A stretch of 40,660 bases of DNA, taken from positions 1-40,660 of the forward strand of contig WFTF01000047.1 in assembly GCA_015485575.1 (NCBI GenBank), written 5' to 3'. Each line of letters opens with the position of its first letter. Within the stretch, counting starts at the first letter, position 1. Both the position numbers and the translations under genes were made by a program. The notes beneath the pieces are model-generated. The model saw nothing but the letters and a program-made list of their open reading frames with translations. It made no database searches and was not told the DNA's origin. Positions 1-40,660 of this stretch are shown here, one piece after another. Source of the stretch: Patescibacteria group bacterium. Its GTDB lineage: Bacteria > Patescibacteriota > Minisyncoccia > Phycocordibacterales > UBA918.

Positions 1-753
1 GGTGATATGCAAGTGTACCTCCCTTTCTGCACTTCCAAAACTAGTATAGAAGTGGCGGTTTGAGTGTCAACGGAAAATATCACAAACACACGTTTTTGAA
101 GTTTGTCAAATCTCTCTAGGGGTGTGTCTAAAATATCGCTTAACTAAGCCACAAAAAAGCTTTTTCATCCTACTCGACTTATATAAAAGACACACGAAAA
201 AAGTTTTGCACAGTTATACACAGGTTATGTCCTTTACAAAGTTTTATAAAGGACATAGTATATGCGCAGGCCCAGAGAGGGCGAGCACATACAACAAACG
301 TAGAGTGCAGCAATGCAATCTACAAAGTATGTCTTAAAGAGTACATTCCACAAAGCAAAATGAGTTAATACCTCCAACTCTAAAGTTCATAACATCCCAC
401 CTAACTTATCGTAAGCACTTGTTGTGCAGGTTGCAATGAGGAGAGGAATTAAAGTAGCAAAAGAAAAAAAGATTCCGATCCTCGTAGCAGCTTGCACATC
501 AAGAGTACAAGTTAACCTAAAACGTACAAGCTTACAAAAAAGAGCCACATAAAGTTTGGAAGTCCCCAAAAAAAGAAGAAAGGACGACCACCTGAAGCTC
601 ACGCTTCACTTCGGCTCGCAAAACTACATAAAAGCCTGAAGGCTTTGGTAGCTGATGACCATAACCATCCGCTTCCAAATCCTTCAGGCTTTTTTCTTAT
701 GCTCGTCACTTTCATTCAATAACTGTCTTACGCTCTTCTCAATTATCTGCTAC

Positions 754-762
754 TTATCCACA
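754..762 (+). promoter_or_regulatory. Consensus DnaA box TTATCCACA
   Basis: Exact 9/9 match to TTATCCACA in the non-coding stretch left of cca. A second box, TTATACACA, lies at 214-222. Confidence 0.35.
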
Positions 763-763
763 G

Positions 764-800
764 AAAAAGACGGGAATGCCATGAACCCCCCCGTCTTTTT
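764..800. terminator. Hairpin terminator 3' of cca, usable in both directions
   Basis: AAAAAGACGGG - 15 nt - CCCGTCTTTTT. The stem is flanked by an A-run and a T-run, just past the minus-strand cca stop. Confidence 0.55.
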
Positions 801-816
801 ACCAAGTGATCCTATC

Positions 817-2295
817 TTATCCGACTTTATGCTGCCTTTCTATGGCTTTAAGTGCTTTTTCTTCTGCTTGCGCCTGCTTTTCCTTTCCTGCTGTCCCCAG
901 TTGTTCCAACTTTGCTTCCGGCAGTCGTATAAGCTCTAAAACCCTTGTTTCTAGGTACTTTTTGGTGTTTTTTTGCGGTTCATCAAGCACCTCTTCCAGC
1001 AGCGCATGCAGTACATATCCAAGCTTTTTCCCCGGCTTTTCCCCAGTGATTTCCATAATCCGGTTTCCGTCTATTTGCAACATTTTCACTGATATGGGGT
1101 CGCGAAGCGCTTGATCCACCATGGCCTTATACTTGCGAAAGCGAAACGGTTGCTCTTTAGGGCGTCCGGTGCCAATGCGATCGCAGATGCGAAGGTTAAG
1201 CAGGTCGTGAATATGCCCTTCTCCCACCCGTACTATGGTACGTCGCACCGCGGAAAGTGTTATTTGGTCTGGATCAGAGAAAAACATATGCCAGCGTACC
1301 AATGTTTCCACCTGTTGACTAAACTCCTTTGGCAGACGCAGGCGTGCAAGTATTTTTCGGGTCATACGCGCACCCACCACTTCGTGACCGTAGAAGGAGT
1401 ACTCTTTGTTTTTGCCACCAACAGTGCGAGTGGCTGGCTTACCGATATCGTGCAAAAGTGCGGCGAGGCGTATTTCCAGCGAAAAACCCTTATCTGCAGC
1501 CGCTTGGCAGCTGCGTAGCAGGTGTTCATAGACATCATACGCATGAATACCCCCCTGCTGGCAACCGATTGCATCTTTCAGTTCCGGCAGCACATACTCA
1601 AGAAGCCCCAGACGCTCCATCAGAATAATACCCTGCATGGGGGTGTTGCTTGCCAGCAGTTTCAGAAACTCGTCGGCGATACGCTCAATGGAAATACGGC
1701 TCAATTGCTGATGATTTTTACTTATTGAGTTCATGGTCTCCGCTTCTATAGCAAAATTTAGCTGTGCGGCAAGGCGTATGGCACGCATCATGCGCAGTGC
1801 GTCTTCGGCAAAACGTTCATCCGGATTTCCAACCGTTTTAAGGCGTTTTTTCTTGATATCTCCCATGCCATCAAACAAATCAACGATCTGCTCGTCTGAT
1901 GTGCGGTAGGCAATGGCGTTGACGGTAAAGTCGCGGCGCTTGAGGTCTTCCTCCAGAGAAACACCAAATCGTACATGATCCGGTCGTCGCCCGTCAGAGT
2001 AGTGCCCCTCACTGCGATAGGGGGTCACTTCCACCACTTCCAGAGTTGGGTCGTTGGTATTCTCATTTTTTACCCCGACGGTACCAAAATCGTTGTTGCA
2101 GAAGGTTTCATTTTCTCCAAAAAGCGCTTGTATCTGCTCGGGGTCGGCATTAGTGGTGATATCCCAATCTTTCGGGGTGTTGCCAAGCAGCATGTCACGC
2201 ACGCAGCCACCAACCAAATAGGCCTCAAAACCTGCGTTTTCAAGAGTGTCGGCTACGGTCAGCACTTCTTTTGGGATATTAAATGTGTGTGTCAT
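817..2295 (-). CDS. cca: CCA-adding tRNA nucleotidyltransferase with C-terminal HD domain
   Basis: 492-aa ORF with a GGCVRD motif, RRDFTVNA motif and HD-domain LLHDIGKP. None of the four tRNAs in the window encodes its 3' CCA. Confidence 0.9.
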   Translation of the reverse strand: MTHTFNIPKEVLTVADTLENAGFEAYLVGGCVRDMLLGNTPKDWDITTNADPEQIQALFGENETFCNNDFGTVGVKNENTNDPTLEVVEVTPYRSEGHYSDGRRPDHVRFGVSLEEDLKRRDFTVNAIAYRTSDEQIVDLFDGMGDIKKKRLKTVGNPDERFAEDALRMMRAIRLAAQLNFAIEAETMNSISKNHQQLSRISIERIADEFLKLLASNTPMQGIILMERLGLLEYVLPELKDAIGCQQGGIHAYDVYEHLLRSCQAAADKGFSLEIRLAALLHDIGKPATRTVGGKNKEYSFYGHEVVGARMTRKILARLRLPKEFSQQVETLVRWHMFFSDPDQITLSAVRRTIVRVGEGHIHDLLNLRICDRIGTGRPKEQPFRFRKYKAMVDQALRDPISVKMLQIDGNRIMEITGEKPGKKLGYVLHALLEEVLDEPQKNTKKYLETRVLELIRLPEAKLEQLGTAGKEKQAQAEEKALKAIERQHKVG

Positions 2296-2398
2296 GTGTA
2301 GTATTGTAGCAGAAATAAGCTTGTTTTTTGTTCTTTTTTGTAACTCCTGTGATTGCTGTATATGTTAAGTGGAAAGCAATGGTTACGTACCCATATAT

Positions 2399-2434
2399 GC
2401 AAAGCGCGTCGGTAGTACCACCGACGCGCTTTGC
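2399..2434. terminator. 15-bp perfect GC-rich hairpin downstream of tRNA-Arg
   Basis: GCAAAGCGCGTCGGT-AGTACC-ACCGACGCGCTTTGC flanked by ATATAT on both sides. No clear T-run. Confidence 0.45.
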
Positions 2435-2445
2435 ATATATCTTTG

Positions 2446-2517
2446 TGTGCCTGCCAGGACTCGAACCCAGAACGCGTGGGCCGAAACCACGAATGATATC
2501 CATTTCACCACAGGCAC
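2446..2517 (-). tRNA. tRNA-Arg (anticodon UCG)
   Basis: Hand-folded cloverleaf: acceptor GTGCCTG/CAGGCAC, anticodon stem CGTGG/CCACG, loop TTTCGGC, T-loop TTCGAGT. The T stem has two G-U pairs. No encoded CCA. Confidence 0.8.
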
Positions 2518-2753
2518 AAACGAGAAACATTCAAATTTCTCACCGTGTTTACTTGTGAATGTTACAAGCTCCGGATACTCGGCAACTTACAACAGTCAAT
2601 ACTATACTGCATATACGAAAAAAATCAATAATACCACTTGTTGTTGTGTCCCCAGAAAATATAAGCATTTGCTTGATGTAAAAAGCGCCCCCCTTTAGAC
2701 GCACCTAATTGTACATGATGAACACTTGTAGTAGTATATTGTATACATAGTCT

Positions 2754-3422
2754 ATGGTACGAAACAAAGAAACATATAAGCAGGTCTTGGAATTTCGCAA
2801 GCGGGGCTTCACGTATGCGGAGATTGCAAAAATATGCGGTATTTCAAAAAGCACGGTGAGTAACTACCTCTCCAAAAAAAAGTTTTCCAAGGAAATAGCA
2901 AAGGAAAACGCACAGAAAGCGGCACGGGAGAATAAGAAGCGCATGAGACTGTTAAATAAAGCGCGTAAAGCCGAGCGCAACGCCCGCTATCGCGAGGCGT
3001 TGCGCTCGGCTGAGACCGAGTTTAAGCACTACAAGCATTCCCCGCTGTTTGTTGCCGGTTTATCGCTGTATATGGCGGATGGTGACCTTGGAGACACTGC
3101 ACGCATCCGGATGAGCAGTACCAATACGCAGGTGCATCGTATTTTTATACATTTTCTGCGTGATTTTCTGGGTATTGAGAGTACTCAGGTCACATTTGTG
3201 GCAACATTGTATACGGGCATGGACGAAAGTAGAGAAATGAAATGGTGGTCTCGTGCAATAAAACTATCAGTGCGGCATTTTGGTAAAACCCAGTTTTTGA
3301 AAACAGATAAGATCAACTCTCACCCCGCTACACATCATGGCTCAGGCAGTACGTTTCTGAATAACACCACCCAAAAGAAAAAACTGTTGCGTTGGATTCA
3401 GTTGATGCAAGCAGAGTTATAA
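2754..3422 (+). CDS. HTH + LAGLIDADG-like protein, paralog of 13894..14565
   Basis: 222 aa with an N-terminal HTH-like segment (GFTYAEIAKICGISKSTVSNYLS) and a single LAGLIDADG-like segment (LFVAGLSLYMADGDLGD). Hand alignment with the 223-aa ORF at 13894 works along its full length. Confidence 0.7.
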   Translation: MVRNKETYKQVLEFRKRGFTYAEIAKICGISKSTVSNYLSKKKFSKEIAKENAQKAARENKKRMRLLNKARKAERNARYREALRSAETEFKHYKHSPLFVAGLSLYMADGDLGDTARIRMSSTNTQVHRIFIHFLRDFLGIESTQVTFVATLYTGMDESREMKWWSRAIKLSVRHFGKTQFLKTDKINSHPATHHGSGSTFLNNTTQKKKLLRWIQLMQAEL

Positions 3423-3499
3423 GTCAAACGTATGGACTTACCGATGTAATTTGACCATTTACCCGAGATGGTGTTAAATACAGTACCGCACAAAATACA

Positions 3500-3570
3500 G
3501 CGGCCATGGTTAAGTGGTATAACGGGTCCTTGCCAAGGATCAGTCGGGAGTTCGATTCTCCCTGGCCGCA
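3500..3570 (+). tRNA. tRNA-Gly (anticodon GCC)
   Basis: Acceptor GCGGCCA/TGGCCGC, D stem GTTA/TAAC, anticodon loop TTGCCAA, T arm GGGAG-TTCGATT-CTCCC. No encoded CCA. Confidence 0.9.
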
Positions 3571-3575
3571 CCTAT

Positions 3576-3603
3576 AAAAAGTTCCCCGTCCGGGGAACTT
3601 TTT
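3576..3603 (+). terminator. Rho-independent terminator after tRNA-Gly(GCC)
   Basis: AAAAAGTTCCCCG-TC-CGGGGAACTTTTT. Confidence 0.8.
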
Positions 3604-3726
3604 ATAGGTTCGGTCGGGATCGTAGCTTTGTGAATACAAAGCGTTACGCGAATCGAAGGGCTTTTGTGCTAGTTTGTGAGACGGAGTCGATACAAAATAG
3701 CCAAAAGGCGTGCTGAAGCTGTAAGC

Positions 3727-3747
3727 TTCGATTCTCCCTGGCCGCAC
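3727..3747 (+). repeat. 21-nt direct duplicate of the 3' end of tRNA-Gly(GCC)
   Basis: TTCGATTCTCCCTGGCCGCAC occurs at 3551-3571 (in the tRNA) and again at 3727-3747. The second copy lacks the 5' half of the T stem, so it is not a functional tRNA. Confidence 0.85.
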
Positions 3748-3800
3748 GAGTACAAAATGAGCGCACGTCAGTGCGTCATTTTTGTTCATACAGGATTGGG

Positions 3801-3824
3801 AATTTAGGGGTCAGACCCCTAATT
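3801..3824. repeat. Palindrome family A, copy 1
   Basis: AATTTAGGGGTC-A-GACCCCTAATT. Related copies lie at 14730-14755 and 16655-16679. Confidence 0.85.
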
Positions 3825-3930
3825 AACAGATTTTGGTAAATGATATAGCATATATGCTATATAGTGTATCTTTTTGCATAGTTTTCTGGTAGTATAGCTT
3901 GGAATTCATATACATATGGAGGACACACAT

Positions 3931-4830
3931 ATGACAATGAAAAAAATCGTCCTCCCTGAGGGGGACAGTCAACGAGTTCTTTCCGCTGCACAGGGGATTT
4001 TGAATCAAGGTATTTGTCATCCGGTTTTGATCGGGGATGCTGCACATATTTGCGGTGAAATTGAAGCTCCTCTTGAGAGTTATACCGTGCTTGCGTCTGA
4101 CAGTACCGAGCTGGATCGGCTGCAAGCTGCAGCTGCAGCGAAAGGTAAAGAGCTTCGCGTTTCTGACGCATCTTTGGTACAGGGTGCTGCGTTGGTACGA
4201 GACGGGTATGCTGACGGCATTGTCGGTGGTGCTCAAACCGGAACGGATGAGGTCTTTTTGGCGTATATCAAGACTATCGGTGTGCATGAGGACGTTTCTC
4301 GTGTAACCAGCTGCTTCTTGATGGAAAAAGACAATCAGCGTTTTATTTTTGCCGATTGTGCACTCAATCCGGAATCCAACGCTTCGGAACTGGCAGAAAC
4401 GGCTTACCTGAGCGCTCAATTTGCAAAAACGGTGGGAATAGAAGAGCCTGTTGTGGCATTTCTGTCTTTTCAGACCGTTGGAAATGCGCCGCATGCGCTA
4501 ATGCAGCTTCCGCGTGATGCTGCAAAAATTGCACGTGAAACCTATGCACTGCGCGCAAACGGTCCCTTGCAGTTTGATGCGGCACTGTTGCCGGATGTTG
4601 CAAAGCGCAAGACCAAAGACTGTGACGTGGCTGGACATGCCAATGTCTTTATCTTTCCGGATCTTGAAAGTGGTAACATCGGCTACAAAATCGCCGAGCG
4701 TATGGGCGGGTTTACAGCAACAGGTCCCCTGTTTTTGGGCTTTAGAAAGCCCGCCTACGACCTGTCTCGAGGGTGTTCCGTAGAAGACATCATTTCGGTG
4801 GTGCGTATGGCGGTGCAGCATGCAGAGTAA
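3931..4830 (+). CDS. pta: Phosphate acetyl/butyryl-transferase family protein
   Basis: N-terminal IVLPEGDSQRVLSAAQ...HPVLIGD and C-terminal DLSRGCSVEDIISVV are typical of the PTA_PTB family. GGAGGA lies 7 nt upstream of the ATG at 3931 (the ORF opens at 3916). Confidence 0.8.
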   Translation: MTMKKIVLPEGDSQRVLSAAQGILNQGICHPVLIGDAAHICGEIEAPLESYTVLASDSTELDRLQAAAAAKGKELRVSDASLVQGAALVRDGYADGIVGGAQTGTDEVFLAYIKTIGVHEDVSRVTSCFLMEKDNQRFIFADCALNPESNASELAETAYLSAQFAKTVGIEEPVVAFLSFQTVGNAPHALMQLPRDAAKIARETYALRANGPLQFDAALLPDVAKRKTKDCDVAGHANVFIFPDLESGNIGYKIAERMGGFTATGPLFLGFRKPAYDLSRGCSVEDIISVVRMAVQHAE

Positions 4831-4849
4831 CCATCTTTACGGTGAGATA

Positions 4850-4877
4850 AAGGGCGTTTCTCATGAAACGCCCTTTC
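4850..4877 (+). terminator. Terminator after the pta-like gene
   Basis: AAGGGCGTTTC-TCAT-GAAACGCCCTTTC. Confidence 0.7.
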
Positions 4878-5056
4878 TAATGCATATATTTATTAGTGAG
4901 ATTCAGATAGTTACACATGAAACAAAAAGTACTATGCAGACCATAGCACCCATTTACTTACTATATTTACTATATGTTGAATATATCACTGTTTTTCTCC
5001 CATTCTTATGTCACTACAAGAGGTTTCATGTGTAACCAATGATAGAGGAATAACAA

Positions 5057-5072
5057 TGTTTCACGTGACACA
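5057..5072. promoter_or_regulatory. parS-like site (15/16)
   Basis: TGTTTCACGTGACACA compared with the ParB/Spo0J consensus TGTTNCACGTGAAACA. Confidence 0.6.
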
Positions 5073-5259
5073 ACTACTATTTCATATGAAATGAAGTATT
5101 TTAAACCGGAAACAAATATCAGAATCAAAAAATCACCATTTTTGCGTATAACGGCAATAAAACACACTAAAAGTTGTCGTGCACACAGTTCACTCATTTC
5201 AAATACGATGCAATGATACGGACTCCAACTAGCCACCTTTTTGCAAAACAGAATTAAAT

Positions 5260-5289
5260 CGTGGATAACCAGGTGGATAGGTGGATAAA
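5260..5289 (+). promoter_or_regulatory. Three tandem DnaA-box-like repeats
   Basis: CGTGGATAA, GGTGGATAG and GGTGGATAA match TGTGGATAA at 8/9, 7/9 and 8/9. All are in the same orientation and are followed by an AT-rich stretch. Confidence 0.45.
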
Positions 5290-5378
5290 GGACAGTACTT
5301 TACAATGAGTGATTTTAGTAAAATATCCCTATAAATCAGTATTTTTAAAGGAAAATCATCGATTTTGTACTTTAATAA

Positions 5379-5394
5379 TGTTTCACGTGAAACA
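5379..5394. promoter_or_regulatory. Perfect parS site
   Basis: TGTTTCACGTGAAACA is a 16/16 match to TGTTNCACGTGAAACA and is fully palindromic. Confidence 0.75.
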
Positions 5395-5432
5395 TTGCAA
5401 AAATAGTTCCACATGGAACAATATAAACATTC

Positions 5433-5843
5433 ATGGCAACAGGTAGTAAGAAAAATACCAAGAAAATAGGAGATTTGGGTGAAAAAATTGCTCAAAAATA
5501 CTTGCATGATAGTGGGTTTGTTATAGTTGGTACCAATTTCTGGAGGAAGTGGGGTGAAATTGACATTATTGCAAAAGATAAACAGGGAGTGTTGCGTTTT
5601 GTTGAAGTAAAATCCGTTTCATATGAAACTATCACAGACCTGGAATACGCAGTTACACATGAAACTTGGCAACCTGAGGAACAGGTACACGCACGTAAAC
5701 TTCGTCAGATAGAAAAAACCATTGCCTCATGGATCACGGAACAGAGTTACGATGGTTTATGGCAGATTGATGTACTTGCCGTGAAGATGGTTATCCCCGA
5801 AAAGTATGCATCGGTTTCGTTTATTGAAAATGTTGTGCAGTAG
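5433..5843 (+). CDS. yraN: YraN-family (UPF0102) endonuclease-like protein
   Basis: 136 aa with GDLGEKIAQKYL...GEIDIIAKD...LRFVEVKS, the typical YraN pattern. Confidence 0.8.
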   Translation: MATGSKKNTKKIGDLGEKIAQKYLHDSGFVIVGTNFWRKWGEIDIIAKDKQGVLRFVEVKSVSYETITDLEYAVTHETWQPEEQVHARKLRQIEKTIASWITEQSYDGLWQIDVLAVKMVIPEKYASVSFIENVVQ

Positions 5844-5844
5844 A

Positions 5845-5890
5845 GGTTCATTCTCAATAAAGGACACATGTCCTTTATTGAGAATGAACC
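5845..5890. terminator. 22-bp perfect hairpin between yraN and the convergent tRNA-Pro unit
   Basis: GGTTCATTCTCAATAAAGGACA-CA-TGTCCTTTATTGAGAATGAACC. No T-run. Confidence 0.5.
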
Positions 5891-5892
5891 AT

Positions 5893-6290
5893 AATGAAAA
5901 TATTTATACCCAATGGATATCGCAAGTGGATGTGTAAAAATACGCACTCTGCACCTTCGTTTTCTCATGTCAGATGTTTAGCGACTTACGTATTCCGGGT
6001 GAATGAAAATTAAATAGCCCCAGTTGCTTTTTTTAAACGTGCAAGATAGAAAAACTGAACATCACTTGTTCAGTGCTGGTTATCGATATTTCTGCTCGCA
6101 ATCTCCAGAAATATCTGATGGACCTTTTGTTTTCCATCATGCTCTGACAAATTATAGTCAGAAAAAGCTCCACGTATTCGCTTTTTCTTTCTTAATTTGT
6201 ATGACCAAGCATACAAATTTCACTCACTCGGTCATAGAAATACATCTCACTCCGCTTGCTGTATTTCTACGACACTCATTCGTTCATTTG
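5893..6290 (-). ncRNA. Candidate structured non-coding region directly 3' of tRNA-Pro (copy C1 of the shared two-hairpin motif)
   Basis: No credible ORF. Several 6-10-bp hairpins are present. Hairpins at 6162-6186 and 6085-6115 are homologous to 33916-33936 and 33951-33981 with compensatory stem changes. Confidence 0.35.
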
Positions 6291-6361
6291 TCGGGATGCC
6301 GGGAATCGAACCCGGGCCACACGGTCCCAAACCGCGTACACTACCATTATGCTACACCCCG
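6291..6361 (-). tRNA. tRNA-Pro (anticodon UGG)
   Basis: Acceptor CGGGGTG/CATCCCG, anticodon loop TTTGGGA, T arm CCGGG-TTCGATT-CCCGG. No encoded CCA. Confidence 0.85.
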
Positions 6362-6548
6362 AATCACACTGTGCGGATATTAGCTGTACACAAAACGGCA
6401 TCTACAAGGAAGAATTCTCATGACACAAAATCAAAGAATGGTTTCCTTATATTTGCATTTTGCGGGCACATCATACCACCAGTTTTTAAAAAAAGCGAGT
6501 ATCTGTATGTTATCTGATACAATGTATGTTACAGCAATAGCAAGATAT

Positions 6549-7472
6549 ATGATCACACATTATTTTAAAACTTTGAAAGATGACACATTGAAAGAGGTTG
6601 ACACCATTCGCACCGGTGTTTGGACTCATGTAGTGGCGCCAACAAATGAAGAGCTGTCGGAAGTTATTGAGATGTATGGACTTGATGCTTCTATCGTGAC
6701 TGATATTCAAGATTTTTTTGAGGTGCCGCGCGTGGAAAAGGCGGGAAGTGCTACCTACTTTTTTACCCGCTATCCCTATGATGAGACTGATGAAGATATT
6801 GATACCGCACCCATTTTAATTGTTATGGGGGAGTCGTTTGTGGTAACGGTATCTCCGCGTGAAATTCCCCAGTTTCATACGTTTATATCGGGGAAAGTGG
6901 ATATCAACACAACACAAAAAGCCCGATTTTTTATTCAAATTATGCACATGTTGACGCAGTCGTTTGAAAGGGAGCTTGTGCGATTGCGTAAATCGGTACA
7001 CAGCAATAAAGCTCGCTTGCGCAGTATCAGCAACCGAGACATTGAGCGGTTGGTGAACTATGAACATGAGCTCAACGACATGATTGCGGCCGTTATCCCC
7101 ACGAACACTTGGTTGCAACAGGTCACCACCGGTAACTACATACAGTTGTTCGCTGAAGATGTGGAGATGATGGAGGATCTTATGATTGCAAACAGTCAGC
7201 TGGTTGACTCGGCACGATCAGTACTGAAAACCATTCAAAATATTCGTACTGCAACGGAGTCTATTCTCGCAAATAAGCTAAACGCGACCATGCAACGCCT
7301 TACCATCTTCACTATCATTCTCACTATTCCGACGGTAGTGGCATCCCTGTATGGAATGAACGTACTTTTGCCGATGGCGGAAAATCCCTTTGCATTCTGG
7401 ATGGTCCTTATCATTATTGTGATATTGGTGGTGGGTGTGGTATTTATTTTCAAAAAAAGCAGATGGTTGTAG
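6549..7472 (+). CDS. corA: CorA-family Mg/Co transporter
   Basis: YGMNV (GMN) motif followed by two C-terminal TM helices. The ORF opens at 6420. In-frame ATGs lie at 6507, 6522 and 6549, and I chose 6549 by typical CorA length only. Confidence 0.8.
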   Translation: MITHYFKTLKDDTLKEVDTIRTGVWTHVVAPTNEELSEVIEMYGLDASIVTDIQDFFEVPRVEKAGSATYFFTRYPYDETDEDIDTAPILIVMGESFVVTVSPREIPQFHTFISGKVDINTTQKARFFIQIMHMLTQSFERELVRLRKSVHSNKARLRSISNRDIERLVNYEHELNDMIAAVIPTNTWLQQVTTGNYIQLFAEDVEMMEDLMIANSQLVDSARSVLKTIQNIRTATESILANKLNATMQRLTIFTIILTIPTVVASLYGMNVLLPMAENPFAFWMVLIIIVILVVGVVFIFKKSRWL

Positions 7473-7500
7473 TAGACTGGTGCATACCTTATCTGACCAA

Positions 7501-7527
7501 AACCTAGGTCATTCAATGACCTAGGTT
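7501..7527. repeat. Palindrome family B, copy 1
   Basis: AACCTAGGTCATT-C-AATGACCTAGGTT, with 13-bp perfect arms. The second copy is at 34219-34249. Confidence 0.85.
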
Positions 7528-7573
7528 GCGTCGGAGAGGGGTAGAGTAGGGTAGAAAAAGAAAAAAAGAAAAA

Positions 7574-8179
7574 ATGAAAAAACAAGTATTTTATATTCAT
7601 GGGGGAGAGGCATATCAAACGTATGACGATTTTTTGTCTGATTTACGGCAAAAACCACTACGTTCACCGCAGGGGGTTACTCCACCCTTATGGTACCAGA
7701 CACTCAGGGACGACTTGGGCGACGAGTATGAAGTATTTACTCCCCAAATGCCCAATAAGCAAAATGCACAGTATCAAGAGTGGAAAATATGGTTTGAGAG
7801 ACACTTTGCATTCCTGCGCGACAATGTGATTTTGCTGGGTTGGTCACTGGGGGGTATCTTTCTTGCGAAATATCTCTCGGAAAATGAACCGCCGTTTTAT
7901 GTGGACAAGTTGATACTGATGGCAGCACCATTTTACACCGAAGAGCTGACTGATATTTGCTGCGGTGATTTTGTGTTGGATCCGGAATCACTCGCCTTGT
8001 TGCCGCAAAAAGTGGGGCGGATTGTGTTACTGCACTCAAAAGACGATTTTGTGGTGCCGTATGAACATGCGTTGCTATACCAGCGTATTTTTATTACCGC
8101 CTCACTTTTATCGTTTGACGATAAGAATCATTTTTTACTTGAAAAGCTTCCTGAAGTGGTGAGGGTTATCACCGAGTAG
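7574..8179 (+). CDS. Alpha/beta serine hydrolase (YdeN/RBBP9-like)
   Basis: 201 aa with a GWSLGG nucleophile elbow and the size and layout of small serine hydrolases. Confidence 0.65.
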   Translation: MKKQVFYIHGGEAYQTYDDFLSDLRQKPLRSPQGVTPPLWYQTLRDDLGDEYEVFTPQMPNKQNAQYQEWKIWFERHFAFLRDNVILLGWSLGGIFLAKYLSENEPPFYVDKLILMAAPFYTEELTDICCGDFVLDPESLALLPQKVGRIVLLHSKDDFVVPYEHALLYQRIFITASLLSFDDKNHFLLEKLPEVVRVITE

Positions 8180-8305
8180 TGCTTACTGCAGGCGATGAAG
8201 CGAAGCATCGCCGCCTTTGCGCCGATTCATATTTTGTTGCCTAACTGTATTTGTCCTATGTAAGGAACGGTGAAGTTATTCGTCTTAAAGTATAATGGTT
8301 CTGTT

Positions 8306-8890
8306 ATGGTTGGTCAGCACAAGAAGGGCAACACAAAAGAGGACCATGAGGAGCGTTTTTTGAAAGCTTTTGAAGAGTATGGTGATGCTCTGTTTCGACA
8401 TGCGTTTTTGCGTTTGAGTGATCGTGAGCGAGCGATAGATATCGTACACGACACATTTGCAAAAGTGTGGACGTACGTACGACGCGGTCATCATATAGAT
8501 CAGTTTCGTCCATTTTTATATAAGGTACTCAACAATCTCATTGTTGACGAGTACCGGAAACGAAAAGAGACATCACTTGATACCCTGCTTGCCGTGGATG
8601 GTGTGGACGAAGGGTCGTTTGATGAATTGTCGGAGAGCAGTGTTGAGTCTCTTGCGGCAACGCTTGACGGGAAAAAAGCGTTTGAGTTGGTGCAGGAGTT
8701 GCCGGATACATATCGTGAGGTGGTACTGCTTCGGTTTGTGGACCAGTTGGGCCCAAAAGAGATTGCCGCACTCATTGAGGAGTCGGAAAATGTAGTGTCG
8801 GTACGTCTACACAGAGGGTTAAGGCTCTTGCGTCAGTATATTGAAACGCGAGAGAAGCGGGCGAAGCGGAAGCGTAACACAAAAACATAA
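8306..8890 (+). CDS. ECF-type sigma-70 family RNA polymerase sigma factor
   Basis: Region-2-like DIVHDTFAKVW and region-4 HTH EIAALIEESENVVSVRLHRGLRLLR. The ORF opens at GTG 8270, and the first ATG is at 8306. Confidence 0.8.
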   Translation: MVGQHKKGNTKEDHEERFLKAFEEYGDALFRHAFLRLSDRERAIDIVHDTFAKVWTYVRRGHHIDQFRPFLYKVLNNLIVDEYRKRKETSLDTLLAVDGVDEGSFDELSESSVESLAATLDGKKAFELVQELPDTYREVVLLRFVDQLGPKEIAALIEESENVVSVRLHRGLRLLRQYIETREKRAKRKRNTKT

Positions 8891-8898
8891 TTTACATA

Positions 8899-10548
8899 AT
8901 GAAGCGATTCAGCGAACAATTTAAGAAAAAGTCAGAAAGTATCCGTCTACGGGCAGCCGAGCGGGCGGATTTACGTGATCGTCTGGTATCGTACATGGAA
9001 TATCACCCGCTGCCTTCTGGTATGCGAGTTGAGCGTATATCCGGTGAGAAAAGGGGAATCTCGTCCGAGCCATTTTCAATTATTGCGTTTAACGTACGCT
9101 ATGTGAGAAATGCAGTCGGCTTGCTTGCCGCATTGCTGGTTGTTGCGATCCCCGTGGTTGCGGAGTGGTCAGTACCGGGAGATGTGCTCTATCCGATTAA
9201 GCGCAATATCAATGAAGAGCTGCGCTCAACACTCACACTTTCACCGTATGCTAAGGTGGAGTGGGAGACTAAGCGTCTTGAACGACGTATCGCCGAAGCA
9301 CGCCTTTTGGCGGAAAAGGGAGAGCTTACCCCTGAGAAAGAGGCGGAAGTGGTTGCTGCGGTAAGGGCGCATACGGATGCCGCGCAGCAAGAAATTGCAC
9401 ACCTCCGTCAAGAAGATGCGGACACTGCCGCAATCGCTGAAATTACTTTTGCCTCAGCGCTTGAGGTACAGTCCGAGGTGTTGGCGGGGGACACACAGCC
9501 GGAAACGTATGACGAAACAGGTAGCTCGGTAGATGCGCTGGTATATGTCGTACAAGAGGTGGTTGCCGATGTGAAAGAAGCGGTAGATGAAGCTACTCCT
9601 TCATATGAGAAGTTGTTGGGAGAAGTGGAGGCGGAAACGACCACTGCTTACGAATTATTTGCGTCCGTACAGTCGCAAATATCTGATGAACAGCGACAGG
9701 ATATTGAGCGGCGTCTTGCTGATATTGAGCGCAAAGTTGCGGAGGCAATTGCGCTCTATGCCGAGGAGGGGTCTATACAGGCGACAACGACAGATACAAA
9801 CAAGACAGAAACCGAGATGGACGGTTCAGACGCCACAGATGTAAATGGTGAGGAGAGCGCAACTTCTTCCAGTGAGACAACAGATGACTTTGAAGGTGAG
9901 GGGATGGTAGGTGCAACAGCGACCAAGACAATTGACGTATCAGAGGAAGTAAAACGTGATTCGCAAAAACCGATGGTGGTTAATCAGCTTCCTGTAGAAG
10001 GTGATCCAATCCGTATTTTACGCGAAGCATTGCAAGACGTGCAGAAGTTGATTCGTTTTATTACCGATCTTGAGTTACGCGAAGCTATATCCATTGATGA
10101 GCTGGTGCCGGTTACGCTTACCGATGAAGAGCGTTTGTCTTTGGCGCGAGATGACTATACTGTAGCAAGTACACTTGTAGATGAGATTGCATCCTACACG
10201 ATAGGAGAGGAATACGCAGAAAAAGTGACGCTTGGTATGCAACTGGTGCAAGAGGCACTCTCATCCGCAGACGCTGCGTTTGCCGCACAAAACGTATCTG
10301 CTGCCGAAGAGTACAGTGCACAAGCTCGTGTATTTGCACAGGATCTATCATTGTTGCTTCAAAATACACAACAAAAAGATGGGGTAACCACTCCTGAGGA
10401 AGGAATGGCAAGCAGCACACAACAAACAACAGTAGATGATGTAGCGGATGAAATACAGCAAGACATGTCTGAGGAGACGGATGCGCCACCTGATACATCT
10501 GCGCAGATGGGTACTGAATCGGCAAGTACTACACGCATGGATAATTAA
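8899..10548 (+). CDS. Membrane-anchored acidic protein, possible anti-sigma partner
   Basis: 549 aa, starting 9 nt after the sigma gene. It has one TM helix (VGLLAALLVVAIPVVA) and a long Glu/Asp/Ala/Thr-rich region. The function is inferred from position only. Confidence 0.55.
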   Translation: MKRFSEQFKKKSESIRLRAAERADLRDRLVSYMEYHPLPSGMRVERISGEKRGISSEPFSIIAFNVRYVRNAVGLLAALLVVAIPVVAEWSVPGDVLYPIKRNINEELRSTLTLSPYAKVEWETKRLERRIAEARLLAEKGELTPEKEAEVVAAVRAHTDAAQQEIAHLRQEDADTAAIAEITFASALEVQSEVLAGDTQPETYDETGSSVDALVYVVQEVVADVKEAVDEATPSYEKLLGEVEAETTTAYELFASVQSQISDEQRQDIERRLADIERKVAEAIALYAEEGSIQATTTDTNKTETEMDGSDATDVNGEESATSSSETTDDFEGEGMVGATATKTIDVSEEVKRDSQKPMVVNQLPVEGDPIRILREALQDVQKLIRFITDLELREAISIDELVPVTLTDEERLSLARDDYTVASTLVDEIASYTIGEEYAEKVTLGMQLVQEALSSADAAFAAQNVSAAEEYSAQARVFAQDLSLLLQNTQQKDGVTTPEEGMASSTQQTTVDDVADEIQQDMSEETDAPPDTSAQMGTESASTTRMDN

Positions 10549-10561
10549 GAGTACAACTAAG

Positions 10562-10587
10562 AAAAACGGCGGTTTCCGCCGTTTTTT
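10562..10587. terminator. Bidirectional rho-independent terminator
   Basis: AAAAACGGCGG-TTT-CCGCCGTTTTTT between convergent genes. Confidence 0.8.
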
Positions 10588-10600
10588 ATGCAAAAGAGAG

Positions 10601-11095
10601 CTACCATAGTTTGTACACGGGTAGAATACTCCGGGCGTCTTGTGTGGTGAGTGCGCCGCTTGTATCCAGGTATACAACCATCAAACGCCCGCTGTAGTGC
10701 AGGTGTTGTATGGCTTGGTAAATGTGCTGTTGTACAACGCGGTCTTCAATCAGTACATGTTCTTTACAGGTACAACACGATAGTTTGTTTGTGCAACGAT
10801 GACAGTGATTTTCTACCGCATGCAACTCCACCAGCTCCCGGTTGGGTCTGAGCAACACGTTTTCCAGATGACAGATTGCCTCGTGCTCCAAACAAACCAG
10901 GAGTCTATTGTACAACTCTCCATCGGGTAGGGAAGAATAGAGCCACTCCATTTCCACCATCCCAAAGAGTTGTGCGTGCAGTTTTGGTGCGCTCCTGTGT
11001 TTTTGCATCTGACGCAGGCTCCGTCTTCTTTTTTGTGCTTCCTGCGCATATTGTTCTATCGCAGCTTCTACGTCAAATAGTTTAAAGAGATCCAT
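10601..11095 (-). CDS. Hypothetical Cys/His-rich protein
   Basis: GGGAGAGG lies upstream of the ATG at 11095 (MDLFKLFD...). The protein contains a HCHRCTNKLSCCTCKEH cluster. No family recognised. Confidence 0.55.
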   Translation of the reverse strand: MDLFKLFDVEAAIEQYAQEAQKRRRSLRQMQKHRSAPKLHAQLFGMVEMEWLYSSLPDGELYNRLLVCLEHEAICHLENVLLRPNRELVELHAVENHCHRCTNKLSCCTCKEHVLIEDRVVQQHIYQAIQHLHYSGRLMVVYLDTSGALTTQDARSILPVYKLW

Positions 11096-11203
11096 CCCGC
11101 CTCTCCCTGTTGATATAGAGAACATCTATTTTGAACTGTAATATGAGTTTTATATAAATGCAAGAAATGACGATACCACGAGGGGTTATACAACAAAAGA
11201 TAG

Positions 11204-11231
11204 AAAAAACGCCGCGCATGTTTGCGCGGCG
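11204..11231 (-). terminator. Terminator of the 62-aa gene
   Basis: On the minus strand: CGCCGCGCA-AACA-TGCGCGGCG followed by TTTTTT. Confidence 0.75.
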
Positions 11232-11241
11232 CGACACGTCG

Positions 11242-11430
11242 CTACACTTGCGCGATGTGACATGGTGTTCTGTGCTCAAAGAGCGCCTCTGCGGCGAGAC
11301 GTGCCGCCTTAACGCTCGTGCGTGAGAATGTTCCTTTTCGGGTGATATATATGGTTCTTTTTTCCACCCGACGCTTTCCTTTGATGATGTATACTTGCAC
11401 CTCAAAGGTTCTCACGGTCTGCCTGCCCAT
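11242..11430 (-). CDS. Small basic hypothetical protein (62 aa)
   Basis: AAGGAGG lies 8 nt upstream of the ATG, and the gene has its own terminator. No family recognised. Confidence 0.6.
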   Translation of the reverse strand: MGRQTVRTFEVQVYIIKGKRRVEKRTIYITRKGTFSRTSVKAARLAAEALFEHRTPCHIAQV

Positions 11431-11595
11431 AAATCAAGCCTCCTTGCAATTTGAGAAAATACATGCGCGTGGACGCATGTCGTGTACAAATGTATACGTA
11501 AATGGTATTTTGTCAATATTTTTTATGGAAGTCGCAACCATTTTCTTTTTCTGAAAAAATGGTAGCATCAGTGCATTATTGAATAAGATACAAAC

Positions 11596-12702
11596 ATGGA
11601 ATCATTAAGTGCAAACGTCCTTTCCGCATTGCCGGAACTGTCAGCCACATTGCCTTTTGTGGGCACACTGAATGTCGCTCCGTACTTGGCGGCTGTCGCT
11701 ATTTTTGTCGGTCTTTCTGTTTTTTTCAAAGGCGTGCTTATGGCAGTGCTTGCACATCTGCGACATCTGTCTTCAAAAACAGCAACCGATGTGGATGACG
11801 TGGTCATTGGTGCCCTTTCTGGTGTGCGCGCATGGGTATATACGCTTGTGGCCCTGTTTGTCGCGCTGCAGTTGTTTGAGTTGCCAAAGATGGTGGACAT
11901 GGCCCTCACCGGATTGGTGTTGTTTGCCGTTGCATGGCAGGCAATTGAAGTGGCTTTATGCTTTGTAGAGTATGCGGCACGCCGTTTCTTGGAGAAGGAC
12001 GAGGACGGAGACGGAGAGGTGGATCCAAATGCGGCAACTGCCGCGCACATGGTAACGCTGGTTTCTCGCATTGCGCTGTGGGCGTTTGGCGTCATTTTTG
12101 TGTTGTCCAACCTCGGTATTGAAGTGACCTCACTGATAGCCGGATTGGGAATCGGTGGTATTGCCGTTGCATTTGCCCTGCAGGGGGTACTGTCGGACCT
12201 GTTTGCATCCTTTTCCATCTATGCTGATAAACCGTTTCGTATCGGGGACTATATTGTCATTGGTACTGATGCGGGTACTGTAGAACGTATTGGTATTAAA
12301 ACAACACGCATTCGTACGTTGCAAGGAGAGGAGCTTGTGGTGAGCAATGCTGAATTGACCACTGCGCGTGTTCAGAACTTCAAGAAAATGCAGTCACGAC
12401 GCAGTGCCGTACAGTTTGGCATCACCTACGAGACACCTCATGAAAAAGTAAAGCAGGTGAAAGGTATTGTGCAGCGTATTTTTGAGGGAATAGATGGTGC
12501 TCGTTTGGATCGTGTGCACTTCACCACCTTTGGGGACTCCGCACTTCTGTTTGATGTGGTGTTTTATGTTGATTCTCCCGAATATTCCGTTTTTCTGGAC
12601 AAACAGGAGCGGTTTAACTTTGAGCTCATGGACAAATTTGCGGAGCTGGGTATAGAGTTTGCTTATCCAACTCAAATGATCTATACCAAAACCGTTTCGT
12701 AA
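11596..12702 (+). CDS. MscS-family mechanosensitive channel
   Basis: N-terminal TM helices and a conserved core: GIGGIAVAFALQGVLSDLF...PFRIGDYIVIG...GTVERIGIKTTRIRT. Confidence 0.85.
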   Translation: MESLSANVLSALPELSATLPFVGTLNVAPYLAAVAIFVGLSVFFKGVLMAVLAHLRHLSSKTATDVDDVVIGALSGVRAWVYTLVALFVALQLFELPKMVDMALTGLVLFAVAWQAIEVALCFVEYAARRFLEKDEDGDGEVDPNAATAAHMVTLVSRIALWAFGVIFVLSNLGIEVTSLIAGLGIGGIAVAFALQGVLSDLFASFSIYADKPFRIGDYIVIGTDAGTVERIGIKTTRIRTLQGEELVVSNAELTTARVQNFKKMQSRRSAVQFGITYETPHEKVKQVKGIVQRIFEGIDGARLDRVHFTTFGDSALLFDVVFYVDSPEYSVFLDKQERFNFELMDKFAELGIEFAYPTQMIYTKTVS

Positions 12703-12717
12703 TTTCTGTAGTGTGTG

Positions 12718-12760
12718 ATGCCGAAGCAGACGTGTAAAGCACGCCTGCTTCGGCATTTTC
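12718..12760. terminator. Bidirectional terminator hairpin
   Basis: ATGCCGAAGCAG - 15 nt - CTGCTTCGGCAT TTT between the convergent mscS-like and protease genes. Confidence 0.65.
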
Positions 12761-13826
12761 ACGACTCCAAAGCACGTTCAAGCATTCGACTGAGAAAAGG
12801 AGCAATGGTCTCTTTGAATATCTTTGATCTATAGGGGAGATTACCTCCCATGTTTTGTTCCAGTGAAAACCCCGTCTCTTCTTTGATGGTGCGGTCAATA
12901 TACGAAATAGTCAGTGCGCGTAAGCTCCCTTTTCCAAATTGTGTATCATCTCCTTTGGTAGAAATGATACCGATTACGTTGCCGGAGAGATTCACCACTG
13001 GCCCTCCCGATGAGCCCTGCTCACCTATGTTTGAACCGGCAATAGTCATAAGGTCTGCGTAGTTTGAACCGAAGGTCATCAACTCAACAATGGTGGTGGT
13101 TGCTTGTTTTGGTACCAAAGCGGCATTCATATCACCTTGTTGAAACAAGGTTTCCGCCGGATAGCCGGCGGCAAGGACCTGACTGCGTAAGGTGCGTATG
13201 GACAGCAGGTCAGTATCCAGCGCGATAGCGGGGAAGTATGCCGGCATTGGTCTCCGGTTGAGTCCGGAAGTGACATATAAGAGCGCAAAGTCACGCTCGC
13301 CGGTGCCACGTGGATTTTGTGCGGCAATGAGTTGTGCATTTTTTTGTATCCATGCGGGAGAGATATACAGCAAGTCTGCTTTGTAGGTTGCAACCGCAGG
13401 ATTGCCGGTACGCACTATACAGTCCGTTGATCCTTCTACTGTTTCCAAAAGGAGAAACTGTGCCACATGAGCATTGGTCAAAATAACTCCCGTGCTACTT
13501 ATGAAAAAACCGGTACCGGTTACGGTGCGAGTATATTCATCGGTAACATAGGTACAAAAGATATTGACCAAGGCATCTATCGGCTGTTTGGCGGTGGATC
13601 CTTTTGTAAATGCGGCGGTGATGTTCGCCTGCTGGTACTGCGTGTTTTCAAGCAAGATGCGCGGAATGCTTTCATATGCCGAGGATATTTTTTGCAAAGT
13701 AGCGGCTGTGCTTTGTGTTGTGATGGATCCTTCGGGAAGCAGCATCTCAATACGGTCAGCAATGGCGTTTGTGAATGCAAGGTAGATGGTAAAAAAACCG
13801 ACAAATAACTCACCTAAAAAGTGCAT
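12759..13826 (-). CDS. Trypsin-like (S1C/HtrA-like) serine protease without PDZ
   Basis: His-region TNAHV, Asp-region DFALLYV, Ser-region GSSGGPVVN, and an N-terminal TM/signal segment. Confidence 0.8.
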   Translation of the reverse strand: MHFLGELFVGFFTIYLAFTNAIADRIEMLLPEGSITTQSTAATLQKISSAYESIPRILLENTQYQQANITAAFTKGSTAKQPIDALVNIFCTYVTDEYTRTVTGTGFFISSTGVILTNAHVAQFLLLETVEGSTDCIVRTGNPAVATYKADLLYISPAWIQKNAQLIAAQNPRGTGERDFALLYVTSGLNRRPMPAYFPAIALDTDLLSIRTLRSQVLAAGYPAETLFQQGDMNAALVPKQATTTIVELMTFGSNYADLMTIAGSNIGEQGSSGGPVVNLSGNVIGIISTKGDDTQFGKGSLRALTISYIDRTIKEETGFSLEQNMGGNLPYRSKIFKETIAPFLSRMLERALES

Positions 13827-13893
13827 GATGCGACTAGTATATCATACGCTCTATATTTTCGAACGCACCATATATGTATGGTAGGATGGTATT

Positions 13894-14565
13894 ATGACAT
13901 ATCCGGAATTAAAACAGAAAGCAATTCGCTTACGGAAAGATGGCTATTCGTATAGTATGATTTCTGAAAGACTATGTGTATCCAAAAGCACGTTACACTA
14001 CTGGTTGTCAGAAATACCCTATACAGCAAATGATGAGGTACGCCAAAGAATCGGAGAGGCGCGTGCGCGCTCGGGAGAGGTAAAACATCAGCAAAAACTT
14101 GAAACGTTTCGCCAATCGGCAAAACAGGCGAAAAAGGATATAGGTACTTTGTCGCAACGTGATTTGTTTATGCTTGGGTTGGGGATTTATATTGGAGAAG
14201 GTGAGAAAGGTGAGGTGATTGGGGTGATTAACTCTGACCCGCGTATTATTGTACTTATGATGCGGTGGTTTATGGAGGTGTGTGAGTTGAAAAAAGATAA
14301 CTTTTCAATTGCCATTCATCTATACCCCGATAACAACCAAAAACAGTGTTTGCAGTTTTGGTCTGAGGTAACCGGATTGCCACAGGCACAGTTTGGTAAA
14401 ACTCAGATTGACCGCCGGCGAAACAAAAAACAAGGAAAGCGAGGGAAGTTACCATATGGAACGGCGCATTTGCGTGTAAAGAGCAACGGACAGAAGGAGT
14501 TTGGTGTACTGTTGGCACGCAGAATTCATGCGTGGATGAAACTTGTGTTAGCGCACAAGATTTGA
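13894..14565 (+). CDS. HTH + LAGLIDADG-like protein, paralog of 2754..3422
   Basis: 223 aa with HTH-like GYSYSMISERLCVSKSTLHYWLS and LAGLIDADG-like LFMLGLGIYIGEGEKGE. The gene ends 16 nt before tRNA-Gly(UCC). Confidence 0.7.
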   Translation: MTYPELKQKAIRLRKDGYSYSMISERLCVSKSTLHYWLSEIPYTANDEVRQRIGEARARSGEVKHQQKLETFRQSAKQAKKDIGTLSQRDLFMLGLGIYIGEGEKGEVIGVINSDPRIIVLMMRWFMEVCELKKDNFSIAIHLYPDNNQKQCLQFWSEVTGLPQAQFGKTQIDRRRNKKQGKRGKLPYGTAHLRVKSNGQKEFGVLLARRIHAWMKLVLAHKI

Positions 14566-14581
14566 TATAAATGTGTGCACC

Positions 14582-14652
14582 GCGGGATTAGTTAAGTGGT
14601 ATAATGCGACGCTTCCAACGTCGAGTCAGGAGTTCGATTCCCCTATCCCGCA
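14582..14652 (+). tRNA. tRNA-Gly (anticodon UCC)
   Basis: Acceptor GCGGGAT/ATCCCGC, anticodon loop CTTCCAA, T-loop TTCGATT with one A-C mismatch in the T stem. No encoded CCA. Confidence 0.8.
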
Positions 14653-14704
14653 CAAAGGAAAACTACCGCCTTCGGGCGGATTTTTCTTTGTGCGGGATAG
14701 GGGG
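14640..14704. repeat. Inverted repeat that includes the tRNA-Gly(UCC) 3' end
   Basis: CCCCTATCCCGCACAAAG (14640-14657) pairs perfectly with CTTTGTGCGGGATAGGGG (14687-14704). An inner CCGCC-TTCG-GGCGG hairpin is followed by TTTTT. Confidence 0.8.
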
Positions 14705-14720
14705 TGCAGCGTCGCACCAC

Positions 14721-14757
14721 TTTTTTAAAAATTTAGGGGTCGGACCCCCTAAATTAA
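14721..14757. repeat. Left direct repeat of the island (palindrome A, copy 2)
   Basis: TTTTTTAAAAATTTAGGGGTCGGACCCCCTAAATTAA. The near-identical copy is at 16647-16681. Confidence 0.85.
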
Positions 14758-14840
14758 CGTCTTGTACTTTCCGGTTGTGTTTTTCTTTTCTCTATCAGTT
14801 TGAAAATTCCAACAAACTGAATTGAAATTCTCAAAAGATA

Positions 14841-14863
14841 GGACGAGCCAAATAGGCTCGTCC
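14841..14863 (-). terminator. Terminator of the 412-aa ORF
   Basis: On the minus strand: GGACGAGCC-TATTT-GGCTCGTCC followed by TATCTTTTGAG, 10 nt after the stop codon. Confidence 0.65.
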
Positions 14864-14872
14864 AATTGATAC

Positions 14873-16111
14873 TCAGGCCGCCGACTTCTGCGCGGTGTGG
14901 CATCGATAGAGTTTCATCGCCACGTTCCGAACCAGGCTGTACTCCAGATGCGGAATCAGCCACATTGCTGGAATCCACCGACGATCAGACCAGCCACGTT
15001 CCCGCAACCACGACTCGGTCCCTGCCGAGCAGTTACCGGCACGGTAGCTGTCCTCTCGGATGACCAGCGGGCAGAACCCGTGTTCGCCGTTGAGGAAGCC
15101 GACGAGGTCAGCGTGTTTCGCTACCAGTTCGTCTTGGCGTTTCCATGCGCGAAGCGCTTCACGAAGCGCTTCGCGTGGGCCACCCCAGTTGCTGTGGTAC
15201 GTCCGACCGTTGGTCGAGCGAACCAAGAACTGGAAATCGACGCCGATCTGATGGCCACGCCGACTCATCTGGGGGATGGCGATGCGGAACACCTCCGTTC
15301 CCAGCTTCACCAAGCGCGGCTCCTCCTCGCGGCGAGATTCGACTCCGTCACTCTCGTCGGCCACCTTGCACAGGTGGTAATCAACGAGCCATTCGCGCGC
15401 CTCTCGGTAGCTCCTGAAGTGGGAGTTCCCGGAGAGCGAGATCGCGGTGGCGATGACAGCGGCCTTGCCCGCCTGGTCGGTGATCATTAGGGCCTGAGCG
15501 ATGGACGCCCAGGAGGGCTTCTGCCCCTCGAAGGCACGCAGGATGGTCTCGGCGCGGTGTTTCACCTTCCAGAGTTTCCGCTCGAGCTTACCCGGCGATG
15601 GGTTACGCGCGGCGAAGTCCCACAGGTGCAGCGTGGTGCGACGAGCCCACATGCCGCGAGAAGACTGGGTCTTCTCGACTACCTTGCGGACGCCGTACAG
15701 ATCGGCAGCGGCTTTGAGCCAGCCGCAGAACCGCTGCACCTTTTTCACGACCTTCTCCGCACCTGCGCGACTGGCGTAGCGCGGGTAGCTGCCGGGCGCC
15801 ACGTTGGCGTTCACCATGTTCTCGATATTCCATGGGATGTTGGTGAACCCGGAGTCCTCGACTGCCCGGTGAACCAGATCGGAGAGGTGCGACCAGTCAA
15901 TGGTCACACCATCCCCCTGGAAATACTCCTTGTCAGTGATGGGGCACTGGAAGCGTCGAAAGGAGGAGCGTCGGACATAGCGCTCCTCGTAAACCGCCTC
16001 ATCGGCGATTTGTTTGAGGGTCATAGACCCGTCAAGGCCGTAGTCCGCGTCGGTGGCGGACATGATAAGGTGCTGGCGACGGGTGGTGTTGGTGTAAGCG
16101 TTCAGTGACAT
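14873..16111 (-). CDS. Hypothetical 412-aa protein of unrecognised family, with G/C-biased third codon positions
   Basis: It is the longest ORF in the G+C-rich segment. GAGGAGG lies about 5 nt upstream of the ATG. G/C-ending codons (CTG, GGC, CGC, ACC, AAC, ATC) are strongly preferred, unlike neighbouring genes. Confidence 0.75.
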   Translation of the reverse strand: MSLNAYTNTTRRQHLIMSATDADYGLDGSMTLKQIADEAVYEERYVRRSSFRRFQCPITDKEYFQGDGVTIDWSHLSDLVHRAVEDSGFTNIPWNIENMVNANVAPGSYPRYASRAGAEKVVKKVQRFCGWLKAAADLYGVRKVVEKTQSSRGMWARRTTLHLWDFAARNPSPGKLERKLWKVKHRAETILRAFEGQKPSWASIAQALMITDQAGKAAVIATAISLSGNSHFRSYREAREWLVDYHLCKVADESDGVESRREEEPRLVKLGTEVFRIAIPQMSRRGHQIGVDFQFLVRSTNGRTYHSNWGGPREALREALRAWKRQDELVAKHADLVGFLNGEHGFCPLVIREDSYRAGNCSAGTESWLRERGWSDRRWIPAMWLIPHLEYSLVRNVAMKLYRCHTAQKSAA

Positions 16112-16545
16112 TTGTCCTCCTCGGGCACTCGTTTGTGGCCCAATTGAAGTTGGTAGAGCGCGAGCGCATCAAGTGCGCTCAATGGGGTGTTTAACGTCCA
16201 GGAGGTCAGAACCAGACGGGAGTGTAGATACTCCACACCAGCTTTGACTAATCAAAGCCAAAGTGGAATATCTACGTTCCGTCCTATGCCTAAGTATCAA
16301 ATTGTAAAGAACAAACTATTCGTCCTTGTTTTTTCGCAAGGACATTAACGGGCACAAACGATGGTCCGATTCGTTTGTGTCCGGTATATGTCCGAACGAA
16401 TATTGTTATTGGAGGAACTGACTGCAACACATTGCTACTTGAGTCAAAACGTTTGTAACCAGGTATGAGTTTATGCAAGTGAGGAATCGCAATCATTTTG
16501 TACCTGCCAACAGTTTTTTCAGGTACCTCACTACAGAATATTGTA
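16112..16545 (-). ncRNA. Long structured 5' leader or candidate ncRNA upstream of the 412-aa ORF
   Basis: Hairpins are a 24-bp interrupted rod at 16215-16284, a hairpin at 16162-16180, a hairpin at 16351-16382, a terminator-like hairpin at 16322-16343 and a hairpin at 16500-16526. The consensus promoter lies just upstream. Confidence 0.45.
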
Positions 16546-16552
16546 TTTTTCG

Positions 16553-16581
16553 ATTATATCATATATACAGTATTATGTCAA
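16553..16581 (-). promoter_or_regulatory. Consensus sigma-70 promoter (TTGACA - 17 nt - TATAAT) firing toward the 412-aa ORF
   Basis: The minus strand reads TTGACAtaatactgtatatatgaTATAAT, with the -35 at 16576-16581 and the -10 at 16553-16558. Confidence 0.6.
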
Positions 16582-16646
16582 TCTATTGTACGGTATCACC
16601 CAAAATGCAACAGGGTATTCTATGAAAAGAAAGAGATGTGCGCATG

Positions 16647-16690
16647 TTTTTTATAATTTAGGGGTCCGACCCCTAAATTACCCCTAAATT
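16647..16690. repeat. Right direct repeat of the island (palindrome A, copy 3, plus an extra half-arm)
   Basis: TTTTTTATAATTTAGGGGTCCGACCCCTAAATTA followed by a tandem CCCCTAAATT. Confidence 0.85.
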
Positions 16691-16740
16691 ATAAATTACG
16701 AGTGTGGTGTGTGCGTGTTTTTTGGGCTGTGTGACATAAA

Positions 16741-16771
16741 GAATAAAACCCCCGGCTGAGGGGTTTTATTC
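16741..16771. terminator. 12-bp hairpin terminator
   Basis: GAATAAAACCCC - 7 nt - GGGGTTTTATTC. Confidence 0.6.
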
Positions 16772-16898
16772 AAAAAATGTGTGATGGGAAATAGCGCAGA
16801 ATTACTCTTTGTTTTTCCACATAGCGTAATACCTCCGCTACGTTTGTAAGTATAACACAGAGTAGTACATGCTGTCGTGTGGATAGTGCCGCGTATAG

Positions 16899-16925
16899 AA
16901 AAAACCGGCTATGCACCGGCTTTTT
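16899..16925 (-). terminator. Weak terminator directly after hup
   Basis: AAAAAACCGG...CCGGCTTTTT. The GC stem is short, has one bulge, and is flanked by A and T runs. Confidence 0.4.
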
Positions 16926-16942
16926 CTGTGTGAGAAATAGAA

Positions 16943-17215
16943 TTATTTCACCGCGTCTTTGAGAGCTTTTGCCGCTCGGAACTTTGGTACACGCATTGCC
17001 GGCACTTCAATCGGTTCACCGGTTCGTGGATTGCGCGCGGTGCGCGCGTTGCGCATTTTTGCTGAGAAAATACCAAGTCCCGCGATTGATACCTCTTGAC
17101 CTGCCTTAAGGGTCTCAACGATAGAAGTCATCATAACTTCTACAGCGCGCTCAGCGTCAGCTTTTGTAATCCCGAGTTCCTCGTGGATTTTGTTAATGAT
17201 GTCTGCCTTATTCAT
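16943..17215 (-). CDS. hup: HU/IHF-family DNA-binding protein
   Basis: 90 aa, MNKADIINKI...GLGIFSAKMRNARTARNPRTGEPIEVPA, the canonical HU arm. Confidence 0.95.
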   Translation of the reverse strand: MNKADIINKIHEELGITKADAERAVEVMMTSIVETLKAGQEVSIAGLGIFSAKMRNARTARNPRTGEPIEVPAMRVPKFRAAKALKDAVK

Positions 17216-17395
17216 ATTTGTTTCTGAATAGTAACTAATGGCGAGTAAACATTTTGTGTTGGTGTAGACCAGACACGGTGCCCTAATGGCTTGAAAACAT
17301 TATATAGCAAGGTTTTTTCCCTGCAACGTCTAGAAAAGACCTGTTTCTATGGTCTAATGTTTTTCTTTGTTTTTGAAGCATGGTATGCTTGCGTG

Positions 17396-17962
17396 ATGAA
17401 AATTGGAATCATGGGAGCCAAGGGTAGTTTCTCCGAGAAGGCGGCGGAGGACTACATTGCACAGCAGTTTATAGACAATTGCAGCATCGTACCGTTAGTG
17501 AGCGCGGAAAATGTATTGTCCGAAGTGGAGTCGGGCACTATTGATAAGGGGATTTTTCCGATTGAAAACAGCAATGGAGGTGTGGTACTGGAGGCGGTAC
17601 ACGCCATGGCAAAGCATCGCTTTGCCATAGAGCGTCTGTTTGAAATTGATGTGCACCACATGTTGCTGGTACTGCCGGGTAGTACCGCATCCCGTATTGA
17701 CACCATTACCTCGCACGATCAGGCGCTGAAGCAGTGCCGCATGTACCTTAAACGCGCTTGGCCGGACGCGGATATTGAACCGTATGCAGATACGGCAAAA
17801 GCGGCGGAGGATTTAAGCAGGGGAGTACTGTCGGATAGTACCGCTGTTATTGCACCGCGCCGCTGTGCGGAGATTTATGGACTTGAGATACTGGAAGAAT
17901 CCATACAGGATTTGAAGTTTAACTACACCTCCTTTGTGGTGGCAACACGCTTGGAGGAGTAG
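17396..17962 (+). CDS. Prephenate dehydratase (PDT) domain protein without an ACT domain
   Basis: KIGIMGAKGSFSEKAA, TSHDQALKQC, and NYTSF where PDTs usually have N-x-TRF. The ORF opens at TTG 17291, and the ATG at 17396 fits the PDT N-terminus. Confidence 0.7.
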   Translation: MKIGIMGAKGSFSEKAAEDYIAQQFIDNCSIVPLVSAENVLSEVESGTIDKGIFPIENSNGGVVLEAVHAMAKHRFAIERLFEIDVHHMLLVLPGSTASRIDTITSHDQALKQCRMYLKRAWPDADIEPYADTAKAAEDLSRGVLSDSTAVIAPRRCAEIYGLEILEESIQDLKFNYTSFVVATRLEE

Positions 17963-17977
17963 TGGGGAAGTGTGTAG

Positions 17978-18012
17978 ACGAAAGCCGCGCGCCGTAGGCG
18001 CGCGGCTTTCGT
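17978..18012. terminator. 16-bp GC-rich bidirectional terminator hairpin
   Basis: ACGAAAGCCGCGCGCC-GTA-GGCGCGCGGCTTTCGT between convergent genes. Confidence 0.7.
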
Positions 18013-18032
18013 ATTGGCAGTAGCGTCACGCT

Positions 18033-19562
18033 CTATCGCGCATAGCTGACCACGCGTGTTTCTCGGATGACGTGCACCTTGATTTCTCCCGGGTAGCGTA
18101 ACTGTGCTTCTATGTTGCCCGCAATGGTTTGCGCAAGTGTGTTTGCCTGCAGATCAGACAACTCATCGGGGTTGACCAGCACGCGGATTTCCCGCCCCGC
18201 GGAGATGGCAAACGCTTTTTGTACACCTGCAAGATCCTTTGCAATCGCTTCCAGTTCGGTTAAGCGCTTGATGTAGTTTTCAATGGAGTCACGCCGTGCC
18301 CCCGGTCGTGCACCGGAGAGTGCGTCGGCAACTTGGACGATAATAGACTCCGGTGTTTCGTACGGATACTCTTCATGGTGGGCACGCATGGCAAGGATGA
18401 CTTTTTCATCCACACCATACTTTTGCAGTATGCGAATACCTATTTCCACGTGTGTGCCCTGCACCTCGTGGCTAACGGTTTTTCCGATGTCGTGCAGTAG
18501 TGCTCCTGCGCGCGCAACGGCCACGTCCGCTCCGGTTTCTTCAGCGATAATGGCGGCGATATTTGCCATTTCAACCGAGTGCCACAGTACATTTTGGCCA
18601 TAGCTGGTACGGAAGTGCAGTCGTCCCAATATCGTCACCAGTTCCGGGTGCAGGTTGTTCACACCCGCTTCGTAAGCTGCTTTTTCACCCATTTTACGCA
18701 CCGTCTGTGCCACTTCTTTGCGTGCCTGTTCAAATGCCTCTTCTATCTTTGCCGGTTGAATACGCCCATCTTTAAGCAGTGTCTCCAGTGTGACACGCGC
18801 GATTTCTCGGCGAATCGGATCAAAGGAGGAGAGGGTGATGTACCCCGGTGTGTCATCAATGAGCACATCCACACCGGTAAGGCGTTCAAACGTGCGCACA
18901 TTGCGTCCTTCTTTTCCGATAATTTTGCCTTTCAAATCGTCACTGGGTAATGGTACGCTTGCAGTCATGACATTACTCGGCATGCTGTTACCCTGTCGGT
19001 GAATAGCGGCAAGGAGGATGTTTTGCGCTTCCGCTTCAAAGGCTTCCTCTCCCGCGCGTGAAAGTTTCTCAATGCGCTTTACCAAGTCTGCCTCGCGCTC
19101 TTGCTGCATGCGCGCCACTACCTGTTCATACGCTTCTTCTTTGGTGATACCGGCAATCTCTTCCAACTTTGCGTCCAGCTCACCTTTGCGCGCATCCAGG
19201 CGCTCTTTGAGTGCTTTTACCTCTTCAATTTTGTTGCGCACCGCCTCTTTTTCAGAGTCAAGCGCAATCTGTCGCTCATCAAGGAGCTCTTCTTTTTTCG
19301 CAAGTCGTTCTTCTTTTGCGGCAAGTGTGTCCGCACGTTCTTTTGCGTCAGCCTTCGCTTCTGTTTCAATTTTTTCTGCTTTCGCTTCGGCTTTCTCTAC
19401 AATCTTTAAAGCCCGCTCTTCCGCTTCAAGTTCCTTTTCTTTCAGGGTTAGTTCAAGAGAAGTTTTTTTCGACATCGTATGCAGATGCCGCAGATAGTAT
19501 CCAGAAGCTATGCCGACAGTCAGCGCCGCCGCAATGGCAGCCAACATCGGTATCAGTGGCAT
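18033..19562 (-). CDS. rny: Ribonuclease Y
   Basis: 509 aa with an N-terminal TM helix, a Lys/Glu coiled coil, a KH domain (GKIIGKEGRNVRTFE) and an HD domain (LLHDIGK). Confidence 0.95.
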   Translation of the reverse strand: MPLIPMLAAIAAALTVGIASGYYLRHLHTMSKKTSLELTLKEKELEAEERALKIVEKAEAKAEKIETEAKADAKERADTLAAKEERLAKKEELLDERQIALDSEKEAVRNKIEEVKALKERLDARKGELDAKLEEIAGITKEEAYEQVVARMQQEREADLVKRIEKLSRAGEEAFEAEAQNILLAAIHRQGNSMPSNVMTASVPLPSDDLKGKIIGKEGRNVRTFERLTGVDVLIDDTPGYITLSSFDPIRREIARVTLETLLKDGRIQPAKIEEAFEQARKEVAQTVRKMGEKAAYEAGVNNLHPELVTILGRLHFRTSYGQNVLWHSVEMANIAAIIAEETGADVAVARAGALLHDIGKTVSHEVQGTHVEIGIRILQKYGVDEKVILAMRAHHEEYPYETPESIIVQVADALSGARPGARRDSIENYIKRLTELEAIAKDLAGVQKAFAISAGREIRVLVNPDELSDLQANTLAQTIAGNIEAQLRYPGEIKVHVIRETRVVSYAR

Positions 19563-19719
19563 AGAATGTGTATTTGTATAAGGATTGATAAATACGCACG
19601 GTCAACAATCAGTCATGCGGTTGCTATAAAACATAGCAGAATTGCCTACACTTGTCGACAAAAAACTGTTTTATTGCTAGGGTGTGTTACAGAGGCAACA
19701 GAGAAAAGGGAGAGGTCTC

Positions 19720-20088
19720 ATGTTCTTTTTGCGTATAGTGCACGCTTTTCTCCTGCTGGCGTTCGCCGGAGTGGTGTTTGCAATTGTGATTGATGATTCT
19801 GGATTTCTGTTTGCATACCTGTCTTTCTTGGAGAAATTTGCAGTGATTATCGGTCTGGCGTTTCTGCTGGCGCTGAATTTGTGTATTCTGTATTTTCTCA
19901 TCCGTAACAGAGACGTATATCAGCGGAACAGGCGGGCAACGTTATTGCTTCGAAAATACAAAAAGGGCACCCTCACAAAACAAGAAGAGCTGATCCTTGA
20001 GCAATTTTTGCGCGATGGGGTACTTGGTTACAATGCGTTTGGCACACTGCGTTTGTCAGATCGTGCTCTGCGGGAACTCTTTGAGTGA
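19720..20088 (+). CDS. Hypothetical membrane protein
   Basis: GGGAGAGG lies upstream of the ATG at 19720. Two predicted TM helices. A terminator follows. Confidence 0.55.
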   Translation: MFFLRIVHAFLLLAFAGVVFAIVIDDSGFLFAYLSFLEKFAVIIGLAFLLALNLCILYFLIRNRDVYQRNRRATLLLRKYKKGTLTKQEELILEQFLRDGVLGYNAFGTLRLSDRALRELFE

Positions 20089-20091
20089 ATG

Positions 20092-20117
20092 AAAAGCGGC
20101 AGTGCGCCGCTTTTTTT
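20092..20117 (+). terminator. Rho-independent terminator
   Basis: AAAAGCGGC-AGTGC-GCCGCTTTTTTT. Confidence 0.8.
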
Positions 20118-20166
20118 GTATGGTCTGTTTTTCAGCACTTGGTTCTGTGATGTGCATGGTATCAGT

Positions 20167-20207
20167 ACGGCAAAAGCGCAGCGGCTTCACCGCTGCGCTT
20201 TTGCCGT
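20167..20207. terminator. 18-bp perfect hairpin 3' of clpP
   Basis: ACGGCAAAAGCGCAGCGG-CTTCA-CCGCTGCGCTTTTGCCGT. Confidence 0.55.
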
Positions 20208-20222
20208 ACACATTTTTTCTTC

Positions 20223-20825
20223 TTATGTGTATATCACATCCACCAACCCGTACTTCTTTGCTTCTTTTGCGTCCATGAAGAAGTCTCGGTCAGTATCTTT
20301 TTCAATCTGCGAAAGCGGCTTTCCTGACGCCTTGGCAAGCATTTTGTTGAGCGTGTCTCGTGTCTTGAGTATGTGTCGGGCGGTAATTTCTATATCACTT
20401 GCCTGCCCCTGCGCACCTCCCCATGGCTGGTGAATCATCACCTCGGCGTTTGGCAGTATTGCTCTCTTTCCCTTTGCGCCCTGTGAGAGGATGATTGACC
20501 CCATGGATGCCGCCATGCCGGTACAGACGGTCACCACGTCCGGCTTGATGTGGTTCATGGTGTCTACAATAGACAGACCCGCGGTCACACTACCTCCCGG
20601 TGAGTTCACATATAGATAAATATCTTTCTTTGGGTCTTCCGCCTCAAGGAACAAAAGTTGTGCAACCACCAGATTTGCCATGTGATCTTCAATGGTACCA
20701 GTGACAAACACGATTCGCTCCTTCAAAAGGCGTGAATAAATGTCAAAGGCACGTTCTCCCCCCTGTGTTTTTTCAATAACCATGGGGACCAACTGTGCCA
20801 TCGTTTCCTGTGTCGTTTTTTCCAT
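20223..20825 (-). CDS. clpP: ATP-dependent Clp protease proteolytic subunit
   Basis: 200 aa. The motifs [17 protein letters not shown] and GMAASMGS and the overall ClpP pattern are unmistakable. Confidence 0.95.
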
Positions 20826-20912
20826 TTTACTTTTTGATTATTATTTCTATCCTACACGGTATGCAGCTACTGTAGCAGAAAGTACTGCAGTTGGAAATAA
20901 AAAGCGGGAGGA

Positions 20913-21113
20913 TTATCTCCCGCTTGACATGGTCAATACAACGTGAAAACCAAGCAAAATCCATGCGTAGATAAGGTATTTCCATGCTTTCAGTTCAATA
21001 TCTCCGCGCGTCATTTCAGGATTTCTTTCAAGTACCCTCTGTTTGGTGTCTTCAGGTGCCACTTTGACGATCAATGCAAGGAGTACAAAAAAAGCTGACA
21101 GATACCAGAACAT
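20913..21113 (-). CDS. Small membrane protein (67 aa)
   Basis: AGGAGG lies 5-6 nt upstream of the ATG at 21113. Two hydrophobic helices. No family recognised. Confidence 0.6.
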   Translation of the reverse strand: MFWYLSAFFVLLALIVKVAPEDTKQRVLERNPEMTRGDIELKAWKYLIYAWILLGFHVVLTMSSGR

Positions 21114-21257
21114 ACGTTCCTCCTTTGTGCTTGGTGTCCTGCATTGCAGCGTATCAGACCTGCGGGAAATAGCAACAGATTGCATGATGATCTTGCGTAT
21201 CGTACTCATCCACATGCAACCATTTGGGTTTTGCTTTTGGTGAAGAGATGATGATTG

Positions 21258-22427
21258 TTACGTTTCTTGCTCCAGCATTTGCATCACTGCTTCATTGGTC
21301 AGTACCGATGCAACATAGATACGTACACGCTGTTTATCTGCATCTTTGTACTGCTCTAACAGTTGTGATACCTGTGCTTCAAGTTGCTGTTTGTCCGGCT
21401 TTATGTCTTCCGCTTTTGCTATTTCGTTGAGCACCAGTTGCAATTTTGCCCGCTTCTCAGCTGCAGGTTTCCACTCTGCGGCAAGGTCTTCCTTGGTTTT
21501 CTTTATGTGTGCCAAATAGTCTTCCATTTTCAAGTTTGCACGGGTGAGATCCTCATTCATTTGGGCAAACATTTGATCTATTTCCGAGTCAATGAGGATT
21601 TGAGGCAGATCAATATCGCTTTCTTCAATAATTTTATCGGTTATCTTGGCACGATGTGATGCATTGACCTCACGCTCTTTTTCAATAGACAGATGCTCTT
21701 TAATTTTTTCCTTGAAGTCTGCAACGGAGGTGAATTGTCCCGGTTGTCCCAGCTCTTTTACCAAGTCATCGGTCAATTCGGGTATTTCTTCATCCGTCAC
21801 CGCTTTTACATCAGTGTCCTCCTCTTCAGAGTTACCTTCGGTTTTGTCCGTGACTGTGTCCGGTGTGGGAAGCTCGGTGGCGTCACCCATGTCTTTTGCT
21901 TTTTGTTCCGCCTGCGCCTTTTTCTGAGCGAGTTTTTGCATACGCTCATAGGCGATTTTTTGCCGTAAGATATCTTTTATCTGTGCATCCACCTCTTCAT
22001 CGGTAACCTCTGCAGAGGCTTTTTCTTTGTTTATGTCAGCGGCGATTTTTTTATAGTCGGGAAGAGATACCTCTGGTAGCACCGCAACGGTAAGGGTAAA
22101 ACCCAAGGGATTACCGTCGGCAAGTTTGGTGAGGGAGATTTTTGGGTGCCCGATTGCGTCAATAGTGTGCACCTTGCAGAGCTCGGGGTAGACTTCAGCA
22201 AGAGCACGTTCCGCCATGTCAGACAAAATAGTCATTTCTCCAACACGTTTGACCACTTCGTCATCCGGCACATGTCCCTTGCGAAATCCGTCAATTTCCA
22301 TATCTTTGCCATAGTGTTTGATAGCGGCAGGACGATGCTTCTCAAGCTGGTCAAACGGAATTTCTCCGGAGACCTGTACCTGTGACCCGTCTTCTTTGGT
22401 GACGGTAAAGTTTTTTACAAAATCCAT
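21258..22427 (-). CDS. tig: Trigger factor
   Basis: N-terminal ribosome-binding signature GFRKGHVP, and the tig-clpP neighbourhood. Confidence 0.85.
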   Translation of the reverse strand: MDFVKNFTVTKEDGSQVQVSGEIPFDQLEKHRPAAIKHYGKDMEIDGFRKGHVPDDEVVKRVGEMTILSDMAERALAEVYPELCKVHTIDAIGHPKISLTKLADGNPLGFTLTVAVLPEVSLPDYKKIAADINKEKASAEVTDEEVDAQIKDILRQKIAYERMQKLAQKKAQAEQKAKDMGDATELPTPDTVTDKTEGNSEEEDTDVKAVTDEEIPELTDDLVKELGQPGQFTSVADFKEKIKEHLSIEKEREVNASHRAKITDKIIEESDIDLPQILIDSEIDQMFAQMNEDLTRANLKMEDYLAHIKKTKEDLAAEWKPAAEKRAKLQLVLNEIAKAEDIKPDKQQLEAQVSQLLEQYKDADKQRVRIYVASVLTNEAVMQMLEQET

Positions 22428-22556
22428 ATGTAACGTATGTATGAAATAAATAAGAATCGTAAATTCACGAGTGAATTAAGAAAATAGGTGCTTACGATGT
22501 AAGCACCGAAGCCAGAGCATTAAAACATATTGTGTGAGTATTTGCCAGTGCGGAAA

Positions 22557-22585
22557 AAAGCGGCGCGCCGTCGGCGCGCCGCTTT
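22557..22585 (-). terminator. Terminator of the 145-aa gene
   Basis: AAAGCGGCGCGCCG/CGGCGCGCCGCTTT, followed by TTTTTT on the minus strand. Confidence 0.75.
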
Positions 22586-22604
22586 GTGGCATCCAAGCAT
22601 GTTG

Positions 22605-23042
22605 CTATATGGCATTGAGCGCATCTTCAAGTTCGCTATCAATAGCGTTCAGTTCCGCGTCCAGCGAGTCCAGTTCGGTACTCTCAATGTCAGCTTCTAT
22701 TGCTTCAATCTCATTTGAGGTGCTGACGGTCTCCAGTGCCTGTATTTGCGCATCTGCAGTGTTGCTTTCCGGTTCATTATTTTCTTCCGGCGTTGGTCGT
22801 TGTATGGATGTTTCTTCCATTGGCATTTCATCTATATTGTTCATCATGGTATTGCCCCATATATAGAGACCTCCCAAGATGAGTACCAAGATGACGATGA
22901 GCACGCCGAGTATGGCACCGAGGTGTGCCGTTTTATCTGCACCTGTCGCACCTGTAAATGATTCTTCCGGCATTTTCATTTCGGTTTCCGATATAACCGG
23001 CTCTTGCTCCTGCGTTGTGTTTTGTGTTTTATCTTGTTCCAT
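22605..23042 (-). CDS. Hypothetical single-pass membrane protein with an acidic C-terminus
   Basis: 145 aa with a central TM helix (LGAILGVLIVILVLILGGLYIW) and an Glu/Asp-rich tail. Confidence 0.6.
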   Translation of the reverse strand: MEQDKTQNTTQEQEPVISETEMKMPEESFTGATGADKTAHLGAILGVLIVILVLILGGLYIWGNTMMNNIDEMPMEETSIQRPTPEENNEPESNTADAQIQALETVSTSNEIEAIEADIESTELDSLDAELNAIDSELEDALNAI

Positions 23043-23095
23043 ACGATGTTACGTTAGAATGAATAAATAAATGATATGGCTGTGCAGAACATCCG

Positions 23096-23974
23096 CTATT
23101 CCGTACTTGCATCGCCACTTTCCGCAGATTCAGTTTCATTTTCTTCCTGTGTGCCGGTGTTGGATACTGCGCTACTGACTCCTCGGTCAAGCTTCGCCTG
23201 TCGGACGGCCTCCTTGAGGGCGGGTAGGGCTTCACGAAGTGCTTGGTGTGCCGCTTTTATGTGGTTTTTTGCCTGACGATAGGTTTCACGACCGGTCTTC
23301 CATGCCTCTCTGGGGTTTTCTGACGCAACCACTTCCGCTACGATGATATCAATATCTTCCAAGGTCGCTTCCGCAAGGTCCAGGTGTTCTGAGGCAGTGT
23401 TGAGTGCCGCTTGTGCGGCCGAGGTGTCCACACCCTTTTCTGCCAGTATATCCATACGTGTCTGGAAGCGCTCAATGATTTGTCGGATGCGCGCTATAGC
23501 TGCTTCCATGCGGTTTGATACATTTGCGGCAAGATTTTGTACACGTTTTTGGATACGTTCTTGCAGTGCCGCTTTTCGTTCTTCCATTCTTTCACGCAGT
23601 TGTGCCTTTCGCTCCTCCATCTTTGCACGGGCTTCTTCCTTTCGCCCCTCAATTTGTTCGCGTGCCTTTTGCTTTTTCTCTTCAGACAGCTGTTGAAATT
23701 CTTCGCGTTTTTGTTCCGCCTTTGCACGAGCGTCCGCTTTTTTATCTGCTATGTTTTTTTGAGCTTCCGCTTTTTTCAGTTGGTAGTTATCTTTACGGTT
23801 TTGTTGATTGTTCTCAAACTCAGATGCTTTTTGCTTTTTTTGCTCAAGCAGTTTTTGATAGCGTTCTTGCGGGCTTAATTCATCTTCTTGCGCCTGCGCC
23901 AAGAAGGTAAACCCAAAGAGCGCCACCAGCATGGTGGTTGTGAGGGAGAGAAATGATAATTGAATTGTTTTCAT
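23096..23974 (-). CDS. Secreted coiled-coil protein
   Basis: Signal peptide ending in AQA, then a Lys/Glu/Gln/Ala-rich heptad-like sequence over about 250 aa. Confidence 0.6.
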   Translation of the reverse strand: MKTIQLSFLSLTTTMLVALFGFTFLAQAQEDELSPQERYQKLLEQKKQKASEFENNQQNRKDNYQLKKAEAQKNIADKKADARAKAEQKREEFQQLSEEKKQKAREQIEGRKEEARAKMEERKAQLRERMEERKAALQERIQKRVQNLAANVSNRMEAAIARIRQIIERFQTRMDILAEKGVDTSAAQAALNTASEHLDLAEATLEDIDIIVAEVVASENPREAWKTGRETYRQAKNHIKAAHQALREALPALKEAVRQAKLDRGVSSAVSNTGTQEENETESAESGDASTE

Positions 23975-24092
23975 AGATTATTGATGAATATGATAAATAT
24001 ATTGAGCGCTTAATTCACGCTATATACAATATATAGTATACGCCCTGCCGTATATTTTGCATGACTGCTATGCACAGCGCCTGTGGAATACA

Positions 24093-24129
24093 AAAAAGCC
24101 GCGAAGACCTACGGTCTTCGCGGCTTTTT
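24093..24129 (-). terminator. Terminator of the pyrophosphatase gene
   Basis: AAAAAGCCGCGAAGACC-TAC-GGTCTTCGCGGCTTTTT. Confidence 0.8.
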
Positions 24130-24137
24130 GCCTCCTC

Positions 24138-25061
24138 CTAGAGTTTCAGTGCCGGCAGTATCTGTTTTTTGCGGGATACCACACCGGGCAGCACCTCGGT
24201 ATCACCCTCAACGGTGACACCAAACGATGTTTCAATGACTTTCTTTGTCAGGTCGTTGTAGGTGAGTACCGTCGCTTCTTCGTTGAGAATGTCAATAATA
24301 AAGAAGAGTACTTCGTCCACGTCGTTTTCTTCTGCAATCACTTCCGCAATGGCGGACAAGATACCGTCCTTTCGGGCAAGGACAGTTTGAGGGGTGGTGG
24401 TTTCCAACACCGATACGCGGAAGTTTTTGTCTCCCACCCCGTACTTTTTGCTATCAAGTGTCACCAATCCCTTATCAGAGAAGCTGGAAATGTCAGACTT
24501 CGCCGCAAACATTTCGTTTGCATAGCTGTGCAAGTCTATCTCCAGTTGTGCAGCAAGCTTTTCGGCGACGTCTTTGTCGTGCGGAGTGGTGGTGGGAGAG
24601 CGGAATTCCAGTGTATCGGACAGAATGCAAGAGAGCATGAGGCCCGCAATCTCGCGCGGTAGTGCCGATACTACGCTTTCTCCCATGAGATCATGCAATA
24701 CCGTTGCGGTGCAGGCAAGCGGCCGCATGGTGATATCAACCGGTGCGGCAGTTTGCAGTCCCCCAACCAGTTTGTGGTGATCAATCAGCTGTACCAGCTG
24801 TACATCGTTTATGTTTTCCGGCAGTTCTTGCGGATTGTTGGTATCCACCACGATCACTTCGTCATTCGCGTCAAGCTGCTCAAGCAGTTGCGGTGTGTCA
24901 GTGTTCCAGTAGTTAAGTACAAATTGTGTTTCGGTGTTGAGCTCACCCAGCACAAAGGCCTGCGCGTCACGCAAGCTGTGTTCGTTGAGGTACCAGCTCC
25001 AGATAATTGCCGAGCAAGTTGCGTCGGTATCGGGGGATTTGTGTCCAAAAACTTTTATCAT
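24138..25061 (-). CDS. ppaC: Family II (Mn-dependent, DHH/DHHA2) inorganic pyrophosphatase
   Basis: VFGHKSPDTDATCSAI, the DHH motif IDHHKL, and a length of 307 aa. Confidence 0.85.
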   Translation of the reverse strand: MIKVFGHKSPDTDATCSAIIWSWYLNEHSLRDAQAFVLGELNTETQFVLNYWNTDTPQLLEQLDANDEVIVVDTNNPQELPENINDVQLVQLIDHHKLVGGLQTAAPVDITMRPLACTATVLHDLMGESVVSALPREIAGLMLSCILSDTLEFRSPTTTPHDKDVAEKLAAQLEIDLHSYANEMFAAKSDISSFSDKGLVTLDSKKYGVGDKNFRVSVLETTTPQTVLARKDGILSAIAEVIAEENDVDEVLFFIIDILNEEATVLTYNDLTKKVIETSFGVTVEGDTEVLPGVVSRKKQILPALKL

Positions 25062-25177
25062 AGTACATATCTAACTTATAGCGTGCGCATATCGTACCGT
25101 ATTTCCTACACTTCGTTAAGTGTTTTGGTTTGGTATACATATTATTTATCTTATGTACATAATTTATGTACATATCA

Positions 25178-25206
25178 AAGAGCCGGAGCGAAGCTCCGGC
25201 TCTTTT
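25178..25206 (-). terminator. Terminator of nusA
   Basis: AAAGAGCCGGAGC-GA-AGCTCCGGCTCTTT. Confidence 0.75.
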
Positions 25207-25233
25207 GGGTTTGGGGAGTGTGATGCGGCGAGG

Positions 25234-26715
25234 TTATGTGTTTTTCTCCAAGTTTTCTTCGGTGATTTTTTCCATCACTTCGTCTTCGTTTGCCAGCGGA
25301 CCTGCTTCCTCTGCCGCTTGCATCAGCTCTTCCGCCTCTTCGGGGGTGTCAATTTCATTGATTTCTTCAGTCTGGTCCTCATCAACAAGGTCGCGATCGT
25401 TGGTTGGCTCATCGTCCATAACCAGTTCCGGTTTTGTGGTGGTGGCGTCCTCGCTTTCCAAGACATCAATGTCTGCTCCAACCTCGGTATTTTCGGGAGC
25501 TACGATATTTGTTTCTCCGTCCGCATCCGCTTCCGCCAAGCCCTCACCTTTGGTAGAGATAATGTCAATTTTCCATCCGGTAAGTTTTGCGGCAAGGCGT
25601 ACGTTCTGCCCGCCACGGCCGATGGCAAGGGACTGCTGGTCGGGTGCCACTTCCACAATAGCATGTCCACGGCTGTCTTCCGCTTCATCGTCATCACTCG
25701 GTTCCGACTCAATGGTGACCGACAGTACCTGTGCGGGGGATAGTGCATCTTCAATAAACTCAAGCGGGTCCTCCGACCATTCAATGATATCTATTTTTTC
25801 ACCGCCCAGTTCACTCATGACCGTGGATACGCGTACACCTCGCTGTCCCACCAGTGCACCGACCGGATCAATATGCTCATCGTGCGCGTACACCGCAACT
25901 TTGGAGCGAGCCCCCGCTTCTCGGGCAATGGCTTTTATTTCCACCACACCATTTTGCAGCTCCGGTGTTTCCACAGCAAACAGTCCCGCAAGAAAGTCAG
26001 GGTGCGCGCGAGAGAGTTTCAGGAAAATGCCCCGAGTGGTTTCATCCACCTGCAGAAGCAGTGCGCGAATACGTTCACCCGGGCGAAAGCGCTCTCCCGG
26101 AATTTGTTCATCGTAGGGCATGACCGCTGTGACTCGTCCCAGGTCAACGTAGAGATTTCCGCGTTCAAAGCGTTGTACATGACCAAGGATGATATCTCCC
26201 TCTTTTTGACCAAATTCGGCAAGGGCCGCCTCCTTTTCTGCTTCGCGTACTTTCTGGATAATCACCTGTTTTGCTGTTTGTGCGGCAATGCGTCCGAAGT
26301 CGTCTTTGTTTTCCAAGGGGAACACCAGCTCTTCGCCCACTTCCACATCTTTTTTAATGAGACGCGCATTATCAAGCATAATGTGCTTTTCAGGGTCAAA
26401 GCGTACTTTGCCGTCATCTTCCGGCACCTCTGTGGGGTCCTGAGATGACTTTGTTTCTGCCGTTTCTTGCTCGTTGGTTTCTTCCGGCTCCGGTTTGAGC
26501 ATATTTTCGTCAACGACGATTTTAATCTGATTGAATGTGGTTGTGCCGGTTGCCATATCAAACTCGGCACGGATGATTTGTCCGCGTTTTCCGTATTCTT
26601 TTTTGTATGCGGTTGCCAGCGCTTGCTCTATGGCATCCAGCATTTTTTCGCGCGAAATACCGCGTTCCTCTTCCATTTCTCCAAGAACGGAGTTGATTAC
26701 TTTAAGGTCAAACAT
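25234..26715 (-). CDS. nusA: Transcription termination/antitermination factor NusA with an acidic C-terminal extension
   Basis: N-terminal NusA domain, S1 domain, two KH domains (GQRGVRV, GRGGQNVRLA), then an Asp/Glu-rich tail. Confidence 0.9.
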   Translation of the reverse strand: MFDLKVINSVLGEMEEERGISREKMLDAIEQALATAYKKEYGKRGQIIRAEFDMATGTTTFNQIKIVVDENMLKPEPEETNEQETAETKSSQDPTEVPEDDGKVRFDPEKHIMLDNARLIKKDVEVGEELVFPLENKDDFGRIAAQTAKQVIIQKVREAEKEAALAEFGQKEGDIILGHVQRFERGNLYVDLGRVTAVMPYDEQIPGERFRPGERIRALLLQVDETTRGIFLKLSRAHPDFLAGLFAVETPELQNGVVEIKAIAREAGARSKVAVYAHDEHIDPVGALVGQRGVRVSTVMSELGGEKIDIIEWSEDPLEFIEDALSPAQVLSVTIESEPSDDDEAEDSRGHAIVEVAPDQQSLAIGRGGQNVRLAAKLTGWKIDIISTKGEGLAEADADGETNIVAPENTEVGADIDVLESEDATTTKPELVMDDEPTNDRDLVDEDQTEEINEIDTPEEAEELMQAAEEAGPLANEDEVMEKITEENLEKNT

Positions 26716-27003
26716 ATTTTTTATTTAGTTGTCTATTGTATGTAGGTACGCGCACCGGTCTGCGTATCTTCCATATTGGCAGGCTACACAAAGTGCATAT
26801 ACCTGTTTTGTGAATGTTGCGAAGAGAACGCGCGCCCTGCGGGCGCGCGTTCAATCAACCTACATACTCTATACCCATATGTAACAGATGTCAAAATGTG
26901 TATTGAAAGGTACGTCTTTCGGCGTAGGATACGGTATACTACTTGTGTAAGAACCGCAGAGGAGGAGAGACAGGTTTGCCGTGTTCTTTTGTTTTTTATA
27001 TAT

Positions 27004-28755
27004 ATGCGCATACAAGACGAACAACTCAAGCGGTTTGTATCGGATGCCGGTTTGGTTCCCAAAAAAGATCTTGCCGCCGCACAAAAAGTTGCGAAGGAGG
27101 AAAAACGAACGCTTGCCGAGGCGCTGATTGCCGGAGGGTATATGACTGAGGATGACCTGCGACGGGTGGAGTCGTATGTTTTGGGTATTCCGTTTGTCTC
27201 GCTGAAAGATGAAAAGATTGACTTTGACATTTTGTCGCTTATTCCAGAGCCGGTTGCCCGCAATCATAACATCATCGCTTTCAAGAAAAGCGACACCGCA
27301 CTTGAAGTGGCGATGCTGGACACCGCGGACCTGCCGGCGATTGATTTTATAAAGAAAAAGGTGGGATTAAAAATACTGCCGCGTTTGACCGACACCGAGT
27401 CAATGCGCTGGGCGTTGCAGCAGTATCAAAAAACACTCAAAGATGAATTTGGTGACATTATCGCAAAAGAGTCTTCCGCACTGAAGGTACTTGCGGAAGG
27501 TGACGGTGAGGAGGTGAGTGAAGAAGATCTGAAGAAGATGGCGGAGGACCTGCCGGTGGTGCGTATTGTAGATACGTTGTTGCGTCATGCCATTATTCAA
27601 GGAGCATCTGATATCCACATTGAGCCAATGGAAGAGGAGGTGTTGGTACGTTATCGCATAGATGGCATCTTGCATGACGCGATGACGCTGCCGAAACACG
27701 CCGGCCCCACCATTGCGGCTCGTATCAAGGTACTCTCCAACTTGAAGCTGGACGAGAAGCGCCTGCCGCAAGATGGAAGGTTTAAGATGGAAATGGATGG
27801 GCAGAAAGTCTCTTTTCGCGTATCCGTGCTGCCCATTTTCTTTGGGGAGAAGATTGTCATGCGCCTGTTGCGTGAAAACCGCTCGGGCTTCTCGCTTGAG
27901 GGTATCGGTTTTCACGGCAGCACACTGGAACGCTTGCAGGACGCCATGAAGCAGACCACCGGTATTATATTGGTAACCGGTCCCACCGGATCGGGTAAAA
28001 CGACAACGTTGTATACCATTTTGGATTTGCTGAATACGCCGGAGGTCAATATATCCACCATTGAAGACCCGATTGAGTATCAGATGCCGCGTATTAACCA
28101 AACACAAGTAAAGGCGGATATCGGGTTTACGTTCGCCACAGGGTTGCGTTCGCTAATGCGTCAAGACCCGGACATCATCATGGTGGGGGAGATTCGCGAT
28201 CAGGAAACAGCAAACCTTGCCATCAATGCGGCACTCACCGGTCACTTGGTGTTGGCTACAGTACACACCAACTCCGCAGCAGGTACGGTCGCTCGTTTGG
28301 TTGATATGGGTGTGGAGTCATTTTTGATGGTATCCACACTCCGTGTTGCCATTGGACAGCGCTTGGTGCGCCGTGTGCGAGAGGATATGCGCGAACCCTA
28401 CACACTGACCGCAAATCAGCGAGCGGAGTTGTCCAAACATGCCGATTTAGATCGGGTACTGGAGACGTTGCGTGAGGAGAATATCATCAAGCCCAATGCA
28501 TCATGGAACAGTATTCCGTTTTACCACGCGGTCCCGCAGGGGAATGAAGACGGATATAAGGGGAGAATCGGCATCCATGAAGTGCTGCCGGTTTCTTCCG
28601 CCATGAAAGAGATGGTGATGGCGAATGCCACTGCGGACCAGATCGAAGAGCAGGCGCGCAAGGAGGGGATGCTGACAATGTTGGAGGATGGTATCTACAA
28701 AGCGGCGCGCGGATTGACCACCATTGAGGAGGTATTACGTGTGATTAACGAATAG
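27004..28755 (+). CDS. pilB: Type IV pilus / type II secretion assembly ATPase
   Basis: GSPII_E N-terminal domain, Walker A GPTGSGKTTTLY and a conserved Asp box. The ORF opens at 26776, but the MRIQDEQLKRF start at 27004 fits homologs. Confidence 0.9.
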   Translation: MRIQDEQLKRFVSDAGLVPKKDLAAAQKVAKEEKRTLAEALIAGGYMTEDDLRRVESYVLGIPFVSLKDEKIDFDILSLIPEPVARNHNIIAFKKSDTALEVAMLDTADLPAIDFIKKKVGLKILPRLTDTESMRWALQQYQKTLKDEFGDIIAKESSALKVLAEGDGEEVSEEDLKKMAEDLPVVRIVDTLLRHAIIQGASDIHIEPMEEEVLVRYRIDGILHDAMTLPKHAGPTIAARIKVLSNLKLDEKRLPQDGRFKMEMDGQKVSFRVSVLPIFFGEKIVMRLLRENRSGFSLEGIGFHGSTLERLQDAMKQTTGIILVTGPTGSGKTTTLYTILDLLNTPEVNISTIEDPIEYQMPRINQTQVKADIGFTFATGLRSLMRQDPDIIMVGEIRDQETANLAINAALTGHLVLATVHTNSAAGTVARLVDMGVESFLMVSTLRVAIGQRLVRRVREDMREPYTLTANQRAELSKHADLDRVLETLREENIIKPNASWNSIPFYHAVPQGNEDGYKGRIGIHEVLPVSSAMKEMVMANATADQIEEQARKEGMLTMLEDGIYKAARGLTTIEEVLRVINE

Positions 28756-29987
28756 TGCGTATGCCAACATTCATCTATACAGGAAAAGATAAAAACGGAA
28801 CAGCGGTACAGGAAACGGTGGAGGCGCAGGACCGGTTTGCGGTTTATGAGATTGCACGGATTGCCGGTCACACGGTTGAATCGGTGACGGAAAAGAAGAA
28901 GTTCTCACTCAGTACCCTGCTTGACGTGGAAAAAATCAATTACCATTTGAGTCGGGTCAAGCAAGATGAGCTGGTGATGATGACCCGGAACCTCGGTGCG
29001 ATGCTGGTTGCCGGTCTGTCACTTTCACGAGCATTATCAGTGATTGAGCGACAGAGTAAAAATCCGCGCTTGAAAGGAATCATCAAGGATATTATTGATC
29101 AGATCAACAAAGGAGAGACGTTTCACTCCGCCATTTCGCGATACCCCAAAGTGTTCAACGATTTGTATGTGGCAATGATAGCGGCAGGAGAGGAGGGTGG
29201 TCAGATGGCACAGACACTTAAAACCTTGAGCGTGCAGATGGAGCGTTCATCCACACTGAAGAAAAAAATCAAAGGTGCCATGATTTACCCCGCTATCGTC
29301 ATTATCATCTTGGTGATTATCGGCGTGTTGATGATGGTGTTTGTGATGCCGTCCATTACCGACACGTTCAAAAGTTTAGATACTGATTTACCCAAAACAA
29401 CCCTCTTTTTGATGGCGGTGAGTGACTTTATGAGCAATAACTTGTTGTTAACCATGGTGTTACTCATCGGATCGGTGGGTGGATTTGCAGCGTGGTTGCG
29501 GACACAAATGGGGAAACGTGTTTCTTCGTGGGTATTGCCCCGTTTGCCGGTTATCGGCAAGATGGCAAAGGAGGTAAATTCCGCACGGACCGCACGAACA
29601 CTTTCGTCCCTTTTGTCATCAGGAGTGGATGTGATTCGTGCGCTGAATATTACCGAGGATGTGGTGCAAAACTACTACTATAAGCAGATTATTGCAGAAG
29701 CGGCAAAACGGGTTGAAAAGGGAACCGCACTGTCTGAAGTGTTTGTGGAGCATGATGATTTGTATCCGGTGTTGGTTGGAGAGATGATTTTGGTGGGAGA
29801 GGAAACGGGGAATATATCGCAAATGCTGGAAGAGTTGGCAGACTTTTACGAGGCGGAGGTGGAACAAAAGACGAAGGATCTTTCTACCATTATTGAGCCG
29901 TTGCTGATGGTCTTCATTGGCGGTACGGTTGGTTTCTTCGCTCTTGCAATGATTGCACCTATTTACTCAATTAGTGATAGCATTTAA
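28755..29987 (+). CDS. pilC: Type IV pilus platform protein (GspF/PilC family)
   Basis: 410 aa with two GspF repeats and three TM segments. The start is GTG 28755 or ATG 28761. Confidence 0.9.
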   Translation: MRMPTFIYTGKDKNGTAVQETVEAQDRFAVYEIARIAGHTVESVTEKKKFSLSTLLDVEKINYHLSRVKQDELVMMTRNLGAMLVAGLSLSRALSVIERQSKNPRLKGIIKDIIDQINKGETFHSAISRYPKVFNDLYVAMIAAGEEGGQMAQTLKTLSVQMERSSTLKKKIKGAMIYPAIVIIILVIIGVLMMVFVMPSITDTFKSLDTDLPKTTLFLMAVSDFMSNNLLLTMVLLIGSVGGFAAWLRTQMGKRVSSWVLPRLPVIGKMAKEVNSARTARTLSSLLSSGVDVIRALNITEDVVQNYYYKQIIAEAAKRVEKGTALSEVFVEHDDLYPVLVGEMILVGEETGNISQMLEELADFYEAEVEQKTKDLSTIIEPLLMVFIGGTVGFFALAMIAPIYSISDSI

Positions 29988-29998
29988 TTGGAAAGCGT

Positions 29999-31777
29999 AT
30001 GTGTAGGTTTGAGAAACGGGCGCCGGAAAATACGAAGTATTTTCCGGCGCCCGTTTCCGGCTACTCGTTGATAGAACTGATTATCACTATCGCGCTGTTT
30101 TCTCTTGTTTTTTCCGCGCTGTTTGCAGGAGTACAGTTTGCACTCTCACTGGTGGGAACCTCAAAGGCGGAAGCCGGAGCGCTTGCGTTGCTGGTTGATA
30201 AGATGGAGTACATACGTTCACTTCCTTATAACGATGTAGGTACAGTTGGTGGAGTTCCTGCCGGTGACATTCCTCAGACGGGCACCACCACACTCAATGG
30301 CATCACCTACAACGAGCGTGTGCTCATTCAGTATGTGGATGATCCGGCAGATGGAACCGGTTCGTCTGACAGTAATGGCATTTTAGCCGATTATAAACAG
30401 ATAAAGATTGAGTACGTATGGAGTATACGAGGAAAAACGAACTCTGCGTCACTGGTGAGCAACATTGTACCCAATGGTATTGAGACCACTGCGGGAGGAG
30501 GCACGATTCGTGTGAATGTATTTGATGCACAGGTGCAGCCATTGTCCGGAGCTGCGGTGCGATTTCTCAACAACACTACAACCACCACCATAGATACGAC
30601 ACGGTACACCGATCCGAATGGAGTCGCCTACCTTGCAGGAGCACCGGCTGCCGCAAATTATGAAATTATTGTGACCGATGACGGGTACTCAACAGATGGT
30701 ACCTACGTTGCGACTACTTCTAACCCAAATCCGACCACGCCGCCTATTGCGGTATTGGAGAGTCAGATTTCCACTATGAATTTTCAGATCGACAAACTCA
30801 GTGATCTGACCATTCGCACACTCAATCCGGCAACGTACGGAAACTATACCGATACCTTTTCTGACAACTCCGGTTTGATTTCACAGTCAAGCACAACGGT
30901 TTCTTCGGGGGCTCTTATACTCAGTGGTAGTGCCGGCAGTTACAAGTCTACGGGTAGTGCTGTGAGCACCAGTACCGATGTCACCTCCCCCGATGCATGG
31001 TACTCAGCTTCCTTCAGCGCCAGTACCTCTGCCTCAACATCAGTTCGCGTGTCGGTGATGTACGACAATGCCGGGGTGATGACACTGGTGCCGGATGAAG
31101 ACTTGCCGGGTAACAGTGTTGGATTTACTACCTCTCCGGTTGATATTTCATCTTTGAGTACCACCACTTACGCTTCACTTGGTCTGTCTGCAATACTGAC
31201 AACCACCGATGCGAATGTAACTCCTTATTTGCATCAATGGCAGATAACTCACGTTGTGAATCAGACACCTATTGCGGATGTGCCGTTATCCATTGCGGGT
31301 GCAAAAAGTATTGGAACCTATGACGACGGACAGCCTGTTTTGAAGTATGCAGCAACCGGCGTCAGTGACAGCAGTGGTGTGTGGGATCAGTCCAATATAG
31401 AGTATGATCTCTACACGGTGACGGTAAACAGTACCGCGTACGATGTACAGGAGGAGTGTCCGATAGTTCCGTTTGCGCTCAGTCCGGACACAACAGAAAC
31501 ACTTACGTTCACGTTGGGACCGGCAAGTGGCGCAATGTTACGTGTGGCGGTAACTCAGGCAGACGGTACGCCGATTCCGGACGCAACGGTTCGGTTGCAG
31601 AACACTGGCATTGACCAGCAGCAGAAGACCAGTTTATGCGGTCAGACGTATTTTGGGTCGGGATTGTATACCGCAGGTGACTATCAAGTAACCGTATCTG
31701 CGTCGGGGTATGCCACACAAACAGTCACTGATGTGACGGTAAATGCAAGTAGTTCACTTACGGTGCAACTCAATTAG
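29999..31777 (+). CDS. Large prepilin-type N-terminal domain protein (pseudopilin)
   Basis: The G|YSLIELIITIALF prepilin cleavage/methylation-like motif follows a 21-aa leader. The rest is Thr/Ser-rich with two carboxypeptidase-regulatory-like segments. Confidence 0.75.
   Translation: MCRFEKRAPENTKYFPAPVSGYSLIELIITIALFSLVFSALFAGVQFALSLVGTSKAEAGALALLVDKMEYIRSLPYNDVGTVGGVPAGDIPQTGTTTLNGITYNERVLIQYVDDPADGTGSSDSNGILADYKQIKIEYVWSIRGKTNSASLVSNIVPNGIETTAGGGTIRVNVFDAQVQPLSGAAVRFLNNTTTTTIDTTRYTDPNGVAYLAGAPAAANYEIIVTDDGYSTDGTYVATTSNPNPTTPPIAVLESQISTMNFQIDKLSDLTIRTLNPATYGNYTDTFSDNSGLISQSSTTVSSGALILSGSAGSYKSTGSAVSTSTDVTSPDAWYSASFSASTSASTSVRVSVMYDNAGVMTLVPDEDLPGNSVGFTTSPVDISSLSTTTYASLGLSAILTTTDANVTPYLHQWQITHVVNQTPIADVPLSIAGAKSIGTYDDGQPVLKYAATGVSDSSGVWDQSNIEYDLYTVTVNSTAYDVQEECPIVPFALSPDTTETLTFTLGPASGAMLRVAVTQADGTPIPDATVRLQNTGIDQQQKTSLCGQTYFGSGLYTAGDYQVTVSASGYATQTVTDVTVNASSSLTVQLN
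30014..30056 (+). promoter_or_regulatory. 20-bp perfect hairpin inside the leader-peptide codons of the pseudopilin gene
   Basis: AAACGGGCGCCGGAAAATAC-GAA-GTATTTTCCGGCGCCCGTTT. Confidence 0.6.
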
Positions 31778-31779
31778 TT

Positions 31780-32403
31780 ATGAAAAGAAACAGACACACA
31801 CAACATACTGTTTATCATATGCGCGGCATGACTCTGGTAGAGGTGGTAATGGTGTCTGCTATTTTTGGTTTGGTGATGTTTGCGTTAGGGGAAAGCATTG
31901 TGTCGCTATATAAGAGCAATGCGTACACCATGGCGCAGGCGGTGCAGGTGCAGTATGCACGGCGCGGTGTGCAGACGTTGGTGCGGGATATGCGCGAGAT
32001 GACCTATGCCGATGACGGCACCTTTCCTTTAGCGCGTATGGAAGAACATTTGATAGGGTTTTACAGTGATATTGACAGAGATAACAGTGTTGAGTATGTG
32101 GAGTATGAGCTGGCGTCTACGACGTTGGTCAAGCGCACCTACAACGCCACCGGCTCTCCACCGACATACAGCACAACGACCGCCGATTCGGTACAGATTC
32201 TTTCCGAATATGCGCAAAACCGAAATCAAGGCACATCCACGTTTTACTATTTTGATGCAAACGGCAATCCTGCAACCAGCAGTGCTCTGGTGACCGATGT
32301 GCGTTTCATACGGGTACAGACGATTATCAACGTAGATCCGGTGCGGGATCCGGGGCAATTTATGCTCCGGGGCAGCGCTTCTTTGCGTAACGTTAAGTTA
32401 TAA
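31780..32403 (+). CDS. Prepilin-type N-terminal domain protein
   Basis: RG|MTLVEVVMVSAIFGLVMFAL at the N-terminus. 207 aa. Confidence 0.7.
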   Translation: MKRNRHTQHTVYHMRGMTLVEVVMVSAIFGLVMFALGESIVSLYKSNAYTMAQAVQVQYARRGVQTLVRDMREMTYADDGTFPLARMEEHLIGFYSDIDRDNSVEYVEYELASTTLVKRTYNATGSPPTYSTTTADSVQILSEYAQNRNQGTSTFYYFDANGNPATSSALVTDVRFIRVQTIINVDPVRDPGQFMLRGSASLRNVKL

Positions 32404-32408
32404 TAGAA

Positions 32409-33839
32409 ATGCGTATGCTGTATCATCACACCACCACACACAAAGGAGCACTACTGGTGCTGGTGCTGGTGTTTGGCGCCATTTTTTTTGTGATCGCCGC
32501 GAGTTCTCTTAACTTTTTTGTTACTCAAACACAAGTGCAGAGAGCGAAGTACCAACTGGGGCAGGCACGGGAGATTGCGGAGGCGGGGCTGAACTACTAC
32601 AAGTGGTACCTTGCCCACTATCCGGACGATGTAACCAACGGCACCGGAGAACCGGGACCGTATGTGATGACGTACACTGATCCTGAGCTGGGGGATATTG
32701 GTGAGTTTTCTCTGTCTATCGCCAGCAGTACTTTTTGCGGTGAAGTGAGCTCTATAGAGATTACATCAACCGGCTACACCTATGAAAATCCTTCTCTAAA
32801 GCAAACCGTGTATGCGCGCTATGCGCGACCAACCGTTGCTGAGTATGCATACATTATCAATTCAAATGTGTGGGCAGGTTCCGACCGCACCATTATCGGT
32901 CCATATCACTCAAATGGGGGTATCCGTATGGATGGCACCAACAACTCCATTGTGACAAGTGGGCAGGAAACCTGGAATTGTACCAGCTCCTATGGTTGCG
33001 ACCCTGAAGATCCCAATGCCCCGGGTGTCTTCGGGAGTGGTCCCAACAGCAATCTCTGGTCCTTTCCTTCCCCACCGATTAACTTTACCGGTCTGACGGT
33101 GGACTTGGCGACCATGCGTGACCGGGCCGAAAACGGTGGCGGTATCTACATACCCCCATCAGGTGCGTACGGGTATCGGGTGAGTTTTCAAAGCGATGGC
33201 AGTGTGGCGGTGCGATTGGTGGATCGCACATACAGTTACTGGGGGTATAGTTCACGTGACGGTTGGCAGATTGAGCGGAATGTCATACGCGATGACGACC
33301 CGTATGCAAGTTATACCATTAACGAGAATTGTCCCGTTATCTTTGTGGAAGATAAAGTTTGGCTTGAGGGGGAGGTACCTACTCGTGTAACTTTGGCGGC
33401 AGCGGACACTGATACGCCCGGAGTAGACCCGTCTATTATTTTAAATGACAATATCACATACAGTACCGCATCCTCCGGTCTGCTTGCCATTGCGGAAGAC
33501 AATGTTTTAGTGGGACTGGTGGTGCCAAATGATATGACACTCAATGGTATTTTTGTCGCACAGAACGGGAACTTTGGAAGAAACTACTATCGCACATGGG
33601 GGTTTTATGATGTACTGTCTATACATAACGCGTACGTCACACGCAACTCGTTGACTATGTTTGGTACGGTGGTCTCCAATGGGCGAGTTGGAACCAAGTG
33701 GTCTTGTGGTGGTGTATTTTGTTCCGGCTTTGAAACTCGTTACAATTCATACGATAGGCGTTTGGTTGAAAATCCGCCACCGCTTGCACCAAACACCTCA
33801 GACGACTTCAAATTCACCGAGTGGAGAGAAATGGACTAA
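32409..33839 (+). CDS. Pilus-associated protein with an N-terminal hydrophobic anchor (PilX-like position)
   Basis: GALLVLVLVFGAIFFVIAASS N-terminal helix. It is the last gene of the pilus operon. 476 aa. Confidence 0.6.
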   Translation: MRMLYHHTTTHKGALLVLVLVFGAIFFVIAASSLNFFVTQTQVQRAKYQLGQAREIAEAGLNYYKWYLAHYPDDVTNGTGEPGPYVMTYTDPELGDIGEFSLSIASSTFCGEVSSIEITSTGYTYENPSLKQTVYARYARPTVAEYAYIINSNVWAGSDRTIIGPYHSNGGIRMDGTNNSIVTSGQETWNCTSSYGCDPEDPNAPGVFGSGPNSNLWSFPSPPINFTGLTVDLATMRDRAENGGGIYIPPSGAYGYRVSFQSDGSVAVRLVDRTYSYWGYSSRDGWQIERNVIRDDDPYASYTINENCPVIFVEDKVWLEGEVPTRVTLAAADTDTPGVDPSIILNDNITYSTASSGLLAIAEDNVLVGLVVPNDMTLNGIFVAQNGNFGRNYYRTWGFYDVLSIHNAYVTRNSLTMFGTVVSNGRVGTKWSCGGVFCSGFETRYNSYDRRLVENPPPLAPNTSDDFKFTEWREMD

Positions 33840-33840
33840 T

Positions 33841-34218
33841 GTCCATTTCTCTCCGTTCCGAGCGAGAGCTCGGACGCCCGATGTGAGGAGCCTGCGACGA
33901 ACCAGGGCGAGGTGAGAAGCGAATACTTGGAGCTTCGCAAGACCTTGCCTAGTATTTCTGGAGCTTGCGAACAGAAATACTGACAAGGTGTACTGCTGCT
34001 GTAAGCAGGGAAGCGAATCCGCTTTACCACTTACAACGCTTTGTCCCGCTGGACTTTTTATTCCGTTCTTGCATCGTGAGAAAGTCCGTGGGACTTTCGC
34101 AAGAGGTTGCCTGCTATTTCATGACCGGAGGGAAATGAAATAGCGACAACCTGAACAGCTTCTGTAGGAAGCGGACGCCAACGTGAGGTAAGACGGCTTG
34201 AGAGTCTGTCACAAGGTT
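33841..34218 (+). ncRNA. Candidate structured non-coding region (copy C2 of the shared two-hairpin motif)
   Basis: A run of about 380 nt has no ORF and many hairpins. These include TCCGAGC-GAGA-GCTCGGA, 33916-33936, 33943-33988, and AGGTTG..GCTATTTCAT-12 nt-ATGAAATAGC..CAACCT at 34104-34152. Confidence 0.4.
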
Positions 34219-34249
34219 ACCACCTAGGTCATTCGATGACCTAGGTGGT
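34219..34249. repeat. Palindrome family B, copy 2
   Basis: ACCACCTAGGTCAT-TCG-ATGACCTAGGTGGT, with 14-bp arms. Confidence 0.85.
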
Positions 34250-34413
34250 TGTGCATATACAAAGGGTGGTATAGAGAAGTGTACGCTATAAAAATAAAGG
34301 TGCTCATAGATACAATTAAGGTATACAAAATAGAGGAATCACAGGTGTATTGATATATCCCCACAACACCTTACAACCTTTGGCAGGATTGGACTGTGTT
34401 ACAATTTTCACAT

Positions 34414-35202
34414 ATGGCACATAAACCTCATACGCCGTTGGTTGTGGGTAATTGGAAGATGAATCCTGCCACTATCGGTCAAGCTCGCAAACTTTTTTTG
34501 GATACACGACGTGCAATTGGGCGAAGAAAGCTGGAAACACAAATTGCTATTGCACCCCCCTTTCCCTTTCTGTCTGAGATGCGGCGTTTGTCACCCTCGC
34601 AGCGTATTGAGTTGGCGGCGCAAGATGTTTTTTTTGAGAGCATTGGTGCATACACCGGTGAGGTGTCACTGCCGATGCTTAAAAGCGTTGGCGTTACGGC
34701 AGTGATTGTGGGACACTCTGAACGTCGTGCTGCCGGGGAGACGGATGAGGAAATATATAAAGATATACAAGCTATTTTTAAAAGTGGCGTAACCGCTATT
34801 GTGTGCGTGGGTGAAAAGGTGCGGGATAGTCACGGCAATTACTTTGGGGTGGTGGAGGCACAGTTGCGCTCGGCATTGCGTGACGTTCCAAAAACGAAAC
34901 TCCGACAATTGGTGATTGCGTATGAGCCGGTATGGGCAATCGGTACTGGAAAACATGCGACTCCGGAAGATGTATATGAGATGAAGTTGTTTATCCAAAA
35001 AATTATTGCAGATGTATTCGGAAGACCGGCACTTGCAAAAGTGCGAATTCTCTACGGTGGGTCAGTGAATAAAAAGAACGCACAAGATCTGCTTGCGGTT
35101 GGAGGAGTTGATGGTTTTTTGGTAGGAGGAGCGAGTTTAAAGCCGAAGGAATTTGCCACCATTATTCACATAGCGGAAGAATATGCCAAAGCAACCGTTT
35201 GA
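34414..35202 (+). CDS. tpiA: Triosephosphate isomerase
   Basis: VVGNWKMN, VGHSERR and AYEPVWAIGTG motifs. An alternative GTG start lies at 34396. Confidence 0.95.
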   Translation: MAHKPHTPLVVGNWKMNPATIGQARKLFLDTRRAIGRRKLETQIAIAPPFPFLSEMRRLSPSQRIELAAQDVFFESIGAYTGEVSLPMLKSVGVTAVIVGHSERRAAGETDEEIYKDIQAIFKSGVTAIVCVGEKVRDSHGNYFGVVEAQLRSALRDVPKTKLRQLVIAYEPVWAIGTGKHATPEDVYEMKLFIQKIIADVFGRPALAKVRILYGGSVNKKNAQDLLAVGGVDGFLVGGASLKPKEFATIIHIAEEYAKATV

Positions 35203-36340
35203 CAGAGTAACCCGACAGCATGAATTGCGGGGGCGTTATGTGCTGCTGCGCTTGTCTGTAAACGTACCTATCAAGGAAGGTGTTGTCACGAATCAGTTTC
35301 GTATCCTGCGCAGCTTGCCGACATTGCAATTTTTGGTGCGCCAGGGTGCACGGGTGATAGCGTGTGGGCACATAGGTCGTGACGGGTCTGAGAGCATACA
35401 GCCGGTTGCGGATATATTTGCACAGTATGTACCGGTTGCGGTATCACCGGAAGTGTCGGGTACGGTCTCTAAAAATATGCGTGACGAATTGCAAGACGGT
35501 GAGGTGCTGTTTTTGGAAAATCTACGAAAAGATCCAAGAGAAAAAAAGAATGATTCCAACTTTGCGCGAGAACTTGCCGACTTTGCAGATATCTACGTCA
35601 ATGATGCATTTGCCGCATCACATCGTCCCCATGCCTCTTTGGTTGGAGTGCCGAAGTTTTTACCATCGTACGTTGGCATGAACTTTGTGCATGAATATGA
35701 AGAGTTATTAAAGGCGCGAAAACCGGAGCATCCCGCTTTGTTTATGTTGGGTGGTTCAAAATTTGAGACAAAAATGCCACTGATTGAAAAGTTTCTGGAT
35801 GTGTATGATCACGTGTTTGTTGGTGGGGCGCTCGCCAATGATTTACTTAAAGCAAAAGGGTATGAAGTCGGGAAATCTCTGGTATCTGATATTGACTTGT
35901 CGGACAGTTCCCTGTTACAACATCCCGCTCTTGTGTTGCCAATAGATGTGACGGTAGCGAGCAAGGGAGAAAGTCGTGTCTGTGCCGTTGATGATGTCAA
36001 ATCTAATGAGATGATTATGGATGTTGGTCCGAAGACGGTTGCTCTGCTCGCCGGTTTGATGAACCGTGCGAAGATGGTGCTCTGGAACGGTCCGTTTGGG
36101 AACTATGAGCAAGGGTTTGATGCCCAGACGGTTTCCACCGCAAAGATACTTGCCGGTGCGCCCGGATATTCTATTGTGGGCGGTGGTGATACAGTAGCTT
36201 CAATTGAGGCGCTTTGTTGTCAAGAACACTATAGTTTTCTATCTACTGCGGGAGGGGCGATGCTGACCTTTTTGGAAGAGGGTACGTTGCCCGCCATTGA
36301 GGCGTTGCAAGATGCGCCACAGAAAAAAGCAGGTTCATAA
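35183..36340 (+). CDS. pgk: Phosphoglycerate kinase
   Basis: 385 aa with RLSVNVP, FLENLR and AFAASHR motifs and a C-terminal GGGDT. It overlaps the tpiA 3' end by 20 nt. Confidence 0.9.
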   Translation: MPKQPFDRVTRQHELRGRYVLLRLSVNVPIKEGVVTNQFRILRSLPTLQFLVRQGARVIACGHIGRDGSESIQPVADIFAQYVPVAVSPEVSGTVSKNMRDELQDGEVLFLENLRKDPREKKNDSNFARELADFADIYVNDAFAASHRPHASLVGVPKFLPSYVGMNFVHEYEELLKARKPEHPALFMLGGSKFETKMPLIEKFLDVYDHVFVGGALANDLLKAKGYEVGKSLVSDIDLSDSSLLQHPALVLPIDVTVASKGESRVCAVDDVKSNEMIMDVGPKTVALLAGLMNRAKMVLWNGPFGNYEQGFDAQTVSTAKILAGAPGYSIVGGGDTVASIEALCCQEHYSFLSTAGGAMLTFLEEGTLPAIEALQDAPQKKAGS

Positions 36341-36364
36341 AACAATAGTGCAGGGAGTGCCTTT

Positions 36365-36790
36365 TTATGCGCTCTCTTCCTCCAGATTGTCTATTGCGGC
36401 AATTAGTTGAGTGGCAACTATCGCAAGTTCTTCATCAGTTGCCTCTTTGCCGTTCGGGAGTATCTCACCAAGCGCTTGTTTGGTGTCTTGCATCGGGTAG
36501 ATTTTGATGTGTACATGTGGCACGTCAAATCCTTCCACCACCAAGCAGGTGCGTTGCGCATTCAGCGCTGTATCGGACGCCTTTGCAATTCGTTTTGCCA
36601 CTTTAAACAAGTGGAGATAGGTGTCATCGTCCAAGTCAAATGCATAGTCCATTTCTTTTTTTGGGATAACCAATGATTGACCCTTTACTGCAGGGAAGCG
36701 GTCCAGTATGACCACACAGTGATCATCTTCGTACAGAAAGTGTGCGGGCACTTTTCGTTTGATTATTTTTGTGAAAATTGATTCTGACAT
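36365..36790 (-). CDS. HIT-family protein with a variant triad
   Basis: 141 aa. The HIT fold pattern ends in PHVHIKIYP, that is H-x-H-x-K instead of H-x-H-x-H. Confidence 0.75.
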   Translation of the reverse strand: MSESIFTKIIKRKVPAHFLYEDDHCVVILDRFPAVKGQSLVIPKKEMDYAFDLDDDTYLHLFKVAKRIAKASDTALNAQRTCLVVEGFDVPHVHIKIYPMQDTKQALGEILPNGKEATDEELAIVATQLIAAIDNLEEESA

Positions 36791-36830
36791 AATTGCTGAA
36801 AACTATAAGTATGTGTATTAAGAAGTATAT

Positions 36831-38555
36831 ATGTGTAACATGGTATCATACGGAATTATGTCGCACTACCGTCTTGCAGATGAAGTTCCGGAAGAGGTGC
36901 AAAAGGCGCTTGCTCGGTACTCGCCGTACCTGCGGCAATTATTGTATACACGCGGTATTGCCGATGCGGAAAGCGCCGCTTTCTTTTTGCAGCCCGACTA
37001 TGATGATTTACACGATCCTTTTTTACTGAATGATATGCGTAAGGCGGTGTATCGCATTTTGACTGCACTGGAGCGCAAGGAAGAGATAGTGATATACAGC
37101 GATTATGACTGTGACGGGATTCCCGGCGGTGTGATATTGCACGATTTCTTCAAAGCCATTTCCTACAAAAAAGTACGCAATCATATACCGCATCGGCACT
37201 ATGATGGATTTGGGTTGCATACAGAGGCGGTCCGGAAACTCTCTAAAGAAGGAGTGACGCTGATAATTACCGTTGATTGCGGATCTACCGATGTGGAAGC
37301 GATTGACACCGCAAACAAGCTGGGGATTGATGTTGTTGTGACCGATCATCATCAAGTAAAAGATGCGATACCAGATGCGTATGCGATAGTAAATCCGCAG
37401 GTAGGTGACACTTACCCCTTCAAGGGCTTATGTGGCGCGGCGGTGGCATACAAGCTGGTACAGGCATTGATTGCCGAAGGAGACTTTGATCTGAAAGCCG
37501 GCTGGGAGAAGTGGTGGTTGGATATGGTGGGTATAGCCACCATTGCGGACATGGTGCCGCTTAAGGGAGAAAATCGTACACTTGCATTCTACGGGCTGCA
37601 GGTGCTGCGCAAAAGTCGTCGTCCGGGACTGCAGCAACTGCTACGCAAACAGCGTGCCAGTCAGGCACATTTAACAGAGGACGATATTGGCTTTACCATC
37701 GGACCACGTATCAACGCAGCATCACGCATGGACAACCCTGAAGACGCATTTTACATGCTTGCGGAAACTGACGAAGAGAAGGCAGGCGCGCATGTGCAGC
37801 ATTTGGAAAAACTCAATAACGAACGCAAGGGATTGGTTGCGTCAATGACCAAGGAGGTCCACAAACGAATGCAGCTGATGCTTGAAATCCCAAGTGTACT
37901 GGTGTTGGGGGACCCGCAGTGGCGACCCTCTTTGGTGGGGCTGACCGCAAATAAGCTCGCTGATGAGTATCAACGACCTGCGTTTGTGTGGGGGCGTGAC
38001 GGAAACGGGTGCATCAAAGGATCGTGCCGGTCCAACGGGGAGGTGAGCGTACTTGCACTGATGGAAGCGGTAGCGGACCTCTTTGAGGAGTTTGGGGGAC
38101 ATCACATGGCGGGCGGTTTTGGTGTCAAGGAAGAGGCAATTCATGCCTTGCCGAAGCGTATAGATGAGGCACTGCAGTCCATGGGGGAGGCGGCAAAAAT
38201 AGACAGCACGTATCACGTAGACTATGTACTGACGTTGGATGCATTCAGTCCGAAACTGCTTGCAGAACAGCAACAGCTCGCCCCTTTTGGTGTAGCAAAT
38301 GACAAACCCCTGTATCTTATACGAGAGGTGGTACCGTATTCCGTTTCTCTGTTTGGTAAAGCAAAAGAACATACGAAGCTGAGCTTTCACACCAAGGGTA
38401 TTGCCAAGGAGGCAATTGCGTTTTTCAAGCAGCCGCAGGATTTTTCTCACACTCCCGCGGAAGAAACTGTATGTACACTGCTCGCACATCTTGAGCAATC
38501 GTATTTTATGGGAAAGGTACAAACACGTCTGCGTATCGTTGACATTCTCCCCTAG
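36831..38555 (+). CDS. recJ: Single-stranded-DNA-specific exonuclease RecJ
   Basis: DHH motifs DYDCDG, VDCG and TDHH, plus a DHHA1 region GGHHMAGG. The start is uncertain (ATGs at 36831, 36840 and 36858). Confidence 0.9.
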   Translation: MCNMVSYGIMSHYRLADEVPEEVQKALARYSPYLRQLLYTRGIADAESAAFFLQPDYDDLHDPFLLNDMRKAVYRILTALERKEEIVIYSDYDCDGIPGGVILHDFFKAISYKKVRNHIPHRHYDGFGLHTEAVRKLSKEGVTLIITVDCGSTDVEAIDTANKLGIDVVVTDHHQVKDAIPDAYAIVNPQVGDTYPFKGLCGAAVAYKLVQALIAEGDFDLKAGWEKWWLDMVGIATIADMVPLKGENRTLAFYGLQVLRKSRRPGLQQLLRKQRASQAHLTEDDIGFTIGPRINAASRMDNPEDAFYMLAETDEEKAGAHVQHLEKLNNERKGLVASMTKEVHKRMQLMLEIPSVLVLGDPQWRPSLVGLTANKLADEYQRPAFVWGRDGNGCIKGSCRSNGEVSVLALMEAVADLFEEFGGHHMAGGFGVKEEAIHALPKRIDEALQSMGEAAKIDSTYHVDYVLTLDAFSPKLLAEQQQLAPFGVANDKPLYLIREVVPYSVSLFGKAKEHTKLSFHTKGIAKEAIAFFKQPQDFSHTPAEETVCTLLAHLEQSYFMGKVQTRLRIVDILP

Positions 38556-38824
38556 GTAATTTTGCATGTATTTTCTGGCACCTGTTGGTGCCCTCGGTAC
38601 CTGTCCTTCTACATGCACTTTGTTATGATGTATCGTAACAAGAGTACCGATGTTTTTGGATGGTATGGTAGTGTTTTGCACATCCTGCAATTTTATTGCG
38701 ATATATCGAAATAAATTTTGGAAGTACTGTGTGGGGTGCGTGCTGGCTTAGGTAGCGTGAGTGAGATGGTTGTATGGTATGACATGTGTACACATGTGGT
38801 ATAGTGGTAGGCACATACTTACTT

Positions 38825-39241
38825 ATGCAACACATTACCGTATTTACCGATGGAGGTGCGCGAGGGAATCCCGGACCAGCAGCAATAGGTGCATACTTTT
38901 TAACAGACACGGGGGAAGTGCTTGCGGAGCTGTCAGAGTATATCGGAGAGGCGACGAACAATGTTGCCGAGTACACTGCGGTACAACGCTCACTTGAACA
39001 TTTGCAGGAACTGTATGCCGACACGAGACAGTTGCAGGTTGACTTTAAGCTGGACTCCCAGCTGGTTGAGCGACAGTTAAACGGGGTGTATAAGATTAAA
39101 GATGCAAACCTCAGGACCTATGCTGAGGCAATTAGAGCGTTGGCGGATCAATTTGCCAATGTGTGCTACGCACATGTACCACGATCTGAAAACAAAGAAG
39201 CTGACCGTCTGGTCAACCAAGCACTTGATGCGGCTTGTTAG
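38825..39241 (+). CDS. rnhA: RNase HI-type ribonuclease H
   Basis: TDGGARGNPGPAA, NNVAEYTA, DSQLV and N-x-x-AD catalytic-region patterns. The ATG at 38825 fits the family N-terminus. Confidence 0.8.
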   Translation: MQHITVFTDGGARGNPGPAAIGAYFLTDTGEVLAELSEYIGEATNNVAEYTAVQRSLEHLQELYADTRQLQVDFKLDSQLVERQLNGVYKIKDANLRTYAEAIRALADQFANVCYAHVPRSENKEADRLVNQALDAAC

Positions 39242-39293
39242 TTTTTCGGTGTTGTAGTACAGTTTTCACACACAAAAAAGGAGGTGATTTTTC

Positions 39294-39497
39294 ATGAATA
39301 CATCTGTTACCTCTCTGGAGGAGTTGCGCAAACAGCACCGAGCTCTGGATGCACGAATCAAGAAGTGCGAAAAGCGGCCGGGATGCTGTCCGACTGAAGT
39401 GCGACGCATGAAAAAAGATAAGTTGCGTCTGAAGGAGATAATTACTCTTCTGGAGAAGGAGCGTGGCATGAACGTGTTGGATCTTCCTGGCAATTAA
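39294..39497 (+). CDS. DUF465/YdcH-like small coiled-coil protein
   Basis: AAGGAGG lies 9 nt upstream. The pattern L..L....LD..I...E........E...LKK.KL.LK.EI is typical of DUF465. Confidence 0.7.
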   Translation: MNTSVTSLEELRKQHRALDARIKKCEKRPGCCPTEVRRMKKDKLRLKEIITLLEKERGMNVLDLPGN

Positions 39498-39576
39498 ACA
39501 CGAATTTTACCGGCTCGGATGAGTTGGTACAGGTTGTCCAAGTGGGCGGCCTTTTTCTTTTGCTACAATCAAAAAA

Positions 39577-40660
39577 ATGTCCAATCTCTTTTTTTACACA
39601 ACGGTGGTCGTGTTTGCGCTTGGAGTTTTATTTGTATCTGAGTACCAGGTGCCATTTGCATTTTGGTATTGGGGGATGTTTATGGGTGTGGTACTGGGGG
39701 TGATTGCATTGCGGCGATACGGGCACTCACCTTCGCGTTTTGTGGCACTTTGTGCGGTTATACTTTCTGTATTTTCTTTTGCCGCACTGCATACTGATAA
39801 TTTTCAACAGCAGTTTATGCAATCCTCCTTGCAGGATCTTGTAGGTAGTGAAGTTACTCTGCAGGGGTACATATACAGAGAGCCGGAAACACGTGCCCGT
39901 ACTACACAGATATATGTACAAACCGATGGAGGCAAGGTGCTGCTCTACGCGGATCGCTACGCAAATGTGTCTTATGGTGATCAGGTTCTTGTACAAGGAC
40001 GTCTGGCACAACCACAGGCGTTTGTAACCGATACCGGACGTGTCTTTGACTACGCACAGTATCTGCGGGCACGCGGAGTGTCATACGTTATGTTTGAACC
40101 GCAGATAGACATACAAAGCACCAAGGGAGGCAATCCTCTGTTTGTTGCACTATATCGCTTTAAGGATGCATTTCGCGAGAAACTTGCGCTTCTGTTATCC
40201 GCACCTGAGGTCTACTTGGGGGAGGGGTTGCTTTTGGGAGTGCCATCACTGTCTGAGAGGTGGCAGGACATCTTTCGTACCTCGGGCATTATTCATATTG
40301 TGGTGCTGTCCGGATACAACATCACCATTGTGATTCTGTTTGTGACCTATCTCCTTGCCTATCTACTTCCGTATCGTGTACGTCTGGTGTGTGGGGCGGC
40401 TGCCATTTTCTTATTTGCCGCACTGGTGGGATTTTCAGCGACAGTGCTGCGCGCGAGTATCATGGCAGGTATTCTGTTGCTTTTGAAGTTTACGGGAAAT
40501 ACCTACAATCTCCTGCGAGGTCTAATGATTGCCGGTGTACTGATGGTGCTTTTTAACCCGCTTTTGCTGCGTTACGACCCGGGATTTCAATTGTCATTTT
40601 TGGCGACACTCGGGCTGCTGCTGCTTGCCCCGCACTTGGAAAACTGGTTTAGCTATATAC
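39577..40660 (+). CDS. comEC: ComEC/Rec2 competence channel protein, truncated at its 3' end by the window
   Basis: My own translation from the ATG at 39577 stays open to the window end. It contains GIIHIVVLSGYNITIV and DPGFQLSFLAT, typical of the ComEC competence domain. Confidence 0.85.
   Translation, partial: MSNLFFYTTVVVFALGVLFVSEYQVPFAFWYWGMFMGVVLGVIALRRYGHSPSRFVALCAVILSVFSFAALHTDNFQQQFMQSSLQDLVGSEVTLQGYIYREPETRARTTQIYVQTDGGKVLLYADRYANVSYGDQVLVQGRLAQPQAFVTDTGRVFDYAQYLRARGVSYVMFEPQIDIQSTKGGNPLFVALYRFKDAFREKLALLLSAPEVYLGEGLLLGVPSLSERWQDIFRTSGIIHIVVLSGYNITIVILFVTYLLAYLLPYRVRLVCGAAAIFLFAALVGFSATVLRASIMAGILLLLKFTGNTYNLLRGLMIAGVLMVLFNPLLLRYDPGFQLSFLATLGLLLLAPHLENWFSYI

Follow-up and report, generated by a model that had tools for sequence, protein, structure and literature searches.

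A dense array of parS-like sites around conserved DnaA boxes as a probable chromosomal centromere in Kaiserbacteria-like Patescibacteria

Results

The window, by which we mean the whole 40,660-nucleotide stretch of patescibacterial DNA analysed here, carries on its plus strand the phosphate acetyltransferase gene pta (3916-4830; Pfam PTA_PTB, E = 1.4e-80), followed on the same strand by yraN (5433-5843; Pfam UPF0102, E = 3.4e-17), whose product also matches the NCBIfam YraN family, below cutoff. In the gap between the two genes (4831-5432) the longest open reading frame spans at most 76 amino acids, and a gene for an HTH protein (2754-3422) lies between the CCA-enzyme gene and the array of palindromes that is the subject of this report. 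The terminator hairpin of pta (4849-4876, plus strand; RNA fold -19.6 kcal/mol, z = -5.1) has a parS-like palindrome (4855-4870) as its stem, an arrangement found again in the related locus L085 (-18.5 kcal/mol), and three other relatives (L165, L166 and L170) also carry a parS-like site a short way past the pta stop codon. On the 3' side of yraN, a perfect 22-nt inverted repeat (5845-5890, unstranded; -34.4 kcal/mol) contains a conserved palindrome, ATAAAGGACA-N2-TGTCCTTTAT, the core of which is retained in all nine lineages compared. No RNA family was found in the gap by Rfam at curated thresholds; BTnc231, proposed for the terminator region by a relaxed Rfam search, scored 31 bits against a cutoff of 80 and was rejected as sub-threshold. 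A scan for sigma-70 promoters detected none before yraN, and promoter-like sites were fewer than in shuffled sequence. The 3' end of tRNA-Gly is duplicated 1.7 kb from the array.

A first-pass annotation of this DNA had placed the array in and around a 600-bp non-coding gap. Such a gap exists here, but it is not the essence of the feature: relatives mostly fill the space with a membrane-protein gene (221-225 aa) that itself carries two sites, and the gap arose because this species lost that gene, which is a pseudogene in L085.

The palindromes, all unstranded, were compared to the 16-bp parS consensus TGTTNCACGTGAAACA and to a core pattern, GTTNCANNTGNAAC, with at most one mismatch. The ten sites of the first-pass annotation were rechecked against the sequence and all their coordinates and scores were borne out; to these we add an eleventh (4293-4308, 13/16) inside pta. 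That site encodes V-S-R-V-T, and its orthologues in relatives score 14-15/16. A second site in the 3' two-thirds of pta (4527-4542, 13/16) encodes (I/V)-A-R-E-T and retains GCA CGT GAA AC in five of five lineages. Within the gap, the palindrome of the terminator (12/16) is followed by sites at 4909-4924 (14/16, AGTTACACATGAAACA), 5022-5037 (13/16; relatives have a pair at a similar spacing, 35-37, directly left of the membrane-protein gene) and 5057-5072 (15/16, TGTTTCACGTGACACA), and then by a weak palindrome, TATTTCATATGAAATG, at 5078-5093. With 11/16 this is the weakest site; it fails the core pattern, a search of the relatives revealed no clear orthologue, and its membership is doubtful. 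The site that anchors the array, at 5379-5394, is a perfect canonical palindrome (16/16, TGTTTCACGTGAAACA), paired with a site at 5405-5420 (13/16) that lies at a distance of 26 bp from the anchor, has the yraN start codon 13 bp beyond it and is found in every aligned lineage. Two further sites are embedded in yraN, one at 5615-5630 (12/16, encoding V-S-Y-E-T) that occupies the same codon column in five lineages (offset +176 to +188), and one at 5651-5666 (13/16, encoding V-T-H-E-T), so that the array does extend into the pta and yraN coding sequences, as first described, with two sites in each. The scores of 12/16 at 4855-4870 and 5615-5630 and of 11/16 at 5078-5093 were counted by hand. One 14-mer, GTTACACATGAAAC, occurs in three copies (at 4910, at 5023 as the reverse complement, and at 5652). 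The majority of sites are degenerate (12-14/16), several being centred on CACATG or CATATG, and their spacing is irregular, with no tandem array.

The concentration of sites is far above background. Ten of the eleven core-pattern matches in the 40.7-kb window fall inside 4293-5666 (about 1.4 kb), against an expectation of 2.06 for the entire window. With up to three mismatches to parS we counted 13 strand-matches, 12 of them inside the same interval, compared to 2.0 +/- 1.9 in shuffled sequence, and none of 100 shuffles reached 13. The first-pass annotation had pointed out that its reading would fall if similar sites were equally dense everywhere. This is not so in the background of the window, nor in 157 unrelated pta loci (1.9 Mb; 0.013 sites per kb, with at most one mismatch in one site only), nor in the array-bearing loci themselves, where about 135 kb outside the arrays hold six core-pattern sites. 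A chance origin of the array is excluded. Its density exceeds by far that of the usual scattered parS sites, as had been claimed, but is not unprecedented, since that of Myxococcus xanthus is comparable (PMC3899335).

The array recurs in eight further lineages, with 7-15 sites in each of the nine and the same relative positions. By their protein names, these relatives are Patescibacteria, members of an uncultured group of ultra-small bacteria, close to Candidatus Kaiserbacteria; pta is 55-64% identical in the four lineages from which it was recovered, and in more distant relatives PNPase is about 75% identical. A pta search of GTDB genomes found no close relative (best match 44% identity). Measured from the yraN start, the pair at about -54/-28, the sites at +182/+218 and one at +350 are conserved, and in every lineage the array is centred on yraN and includes five to seven intergenic sites. 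In eight of nine lineages the anchor position holds a canonical parS that is perfect or nearly so; among the relatives it is perfect in L085, L176 and L178, has one mismatch in L165 and L170, and two in L166, L177 and L179. The array has survived the gain and loss of genes within it (def in L166, DoxX in L170, and the membrane-protein gene lost here). Differences of 100 bp between the window and L081/L172 are probably scaffold gaps and not real indels. On one 1.08-Mb contig (ERZ25072999 ctg321093_13x_c; 1,083,307 bp) the array, near 533.3-533.9 kb, sits at 49% of the length, a figure without positional meaning, as the name is in what we take to be the metaMDBG style for a circular contig, the start point of which is arbitrary.

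The sites embedded in pta, yraN and the membrane-protein gene all use one reading frame (V-S-R-E-T), and those in pta occupy the same codon columns in five lineages. A shared frame and similar peptides would be expected if the array were a by-product without function at the DNA level, arising by chance or from a recurring V-S-R-E-T peptide, and part of the pta motif (V-S...S) resembles what is presumably a general PTA motif, which we also count in favour of that explanation. We regard it as very improbable, given the intergenic sites of each lineage, the counts that no shuffle attained, and the synonymous positions frozen within the sites: where amino acids are identical, the fraction of identical codons is 0.76 inside sites vs 0.43 outside in pta, 0.67 vs 0.45 in yraN, and 0.88 vs 0.46 in the membrane-protein gene. 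Arginine within sites is encoded by CGT in 16 of 16 cases (counted by hand on codon blocks), a codon that makes up 32% of the arginine codons in the genes of the window. The pta genes of other taxa lack these sites, with one weak parS-like site, at a different offset, in 157 genes. As judged from the aligned codons, selection at the embedded sites is shown to act on the DNA and not on the protein, which makes them a clean natural case of binding sites under selection within coding sequence by way of a single compatible frame.

Next, we considered which protein the palindromes are likely to serve. At positions left free by the search pattern, the 86 sites of eight lineages follow the parS consensus (T in 52% at position 1 and in 61% at position 5; C in 67% and T in 32% at position 8). 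A ParB paralogue, Noc, reportedly binds a parS-related 16-bp palindrome, ATTTCCCGGGAAAT, said to have been described by Jalal et al. in 2020. Noc-binding sites were rejected for the window, where most half-sites keep the bases specific to parS (G at position 2, A at position 7) in place of A and C; the weak 5078 site alone has outer bases like those of a Noc-binding site. The cross-lineage pattern fixed positions 2 and 7, and its counts therefore give no independent discrimination between Noc-binding sites and parS.

The palindromes might instead be operators of another dimeric DNA-binding protein, such as the HTH protein or YraN. The HTH gene is syntenic with the array in nine of nine lineages and has a paralogue in the window (13894-14565), yraN forms the centre of the array in every lineage, and many site centres (CACATG, CATATG) depart from parS. 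ParB, moreover, was not found nearby: a motif scan of a first set of related loci gave no ParB signature, no ParB Pfam domain occurs among the called genes of the relatives' loci (which together reach roughly 30 kb leftwards and 35 kb rightwards from the array), and the reported absence of parA and parB from the window was confirmed, with no ParA, ParB or DnaA domain in the 40 open reading frames scanned. Against such operators stand the best site of each lineage, which is an exact or nearly exact universal parS, and the drift of the free positions to the parS consensus; nor are operators normally embedded in three separate coding sequences. The HTH protein itself gave generic HTH matches only in Pfam, NCBIfam and PDB sequence searches, none of them informative in PDB; its match to parB_part (E = 0.027) is far below cutoff and covers the HTH portion only, and its single-sequence AlphaFold model (pLDDT 52) was too poor for a fold search. 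By eye, the protein also shows a LAGLIDADG-like motif. We consider operators of this kind improbable and favour ParB as the protein that would bind these sites.

In the middle of the array we identified a feature that the first-pass annotation lacks, a conserved cluster of three DnaA-box-like 9-mers arranged head-to-tail on the minus strand (5260-5288; TTATCCACG, CTATCCACC and TTATCCACC, with one or two mismatches each). All lineages have three to five DnaA boxes, which lie some 90 bp to the left of their best parS. The last of these boxes, GTGGATAA, shows no variation among eight aligned lineages and is present also in L179, and L176-L178 have an additional inverted box. In strength, the conservation of the cluster equals that of the parS sites, and its presence connects the array to replication initiation. 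A conserved plus-strand block, GGACAGTAC (5289-5297), abuts the last box, with an invariant G-A-C, and its half-site ATAAAGGACA reappears in the palindrome 3' of yraN. Beyond it lies the AT-richest stretch of the gap (5308-5378, unstranded; 40-mers at 17.5% GC), which includes a conserved block, AATAyGGCTATAAAT, at 5320-5336. The lowest-GC 40-mers of the gap thus adjoin the DnaA boxes, and the stretch is a candidate unwinding region or yraN promoter. Seen from the tandem boxes, this AT-rich stretch lies on the other side from that given by the polarity of the Bacillus subtilis basal unwinding system (system as in PMC8287927). DnaA-trios, as defined in PMC8287927, were sought by eye on both sides of the boxes, and no convincing run was found.

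The first-pass annotation had proposed to look for the GC-skew minimum. In almost all loci that include the boundary between the CCA-enzyme and HTH-protein genes, cumulative G-C has a V-shaped minimum there, 2.6 kb from the boxes in the window and 2.6-10 kb over the loci, and the majority gene orientation flips at the same boundary (Fisher p = 1.7e-4 for L176/L173, which belong to the same genome). The minimum does not fall on the boxes themselves, and as evidence for an origin it is confounded, because skew follows the coding strand. Strand-independent GC3 skew has an origin-like shift of 0.06-0.17 in all lineages tested, a consistent yet weak signal that does not amount to proof of an origin, and on the left arm strand-independent skew falls to about 0 without reversal.

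A rival reading is a centromere that is not at the origin, in which the boxes would be a non-origin DnaA cluster that regulates yraN or titrates DnaA, and oriC would lie elsewhere, probably beside dnaA. The 170 bp before the yraN start hold the boxes, the -10-like conserved block and also the parS pair, and boxes and pair could be operators of a yraN promoter instead. Neither the window nor the called genes of the relatives' flanking loci include a Bac_DnaA domain, and dnaA and dnaN are both missing from roughly 30 kb on the left and 35 kb on the right. The mismatch in polarity with the basal unwinding system and the strand-independent skew without clear reversal speak for the same explanation, as do two precedents, the six DnaA-box clusters outside oriC in B. 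subtilis, some of which regulate their neighbours (PMC3245932), and the parS cluster of M. xanthus about 35 kb from oriC (PMC3899335). It does not readily account for the V-shaped skew and orientation flip within 2.6-10 kb of the boxes, for boxes conserved as strongly as parS with an inverted box in distant lineages, or for the failure to find a sigma-70-type promoter before yraN, and we hold it to be possible but rather unlikely. That the array lies at a replication origin we put at about even odds.

Discussion

We propose that the array is the chromosomal centromere, that is, the ParB loading array, of Kaiserbacteria-like Patescibacteria, a reading to which we assign a probability of roughly 0.75 on the basis of sequence comparison. 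The first-pass annotation had likened the array to a centromere or nucleation array, and this view is now backed by the recurrence in eight further lineages, the canonical or nearly canonical anchor, the degenerate sites whose free positions follow the parS consensus, and the frozen synonymous positions. Conserved parS sites clustered around DnaA boxes most likely represent a centromere, probably beside or inside an origin, and because the array is wrapped around both the boxes and an AT-rich stretch, we think of the centromere as lying at the origin or interleaved with it.

Dense centromere arrays are typical of plasmids, which would also suit an array that serves an integrated plasmid or prophage for partition, and the duplicated tRNA-Gly 3' end 1.7 kb away hints at a past integration. 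We judge this very unlikely in view of the housekeeping context and the gene order conserved across nine lineages, the lack of any DNA match in 72,556 plasmid records, and array flanks free of mobile-element genes; a plasmid origin of the array is rejected on the grounds of its chromosomal gene order and the missing plasmid match.

If the chromosomal centromere reading is correct, then, extrapolating from ParB/Spo0J, we expect every 16-bp palindrome to be recognised by ParB dimers, which would close into CTP-bound clamps and then slide to the flanking DNA. The presence of about eight weaker sites besides a perfect and a near-perfect one would raise the loading rate, so that one partition complex could form, on which ParA and/or SMC would then act. 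ParB binding, clamp loading and origin function are each put forward here as predictions from the sequence. With the centromere at or interleaved with oriC, freshly replicated origins could be captured immediately, and the oriC of this proposal would sit away from dnaA. More tentatively, the locus may be a compact and self-contained module, about 0.6-2.5 kb long and remote from dnaA, that combines origin and centromere. ParB loading sites, many of them in frame in pta, yraN or the membrane-protein gene, would flank its DnaA boxes and unwinding region on both sides, and a third conserved palindrome, ATAAAGGACA-N2-3-TGTCCTTTAT, recognised by some further factor, would close it. Were this so, replication initiation and origin capture would be physically coupled within a few hundred bp.

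Almost nothing is known of how the ~1-Mb chromosomes of Patescibacteria (Candidate Phyla Radiation) are replicated and segregated, and no paper dealing with parS, ParB or oriC in the group turned up in our full-text literature searches. Most likely, the array is an instance of an established type of element that had not been described from this lineage. In metagenome-assembled genomes it is an easily recognised landmark by which the centromere and the probable origin may be located, and it offers a clear in vitro target for recombinant ParB and DnaA. If it includes an origin, it would provide a candidate cassette of about 1 kb for replicating, stably inherited vectors in organisms that are currently without genetic tools.

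Among known systems, plasmid centromeres (F sopC, R1 parC, pSM19035 parS) consist of tandem iterons of plasmid-specific sequence. There, many binding sites within 1 kb or less act as one partition site. The array resembles them in its closely packed sites, which would likewise act together, and differs from them in its irregularly spaced sites of the chromosomal parS type, its conserved chromosomal context and the lack of a plasmid match. In B. subtilis, parS sites are scattered across the origin-proximal fifth of the chromosome, one of them within spo0J itself. Intragenic sites are thus tolerated in both cases, whereas here the sites are packed into 1.4 kb. The Spo0J/ParB consensus of B. subtilis, TGTTNCACGTGAAACA, as quoted from Lin and Grossman (1998) in PMC7022226, is the same, and the anchor is identical to it. 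The DnaA-box clusters that B. subtilis carries outside oriC (PMC3245932) are likewise small intergenic groups near an origin (putative in our case), but unlike the one described here they have no flanking parS arrays.

In Pseudomonas aeruginosa, the ParB complex formed at parS1-4 overlaps oriC, and one strong site is sufficient, the rest being auxiliary (PMC4368675, PMC10419367). Here too the putative ParB nucleation sites are near enough for a complex to cover the presumed oriC; the four sites of P. aeruginosa extend over several kb by dnaA-linked genes, whereas the 10-15 sites here are found within 100-1100 bp of the boxes and have no dnaA in their vicinity. The M. xanthus chromosome has 22-24 parS sites in a stretch of about 3 kb that lies 4 kb upstream of parA (PMC3899335). 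Both are dense chromosomal clusters of degenerate universal parS sites, several per kb, near an origin (a probable one in our case), and the M. xanthus cluster has been read as one large ParB nucleation region, which is the reading we favour here. That cluster adjoins parAB and lies about 35 kb from oriC, while the flanks checked here, roughly 30 kb on the left and 35 kb on the right, gave no parAB. Unlike the cluster of M. xanthus, with its genome of 9 Mb, the array described here belongs to a genome of about 1 Mb, wraps a DnaA-box cluster and holds about half of its sites in frame in three coding sequences.

A dense cluster of parS-like sites around pta and yraN

All ten parS or parS-like palindromes listed for this DNA in the first-pass annotation were recovered, with their positions and scores (matches out of 16), by reading the sequence and by a mismatch search, which revealed an additional site within pta (4293-4308). 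The sites lie in and around a gap (4831-5432) bordered on the left by pta (3916-4830) and on the right by the UPF0102/YraN gene, yraN (5433-5843). When searched with ≤3 mismatches, TGTTNCACGTGAAACA gave 13 strand-matches in the window, 12 of them within 4293-5666, whereas 100 dinucleotide-preserving shuffles averaged 2.0 ± 1.9 and never reached 13, and the core GTTNCANNTGNAAC with ≤1 mismatch placed 10 of its 11 matches in the same 1.4 kb, against 2.06 expected per whole 40.7 kb. For comparison, 157 unrelated pta loci (1.9 Mb) contained 0.013 parS-like sites per kb and a single site with ≤1 mismatch. At 5078-5093 the match is weak, and none of the relatives described below has a clear orthologue of this site.

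Across 86 sites, the positions left free by the search pattern agree with the parS consensus (T in 52% at position 1 and in 61% at position 5; C in 67% or T in 32% at position 8), and the centre reads ACGT in 36, ACAT/ATGT in 27 and ATAT in 10. Relative to the full consensus, most of the window's sites retain the G of position 2 and the A of position 7, by which parS reportedly differs from Noc sites (Jalal et al. 2020). Such a consensus would fit recognition by ParB with tolerance at the centre.

The surrounding genes are chromosomal housekeeping genes (CCA-adding enzyme, NusA, trigger factor, ClpP, RNase Y, TIM, PGK and RecJ), together with type IV pilus genes and ComEC; plasmid records showed no similarity to the array, and no tandem iterons were found. 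As had been claimed, the window appears to lack parA and parB: Pfam scans of 40 ORFs across it detected no ParA or ParB domain, nor a DnaA domain. Nearly identical contigs are present in ENA, Logan and NCBI (GCA_015488135.1). The flanking PNPase and CCA enzyme have homologues that, where a source is named, are labelled Candidatus Kaiserbacteria, Candidatus Paceibacterota or Patescibacteria group; we therefore take the organism to be an uncultured, Kaiserbacteria-like bacterium of the Candidate Phyla Radiation.

Three other features of the window were recorded. The last 21 nt of tRNA-Gly(GCC), TTCGATTCTCCCTGGCCGCAC, at 3551-3571, recur exactly 177 bp downstream (3728-3748), a repeat suggestive of a past integration into the 3' end of the tRNA. 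A 412-aa ORF (14873-16111, minus strand) has no match in Pfam and is embedded in DNA of 56-63% GC, compared with a window average of ~47%; it may have been acquired horizontally. Two paralogous proteins of 222-223 aa (2754-3422 and 13894-14565, both plus strand) have an HTH at the N terminus, a long helix and, in the C-terminal part, a LAGLIDADG-like motif identified by eye (FVAGLSLYMADGD, LGLGIYIGEGE); no specific family was found for them, a single-sequence structure model was poor, and the 2754-3422 protein keeps its synteny with the array throughout the nine lineages.

Conservation of the array in related lineages

The locus was recovered from eight lineages besides the window: L085, L165, L166 and L170 via pta relatives (55-64% identity), L179 via CCA-enzyme and PNPase searches (its PNPase is ~80% identical to that of the window species), and the more distant L176, L177 and L178 on long contigs (1.08 Mb, 848 kb and 487 kb). 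Each lineage carries 7-15 core-pattern sites packed in 0.6-3.5 kb, and only 6 occur outside the arrays in the remaining ~135 kb (eight of the loci). Measured from the start codon of yraN, the sites keep their offsets. A pair lies at ~-54/-28, its first site being canonical parS or differing from it by ≤2 mismatches, and sites inside yraN lie at +182, +218 and ~+350; these are joined by a pair with 34 bp spacing in the 5' end of a gene for a membrane protein, two sites in pta that occupy fixed codons and one in the pta terminator. L176-L178, in which pta is absent from the locus, retain the yraN-centred part and have 1-2 sites 3' of yraN. The L176 contig (1,083,307 bp; same genome as L173; ENA ERZ25072999, ctg321093_13x_c), whose name presumably denotes a circular assembly, has the array at ~49% of its length.

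The sites do spill into pta and yraN, as first proposed, and do so at fixed codons or offsets across lineages. Nearly all embedded sites are in one reading frame, GTT-xCx-C(G/A)T-GAA-ACx (V-S/A/T-R/H/Y-E-T), the exception being the first membrane-gene site, in the only other stop-free frame. Where two lineages share an amino acid, the fraction of identical codons inside versus outside sites is 0.76 versus 0.43 in pta, 0.67 versus 0.45 in yraN and 0.88 versus 0.46 in the membrane-protein gene, counts that are not independent among related lineages, but the outside values (0.43-0.46) place synonymous positions elsewhere near saturation. Arginine within sites is encoded by CGT in 16 of 16 cases (hand count of codon blocks), whereas over the genes of the window CGT accounts for 32% of arginine codons, and the pta genes of 157 other taxa hold only one weak parS-like site, elsewhere in the gene. 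These codons show that selection acts on the DNA of the embedded sites.

A protein of 220-225 aa is encoded between pta and a group of DnaA boxes in L165 (11058-11735), L166 (6440-7114), L170 (5945-6610) and L179 (2387-3049, minus strand). The three copies compared (L165, L166 and L170) are hydrophobic and 60-70% identical pairwise; no Pfam or NCBIfam family was found for this membrane protein. The DnaA boxes overlap the stop codon of its gene, of which frameshifted remnants persist in L085 (7137-7621) and nothing is left in the window, and def (L166) or DoxX (L170) is inserted between pta and the boxes; the parS sites are retained despite loss, pseudogenisation and insertions. The comparison shows that the 600-bp non-coding gap noted in the window (4831-5432) results from loss of a gene that relatives keep.

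Site 4855-4870 is the stem of the pta terminator hairpin, this intrinsic terminator comprising the parS-like palindrome and flanking A and T runs (4849-4876; 6934-6960 in L085), and the sequence may play a double role as RNA hairpin and ParB site. In Rfam, a hit below threshold to BTnc231, an sRNA of Bacteroides (4847-4992, minus strand; 31 bits, cutoff 80.4; E = 1.8e-4), spanning the terminator and AT-rich DNA, was judged to be chance or hairpin-driven.

DnaA boxes and a possible replication origin

Three head-to-tail DnaA boxes, CGTGGATAA, GGTGGATAG and GGTGGATAA, occupy 5260-5288 on the plus strand, and 3-5 boxes are found at the same place in all nine lineages; the last box, GTGGATAA, and the next (A)GGAC are invariant in an eight-way alignment, and L176-L178 carry an extra box, inverted and resembling TTATCCACG, 55-65 bp further left. 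To the right, ~80-100 bp of AT-rich DNA containing the gap's lowest-GC 40-mers (17.5%) leads to the perfect parS at 5379-5394. Within it, ~35 bp from the boxes, the block AATAyGGCTATAAAT (5320-5336; alignment columns ~117-133) is conserved in the eight aligned lineages and resembles a -10 element, but without a -35 at 16-18 nt. Over the whole window, DnaA-box-like 9-mers (TTATCCACA, ≤1 mismatch) number 21, about twice the 10.1 ± 3.3 of shuffles (0 of 100 reach 21), and one perfect box (754-762) lies just downstream of the CCA-enzyme gene.

Directly 3' of yraN, a palindrome, (T)ATAAAGGACA-N2-3-TGTCCTTTAT, is present in all nine lineages; the window copy lies within a perfect 22-nt inverted repeat (5845-5890; -34.4 kcal/mol), and upstream of yraN the half-site ATAAAGGACA recurs, fused to the last of the DnaA boxes (5284-5294). 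Since its sequence is conserved beyond pairing alone, the palindrome may be more than a terminator.

Whether the array lies at the replication origin is, in our judgement, evenly balanced. In favour, the cumulative G-C curve bottoms out in a V where the divergent CCA-enzyme and HTH-protein genes meet, in nearly every locus spanning that boundary (2.6 kb from the DnaA boxes in the window, 0.6-10 kb in relatives), the majority gene orientation flips there (Fisher p = 1.7e-4 in the 1.08-Mb genome; p = 0.013-0.03 in three other comparisons), and a strand-independent GC3 skew shift of 0.06-0.17 has an origin-like direction in all lineages tested. Against it, skew mostly tracks the coding strand, its strand-independent part being near zero on the left arm without reversal; no dnaA was found in the ~30 kb left of the array or the 35 kb right of it; the basal unwinding system of B. 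subtilis (PMC8287927) has a polarity that the AT-rich side of the boxes does not match; and DnaA-box clusters exist outside oriC (PMC3245932).

A putative ParB loading array and its precedents

The initial reading of the cluster as a centromere or ParB nucleation array is supported by the enrichment of sites, their conservation in nine lineages and the frozen codons of embedded sites, and we consider it probable (roughly 75%) that the array serves to load ParB. According to a summary of Livny et al. 2007 in PMC3899335, chromosomal parS sites usually number 1-4 per genome and are origin-proximal. Myxococcus xanthus packs 22 sites into 3 kb (PMC3899335), a direct precedent for a dense array, and a ParB complex overlapping oriC has been described in Pseudomonas aeruginosa (PMC4368675, PMC10419367); because of these precedents, the kind of element is already known. 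What is new is the lineage: our literature search turned up no publication about Patescibacteria that deals with parS, ParB or oriC. Unusual here are the distance of the array from parAB and dnaA, its interleaving with DnaA boxes inside ~100 bp and the number of sites retained within coding sequences.

Follow-up and report, generated by a model that had tools for sequence, protein, structure and literature searches.

The DNA considered here, referred to as the window, is a stretch of 40,660 nucleotides from a Patescibacteria group bacterium (contig WFTF01000047.1). Between the gene hup and the gene for tRNA-Gly(UCC) it carries an island whose core, at 14.9-16.1 kb, shows a G+C content of 0.62 versus 0.47. 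Measured in sliding 300-nt segments, the G+C content is 0.60-0.66 across 14900-15950 versus 0.35-0.52 in the flanks, and with a threshold of the mean plus 2.5 sd, calculated over the whole 40.66 kb, the island is the sole outlier. Likewise, the GC3 of the island gene is 0.77 versus 0.44-0.54 for six neighbouring genes. Both the sliding G+C profile and GC3 thus confirm that the segment is compositionally foreign, as a preliminary description of this DNA had proposed. The same description placed repeats of about 35 bp on both sides of the island just past tRNA-Gly(UCC), and this was also found, the left palindrome being 68 nt from the tRNA gene. Its view of the unit as a promoter, a structured RNA and a single unknown protein, with no recognisable integrase, transposase or relaxase, agrees with our results, and the protein matches nothing known. 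The features of the locus, together with those of a second tRNA-Gly locus in the window, are the following:

2754-3422: gene for a paralogue of the 223-aa HTH protein listed below, directly upstream of tRNA-Gly(GCC)
3500-3572: tRNA-Gly(GCC), with a direct duplicate of its 3' end at 3727-3748
3801-3823: palindrome copy i (AATTTAGGGGTCAGACCCCTAAT), behind tRNA-Gly(GCC), with no adjoining island
13894-14565, plus strand: gene for a 223-aa HTH protein, directly upstream of tRNA-Gly(UCC); not at that position in the relative L026
14582-14653, plus strand: intact tRNA-Gly(UCC) (ARAGORN; Rfam tRNA, 64.5 bits), inverted with respect to that of L026 (blastn)
14681-14703, minus strand: inverted copy of the tRNA-Gly 3' end (CCCCTATCCCGCACAAAG...), oriented like the whole tRNA of L026
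14721-14757: palindrome copy ii (TTTTTTAAAAATTTAGGGGTCGGACCCCCTAAATTAACG), terminator-like on the minus strand, where the stem is followed by AAATTTTTAA
14758-14840, minus strand: 3' spacer, where relatives carry a conserved hairpin and a type III hammerhead and the window has none detectable
14841-14863, minus strand: hairpin resembling an intrinsic terminator, GGACGAGCC-TATTT-GGCTCGTCC followed by TATCTTTTGA, directly after the 3' box
14865-14880, minus strand: 3' box, which reads GCCTGAGTATCAATTG on the minus strand; it overlaps the TGA stop codon and is complementary to the 5' box
14873-16111, minus strand: ORF of 412 aa, orphan family, G+C 0.617, with a hyper-structured coding RNA
16112-16304, minus strand: structured leader conserved in the window, L002, L006 and L028
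16122-16116, minus strand: Shine-Dalgarno sequence GAGGAGG, preceding the 412-aa ORF
about 16161-16152, minus strand: leader element GCGCUCUACC, after hairpin P2
about 16180-16162, minus strand: leader hairpin P2
about 16218-16195, minus strand: leader hairpin P1 with a GACC loop, then UUAAA
about 16273-16226, minus strand: long leader hairpin P0, then CUCC
16304-16288, minus strand: 5' box of the leader, complementary to the 3' box
16305-16546, minus strand: structured 5' leader extension specific to the window, with a terminator-like hairpin at 16344-16321
16553-16581, minus strand: sigma-70 promoter (TTGACA, 17-nt spacer, TATAAT and an upstream TG; 12/12 consensus positions)
16647-16695: palindrome copy iii, extended by a further half-arm in tandem (ACCCCTAAATT, two copies), upstream of the promoter
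16696-16738: spacer specific to the window; from 16738 onwards, into hup, the sequence is again homologous to L026
16943-17215, minus strand: hup, homologous in L026

An independent assembly (L001, from ENA) is collinear with the window at 98.8-99.9% over both junctions of the island; since these junctions are shared, the possibility of an assembly chimera, which the preliminary description had raised, is ruled out. That description also considered that related genomes could show an empty site. The insert is absent from the single related genome recovered, L026, where hup is directly followed by tRNA-Gly(UCC) and the neighbouring gene is 67% identical to that of the window. The tRNA-Gly(UCC) of L026, however, has the opposite orientation, and the boundary of the insert-free site is only approximate; the homology between the window and L026 ends at 16738, 43 nt beyond palindrome iii. 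In all five near-identical assemblies the island gene occupies the same locus; therefore, nothing suggests that it moved recently. The genes from the window and L001 differ by 6 synonymous and 8 non-synonymous codons, too few differences to show purifying selection.

From the promoter, a transcript of approx. 1.7 kb is predicted, and comparable promoters are present upstream of the copies in L002 and L006. The conserved core of this transcript runs from 16304 to 14865 (approx. 1.44 kb), and the 5' extension that precedes it in the window is not conserved in L002, L006 or L028. From the predicted start, the 447-nt 5' UTR folds with -144.3 kcal/mol versus -109.6 +/- 5.9 for its shuffles (z -5.9). 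The conserved leader shows the set of hairpins P0, P1 and P2, the last of them followed by CUCUACC; P1 and P2 were recovered in seven independently folded leaders, and the sequence of P2 differs in six lineages. No family of Rfam 15 matches the leader or the 3' region beyond hairpin matches at chance level, and no tandem repeats were found in the leader. In the minimum free energy (MFE) fold of the 1450-nt unit, nucleotides 7-23 are paired with nucleotides 1433-1448, i.e., the 5' box with the 3' box. This pairing is a perfect inverted repeat of 14 nt in L002 and is also present in L028 and L006; outside the four loci that have the type-A leader, the boxes are not clearly recognisable. At the position of the terminator-like hairpin of the window, L002, L006 and L028 have a hairpin of other sequence that is complementary within each copy. 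The closest homologue other than the twin L001 is L032, at 70% identity; its leader differs, and nothing indicates that it is circular.

The 412-aa protein has no sequence-profile match in Pfam, NCBIfam, PHROG, PADLOC or PDB, and no weak Pfam match was consistent across 27 members of the family, or in ten longer members. Its AF2 model is confident (pLDDT 86); nevertheless, Foldseek found no significant neighbour for it, the best E values being 0.11 in PDB and 0.021 in BFVD, with TM values of at most 0.18. Homologues number 31 in a word-indexed search, and among 1.84 billion representatives the family forms 415 clusters at 50% identity, all of them from uncultured bacteria. Neither a tblastn search against the phages of INPHARED and the plasmids of PLSDB nor a family-profile scan of GTDB genomes gave a match; in IMG/VR, a single distant protein was matched (L010, 24% identity), and neither of the RNA motifs of the family. 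No recombinase or nuclease signature and no reverse transcriptase domain were found in the protein. The protein belongs to a rare and undescribed family, and its predicted fold has no detectable relative among the solved structures of PDB or the predicted viral structures of BFVD. The suggestion that the island is a defence-type system was not sustained, given that PADLOC gave no match and there is no partner gene conserved across the homologous loci.

The most unusual features, which the preliminary description had missed, are in the RNA, i.e., the helix that closes the 5' and 3' ends, the hyper-structured coding region found family-wide, and the hammerheads of the relatives. The folding energy of the coding region gave z-scores of -3.7 to -27 with respect to dinucleotide shuffles (11 homologues) and synonymous-codon shuffles (ten homologues). 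With the synonymous-codon shuffles, the ten homologues, whose hosts have 38-56% G+C, reached -4 to -22; for L032, dinucleotide shuffles only were used (z -10.0). The excess amounts to 10-37% of the MFE versus dinucleotide shuffles and to 7-36% versus synonymous shuffles. As controls, ten neighbouring genes were folded, and these gave z-scores of -2.2 to +1.7; together with the synonymous-codon shuffles, this result rules out that composition, codon usage or the method itself produced the excess. For the whole unit, z is -8.1 in the window and -12.3 to -12.8 in L002, L006 and L028. In 10 of the 11 homologues, the sense strand exceeds the antisense strand in stability by 33-114 kcal/mol, and has more G.U pairs. 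The structures are not conserved by position, as at most 14% of the MFE pairs are common to homologues; nor is the fold rod-like, since the median pair span is 22-39 nt and the rod diagonal holds only 6-9% of the pairs. It consists instead of many local hairpins and one closing helix. Because the excess structure of the relatives is stronger on the sense strand, these results indicate that selection acts on the RNA of this family. To our knowledge, no described bacterial gene family shows such a degree of selection for generic RNA structure, exerted via synonymous positions along the entire coding sequence.

In five other lineages the gene is accompanied by a type III hammerhead, and in four of these the 3' end of the gene is visible. 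It is located 50-80 nt beyond the stop codon or the 3' box in L002, L006, L012 and L028. L006 has an additional hammerhead approx. 390 nt upstream of the gene, which lies upstream of the predicted promoter, and in L018 the sole hammerhead is approx. 1.7 kb upstream, the 3' side being lost at the end of the contig. These hammerheads score 30-45 bits (E 3e-7 to 1e-2), below the Rfam gathering cut-off of 48.5. The module formed by hammerhead and hairpin is 87% conserved between loci whose proteins are approx. 45-50% identical to the window protein. In eight other homologous loci the G+C content of the gene is 2-19 points above that of the rest of the locus (5-19 in seven of them and 1.9 in L029). 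Direct repeats of unrelated sequence bracket the gene in L006 and L030, those of L006 including the ribozyme, and repeats with the motif CCAUUUGAG...AAAUGGG flank it in L030, L027 and L013. In L006 and L013 the gene is solitary, in variable regions beside TA, NYN, DUF3800 and SNase genes. Candidates for a circular unit-length contig were rejected: L032 and L033 are linear with a different leader, and L032 has no terminal overlap. Shared synteny through a 90-aa gene beside the L015 copy, taken as hup, was also rejected.

Another aspect of the locus is the palindromes. Each copy that brackets the island forms one hairpin, AATTTAGGGGTC-S-GACCCCTAAATT. Positions 14722-14748 and 16647-16673 match by 89% over 27 nt in direct register, and both sites also pair as a perfect inverted repeat of 19 nt; their orientation is therefore ambiguous. 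The half-arm ACCCCTAAATT is in tandem at 16669-16691, and palindrome iii would remain outside the predicted transcript since it is upstream of the promoter. Three matches to the palindrome core occurred in 0 dinucleotide shuffles, and its three intergenic copies in 40.66 kb compare with approx. 0 expected by chance; on the one contig covered, all three are near tRNA-Gly loci or the island. The presence of the third copy at 3801-3823 shows that the palindrome is not confined to the edges of the island, and it is absent from 32 other loci bearing homologues, except for the twin L001. Given this copy behind the other tRNA-Gly, and the homologous loci devoid of the repeats, the 35-nt repeats are probably not the signature of the element. 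The same evidence gives no support to these repeats as the ends of the element, and the homology with L026 stops at 16738, not at the repeat. Copy ii looks like part of a recurring tRNA-Gly module, in which an HTH gene is followed by tRNA-Gly. The 223-aa protein of this module gave an HTH match only; its assignment as LAGLIDADG from the motif LGLGIYIGEGEKG was not confirmed by Pfam and PDB sequence searches. As for the tRNA fragment at 14681-14703, it forms with 14640-14662 an inverted repeat of 23 bp around the tRNA terminator hairpin (14666-14679); it is inverted and located 27 nt from the intact tRNA-Gly(UCC), not at the distal end of the island, where no direct repeat of the tRNA 3' end was found. 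The repeats that bracket the island are not tRNA sequence.

From this evidence, we tentatively favour, while holding it to be far from assured, that the segment between hup and tRNA-Gly(UCC) is a horizontally acquired and self-contained RNA-protein module of an undescribed family. The functional product would be the RNA as well as the protein, the former probably a compact, nuclease-resistant molecule with defined ends. The type III hammerheads and the conserved leader point to such a product, possibly circular. Where ribozymes flank the unit, cleavage would release an RNA of unit length whose termini, 5'-OH and 2',3'-cyclic phosphate, would allow ligation into a circle. The probable target of the protein is its own RNA, which it would bind or act on, most likely at P1; the CUCC and CCUC elements, both conserved, may mask the Shine-Dalgarno sequence. 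The bracketing palindromes would be a small palindrome family of the tRNA-Gly genes of the host, not a defining part of the module. We infer the transcript ends, the processing, the circularisation and the protein-RNA binding from sequence.

The island could also be an ordinary orphan gene spread by horizontal transfer, for instance for a toxin, a defence function or a surface interaction, with a cis-regulatory 5' UTR. The palindromes would then be REP-like or terminator hairpins of the host, the mRNA structure would tune stability or translation, and the hammerheads would serve generic 3'-end or operon processing. Its normal promoter, Shine-Dalgarno sequence and terminators, the dispersed palindromes, the stable position in near-identical assemblies and the solitary gene in the variable regions of L006 and L013 agree with this proposal, as do the hammerheads already known between bacterial and phage genes (PMC3088659). 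Nevertheless, we consider it rather unlikely: the z-scores of the synonymous shuffles in ten homologues, and that of L032 with dinucleotide shuffles, have no counterpart among the ten neighbours, the G+C content is raised above that of every host (by just 2 points in L029), the module of hammerhead and hairpin stays 87% conserved between loci whose proteins are only approx. 45-50% identical to that of the window, and a helix closes the entire mRNA; none of this would be expected of a plain accessory gene. At the other extreme, the loci could be chromosomal master copies of an RNA-level element. In this case, hammerheads or flanking motifs such as CCAUUUGAG...AAAUGGG would cut out a transcript of approx. 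1.45-1.75 kb, the 5'/3' helix would bring its ends into contact, and a host ligase would produce a nuclease-resistant circular mRNA, which would form a particle with its own protein of novel fold and persist or spread as RNA. Such elements would be the DNA-anchored counterpart of coding viroid-like RNAs, and the copy in the window a ribozyme-less derivative; we regard this as improbable.

The two remaining proposals operate at the level of DNA. In one of them, a miniature integrative element, a circle of approx. 1.9 kb, would have entered a palindromic att site near tRNA-Gly through site-specific recombination; attL and attR would correspond to palindromes ii and iii, copy i would be an unoccupied paralogous site, and the recombinase either the 412-aa protein, with a new fold, or the neighbouring HTH protein acting in trans. 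Foreign DNA, with a foreign GC3, is indeed bracketed by repeats, L026 lacks the insert, the third copy stands without an island behind the other tRNA-Gly, fragments of the tRNA 3' end are present at both tRNA-Gly loci, and the gene of L006 and L030 is also bracketed by direct repeats. These last repeats, however, are unrelated in sequence and in L006 contain a ribozyme, and the palindrome itself is missing from the 32 other loci save L001. Moreover, the right flank of copy ii (TTAAC) recurs in copy i and its left flank in copy iii, which does not fit a simple attB/attL/attR scheme, the homology with L026 ends 43 nt past the repeat, the protein lacks a recombinase or nuclease signature, and the sense-strand hyper-structure and conserved leader are left unexplained. 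We find this proposal improbable. An IS-like transposon, with the boxes TTGATACTYARG and CYTRAGTATCAA as terminal inverted repeats and the ORF as an unrecognised transposase, seems very improbable. Inverted repeats of 13-16 bp do lie at the edges of the G+C-rich core, with the stop codon inside the right one, like in many IS elements. Conservation, however, runs past both boxes, to TGTTCTTTACAA upstream and, downstream, through a variable hairpin to the conserved hammerhead module (AAAGGTTTGAGGAGC...); target-site duplications and multi-copy genomes were not seen, the protein matches no transposase family, and a U.G wobble in the box pair of the window fits RNA pairing.

Regarding known systems, the combination of this gene with the hammerhead and leader was not found described in the literature searched. 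Retrozymes, the hammerhead-flanked circular-RNA elements of eukaryotes, are non-coding and dependent on retrotransposon reverse transcriptases (PMC4918200, PMC7229834). They resemble the family in that direct repeats containing type III hammerheads flank a unit of approx. 1-2 kb at either end, as in L006, and in having a highly structured RNA cut to unit length with ligatable ends, a cleavage that here is only proposed (PMC4918200, PMC7229834). In contrast, this family is bacterial, encodes its own 412-aa protein and no reverse transcriptase, most of its copies, including that of the window, have one ribozyme or none, and a circular RNA is only a proposal. The coding viroid-like replicons (Obelisks, zeta-like and ambivirus-like RNAs) share with it a heavily base-paired RNA of 1-2 kb, a protein of novel fold and sometimes type III hammerheads (PMC10827157, 10.64898/2026.09.16.752053); theirs are RNA-only circles with rod-like folds, whereas here there is chromosomal DNA, a sigma-70 promoter and local hairpins with a closing helix. 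In bacteria, hammerheads occur in intergenic positions of gene arrays, where they presumably process transcripts, although a specific partner protein family, a conserved leader and a hyper-structured coding region were not reported there (Perreault et al. 2011, PMC3088659).

Tandem leader repeats and a reverse transcriptase domain are absent, which separates the island from type III toxin-antitoxin systems and retrons. It resembles tRNA-targeted genomic islands in being foreign DNA next to a tRNA gene, close to which a piece of the tRNA 3' end is found; it differs from them in that this piece is inverted and adjoins the intact tRNA, the bracketing repeat is palindromic and not tRNA sequence, and there is no integrase: the only ORF of the island has no Pfam, NCBIfam or PHROG match. 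RNA viruses and ssRNA phages show genome-scale ordered RNA structure (GORS), an excess of folding across the coding region that is achieved through synonymous sites and is not conserved by position. The coding-wide excess without positional conservation is alike here, but GORS belongs to replicating RNA genomes and not to a DNA-encoded bacterial mRNA. The hok mRNAs are short (approx. 400 nt), code for a small toxin and come with an antisense partner, and 3' processing presumably controls their translation; the long-range helix between the 5' and 3' ends of a stable and compact mRNA is common to both, and the length, toxin and antisense partner of hok are not seen here.

If the favoured module is real, it would bring a new protein fold family without detectable sequence or structure relatives, a bacterial gene family under strong selection at the RNA level, previously known mainly in persistent RNA viruses, and a recurrent tie of a gene family to RNA processing through type III hammerheads and a conserved leader. 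It would also provide an experimental handle on why bacteria keep hammerhead ribozymes and on whether coding viroid-like RNAs have DNA-encoded counterparts. Even under the modest view of an accessory gene whose mRNA is extremely stable, both leader and protein would offer new targets for structure-function studies.

The copy in the window departs from its relatives in several respects. No hammerhead was found on 14740-14880 with Rfam at E<=10, and a candidate for a decayed one (CAAACTGATAGAG...GGAAAG, minus strand, approx. 14795-14770) was not supported, as it reached only 7.8 bits (E approx. 6) with the family model R1; with the ribozyme absent, intrinsic terminators would set the 3' end of the transcript. 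Its sense strand shows no greater stability than the antisense (-554.7 versus -551.8), and its structure z-scores are the second weakest of the family, after L027. For these three reasons, the copy in the window may be a decaying or domesticated one.

The G+C-rich stretch beside tRNA-Gly(UCC) had been described from the sequence as a core lying between two repeats and next to a tRNA gene, and this description was borne out on re-checking. Sliding-window G+C is 0.60-0.66 in windows over 14900-15950 versus 0.35-0.52 in the flanks, and this core is the sole stretch above the mean plus 2.5 standard deviations in the 40.66-kb window. Likewise, the GC3 of the gene that it carries is 0.77 versus 0.44-0.54 in six neighbouring genes; the predicted departure of the island from its flanks is therefore confirmed by both profiles. 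The same tendency is observed at eight other loci, where the homologous genes are 2-19 G+C points above the rest of the locus (5-19 in seven of them and 1.9 in L029). An assembly chimera was ruled out, since the near-identical twin L001, an independent ENA assembly, is collinear with the window through both junctions (98.8-99.9%). Of the codons that differ between the two copies, 6 are synonymous and 8 non-synonymous, while their leader and promoter (589 nt) contain 0 mismatches.

Main genes of the island and its surroundings:
13894-14565 (+): 223-aa protein, HTH_23 domain at the N terminus, motif LGLGIYIGEGEKG
14582-14653: tRNA-Gly(UCC)
14873-16111 (-): ORF of 412 aa

One related genome was recovered for an empty-site comparison, i.e., L026 (MAG: bacterium isolate Co_bin.11), whose trypsin-like neighbour gene shares 67% identity with that of the window. 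The order in L026 is RNase Y, PDT, hup, hairpins, tRNA-Gly(UCC) and the trypsin-like gene, and both the 412-aa gene and the 223-aa HTH gene are missing from this locus. On the hup side, homology with the window stops at 16738, 43 nt past the right repeat; the window tRNA-Gly(UCC) is inverted with respect to L026, and a 17-23-nt copy of its 3' end (14681-14703) is kept in the L026 orientation. L026 is a candidate empty site in that it lacks the 412-aa gene. Together, these comparisons argue that the region is remodelled and that the G+C-rich gene is extra DNA with approximate ends. In addition, a 23-bp inverted repeat (14640-14703), made up of the tRNA-Gly(UCC) 3' end with its inverted copy, flanks the tRNA's own terminator hairpin.

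The 412-aa ORF has no match in Pfam, PHROGs, NCBIfam or PADLOC, nor in a PDB profile search, no weak Pfam match is common to 27 members of the family, and ten longer ones gave none. A search of 5.8 billion proteins yielded just 31 homologues, 415 clusters emerged when all 1.84 billion representatives were scanned with the HMM, and the phage and plasmid collections contained no homologue. The AlphaFold2 model built from 27 sequences is confident (pLDDT 86, pTM 0.69); nevertheless, Foldseek gave no significant match (best E 0.11 in PDB and 0.021 in BFVD, with query-length-normalised TM of at most 0.18). Invariant polar residues include N95, D252, D255, R303 and H306, N360 and C361 are nearly invariant, and conservation of E366, D327 and D354 is limited to the closer homologues. 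These invariant residues, together with the motifs KTQSxRG, VADxSDGV, GRTYHS, AWKRQD and REDSYxAGNCxxGTExW, suggest that the protein may be an enzyme, to which no fold can be assigned. The homologue in L002 has an in-frame TAA (7018-7020) as codon 340, a position occupied by Phe or Tyr in the other members (GFCPL motif). This stop recurs over several independent assemblies (L003-L005, L016 and L017), and the frame stays conserved for 65 more codons, up to the 3' box; it would mean that the gene is read through or has recently become a pseudogene.

Upstream of the coding region, a stretch of about 190 nt immediately preceding the ATG is conserved between the window and L002, L006 and L028, whose proteins are only 46-64% identical to that of the window. 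The order of this leader is 5' box, P0 (a 20-bp hairpin), CUCC, P1 (GACC loop), UWAAA, P2, (G)CUCUACC and Shine-Dalgarno, and it matches no family in Rfam 15.

Features of the transcript in the window:
16581-16553 (-): perfect sigma-70 promoter predicted by sequence match (TTGACA, 17 nt, TATAAT, with TG)
16321-16344 (-): terminator-like hairpin TGTCCTTGCGAAAAAACAAGGACG then AATAGTTTGT, within the 5' UTR and a short way upstream of the conserved leader
16304-16288 (-): 5' box, complementary to the 3' box
16195-16225 (-): conserved CUCC next to P1 on its 5' side, with CCUC within the P1 loop; complementary to GGAGG
16116-16122 (-): GGAGG Shine-Dalgarno
14880-14865 (-): 3' box, containing the stop codon and complementary to the 5' box

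P1 and P2 were found in seven leaders folded independently (the window, L002, L006, L028, L027, L015 and L029); P2 differs in sequence yet remains self-complementary in six lineages, and P1 shows compensatory changes at two positions. The leader of L032, the closest homologue apart from the twin, is of another kind, so the conserved leader is a trait of a subfamily. The hairpin at 16321-16344, which could act as an attenuator, lies in a UTR extension of about 240 nt specific to the window lineage. The MFE fold of the UTR places the Shine-Dalgarno region in a paired stretch, and pairing of CUCC/CCUC with it could constitute a translational switch.

When the entire window unit is folded, the two boxes are paired with each other in the MFE structure; the same pairing is present in L002 as a 14-nt perfect inverted repeat, and it is kept with sequence changes in L028 and L006. 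The predicted folds of the coding regions are also unusually stable.

Folding energy of units, homologous coding regions and controls (8-15 shuffles apiece):
Window unit, 1450 nt: MFE -649.6 versus -570.9 +/- 9.7 kcal/mol in shuffles, z -8.1
L002, L006 and L028 units: z -12.3 to -12.8
11 homologous coding regions, dinucleotide shuffles: z -5.5 to -27
10 homologous coding regions, synonymous-codon shuffles (L032 left out): z -3.7 to -22
Controls, 10 genes that neighbour the homologues on their contigs: z -2.2 to +1.7

The sense strand exceeds the antisense in stability by 33-114 kcal/mol and has more G.U pairs in 10 of the 11 homologues, which points to selection acting on the RNA of this gene family; the single exception is the window copy. 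No rod-like fold was found, the structure consisting of many short-loop hairpins and the closing helix, and position-wise conservation of the MFE pairs was not detected, at most 14% being common to homologues. A 28-nt near-perfect palindrome at 15148-15175, CGCGAAGCGCTTCGTGAAGCGCTTCGCG, codes for the peptide repeat REALREALRA, an example of how this gene overlays hairpins on its coding sequence.

The analysis covered about 15 independent loci for which DNA was at hand. Predicted type III hammerheads are located 50-80 nt past the stop or the 3' box in L002 (the same in L017), L006, L012 and L028, and upstream of the gene in L006 and L018; in the latter the hammerhead lies some 1.7 kb upstream, and the contig stops before the 3' side of the gene. 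Their Rfam scores are 30-45 bits (E 3e-7 to 1e-2), all under the gathering score of 48.5 bits. The 3' module, a GAGGAGC hairpin followed by the hammerhead, is 87% conserved over four loci. L006 carries a same-strand array of small genes (NUDIX, NYN, RhuM, MOSC, DUF3800 and SNase) separated by repeated intergenic elements, two or three hammerheads among them (3047-3176, 5557-5611, 7307-7361, and repeats at 5639-5754, 7522-7586 and 8043-8158), and the locus resembles a cassette array. In L030, which has no hammerhead module there, direct repeats of about 115 nt (150-270 and 1810-1930) bracket the gene; they contain the hairpin GGGAGGAGC...GCUCCUCCC, then CCAUUUGAG, an insert and UUUNAAAUGGG. This CCAUUUGAG...AAAUGGG motif is also present 5' of the gene in L027 (around 1230-1330) and L013 (around 4750-4860). 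It takes the place of the hammerhead module of other loci, matches no Rfam family and is a candidate for either a processing element or a ribozyme. In the window, neither Rfam nor a family-specific model detected a hammerhead, and terminator-like hairpins take the place of the relatives' downstream ribozyme. Since its structure signal is also the second-weakest in the family, after L027, the window copy may be a decaying one.

The distinctive features of the island lie in the RNA. Our leading, tentative interpretation is that it is an RNA-protein module gained by horizontal transfer: its transcript would itself be a selected, compact RNA with closed ends, processed by ribozymes in the relatives, and the orphan protein would probably bind or act on this RNA. 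We observed the anatomy and the statistics, and infer the processing, any circularisation, the protein-RNA binding and the biological role. An ordinary accessory gene whose mRNA is extremely stable is a possible but rather doubtful alternative. An IS-like element, with the boxes as transposon ends, is very improbable, because sequence conservation runs on outside both of them. No known family passed the membership tests, and literature searches found no description of this combination of gene and RNA; the preliminary description was right in regarding the island as foreign, unusual and undescribed.

It is also unlikely that the island is an integrative mini-element at the DNA level with the palindrome as its att site. 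In direct register, the copies at 14721-14757 and 16647-16695 are 89% identical over 27 nt; each forms a hairpin, AATTTAGGGGTC-S-GACCCCTAAATT, to which the right one adds a half-arm in tandem. They also match as a 19-nt perfect inverted repeat, and because the repeats are palindromic, the direct orientation is just one of the possible readings. A third copy is present at 3801-3823, downstream of tRNA-Gly(GCC) and its 3'-end duplicate, and the palindrome is absent from L026 and all homologous loci except the twin L001. It could be an att-like site, with the third copy unoccupied, or just as well one of this genome's REP-like or terminator elements. It is no trait of the 412-aa gene family, and, like the tRNA, the repeats are probably local context.

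Features around the third palindrome copy:
2754-3422: 222-aa HTH gene before tRNA-Gly(GCC), paralogue of the 223-aa HTH gene (21% identity, E 1.6e-11)
3500-3572: tRNA-Gly(GCC)
3727-3748: direct duplicate of the tRNA-Gly(GCC) 3' end, 155 nt downstream

The HTH paralogue, tRNA-Gly(GCC) and this copy indicate that the same module is present twice in the window, i.e., HTH gene, tRNA-Gly, terminator, tRNA 3' fragment, hairpin with a T-run and palindrome; at 2754-3830 the 222-aa HTH gene, tRNA-Gly(GCC), a terminator, the tRNA 3'-end duplicate, a hairpin and the palindrome follow in this order. The copy at 14721-14757 looks like part of this recurring module, and the one at 2754-3830 resembles a scar left at a tRNA gene by integration or homing. 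The motif LGLGIYIGEGEKG of the 223-aa HTH protein resembles LAGLIDADG, an identity that Pfam and PDB sequence searches did not confirm. The probable assignment of the host to Patescibacteria rests on this protein: it belongs to a well conserved family of proteins of about 222 aa (53-72% identity), often found on very short contigs and widely spread in Patescibacteria, with Kaiserbacteria, Nomurabacteria, Yonathbacteria and Paceibacterota among the sources.

Follow-up and report, generated by a model that had tools for sequence, protein, structure and literature searches.

A 412-aa open reading frame (ORF) in the window, the 40.7-kb stretch of Patescibacteria DNA analysed here, appears from its own sequence and that of its relatives to be a functional, monocistronic accessory gene of an undescribed family and to sit as exchangeable cargo in an expression cassette that is self-contained. 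Sister strain L114 has an unrelated hexapeptide-repeat gene inside this same promoter, leader and 3' module, and that gene terminates at the same TGA as the 412-aa gene. Our best reading, with a probability of roughly 40%, is a translationally gated accessory gene whose product is a basic enzyme, probably nucleic-acid-binding, in which His306, Cys361 and Asp255 are conserved. The gene is not an orphan and is not part of an RNA-guided system.

Layout of the cassette, in the direction of transcription:

16647-16691, no strand: second copy of the palindromic repeat, cassette boundary on the HU side
16553-16581, minus: consensus sigma-70 promoter (TTGACA, 17 nt spacer, TG-n-TATAAT), 12/12 matches, kept in L114
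16301-16546, minus: distal leader, from promoter to 5' arm, holding hairpins that include a terminator-like one at 16344-16321
16288-16300, minus: 5' arm, UUGAUACUUAGGC, complementary to the stop-codon-bearing 3' arm
16224-16275, minus: composite leader hairpin, 22 consensus pairs, some of them G·U and 2 with compensatory change
16189-16218, minus: stem A, CGUCUGG / CUGGACG, then UUAAAC; conserved in six sequences
16162-16180, minus: hairpin B, GAGCGCA-CUUGA-UGCGCUC, with a 6-7 bp hairpin at this place in 5/5 lineages
16116-16122, minus: Shine-Dalgarno sequence (SD), GAGGAGG, 5 nt upstream of the ATG
14873-16111, minus: coding sequence (CDS) of the 412-aa protein, ATG to TGA; 47 kDa, pI 9.6
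14866-14878, minus: 3' arm, GCCUGAGUAUCAA, with the TGA stop; homology with L114 resumes exactly here
14841-14863, minus: intrinsic-terminator-like hairpin, GGACGAGCC-UAUUU-GGCUCGUCC, with a U-rich tail; 9 pairs, 7 of them G-C
14760-14835, minus: 15-bp hairpin then CUGAUAGAG...GAAAA, relic-like, stem II absent
14722-14756, no strand: palindromic repeat, TTTAGGGGTCGGACCCCTAAATTA, cassette boundary on the tRNA side

Coding status and composition of the gene

The earlier note had proposed that the ORF is real and independently expressed, with a strong SD and its own terminator hairpin. Both elements are present as described, the hairpin being followed by a T-run, and the promoter, the homologues and a pN/pS of 0.15-0.38 against sister strains agree with the proposal. 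The homologues and pN/pS are taken to confirm a real coding gene. Its hand counts were also right (14 Trp and 6 Cys, beside 42 Arg), with neither a DD dipeptide nor a CxxC pair anywhere in the whole sequence.

Five sister strains keep all 412 codons intact, and the pN/pS values point to purifying but relaxed selection, being 5-10 times those of the neighbours (0-0.04 at similar pS); the pS of the gene equals that of the neighbouring genes. It is hardly credible that the ORF is a decaying, no longer functional remnant of a foreign gene. A deviant GC3, a hammerhead ribozyme lost from the window copy and the in-frame stop carried by the family gene in the L002 lineage would all fit such decay, against which stand the intact codons and the pN/pS in the sister strains, motifs kept across diverse family members, and an intact promoter and SD.

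With a GC content of 0.617 and a GC3 of 0.772, the gene is an outlier among the window ORFs, the 31 others having a GC3 of 0.494 +/- 0.051 (maximum 0.589). The codon usage therefore does deviate from that of the host, as had been claimed, but the recent import implied by the word "foreign" is doubtful, because the GC3 excess is common to the whole protein family and not confined to the window copy, gene order is kept and pS matches that of the neighbouring genes. For a resident gene, this GC3 excess is an evolutionary signal that our best explanation fails to account for. Two antisense ORFs (14897-15490 and 15557-16108) were considered as genes and rejected; they are likewise open across the family, because a codon-aligned antisense frame stays open in GC3-rich genes.

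An undescribed protein family

The term "ORFan" was wrong for this protein, which has 31 homologues at E<1e-34 and, at E<1e-3, 225 cluster representatives (50% identity clusters). Members occur in CPR bacteria (Saccharibacteria, Parcubacteria), Bdellovibrionales and one alphaproteobacterial MAG. Contigs were also scanned with a back-translated DSYxAGNCxxGTxxW pattern, giving seven loci, of which L015 is probably a chance match; in this tiny taxonomic sample, limited by the pattern, the taxa found were only two CPR bacteria, three Bdellovibrionales and the alphaproteobacterial MAG.

The earlier note could not place the protein in any family, and our profile and structure searches likewise returned no confident match to a well-characterised one. 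Pfam, NCBIfam, PHROGs and PADLOC gave no match, sequence and profile searches of the PDB were both empty, and the PADLOC defence HMMs matched neither the window protein nor 10 diverse members. No defence, phage or toxin HMM matched the family, which is also absent from IMG/VR, INPHARED and PLSDB (tblastn for the latter two). A profile search with alignment A3 against a 5.8-billion-sequence database found no new relatives, and none that was annotated. The AlphaFold model (pLDDT 91.6, pTM 0.77), deeper and of higher confidence than a first one, had no Foldseek match in PDB or BFVD; the first had none in PDB either. The family is thus widespread, undescribed and without a known fold.

Several motifs are kept family-wide, a pattern which holds across 120 diverse members. 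These are LPxN (N95), KTQSxRG, SPGxLER, GKAA (K216), DxSDGV (D255), GRTYH (H306), AWKRQD and DSYxAGNCxxGTExW (C361). The acidic ESDGVESRREEE segment, previously thought to be a linker between two domains, is a well-ordered beta region in the model (pLDDT >90) and holds the best-conserved motif of the family, D255-G256-V257, which is invariant in family alignment A1. With a net charge near +16 and a pI of 10.6 in its central helical domain, the protein probably binds nucleic acid. The near-invariant His306, Cys361, Asp255, Lys216 and Asn95 probably form an active or metal-binding site. C361 immediately precedes helix 362-372 in the model, i.e. it lies at a helix N-terminus, and H306 is near-invariant across the family; these residues may correspond to the cysteine at a helix N-terminus and the histidine of papain-like and NlpC-P60-type Cys-His hydrolases, to which fold and profile searches gave no match.

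A structured leader and an exchanged cargo

The structured leader spans about 430 nt (folding z = -5.9) and is better conserved than the protein, the composite hairpin showing 82% DNA identity with L005 compared with 71% for the CDS and only 44% identity between the proteins. Stem A (7 bp) is paired in 100% of cells across the six sequences, with compensatory change at two pairs, while the sequence of hairpin B differs in each of its five lineages. In a single-sequence fold the SD pairs with CCUCCUGG, which lies within the stem A loop and 3' strand and is a possible anti-SD, found in only 3-4 of the 6 leaders. The 5' and 3' arms (13-14 nt) keep their position across four lineages, in which T:A, T:G, C:G and G:U variants occur. 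Bdellovibrionales copies likewise possess a strong promoter of their own and a hairpin-rich leader, and in distant family members the leaders are different from that of the window. A 68-aa ORF inside the distal leader is not conserved in L114. Neither the window leader nor its specific 3' hairpin had a match in IMG/VR. A metagenome scan for the leader motif TCCCGTCTGG-N6-12-CCTGGACGT gave 51 matches: 50 were dismissed as chance occurrences within GC-rich CDSs, and the remaining match was to a known contig.

In L114, the swapped segment begins just past stem A and ends where homology resumes at the 3' arm. Because this frame holds an unrelated gene, the RNA frame is independent of its cargo, and because L114 keeps the arms, these do not seem to belong to the 412-aa protein. 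A conserved non-coding region does lie upstream of the homologues, the pairing that the earlier note had envisaged; the L114 frame shows that this RNA is no dedicated partner of the protein.

This bears on whether the protein is an effector that works with a guide, template or scaffold RNA, as in retrons, IS110 bridge-RNA or OMEGA systems, with the conserved leader as its functional RNA. Such a role could account for a leader that outlasts the protein sequence and has covarying helices, and for a strongly basic protein, yet we regard it as very doubtful. L114 keeps the leader around unrelated cargo, leaders differ in distant family members, and the leader looks cis-regulatory because it carries an SD and a possible anti-SD. 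RT, RuvC and DEDD domains or folds were also not detected. For retrons, there was no RVT match in Pfam at E<1, no DD of a YxDD box and no RT fold; for IS110 bridge-RNA recombinases (DEDD RuvC-like plus Tnp), no Pfam, NCBIfam or fold match; and for TnpB/IscB (RuvC, OrfB_IS605), no Pfam or fold match. The place of an omega RNA, 3' of the gene, is taken by a terminator in the window and a hammerhead in relatives.

Hammerhead ribozymes downstream of the gene in relatives

Four homologous loci (L002, L005, L011 and L106) carry a canonical type III hammerhead 60-110 nt past the stop codon, preceded by a hairpin, and the terminator-like hairpin of the window lies at the same position as that preceding hairpin. 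The relatives' hammerheads scored E = 7.5e-7 and 3e-5, under the Rfam gathering score, with the core intact. In the window, RF00008 (hammerhead) was not matched at E<5. The segment at 14760-14835 may be a decayed hammerhead without stem II, and is judged not to be a functional ribozyme. The stem-II-like hairpin upstream of the gene (16321-16344) was also considered as a hammerhead, and was rejected for want of a hammerhead core.

Hammerheads flank single genes in prophages (Perreault et al. 2011, PMC3088659), and the four homologous loci share with those modules a hairpin plus a type III hammerhead 3' of the gene. They differ in that the family loci lie outside prophages and phage collections lack the protein, and the window copy differs in being without a functional hammerhead. 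The same hairpin-plus-hammerhead design was found in 36 IMG/VR contigs, with an identical core (CTGATGAGTCCAAAAGGACGAAA).

Genomic neighbourhood and mobility

Housekeeping genes surround the 412-aa gene in the window. Homologues stand alone as single genes in surroundings that are unrelated or vary, often with toxin-antitoxin or nuclease-type genes next to them. Both the window copy and that of L002 lie beside a tRNA-Gly gene, in opposite orientation. The unit sits between direct repeats, which measure 34 nt in the window, 19 nt (perfect) in L011 and about 105 nt in L107, and which L005 has as well. No target-site duplication abuts the arms in the window, and the gene is present in one copy in the window and one copy per contig. 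There was no Phage_integrase or IntI gene within 10 kb on either side (L001). The sequence GTTRRRY fits the window and L110 and misfits L002, L005 and L114; an integron core site was dropped on account of this inconsistent fit across leaders. The flanking palindromes were rejected as a target duplication because a third copy lies elsewhere in the window (3803-3823), and the palindrome is therefore a general repeat.

We think it quite unlikely that the protein is a novel transposase or site-specific recombinase moving its own cassette, with the arms as terminal inverted repeats (TIRs) or the direct repeats as att sites. The TIR-like arms, of which the right one includes the stop codon as in many insertion sequence (IS) elements, the bracketing direct repeats, the adjoining tRNA-Gly gene and a solo gene with a patchy phyletic spread do resemble a mobile element. 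An IS was nevertheless rejected on the cargo swap, since in L114 the gene enclosed by these arms, leader and 3' module is an unrelated one. In addition, the arms tolerate G·U pairs, which is RNA-like rather than DNA-like, the conserved promoter and hammerhead fall outside them, and the absence of a target-site duplication, the single copy per contig, the conserved synteny, a pS like that of the neighbours and the general nature of the palindrome all count against transposition. Neither a domain nor a fold of the DDE, HUH, Tyr- or Ser-recombinase kind was detected in the protein.

The L017 and L013 loci are collinear, and L106, L107 and L109 share synteny, with a divergence of the family protein similar to that of the lactamase-B protein next to it. 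Synteny kept in two clades suggests a long-resident gene, unusual for conflict genes. Alternatively, this could be a resident, vertically inherited, lineage-specific protein of an episymbiotic or predatory lifestyle (for regulation or for handling host-derived nucleic acids, for example) rather than a conflict gene, which is possible although somewhat unlikely. The narrow set of taxa from the pattern scan, the synteny in both clades and a pS the same as that of the neighbours favour residence, whereas another gene in its place in L114, the in-frame stop in the L002 lineage, the raised pN/pS and the variable neighbourhoods do not, and the taxon sample is tiny and limited by the search pattern.

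Proposed function of the cassette

For the translationally gated accessory gene that we favour, the cassette consists of the strong sigma-70 promoter, the structured leader, the CDS, a 3' arm that contains the stop codon and pairs with the 5' arm of the leader, and a terminator, to which the four relatives add a hairpin or pseudoknot and a type III hammerhead that would trim the 3' end. The leader would gate translation, with the anti-SD (CCUCC) in the stem A loop competing with stem A for pairing to the SD. The helix between the arms would act at the RNA level, as a closing or processing stalk, rather than as a DNA terminal inverted repeat. Tight translational control, faster evolution than the neighbouring genes and replacement in L114 together suggest that the gene is dispensable and serves conflict or lifestyle (in defence, anti-defence, or dealings with a host or prey) and not core metabolism. 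Counting against this reading are the empty searches with defence, phage and toxin HMMs, the absence of the family from IMG/VR, INPHARED and PLSDB, the housekeeping neighbours in the window, the synteny kept in two clades, an anti-SD limited to 3-4 of the 6 leaders, and the GC3 excess.

A bolder interpretation, which we consider a long shot, is that promoter, leader, arms and terminator form the socket of an undescribed Patescibacteria system of cassette exchange, holding here a new-fold enzyme that acts on foreign nucleic acids. Whole CDSs would be swapped precisely between stem A-GUUAAA and the stop-codon-bearing arm; the 412-aa family, so far found almost only in episymbiotic or predatory bacteria, would represent a new enzyme fold with a His/Cys/Asp centre that acts on host, prey or phage nucleic acids; and its persistent GC-rich synonymous usage would stem from selection on the mRNA or gene, not from recent transfer.

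If these interpretations hold, a family of at least 225 clusters with no relative in sequence or fold is a candidate new enzyme fold, concentrated in CPR bacteria and Bdellovibrionales, lineages of largely unknown biology. The leader (22-bp hairpin, stem A, hairpin B and possible anti-SD) and closing helix, an architecture absent from Rfam, would constitute an undescribed cis-acting RNA, and hammerhead ribozymes would serve as 3'-end modules beyond phages. The clean swap would show that ultra-small genomes may exchange accessory genes with no recognisable mobile-element machinery. The GC3 excess in the resident 412-aa gene offers a directly testable evolutionary signal.

Comparison with known systems

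The cassette shares with IS elements that carry a stop codon in the right inverted repeat its 13-14-nt inverted arms, one of them with the stop codon, its single ORF of about 400 aa and an adjoining tRNA gene. It differs in that its arms persist around a non-transposase cargo and tolerate G·U pairs, and in having no target-site duplication, multiple copies or transposase fold. As in integron gene cassettes, the landmarks and the promoter upstream of them stay fixed while the coding cargo between the landmarks is exchanged, and palindromic repeats bound the units, with arrays of small repeat-separated cassettes in L005 and L114. Here, however, there is no IntI within 10 kb, the cassette has its own promoter, an attC architecture is not evident in the palindromic repeats, and GTTRRRY fits some leaders only.

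Processing stalks cut by RNase III occur in rRNA operons and T7 early mRNAs, where, as here, 5' and 3' sequences pair over a long range and enclose a functional unit; the helix around the 412-aa gene differs in being only 13-14 bp long and overlapping the stop codon, and any cleavage of it is putative. Phage "morons" are self-contained accessory expression cassettes. The 412-aa cassette departs from them in its long structured leader, in the 5'/3' helix that covers the stop codon and, among relatives, in a ribozyme that would process the 3' end, as well as in its chromosomal location in CPR bacteria and Bdellovibrionales with conserved synteny. It shares with morons a strong promoter of its own, a single gene, its own terminator and a place between unrelated genes, and like them it appears dispensable and replaceable.

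A selected gene of a new protein family

The 412-aa gene is genuine and under selection, and its protein is a member of a new family. It lies in a cassette, or frame, made up of a promoter, a leader and a 5' arm on one side and a 3' arm and 3' module on the other.

Features of the cassette in the window
16581..16553, - strand: promoter, TTGACA, 17-nt spacer and TG-n-TATAAT, 12/12 to consensus
16288-16300, - strand: 5' arm
16224-16275, - strand: composite hairpin, 22 consensus pairs that include G·U pairs and two compensatory ones
16189-16218, - strand: stem A, CGUCUGG/CUGGACG, then UUAAAC
16162-16180, - strand: hairpin B
5 nt 5' of the ATG, - strand: GAGGAGG, the Shine-Dalgarno sequence (SD)
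14873..16111, - strand: open reading frame (ORF), 412 codons, ATG to TGA
14866-14878, - strand: 3' arm, including the stop codon
14863..14841, - strand: terminator-like hairpin, 9 pairs and a T-run
14582-14653: tRNA-Gly(TCC) gene

The protein had been described as an ORFan in the earlier note, a label that no longer holds given 31 homologues at E≤1e-34 in a 5.8-billion-sequence set and 225 cluster representatives at E≤1e-3 in a 50%-identity library. Family alignments contain strong motifs, and P93, N95, G130, G153, P173, K216, G256, H306, G359, C361 and G364 are near-invariant across 120 diverse members. What had been taken for an acidic linker holds the invariant D255-G256-V257, while the residue counts (14 W, 42 R and 6 C, with DD and CxxC absent) were correct. 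So was the failure to place the protein, which belongs to no known family: the ORF protein had no match in Pfam, PHROGs, NCBIfam or PADLOC (E<1) or among PDB sequences, nor did a 120-sequence family profile against PDB, ten long members against Pfam, or ten diverse members against PADLOC and PHROGs.

AlphaFold models reached pLDDT 85.5 with a 32-sequence input and pLDDT 91.6 (pTM 0.77) with 120 sequences. The predicted structure begins with a variable N-terminus and continues through a helical domain (residues 115-247), a beta-sheet region (residues 250-307) and, after it, a long helix, to a small C-terminal alpha/beta domain where C361 opens helix 362-372. Foldseek returned nothing significant from PDB (best E 0.29 with either model) or BFVD (best E 0.014, TM 0.08); as modelled, the protein has no fold relative detectable by this method. 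It is basic (pI 9.6, net charge ~+16), with a central domain of pI 10.6.

Two long ORFs run antisense to the gene, one of 197 aa (window 14897-15490, + strand) and one of 183 aa (window 15557-16108, + strand). These were rejected as genes and attributed to a compositional artefact: with so few TTA, CTA and TCA codons, the codon-aligned antisense frame stays open throughout the family.

Conserved RNA structures around the gene

The promoter position gives a leader of ~430 nt, of which the 200 nt adjoining the ATG are conserved in a Saccharibacteria MAG (L002) and in a second locus, L005. Between window and L005, identity is 82% for the leader (85 nt) vs 71% for the CDS and 44% for the proteins. 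The fold of the proximal leader has z = -5.9, and stem A and hairpin B are also found in L110 and L119; a conserved upstream non-coding region, a prospect raised in the earlier note, does accompany these homologues. Stem A pairs in 100% of cells across six sequences and includes two base pairs in which both partners have changed; as a control the same stem slid by one to three columns pairs in only 24–49% of cells. Hairpin B differs in sequence per lineage and always forms 6–7 bp. In a single-sequence fold the stem A loop segment CCUCCUGG pairs with the SD, and a possible anti-SD of this kind occurs in three to four of the six leaders.

The 5' arm is complementary to the stop-codon-bearing 3' arm, and at the same positions the arms are 14 nt long and perfectly paired in L002, and 14 nt with two G·U pairs in L005. 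Arm pairs vary as T:A, T:G and C:G across these loci and the window; shuffle support per locus is modest (1–3/300 shuffles), and the position is conserved. Distant members (L009, L011, L106, L107, L109, L017, L013) have different leaders, again hairpin-rich, with a strong promoter closely upstream in L011, L017 and L013. The leader had no Rfam match and was not found elsewhere in IMG/VR or in JGI metagenomes, where the motif query proved too unspecific. The gene sits in a monocistronic cassette whose RNA structures are conserved and covary, and its leader represents an undescribed RNA motif.

Cargo replacement in a sister strain

Sister-strain contigs were found via the neighbouring HU protein, and four carry the ORF. 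Another, L114, matches the window at 92% identity from 20134 down to 16213, a stretch spanning HU, palindrome, promoter, distal leader, 5' arm, 22-bp hairpin and stem A, and again at 91% over 14877 to 14684, with CCTGAGTATCA as the exact starting point. Between the two stretches lies an unrelated 359-aa hexapeptide-repeat/coiled-coil protein (L114 4074-5153, Hexapep E = 9e-12), whose gene ends on the same arm-internal TGA as the 412-aa gene, and pairing between the arms persists through the use of two G·U pairs. It follows that the frame is independent of its cargo and that the 412-aa gene can be replaced. A new transposase or recombinase, with the arms as its transposon ends, is unlikely given that the arms are kept around an unrelated gene, and an effector with the leader as its dedicated RNA partner is less probable still, the leader having been kept there too.

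Palindromic repeats (TTTAGGGGTCsGACCCCTAAA) bracket the cassette at window 14722-14756 and 16647-16691. The palindrome, perfect or nearly so, is repeated between genes (window 3803-3823, 14732-14752 and 16657-16677; L114 ~3530-3560, ~5275-5300 and 7037-7111), and in L114 it also flanks an additional 1.7-kb block of two genes. It may act as a hot spot for recombination or as a bidirectional terminator. The unit also has direct repeats on both sides in L011, L107 and L005. The L011 locus has a perfect 19-nt direct repeat, one copy (7807-7825) immediately following the -10 box and the other (9166-9184) immediately following the hammerhead, and its leader-hairpin loop contains a 23-nt tandem duplication (7860-7905).

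The cassette adjoins tRNA-Gly in both the window (TCC) and L002 (GCC, 9438-9508), in opposite orientations relative to the tRNA and with the flanking PDT and MS-channel genes in a rearranged order. Beside the window tRNA is a 223-aa HTH_23 protein (13894-14565, + strand), split into 138-aa and 89-aa ORFs in sister strain L115. The 3' 23 nt of the tRNA are repeated inverted just downstream, giving a 23-bp stem that encloses a small terminator, CCGCCTTCGGGCGG (all within 14640-14703).

Hammerhead ribozymes in relatives

Relatives L002, L005, L011 and L106 carry a conserved module 60–110 nt 3' of the stop codon, AAAGGTTTGAGGAG.ACCTTAGT.AA.CTCCTCA, and after it a type III hammerhead whose core is intact, with stems I–III and a CUC cleavage site. 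These hammerheads scored E = 7.5e-7 and 3e-5 against RF00008, below the gathering score. An identical core is present in 36 IMG/VR contigs, nearly always directly 3' of a GC hairpin, in agreement with hammerheads flanking single genes in prophages (PMC3088659). The window has no hammerhead at E<5; its place is taken by the terminator hairpin, by a second hairpin of 15 bp and by CUGAUAGAG...GAAAA, which lacks stem II, an arrangement tentatively read as a hammerhead relic.

Directly 5' of the hammerhead, an element could form an H-type pseudoknot (AAGGU..GAGGAG..ACCUU..CUCCUC; L002 ~11255-11290, L005 ~9268-9305, L011 ~9085-9120, L106 ~5525-5560). It is nearly invariant across the four lineages, hence covariation cannot probe it. 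L005 also has an array of small single-gene cassettes of unassigned function, in which type III hammerheads and repeats of 35–107 nt lie between the units; the repeats contain an imperfect palindrome.

Cassette array in L005
5143-5165, 7557-7611, 9307-9361, 7639-7754, 9522-9586, 10043-10158

Distribution and inheritance

When a single genome from each GTDB species was scanned with a sequence pattern, the matches were two CPR MAGs (Parcubacteria, Saccharibacteria), three Bdellovibrionales and one alphaproteobacterium, a small taxonomic sample; a seventh locus, L015 (Sulfurimonas), was set aside as probably a chance match. Searches of IMG/VR, INPHARED phages and PLSDB plasmids found no family member. 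Homologues are always solo genes in differing neighbourhoods.

The foreign codon usage first noted is real as deviation: GC is 0.60–0.66 within the ORF vs ~0.45 flanking, GC3 is 0.772 vs 0.494±0.051 (maximum 0.589) for 31 other window ORFs, and GC3 exceeds that of the neighbours in 9/9 loci tested (L002, 0.61 vs 0.29; L009, 0.80 vs 0.46). Recent import is another matter. The Bdellovibrionales loci L017 and L013 are collinear across 8 kb, and L106, L107 and L109 share the gene order ORF ... lactamase-B, L28, M50, S12, with identities of 41–45% for the family protein vs 47–53% for the lactamase-B protein. DNA identity between window and L002 is 64% for the ORF vs 69% for the nearby PDT gene, and pS among five sister strains (0.014–0.048) is similar to that of neighbours. 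Given this collinearity, common synteny, comparable divergence and neighbour-like pS, the deviant codon usage is no evidence of recent import and the gene appears resident. A resident lifestyle protein is accordingly conceivable, if rather improbable.

In the same strains pN/pS is 0.15–0.38 for the ORF vs 0–0.04 for neighbours; that a gene under selection is a decaying remnant seems very improbable. In the Saccharibacteria homologue (L002 10001-11215) codon 340, which encodes F or Y in other members, is an in-frame TAA; this stop is also seen in L003, L004, L014 and L042 and occurs in at least three independent assemblies. Motifs C-terminal of it remain intact, and it would be either a recent nonsense mutation or a site of read-through.

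Interpretation

Our preferred reading, with a probability of roughly 0.4, is that of an accessory, translationally gated cassette gene encoding a nucleic-acid-binding protein. The leader would gate translation and the 5'/3' helix would act at the RNA level, while the protein, with a putative His/Cys/Asp-type active or metal-binding site, may serve an accessory role tied to conflict or lifestyle. Phage morons are self-contained accessory modules, and the cassette would be a new variant among such known modules, which also include hammerhead-flanked genes.

Follow-up and report, generated by a model that had tools for sequence, protein, structure and literature searches.

A conserved structured leader upstream of an uncharacterised gene of a Patescibacteria group bacterium: candidate cis-acting front end of a self-closing mRNA

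The 412-aa ORF and its protein family

The window, i.e. the complete analysed stretch of 40,660 nt (40.66 kb; contig WFTF01000047.1), carries on its minus strand an ORF of 412 aa (14873..16111) which belongs to an uncharacterised protein family and has HU and a tRNA as neighbour genes. The G+C content of this ORF is 62% (GC3 0.77) versus 47% in the host, and values 5-20 points above the host flanks were found at 11 of 12 loci of the family. The family comprises 31 close homologues and 425 clusters at 50% identity, and its hosts are Saccharibacteria, Paceibacterota and Bdellovibrionales MAGs. All copies seen are located in chromosomal DNA amid ordinary genes. No family member was detected by tblastn against plasmids and phages, and searches of viral contigs with the protein and with the DNA pattern of the hairpin P2 described below gave no match either.

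Comparison of the ORF, 30 homologues and 10 longer family members with Pfam, PHROGs, NCBIfam and PADLOC revealed no match, so that neither an RVT domain nor any other Pfam domain is assigned to the ORF and its 30 homologues. A PDB sequence profile search with the protein was likewise negative. The AF2 model of the 412-aa protein reached a pLDDT of 89.7, and the search with this model by Foldseek returned nothing from PDB and BFVD at E up to 0.001; the top rows, beta-lactamases and NTF2-like proteins, showed TM values of 0.1-0.3 and were taken as noise. Between the window and the near-identical contig L001 only ordinary scattered differences occur, and no targeted hypermutation was seen. Palindromes of 27 nt flanking the locus were considered as element ends and rejected, since the same palindrome is found near another tRNA in the window. 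The two 223-aa ORFs adjoining these palindromes are unrelated.

Promoter and leader

Upstream of the ORF, on the minus strand, a sigma-70-type promoter (16553..16581) was recognised by sequence match. It consists of TTGACA (16581..16576), a spacer of 17 nt and TATAAT (16558..16553), with a TG immediately 5′ of the -10 element. The initial annotation described it as a 12/12 consensus match that is rare by chance, and this could be confirmed: it is the single site with at most one mismatch at 17-nt spacing in the whole window, where 0.31 such sites are expected from shuffled sequences, an exact match being far rarer. The end of the -10 element lies 441 nt upstream of the ATG at 16111, in agreement with the leader of about 435 nt noted before. 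Promoters with at least 11 of 12 matches and a 17-nt spacer are present upstream of six other homologues (background 0.11 per kb-strand), and near-consensus promoters were found upstream of 7 of 16 homologues. In the loci L002 and L005 the near-consensus promoter precedes the conserved leader block by only about 25 nt. In L019 it precedes the conserved 5′ motif by about 190 nt, and therefore the window copy is not alone in having a distant promoter.

The leader can be divided into a distal and a proximal part. The distal leader (16314..16546, minus strand; about 230 nt) is not conserved: it is identical only in contig L001, and no similarity was detected upstream of the other homologues. It corresponds neither to an Rfam family nor to a conserved ORF. 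Three hairpins are encoded here on the minus strand, GTACCTG/CAGGTAC (16526..16500), CACAAACGA/TCGTTTGTG (16386..16346), which includes a near copy of the 5′ arm of hairpin P4, and GTCCTTG/CAAGGAC (16344..16321), and the folding energy of the distal 232 nt differs from that of shuffled sequences with z = -3.2. The last of these hairpins is terminator-like by scan and had been called attenuator-like; its T tract is interrupted (tail AAUAGUUUGU), and conservation in homologous loci was looked for and not found. An ORF of 68 aa (16496..16290, minus strand) has no homologue. Thus, the possibility raised in the initial annotation that this ORF is conserved, and that the region is explained as coding, was rejected. 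On this evidence, the promoter together with the distal 230 nt is a lineage-specific addition ahead of a conserved unit. All five stems listed in the initial annotation are present in the sequence, but three of them are situated in this lineage-specific distal half.

Comparison with homologues of the 412-aa ORF shows that conservation in the upstream region is confined to the proximal ~190 nt (16313..16116). In this part the leaders are 79-82% identical, compared to 44-63% for the proteins of the same homologues, which bears out the earlier proposal that the proximal part travels with the ORF. The alternative named there, i.e. homologues lacking a conserved upstream structure, does not apply, as the structure is kept and its stems covary. 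The proximal 221 nt fold with z = -5.3 against shuffled sequences, and the plus strand scores z = -5.4, so that the strands are not separable by energy. The sense strand was instead assigned by the pattern of G·U pairs across homologues: in P1 and P2, 25 cells are G·U in the sense orientation and would be A·C mismatches on the antisense strand. These lineage comparisons rest on 4-9 independent lineages.

The conserved part begins with a 5′ motif, UGUUCUUUACAAUUUGAUACUUAGGC (16288..16313, minus strand), which was found in the window, L002, L019 and L005 and partially in L026, L010 and L011. It is followed by the rod P1 (16224..16275, minus strand), in which a 12-bp helix GUAGAUAUUCCAC/GUGGAGUAUCUAC including one U·G pair is followed by an internal loop and by a second helix of 7 bp that is capped by a tetraloop. 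The rod as listed initially, with its extension, spans 16283..16215 (minus strand). It is present, but the TT/AG internal loop described within it consists of two base pairs, U-A and U·G, and the outer helix comprises 12 continuous pairs. An optional outer extension, GACGG (16283..16279) with CCGUC (16219..16215), overlaps the 5′ arm of P2. P1 was derived from RNAalifold and pair counts, with 62 Watson-Crick, 16 G·U and 2 mismatched cells in four lineages on the sense strand and 17 mismatches on the antisense strand. The 5′ side of its internal loop, CUUUGG, is invariant across lineages. In some lineages beyond these four, rods of differing sequence stand in the place of P1.

The next element, hairpin P2 (CGUCUGG-[UUCUGACCUC]-CUGGACG, then UUAAAC; 16189..16218, minus strand), is supported by covariation. 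In an alignment of eight lineages (A8), 96% of its cells are paired in contrast to 27-51% with a slid partner, and the covariation score is 0.31 versus at most 0.08. The loop sequence GACC is invariant in all eight aligned lineages, UWAAA follows 3′ of the hairpin, and the loop and 3′ arm contain an anti-SD-like CCUCCU. A ninth lineage, L029, keeps CGUC...GACG-UAAA at this place, with a different loop. P3 (GAGCGCA-CUUGA-UGCGCUC; 16162..16180, minus strand) is a hairpin of 6-9 bp at the same place in nine lineages with eight distinct arm sequences, as compared by hand tabulation and not by MAFFT alignment. Just 3′ of it lies GCGCUCUACC (16152..16161, minus strand), a conserved single-stranded stretch with the CUCUAYC element (here CUCUACC), which was found in the window, L002, L019, L005, L025, L016 and L009; in L025 and L016, CUCUACC lies 2-3 nt from the SD. 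P4 (GGGCCAC-AAACGA-GUGCCC; 16141..16123, minus strand) is directly 5′ of the SD GAGGAGG (16122..16116, minus strand), and P4-like hairpins adjoin the SD in L002, L019, L009 and L029. The leader runs into the SD without an intervening terminator. With a covariance model of the leader, matches were obtained solely upstream of family members, with one match in the window. The Rfam comparison proposed in the initial annotation yielded no family for the leader: searches with Rfam 15 in the window (14000-17500) and in L019 (1000-2900) at E up to 10 gave only noise and no riboswitch or ribozyme class, and the scan of the locus and the whole window detected tRNAs only. A description of this leader motif was not found in the literature.

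Occlusion of the SD is a matter of prediction. For the window an unpaired SD is predicted with a probability of 0.03 and for L002 with one of 0.10, while in several other lineages the value reaches 0.4-1.0. The predicted partners are the CUCCU tract of P2 or CUCU, P2 being the partner in the window and L002; in L016 and L009 the CUCUAYC element is predicted to pair with the SD. In L005, L029 and L011 the SD/anti-SD pairing is weak or absent. Since, in addition, the sequences engaged in such a pairing are unable to covary, the evidence does not indicate a lock that is general across the lineages. Structures in which P2 is forced lie 0-7.6 kcal/mol from the MFE, and the P1 extension and P2 are candidates for mutually exclusive pairings, both using the 5′ arm of P2.

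Closing helix, ORF-wide structure and 3′ end

The 3′ part of the 5′ motif (16304..16288, minus strand) is the 5′ strand of a helix whose 3′ strand, GCCUGAGUAUCAAUUG (14863..14878, minus strand), contains the UGA stop codon. By an ungapped inverted-repeat search, 16300..16288 forms 13 contiguous pairs with the stop region, one of them U·G; in the MFE structure of the window copy the helix has 16 pairs and a 1-nt bulge. The helix occurs at homologous positions in four lineages (window, L002, L019 and L005) with compensatory changes. The middle base of the stop codon is paired in all four, as C-G in L019 and L005, as U·G in the window and as U-A in L002, where the stop codon is UAA. Whole-unit MFE structures, which are unreliable in detail at an RNA length of about 1.4 kb, are closed by this helix in the window, L019, L005 and L026. 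Complementarity of the loops to the island flanks had been suggested as a point to check. The comparison of the leader with the flanks gave a single complementarity of at least 12 nt, the intramolecular stop-codon helix within the same transcript. This helix, the structure throughout the ORF and the hammerheads of the relatives had been missed in the initial annotation.

The RNA of the ORF itself is highly structured. The fold of the window ORF scores z = -5.95 against synonymous-codon shuffles, and for eight homologues z-scores from -4.6 to -11.3 were obtained, compared to -0.6 to -2.2 for three host genes. Of the two strands, the sense strand gives the stronger score. A consensus structure of six homologues gave z = -15 in a six-sequence alifold; matched host-gene controls are available pairwise only, and here consensus z-scores of -3.9 and -4.6 for the ORF stand against -0.5 and -2.8 for the controls. 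The structure lies at positions common to the homologues and includes compensatory pairs. A rod-like fold of the viroid or Obelisk type was rejected, as the predicted whole-unit fold is branched and the best rod axis accounts for only 9-14% of the pairs.

At the 3′ end the window copy differs from its relatives. In five lineages (L019, L005, L002, L023 and L026) a 3′ hairpin is present and type III hammerheads are located 50-110 nt past the stop codon. Inspection of L019, L005 and L002 revealed ACUCUC|UCGGGAU..AUCCCGA-CUGAUGA-GUCC-AAAA-GGAC-GAAA-GAGU, i.e. a hammerhead motif with the core CUGAUGA ... GAAA, three stems, an NUH cleavage triplet and an open stem III. Compared with RF00008, the hammerheads of the relatives score 37.2-45.0 bits (E 4e-8 to 2e-4), which is below the gathering threshold of 48.5 bits. 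The block of 3′ hairpin and hammerhead is 87-94% identical between lineages with proteins of 45-50% identity. In L005 hammerheads follow two successive genes and lie on both sides of the unit, the upstream one belonging to the preceding gene; at the other loci no hammerhead was found upstream of the unit. The window itself yielded no hammerhead, either in a search of the entire stretch with E up to 0.1 or in one of 14000-17500 with E up to 10, and the 3′ UTR of the relatives gave no blastn match in it. Homology to the relatives ends right after GUAUCAA, and an intrinsic-terminator-like hairpin of host type (14841..14863, minus strand; terminator scan) stands in place of their 3′ UTR hairpin and hammerhead. 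In L002, an unrelated gene of 169 aa has a 3′ flank with 83% identity to this hairpin and the next 70 nt. Judged from these sequences, the window copy has lost the 3′ hairpin and the hammerhead.

Interpretation and alternative explanations

The initial annotation pointed to a resemblance to retrons, IS110 bridge-RNA elements and other RNA-partnered systems. IS110 bridge RNA, the omega-RNA of IscB and retron msr-msd share with the present locus a structured RNA directly upstream of a single protein gene and inherited with it. In contrast to these systems, the defining enzymes and variable guide loops are absent here and the RNA is continuous with the RBS, and the resemblance finds no support: no RT, recombinase or nuclease domain, no Rfam match and no hypervariable guide-like segment were found. 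For a retron, there is no adjacent reverse-transcriptase gene and no retron family in the Rfam scan of the locus. For IS110, neither DEDD (RuvC-like) plus Tnp recombinase by Pfam or PDB fold nor variable loops matching target or donor flanks were detected, the loop side CUUUGG of P1 being invariant. For IscB/TnpB omega-RNA (HEARO), Rfam gave no match at E up to 10, and a RuvC/HNH nuclease domain was not found.

A likeness in logic is seen to type I toxin-antitoxin systems of the hok/sok kind. The hok mRNA encodes a membrane toxin of about 50 aa, is inhibited by fold-back and has its 3′ end trimmed by an exonuclease. By analogy, a strong promoter, a compact stable transcript, 5′-3′ pairing, a sequestered SD (here predicted for the window and L002) and 3′-end events expected to change the fold would be common to both. 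Long-range 5′-3′ pairing of this kind is represented by the helix of 13-16 bp in the window and its homologues in L002, L019 and L005. Unlike hok, the ORF encodes 412 aa, and there is no sequence homology; the 3′ end of the relatives would be set by a hammerhead instead of exonuclease trimming, and the structure extends through an ORF of 1.2 kb. A promoter-like site for a cis-antisense RNA was not found on the plus strand in 16100-16600. The genomes of ssRNA phages (Leviviricetes) have ordered structure throughout their coding RNA, with long-distance interactions and RBS hairpins that gate translation. Pervasive conserved secondary structure in coding RNA is a common feature, whereas the unit described here is chromosomal DNA with a single ORF and without replicase or coat homology. 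The surveys of Breaker and Weinberg reportedly contain gene-family-specific 5′-UTR motifs, e.g. the DUF3800 motifs, which are presumed to be cis-regulatory. As in these cases, a covarying motif occurs solely upstream of one uncharacterised family; in contrast to them, it has no Rfam match and is coupled to stop-codon pairing and ORF-internal structure. For prophage regions of bacteria, hammerheads flanking single genes were described by Perreault et al. (2011, PMC3088659), with a proposed role in processing transcripts into gene-length mRNAs and with nearby genes whose identities are not constant. We found no description of hammerheads in the phyla considered here, and this work was the only general precedent encountered. 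The position just after a gene, in L002, L005, L019, L023 and L026, corresponds to the prophage cases, and so do the hammerheads behind two successive genes in L005. However, in the present case the ribozyme block accompanies a single protein family, together with a conserved 5′ leader and a closing helix, the MAGs concerned (Saccharibacteria, Paceibacterota and Bdellovibrionales) show no phage signal, and the window copy lacks the ribozyme.

Our best explanation, which we put forward tentatively and at slightly less than an even chance, is that the proximal leader is the cis-acting front end of a self-locking mRNA and controls translation and stability. We think that the unit encoding it comprises a single gene and has spread horizontally. 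A strong promoter, recognised by its sequence match, would make the RNA. Its leader would fold into P1 to P4, with CCUCCU in P2 and CUCUACC after P3 holding the SD in a helix, and the P1 extension would take the 5′ arm of P2 in a pairing that competes with P2. By pairing of the 5′ motif with the stop-codon region, which is documented by covariation, the entire ORF would be enclosed in one closed domain, and the many conserved hairpins within the ORF, which are documented statistically, would make the RNA compact. In the relatives the 3′ hairpin and the type III hammerhead would set the 3′ end, the motif being seen and its cleavage presumed; in the window copy the host-type terminator would do so instead. 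The outcome would be a long-lived, nuclease-protected message with translation locked until a trigger opens the SD. Candidate triggers are binding of the encoded protein to the GACC hairpin, a ligand, and melting of the closing helix by ribosomes or by processing. This logic may be likened to the fold-back-inhibited hok mRNA. The transcription start site, the RNA ends and ribozyme cleavage are predictions from sequence. The conserved structure of the ORF exceeds the needs of a translational lock, and the RNA itself may have a role.

That the RNA is the functional or transmissible product, RNA-genome-like, processed by the hammerhead, bound or packaged by its own protein and perhaps circularised, exported or copied back into DNA, appears rather unlikely to us. 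P1 and P2 with its GACC loop would then be recognition or packaging signals and not translational regulators. Structure conserved over the entire ORF, as in ssRNA phages and structured RNA genomes, the cyclisation-like helix between the 5′ end and the stop codon, and the hammerheads of the relatives, on both sides of the unit in L005, are in line with this. So are a 3′ block that is far better conserved than the proteins, the raised G+C content of the ORF and the coincidence of inter-locus conservation with the transcript from the 5′ motif to the 3′ UTR. However, every copy seen is chromosomal with ordinary flanking genes, the predicted fold is branched and not rod-like, no RT, RdRp or capsid-like fold was found, and the searches of viral contigs, phages and plasmids were negative; the ORF of the window copy is intact without a ribozyme, and the upstream hammerhead of L005 is that of the preceding gene, without counterpart at other loci. 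A DNA-encoded, RNA-centred element is improbable in our opinion: here an end-cyclising, ribozyme-terminated RNA of about 1.5 kb would act with its own novel-fold protein as a ribonucleoprotein that is possibly packaged, circularised or transferred. The leader hairpins would serve as recognition signals, and one conceivable route of transfer would lead from episymbiotic or predatory bacteria (Saccharibacteria, Paceibacterota, Bdellovibrionales) into the hosts or prey of these bacteria. A similarly low probability is given to a division of the transcription unit, with the 12/12 promoter driving a separate RNA of about 225 nt that ends at 16344..16321 and the ORF unit starting more weakly near the 5′ motif. 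Conservation of the unit does not extend to the distal region, the terminator-like hairpin lies exactly at the boundary, and -10-like hexamers are found in the motif (TACAAT in the window, TATAAT in L005). In L010, L011 and L023 a -10 box precedes by 4-6 nt the GUUC/GUUU with which the motif starts, which suggests that the RNA normally begins at the motif start. Against this, the T tract past the hairpin is interrupted (AAUAGUUUGUUC), TACAAT has no -35 element in front, the promoter of L019 is similarly distant from the motif, and the distal part has no Rfam family or conserved ORF of its own.

The invariant unpaired sequences (GACC loop, UWAAA, CUCUACC) between covarying stems, the two near-isoenergetic folds and the SD occluded in the predicted ground state would also fit a metabolite or ion aptamer formed by P1 to P3, i.e. 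a new riboswitch class with the SD-sequestering pairing as expression platform. We regard this as decidedly improbable, as the motif is found only ahead of one gene family, P1 and the loops vary greatly between subfamilies, which is unusual for a ligand pocket, no known class matches, and the stop-codon helix and ORF-internal structure are left unexplained. A trans-acting guide or partner RNA, as first suspected, is very unlikely. The co-inherited structured RNA immediately upstream of a single ORF and the internal loops of the rod speak for it, but RT, DEDD/Tnp, RuvC and HNH domains were not found in the protein, which also has no structural match, the leader has no Rfam match, CUUUGG is invariant and a guide-like hypervariable segment is not seen, the only long flank complementarity is the stop-codon helix inside the same transcript, and the RNA is contiguous with the RBS. 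Least credible is an explanation at the DNA level, in which the 13-bp inverted repeats are transposon ends and the rod is a single-strand DNA hairpin or an origin. As in many IS elements, the ORF lies between the repeats and its stop codon is part of the right one, and the palindromic 27-nt repeats flank the locus. Transposon terminal repeats were nevertheless rejected because conservation passes both repeats, into UGUUCUUUAC on the 5′ side and into the 3′ UTR and hammerhead on the 3′ side. Furthermore, the G·U pairs on which the helices rely would turn into A·C mismatches on the opposite strand, neither target-site duplications nor further copies were seen (one copy in the window), and the palindrome recurs elsewhere in the window near another tRNA.

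If the proximal leader is indeed the cis-acting front end of a self-locking mRNA, it would represent a new widespread leader motif and a long-range mRNA architecture in a family of 425 protein clusters, in which the 5′ end pairs across the stop codon and structure is conserved throughout a bacterial ORF. To our knowledge, conserved structure of such extent has otherwise been described chiefly for RNA viruses and tiny toxin mRNAs. The gene would be fully self-contained, with its own strong promoter, a translational lock and a ribozyme-made 3′ end, and could work after transfer between very different hosts. If instead the RNA-centred reading is true, a new class of element would have been found. 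In both cases attention is drawn to a protein family with a confidently predicted and yet unmatched fold in candidate-phyla-radiation and predatory bacteria, in which very little is known about gene regulation. Experiments could start from P2 and its GACC loop, from CUCUACC, from the closing helix or from the hammerhead.

The conserved leader and its promoters

The 412-aa ORF (14873..16111, minus strand) is preceded by a leader in which all five stems listed by the initial annotation are present. Against dinucleotide shuffles, the proximal half (221 nt, next to the AUG) folds with z = -5.3 and the distal, promoter-side half with z = -3.2. As the opposite strand folds equally well, thermodynamics cannot pick the relevant strand. 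For comparison, 29 loci carrying homologues of the ORF were fetched, which represent only about 15 independent lineages. The proposal of a structured leader travelling with the ORF holds for the proximal part, which is 79% identical over 165 nt in locus L002 (protein 63%) and 82% identical over 85 nt in locus L005 (protein 44%), so that a non-coding block is better conserved than the protein. It does not extend to the distal 230 nt, which hold three of the five stems and match only the near-identical contig L001. A 68-aa ORF located there, considered earlier as a conserved coding explanation, yielded no homologue in our search. The distal hairpin at 16346-16386 carries GGACACAAACGA (16371-16382), a near copy of the 5′ arm and loop of leader helix P4 (GGCCACAAACGA, 16129-16140), so that the 3′ arm of the hairpin could have P4 as an alternative partner and remodel the region adjacent to the Shine-Dalgarno sequence (SD).

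The conserved leader (all minus strand) begins with the 5′ motif UGUUCUUUACAAUUUGAUACUUAGGC (16313..16288), followed by the P1 rod (16275..16224; 12 bp, internal loop, 7 bp and tetraloop), P2 (16218..16195; CGUCUGG-UUCUGACCUC-CUGGACG, with UUAAAC after it), the P3 hairpin (16180..16162), the conserved single-stranded GCGCUCUACC (16161..16152) and P4 (16141..16123), which directly adjoins the SD GAGGAGG (16122..16116) in front of the AUG at 16111. Across eight lineages, 96% of P2 cells are paired versus 27-51% with the partner slid, the covariation score is 0.31 versus at most 0.08, and GACC in the loop does not vary; in a ninth lineage (L029), CGUC...GACG-UAAA is retained and the loop differs. 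P3 was found in nine lineages, with arm sequences of eight kinds. For P1 and P2 in four lineages, the sense strand shows 25 G·U cells and 2 mismatches, and reading them on the antisense strand gives 26 mismatches. The leader structure thus belongs to the sense strand of the ORF, that is to the transcript, in which it is conserved and runs into the ribosome-binding site. The leader covariance model (R1) gave one match in the window and elsewhere only matches upstream of family members. At the loci of five distant relatives (L010, L011, L009, L026, L029) the layout of strong promoter, short 5′ motif, long rod, small hairpins and SD is kept with differing sequences.

The promoter claimed on the minus strand was recovered by sequence match, with TTGACA (-35) at 16581..16576, TATAAT (-10) at 16558..16553 and a TG within the 17-nt spacer. 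It is the single site with at most one mismatch at this spacing in the 40,660-nt window (shuffled expectation 0.31 sites). Same-strand promoters matching at least 11 of 12 positions, with a 17-nt spacer and at most 500 nt upstream, occur at 7 of 16 homologous loci (12/12 in two of them). Since matches to 10 or more of the 12 positions have a background of 0.11 per kb-strand, strong transcription is probably a trait of the ORF family. Promoter sequences and their distances to the unit vary among homologues: near-consensus promoters lie only ~25 nt upstream of the conserved block in L002 and L005, and ~190 nt upstream in L019, like in the window.

Pairing within the ORF and across its ends

Compared with synonymous-codon shuffles that keep protein and codon usage, the window ORF folds with z = -5.95 and its homologues with -8.6 (L019), -7.6 (L005), -10.7 (L026), -11.3 (L016), -5.8 (L010), -5.5 (L025) and -4.6 (L023), whereas three host genes of the window range from -0.6 to -2.2. 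The antisense strand of the ORF is weaker (z = -3.4 and -4.5). When six homologues with 57% nucleotide identity were aligned by codon, their consensus structure had an energy of -113.8 versus -54.6 +/- 3.9 for codon-column shuffles (z = -15, without a matched control), and a pairwise test gave -3.9 and -4.6 for the ORF versus -0.5 and -2.8 for host-gene controls. Compensatory pairs are found, for example, in a 15-bp hairpin (15389..15350) and in a 13-bp helix spanning 691 nt (15724..15709 with 15027..15012). The excess of conserved structure in the ORF is a real effect. The predicted fold is branched, and a rod-like fold of the unit RNA was rejected on this ground. A perfect 13-nt/13-nt palindrome at 15148-15175 (CGCGAAGCGCTTC / GAAGCGCTTCGCG), encoding REALREALR, is one of many hairpins in the coding sequence. 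The G+C content of the ORF lies ~5-20 points above the host flanks in 11 of 12 loci, L015 being the exception with equal values, and GC3 of the window ORF is 0.77 versus 0.47 overall. We attribute this excess to selection for stable pairing and not only to recent transfer.

The 5′ end and the stop codon are also joined by complementarity: UUGAUACUUAGGC (16300..16288) and GCCUGAGUAUCAA (14878..14866, including the UGA stop) form 13 pairs, one of them U·G. Homologous helices exist in three further lineages (L002, 14 bp; L019, 10 bp; L005, 14 bp with two G·U). The helix covaries, with compensatory changes including G-C to A-U, and the base opposite the second position of the stop codon varies along with it (U·G in the window, UGA; U-A in L002, UAA; C-G in L019 and L005, UGA). 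In whole-unit MFE folds, which are approximate for long RNA, this helix closes a single exterior domain around the entire ORF (window, L019, L005, L026). Analogous complementarities in other registers were seen in L026, L015 and L029. An interpretation of the two strands as transposon ends was rejected because conservation continues outside both. The Bdellovibrionales loci carry a different feature, a ~10-nt inverted repeat (ATGGCTTAAT / ATTGAGCCAT) that brackets the entire cassette including the promoter (L010 ~2843-2860 and ~4540-4555; L011 equivalent), unlike the RNA-level helix of Saccharibacteria-type copies.

The 3′ module and the flanking region

The 3′ UTR is conserved among L002, L019 and L005; it contains hairpins, among them UGAGGAGC...GCUCCUCA, and leads into a predicted type III hammerhead (ACUCUC|UCGGGAU-GUGU-AUCCCGA-CUGAUGA-GUCC-AAAA-GGAC-GAAA-GAGU). 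The best match to Rfam RF00008, at 45.0 bits (E = 4e-8), is that of L019; L005, L002, L023 and L026 follow with 37-41 bits, all five just below the gathering score of 48.5 bits and 50-110 nt past the stop codon. The 85-nt block of 3′ hairpin and hammerhead (L019 2602-2686; L026 3722-3806; L002 5260-5345; L023 4077-4163) shows 87-94% identity between lineages although their proteins share only ~45-50%, which would imply very strong constraint or recent exchange of the module.

Rfam and sequence searches detected no hammerhead in the entire window, and homology to the 3′ end of the relatives stops directly after GUAUCAA. There, a terminator hairpin (14863..14841) and the 70 nt beyond it share 83% identity with the sequence found in L002, a Saccharibacteria MAG, behind a 169-aa gene that is unrelated (window 14782-14863, L002 2542-2607). 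Prephenate dehydratase and MscS-like genes border both loci, and together these findings suggest a variable region prone to recombination. Having lost the 3′ module, the window copy is a derivative, and the conserved unit in this genome is therefore 16313..14863, leader plus ORF.

Further repeats occur around these loci. L005 has an additional type III hammerhead candidate after a preceding unrelated gene (127-aa ORF), so that one island, with NYN, RhuM, DUF3800 and SNase genes nearby, holds two (3557-3611 and 5307-5361, the latter behind the family ORF); a terminator-like hairpin and the repeated palindrome come after each of them. Near-identical palindromes TTTTTAAAAATTTAGGGGTCGGACCCC flank the ORF locus in the window (14722-14748, 16647-16673), with a third copy at 3800-3824 near another tRNA-Gly; in L005, analogous palindromes (3718-3745, 5559-5586, 6122-6149) and a 107-nt repeat separate one gene cassette from the next. 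The palindromes resemble recombination sites or bidirectional terminators that delimit variable cassettes. The 3′ end of tRNA-Gly(tcc) with adjoining AAAGGAAAA (14640-14662) recurs in inverted orientation over 23 nt, 18 nt further downstream (14681-14703, 96% complementary), forming a long hairpin directly after the tRNA. The last ~21 nt of tRNA-Gly(gcc) (3500-3572), TTCGATTCTCCCTGGCCGCAC, are directly repeated ~165 nt downstream (~3727-3747), in the manner of an att-type scar of an integration event. A 223-aa protein with an IS630/HTH_23-like N-terminal helix-turn-helix (13894-14565, plus strand) adjoins the tRNA and the ORF locus; it is kept in L001 and absent at the other homologous loci.

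The protein family and the reading of the unit

The 412-aa ORF has 31 close homologues, and a profile search extended this to 425 clusters at 50% identity. No family match was found in Pfam, PHROG, NCBIfam or PADLOC, nor by PDB sequence search, and Foldseek matched the confident AlphaFold model (pLDDT 89.7) to no entry of PDB or BFVD. Among the conserved motifs are KTQSxRG, PSPGxLERxLW, GKAAVIA, D-x-S-D-G-V, GRTYH and DSYxAGNCxxGTExW. Genome matches are MAGs of Saccharibacteria, Paceibacterota and Bdellovibrionales; plasmids, phages and viral contigs yielded no carrier, and the homologous loci have no conserved neighbouring gene.

Family-specific 5′-UTR motifs are of a known kind. Bacterial hammerheads flanking single genes have been described already (PMC3088659). 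In the literature we did not find the combination of leader, stop-codon cyclisation helix, whole-ORF structure, 3′ hammerhead and a protein family without detectable relatives. Even so, it is doubtful that the unit is an RNA-centred element, which would make it new as a category. The earlier comparison with RNA-partnered systems was abandoned for retrons, IS110 bridge RNAs and IscB/TnpB omega-RNAs, which all fail on the defining enzyme and RNA model; a guide RNA is very unlikely. An RNA-centred RNP or a mobile RNA is unlikely, and it is rather improbable that the promoter drives a separate short transcript. A riboswitch has a slightly smaller chance again, and for mere DNA-level repeats we see hardly any.

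We tentatively favour, at a little under even chances, that the leader is the controlling end of an mRNA that locks itself and is protected from nucleases. This reading is based on the conserved leader running into the ribosome-binding site, the stop-codon helix, the ORF structure and the predicted occlusion of the SD, whose probability of being unpaired is 0.03 (window) or 0.10 (L002). The SD is predicted to pair with CUCCU of P2 or, in L016 and L009, with CUCU of CUCUACC, and by these models such anti-SD-like tracts would hold the SD. An extension of P1 (GACGG/CCGUC) is predicted to compete with P2, P2-forced folds lying 0-7.6 kcal/mol above the MFE. As a first guess for the trigger, the protein could regulate its own mRNA at the GACC hairpin. 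A self-locking mRNA of this sort would follow a logic resembling that of the fold-back-inhibited hok mRNA.

Follow-up and report, generated by a model that had tools for sequence, protein, structure and literature searches.

The E. coli REP/BIME and pneumococcal BOX repeats are multi-copy modular mosaics; they are intergenic, co-transcribed and hairpin-forming, often lie just past gene ends and vary in copy number. MITEs, such as the Correia elements of Neisseria, are non-autonomous repeats of ~100–150 bp, which occur in mRNAs, form RNA hairpins and leave filled and empty sites. Integrative islands and cis-mobilisable elements in tRNA genes are bounded by attL/attR partial-tRNA repeats. Eukaryotic SINEs are non-autonomous, structured RNA-like retroelements with variable-length target duplications, and their enzyme is supplied in trans. 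The ultra-small genomes of CPR/Patescibacteria are regarded as streamlined, with little mobile DNA. For another reduced genome, two papers mention the Rickettsia palindromic elements (RPEs), palindromic selfish repeats that enter protein-coding and RNA genes and leave their function (PMC1779305, PMC1166351).

The region described here occupies positions 33841–34218 of the window, which is the whole 40,660-nt contig (C47) that we analysed from a Patescibacteria group bacterium. The genome, G000, comprises 800 kb in 88 contigs and is 91% complete; the names that homologous proteins bear in their sources put it among Patescibacteria such as Kaiserbacteria. In one genus, up to 92 copies per 0.8 Mb were found of a precisely folded ~95-nt module, the core, and no recognisable transposase tracks it among the enzyme families searched. 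The core family has no match in Rfam or in the literature searched. At the gathering thresholds of Rfam 15, the window gave four tRNAs only, and no other family, including ROOL, GOLLD, raiA, HEARO, OLE, self-cleaving ribozymes, group I/II introns and T-box; at E ≤ 10, the stretches 33700–34450 and 5850–6450 gave chance-level miRNA-type matches only. A previous sequence-only reading of this DNA could not assign the region to a known RNA class, and the Rfam run agrees with it. Literature searches on CPR structured repeats, tRNA-end duplication and start-codon duplication gave no account of the core family.

Each of the described systems resembles this family in part. Like REP/BIME and BOX repeats, the modules are multi-copy, recombined in different orders, intergenic, hairpin-forming, frequently placed directly behind gene ends and variable in copy number among relatives. 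Different from them, the core is not a simple palindrome; it is a three-hairpin junction with invariant single-stranded nucleotides, all its helices covary, and its copies are accompanied by duplicated gene ends and in some cases lie within coding starts. With MITEs and Correia elements the family shares size class, hairpin fold, variable copy number and filled and empty orthologous sites, and one composite has 12-nt terminal inverted repeats. However, the present locus has neither terminal inverted repeats nor a short fixed target duplication, and the flanking duplications of the family are long (~20–70 nt), variable and bounded by gene ends, with a strong orientation bias relative to transcription.

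As in the tRNA-associated islands, the insert is bordered by a direct repeat of the tRNA part between T-loop and 3′ end, and the tRNA itself remains whole (11 of 36 tRNAs here); tandem arrays occur as well. Compared to the islands, the inserts are small (140–190 bp), folded and non-coding, and they carry no integrase or cargo genes; at least 11 different tRNAs are involved, each with a matching antisense segment, and the same core also targets protein-gene 5′ ends. The likeness to SINEs lies in the structured RNA-like repeat, the variable-length target duplications, the preference for tRNA genes and the dependence on an enzyme in trans, but G000 and the related genome G007 (36 core copies) have no reverse transcriptase, poly-A or internal promoter features are lacking, and nothing points to an RNA intermediate. 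The RPE likeness is one of layout: insertion leaves the genes functional, and the frame stays open through the element. RPEs are translated in frame within the host protein (PMC1779305, PMC1166351), whereas the read-through ORF of the present copies stops at a duplicated second start codon.

Composition of the region and fold of the core module

The structured region is flanked by the stop codon of a 476-aa ORF on one side and by tpiA-pgk on the other. The ORF product is pilin-like without a Pfam domain, and it is preceded by two genes with type IV pilin N-methylation motifs. The predicted fold of the whole region has an energy of −170 kcal/mol (z = −7.05 versus shuffled sequence); the trailer of tRNA-Pro, which holds the second locus named by the sequence-only reading, also folds better than shuffled sequence (z = −6.1). 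That reading had implied one ~380-nt structured RNA sharing a motif with this one other locus. Instead, the shared hairpins are parts of the ~95-nt module, which has ~28 copies in the genome. Scores below refer to R1, the covariance model of the core that was used for the genome counts. The parts of the region and of the tpiA start are as follows.

33823–33854, + strand: hairpin H0 of 14 bp; the final codons of the 476-aa gene make up its 5′ arm, and its loop contains the stop codon TAA (33837–33839)
33858–33873, + strand: hairpin H1, CCGAGC-GAGA-GCTCGG, with the GNRA loop GAGA at 33864–33867
33874–33910, + strand: linker module W, ACGCCCGAUGUGAGG... to ...GGGCGAG
33911–34010, + strand: core copy X, R1 77.7 bits, E = 2e-16
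34011–34074, + strand: inter-module spacer with small hairpins in the MFE fold, two mismatches versus the copy on contig C6
34075–34173, + strand: core copy Y, R1 101.8 bits, E = 2e-22, the top-scoring core in the genome
34174–34218, + strand: second W-like linker, GACGCCAACGUGAGG..., an internal repeat of the W motif
34219–34249, no strand: palindrome B, CCACCTAGGTCATTCGATGACCTAGGTGG; the cassette closes with this palindrome, which is a dispersed element in its own right
34400–34416, + strand: −10 box of tpiA, TACAAT (34400–34405), and true ATG (34414); the structured region is upstream of this promoter

Both hairpins of the sequence-only reading are where it placed them, GAAGC-GAATACTTGGA-GCTTC at 33916–33936 and AGTATTTCTG-GAGCTTGCGAA-CAGAAATACT at 33951–33981. 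So are their minus-strand counterparts, (AA)AAAGC-GAATACGTGGA-GCTTT(TT) at 6186–6162 and GATATTTCTG-GAGATTGCGAG-CAGAAATATC at 6115–6085, and the stem differences between the two loci are compensatory, as it had claimed. The shared motif goes beyond chance: in a BLAST search of the whole 800-kb genome, one 27-nt segment matched at 92.6% (E = 5.5e-4) and one 19-nt segment at 94.7%, and a covariance model from other copies matched both loci (33911–34010 with 77.7 bits; 6056–6141 with 27.4 bits, E = 7e-4). Further GNRA-type loops, which it had also seen, are present, for example the GAGA loop of H1.

The core is ~95 nt in length and reads GGUGAGA-P1 (8 bp)-CGCAAGA-P2 (6 bp)-internal loop (3 nt/2 nt)-P3 (variable hairpin)-UG(A/U)AC-P4 (5 bp, loop UGUAA). 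In core X, P1 is at 33916–33936 and is followed by CGCAAGA; P2 encloses P3 (33951–33981), and P4 with its UGUAA loop is at 33996–34008. Hairpin 1 of the sequence-only reading is thus a P1 variant with a short stem and the loop GAAUACNUGGA, and hairpin 2 is P3. At the GH1 insertion site discussed below, genome G011 (L071, G011:C1, ~1369–1494) contains a different element, which shares only GGUGAGA-P1-CGCAAG and continues with unrelated hairpins; this suggests that the 5′ part of the core is the unit defining the junction.

Covariation in the core is very strong once many copies are aligned. In a MAFFT seed alignment of 18 copies (A4), 20 of 29 pairs change on both sides and 94% of the cells are paired, compared to 79% for shuffled and ∼46% for slid alignments. 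In the alignment of 111 hits, 100 of them distinct (A5), 27 of 29 pairs change on both sides and 94.3% of the cells are paired (shuffled 72.3%, slid ∼45%), values reached by 0 of 500 shuffles; A5 was fitted to the covariance model, and the MAFFT seed agrees with it. G-U or U-G combinations occur 84 times in the core pairs and A-C or C-A 18 times. This large excess of G-U over A-C indicates that the fold is selected on the strand as written, the sense strand, as RNA or possibly as single-stranded DNA. The core structure is under selection, and the earlier proposal of selection on structure rather than on coding is borne out; the region itself is non-coding, and the core-spanning frame that is open in gene-start copies meets stops in both X and Y, as read by eye from the sequence.

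The modules in front of core X are also conserved. H0 is kept with compensatory changes at the orthologous site of three relatives (G050, G058 and G059) and covaries with the coding sequence that forms its pairing partner, as the comparison of the tpiA-upstream site indicates; at its position, the C6 copy of the region carries a terminator-type hairpin of its own with an A-run and a T-run. The H1 stem is wholly swapped in the C6 copy (CGCTAC-GAGA-GTAGCG) around the same GAGA loop, and the same three relatives contain H1-equivalent hairpins. CGAUGU(GAGG) motifs related to W recur after the anti-T segments of tRNA cassettes (see below) and after P4 of other copies.

Two dispersed palindromes were observed besides the core. 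Palindrome B (CCTAGGTCATTCGATGACCTAGG core) has 15 sites in G000, nearly all of them intergenic, including 34219–34249 and 7503–7525 of the window. Palindrome A (TTTAGGGGTCNGACCCCTAAA) has 11 sites, including 3803–3823, 14732–14752 and 16657–16677 of the window, and ∼6 of the 11 are near tRNA genes.

Copy number, orientation and orthologous sites

The sequence-only reading had proposed a covariance-model search of the genome and of related metagenomes; the search of this genome and of related genomes recovered many more homologs: 28 core copies on 18 contigs of G000 and up to 92 in a relative. R1 finds 0–92 copies per genome in the genus (median 13) and is present in 29 of 31 congeners; two near-complete congeners (95% and 99% complete) have zero copies. 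Outside the genus, 5 of 150 other genomes of the class contain one or two copies each, and two of the best five out-of-genus copies are behind tRNA genes. Sub-segments of the region match many places in G000 and 28 of 41 related genomes. Regarding orientation, 24 of 27 copies in G000 point in the same direction as the upstream gene or tRNA (p = 5e-5).

The region is not a single entity either. Nearly all of it (33846–34246) recurs on contig C6 with 88% identity behind an unrelated fn3 gene, in non-homologous flanks. The homology begins directly after the stop-codon hairpin and stops at the terminal palindrome, and the central part is nearly identical. Membership in a paralogous gene family was rejected as the source of this likeness: the two upstream proteins of ∼475 aa are unrelated, one pilin-like without a Pfam domain and the other made of fn3 repeats.

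Relatives hold partial or empty versions of both sites. G058 and G059 lack any spacer at the C6 site, the stop codon being 2–6 nt from the next ATG, and G050 has H0, H1 and W only there. The site upstream of tpiA holds zero, one or two cores: G058 has H0, H1 and W; G059 has these three and one core; G050 has H0 and a short remnant; plain terminators occupy the site in G016, G022 and G057. The ∼400-nt composite was found in this genome only, and the orthologous sites of close relatives hold subsets of its modules. These partial and empty sites indicate that the cassettes grow by module addition. The two near-identical composites of G000 probably arose by conversion between cassettes with shared flanking modules.

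In G001 and G018 the core is located inside other composites. One composite subtype of G001 ends in 12-nt inverted repeats (CGTCTTTGCGAG...CTCGCAAAGACG) but lacks a clear duplication; other core copies are flanked by 20–70-nt duplications of gene ends. The sequence-only reading had considered that the shared segment might be part of a MITE-like element. It does belong to a repeated DNA element; classical terminal inverted repeats and short target duplications, the other half of that idea, are absent at 33841–34250.

Copies behind tRNA genes and inside gene starts

About 15 of the 28 copies in G000 sit behind a tRNA gene on the same strand. The tRNA-linked features of the window are as follows.

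3610–3752, + strand: tRNA-Gly(GCC) cassette, with anti-T segment at 3650–3657, core at 3629–3730 and re-copy of tRNA positions 52–72 at 3727–3747
6056–6141, − strand: diverged core behind tRNA-Pro (6290–6361, − strand), R1 27.4 bits, E = 7e-4, with P3 at 6085–6115
6162–6186, − strand: P1-type hairpin of the tRNA-Pro trailer, with GAAUACNUGGA as its loop, the counterpart of hairpin 1

In the tRNA-linked copies, the 3′ strand of P4 leads straight into a directly repeated piece of the tRNA (the re-copy), which extends from its T loop to the discriminator plus C. Where other copies have the CGCAAGA linker, these carry the complement of the T loop and of the 3′ strand of the T stem (anti-T), and farther upstream they carry a complement of the 3′ acceptor strand. 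Anti-T covaries with the tRNA (TTCAAGTC/GACTTGAA and TTCGAGTC/GACTCGAA) and reaches 13 nt for tRNA-Ala. A near-exact 16-nt copy of the own 3′ end lies 138–374 nt downstream of 11 of the 36 tRNAs of G000 and upstream of 0 of 36 (p = 4e-4); in the window, 3573–3752 is a case of this. In 6 of 6 MFE folds of cassettes, the antisense segments pair with the tRNA re-copy as a closing helix; in the tRNA-Gly(GCC) cassette, for example, the 5′ segments pair with it in this way. The diverged core behind tRNA-Pro has a T-run after P4 and no re-copy of the tRNA-Pro 3′ end. The GAAUACNUGGA loop motif has five intergenic sites in the genome and occurs also in other genera (L162, L164). Some tRNAs have their 5′ fragment duplicated upstream, in the same manner as the gene starts described below.

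Several further observations concern these cassettes. The re-copies bound folded units of 140–190 nt, some of them without a core, which share a GGGAUUCGAACC-GCCGGAGYGAUGU motif. Tandem cassettes are present at tRNA-Tyr, tRNA-Arg and tRNA-Phe. All 11 tRNA genes examined end with the discriminator and one C, with no encoded CCA, and the re-copies end at the same C. A tandem of two units, each of core, spacer and duplicated start, precedes rnhB in G016 (L176, G016:C1, ∼1270–1540) and tRNA-Met in G002 (L043, G002:C8).

The second class of target is the gene start. On contig C30 of G000 and in relatives, the core lies ∼10 codons inside a GH1 beta-glucosidase gene, beside a duplicated start. The filled allele is of the form −10 box, ATG..FPxGFYW, GGTGAGA..core..P4, 9–37 nt, ATG..FPxxFYW and the rest of the gene; the empty allele has its −10 box 5–10 nt before the ATG. 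Among 31 genomes read, 12 are filled and 19 empty, with insertion at the same nucleotide each time, and the filled alleles are scattered over the gene tree, forcing at least six changes. The same arrangement is found in rnhB, which encodes RNase HII (five genomes), and in msrA (one genome).

In all 15 cases examined, the upstream ORF continues across the core without a stop and terminates at the second ATG or close to it; 6 of them show an ATGA overlap, and the others have spacings of −16 to +21 nt. Counting distinct copies, 10 of 12 at gene starts have this frame open, versus 19 of 80 other copies (p = 1e-4). An open upstream ORF that ends at or near the second start points to read-through and re-initiation and not to removal; the gene-start copies thus bear the signature of being translated through within mRNAs, with putative translational coupling to the second start. 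The upstream fragments of GH1 and rnhB keep their ATG, frame and conserved residues in all 17 filled genomes, and most of their variation is at third positions.

A separate kind of insertion was noticed in the RNase HII genes of L057 (G021:C1, 1919–2011), G024:C9, G018:C11 and G046:C248. It is an in-frame mid-gene insertion of ∼80–100 nt, AT-rich and hairpin-rich, which is not an R1 core; it resembles the Rickettsia palindromic elements, and the ORFs are 241–263 aa in length versus ∼200.

Spread of the family and competing explanations

Dispersed copies in non-homologous contexts and presence or absence at orthologous sites, two marks of an interspersed repeat, are both observed for the core. 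With moderate confidence, we favour the reading that the region is a compound trailer cassette of the pilin-like gene, built from a lineage-specific, mobile, structure-conserved repeat family that is presumably co-transcribed with its host genes. The core would be transcribed passively, in sense direction, within host RNA, where it would fold as a self-contained domain. It may spread within and between genomes inside small non-autonomous cassettes, which would land at the ends of transcription units, either behind terminator hairpins or at the T-loop and 3′ end of tRNAs, and also ∼10 codons into genes with a promoter just before the ATG. Insertion would duplicate the interrupted gene end, so that, as we propose, an intact gene survives. 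Since no dedicated enzyme is evident, we infer that the spread occurs by recombination or by template-switch repair that copies another cassette at hairpin-rich gene ends. The fold may be kept for the spreading step; alternatively, only compact inert folds may be tolerated inside host RNAs.

The search for a mobilising enzyme covered several families. PF00589 (tyrosine recombinase) has one match in G000, at C49:3980–4516, away from the tRNA inserts, and profile searches of G000 with PF00078 (RVT_1), PF01974 and PF01139 gave no match. A reverse transcriptase was rejected as the mobiliser, as it is absent from G000 and from G007 with its 36 copies and present in G042 and G043 with 0 copies; its presence in relatives does not follow core copy number. 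Dedicated integrases were not found: there is essentially one tyrosine recombinase per genome, and G043, without cores, has three matches. Archaeal-type splicing was discarded, as G000 has no tRNA-intron endonuclease (EndA) and no RtcB.

One further candidate was a family of three paralogous proteins of ∼222 aa with an N-terminal HTH.

2754–3422 and 13894–14565 of the window: two members of the HTH family
3496–4095 of contig C42 of G000: third member

Two members are directly upstream of tRNA-Gly genes, and the family has a LAGLIDADG-like motif. It is conserved across Patescibacteria with 55–72% identity. Its copy number correlates weakly with that of the core (rho = 0.43), a value that is not phylogenetically independent. 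The proposal of a LAGLIDADG homing endonuclease is not supported; the AlphaFold model (pLDDT 89) has no significant fold match in the PDB, and no LAGLIDADG enzyme is among its listed fold matches.

Several observations run counter to the mobile-repeat reading. No transposase-type enzyme tracks the core among the families searched (PF00589, PF00078, PF01974 and PF01139), and the locus lacks the terminal features of classical elements. The invariant junction nucleotides and four covarying helices of the core are characteristic of a functional RNA rather than of typical MITEs. Several diverged genomes retain H0, H1 and W at orthologous sites. The upstream GH1 duplicate keeps FPxGFYW with mostly third-position changes, which is unexpected for a dead target-site duplicate.

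The family ties together REP/BOX-like mosaic repeats, att-like tRNA 3′ re-copies and coding-start insertions rescued by a duplicated start codon and a stop-start overlap. The covariance model and the clean filled and empty sites offer a handle on enzyme-free repeat spread, on the tolerance of insertions at promoter-ATG genes and possibly on the biochemistry of the fold. In practice, the elements break assemblies, several copies being at contig ends, and create spurious ORFs and pseudo-tRNA fragments in annotation.

A domesticated RNA function ranks second. The core may be a host-beneficial RNA domain on transcripts, which halts exonucleases, flags sites for processing or is bound by a protein; in tRNA-linked copies, the closing helix would mimic the acceptor and T arms and let tRNA-processing enzymes trim the transcript. 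The strong covariation and conserved junction nucleotides, the sense-strand wobble bias and the orientation shared with the upstream gene are consistent with this, as is the position directly behind terminator or stop-codon hairpins, which show compensatory conservation of their own. So are the closing helices, made from each tRNA's own 3′ sequence and covarying with tRNA identity, and the tRNA-linked copies in other genera. However, congeners differ from 0 to 92 copies, the two genomes with none being near-complete (95% and 99%), and the same genes work with or without the core. The core in coding starts looks burdensome and in need of rescue by translational coupling, and no partner protein was identified. 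On balance we consider a host benefit unlikely, although it keeps a real share of the probability.

A bolder proposal is that the ∼95-nt fold does the work in a novel type of mobile element, which is directed at gene ends (T loop and 3′ end of tRNAs, and the initial ∼10 codons where a promoter just precedes the ATG) and regenerates the end that it interrupts. The core could even be intron-like or bypassed by ribosomes, since the upstream GH1 and rnhB start duplicates stay under protein-level purifying selection in 17 of 17 filled genomes. We give this proposal a small chance.

Also unlikely is a reading in which the upstream fragment becomes joined to the gene body, either because the core and the duplicated start are taken out of the RNA or because the ribosome skips them. 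Variation in the upstream fragments of the 17 filled genomes is mostly synonymous, with all four bases found in CCN codons and three in GGN codons; the downstream copies have N in FPxNFYW in 5 of 12 cases versus 1 of 19 empty alleles (p = 0.02), and the insertion junction reads ...GG|GGUGAGA. Against this, the upstream ORF open through the core (10 of 12 versus 19 of 80) and the ATGA overlap (6 of 15) argue for read-through and re-initiation, and the downstream copy always has its own ATG. G000 has no EndA, RtcB or reverse transcriptase, and Rfam gave no intron or ribozyme match. Recombination between diverged alleles could also yield intact, unequal copies. If removal or skipping were true, it would mean the loss of 135–170 nt at the RNA level in a bacterium without recognisable splicing machinery; in the case of removal, ATGAGTGTGTTTCCAAAAGATTTTTTATGG would be joined directly to GGAGCAGCAACC in the RNA.

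Considering the whole ∼400-nt region as one stand-alone, trans-acting structured ncRNA gene of the ROOL/GOLLD/raiA type is very hard to sustain. Its predicted stability is exceptional (z = −7), its second copy is 88% identical with compensatory stem swaps, and large ornate RNAs are often located near tRNAs. However, it matches nothing in Rfam, no promoter is present between the stop codon and H1, the composite is confined to this genome, with module subsets at the sites of close relatives, and the unit that is conserved is the ∼95-nt core in many unrelated contexts.

A cis-regulatory leader (riboswitch or attenuator) of the tpiA-pgk operon is barely credible: the region is upstream of tpiA on the same strand and offers alternative pairings (GGACUUU/AAAGUCC/GGACUUU at 34052–34099), but the conserved TACAAT 8 nt before the ATG at 34414 is downstream of the element, relatives without the element share this promoter-ATG arrangement, and the C6 copy precedes a divergently oriented ORF.

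The arrangement of TACAAT, 8–10 nt and ATG at tpiA is shared by most of the nine relatives examined. For tpiA, the mechanically assigned ORF start (GTG 34396) is probably wrong, the conserved start being the ATG at 34414, 8 nt past TACAAT. Many genes of the genus have a −10 box 5–10 nt from the ATG, which suggests leaderless mRNAs.
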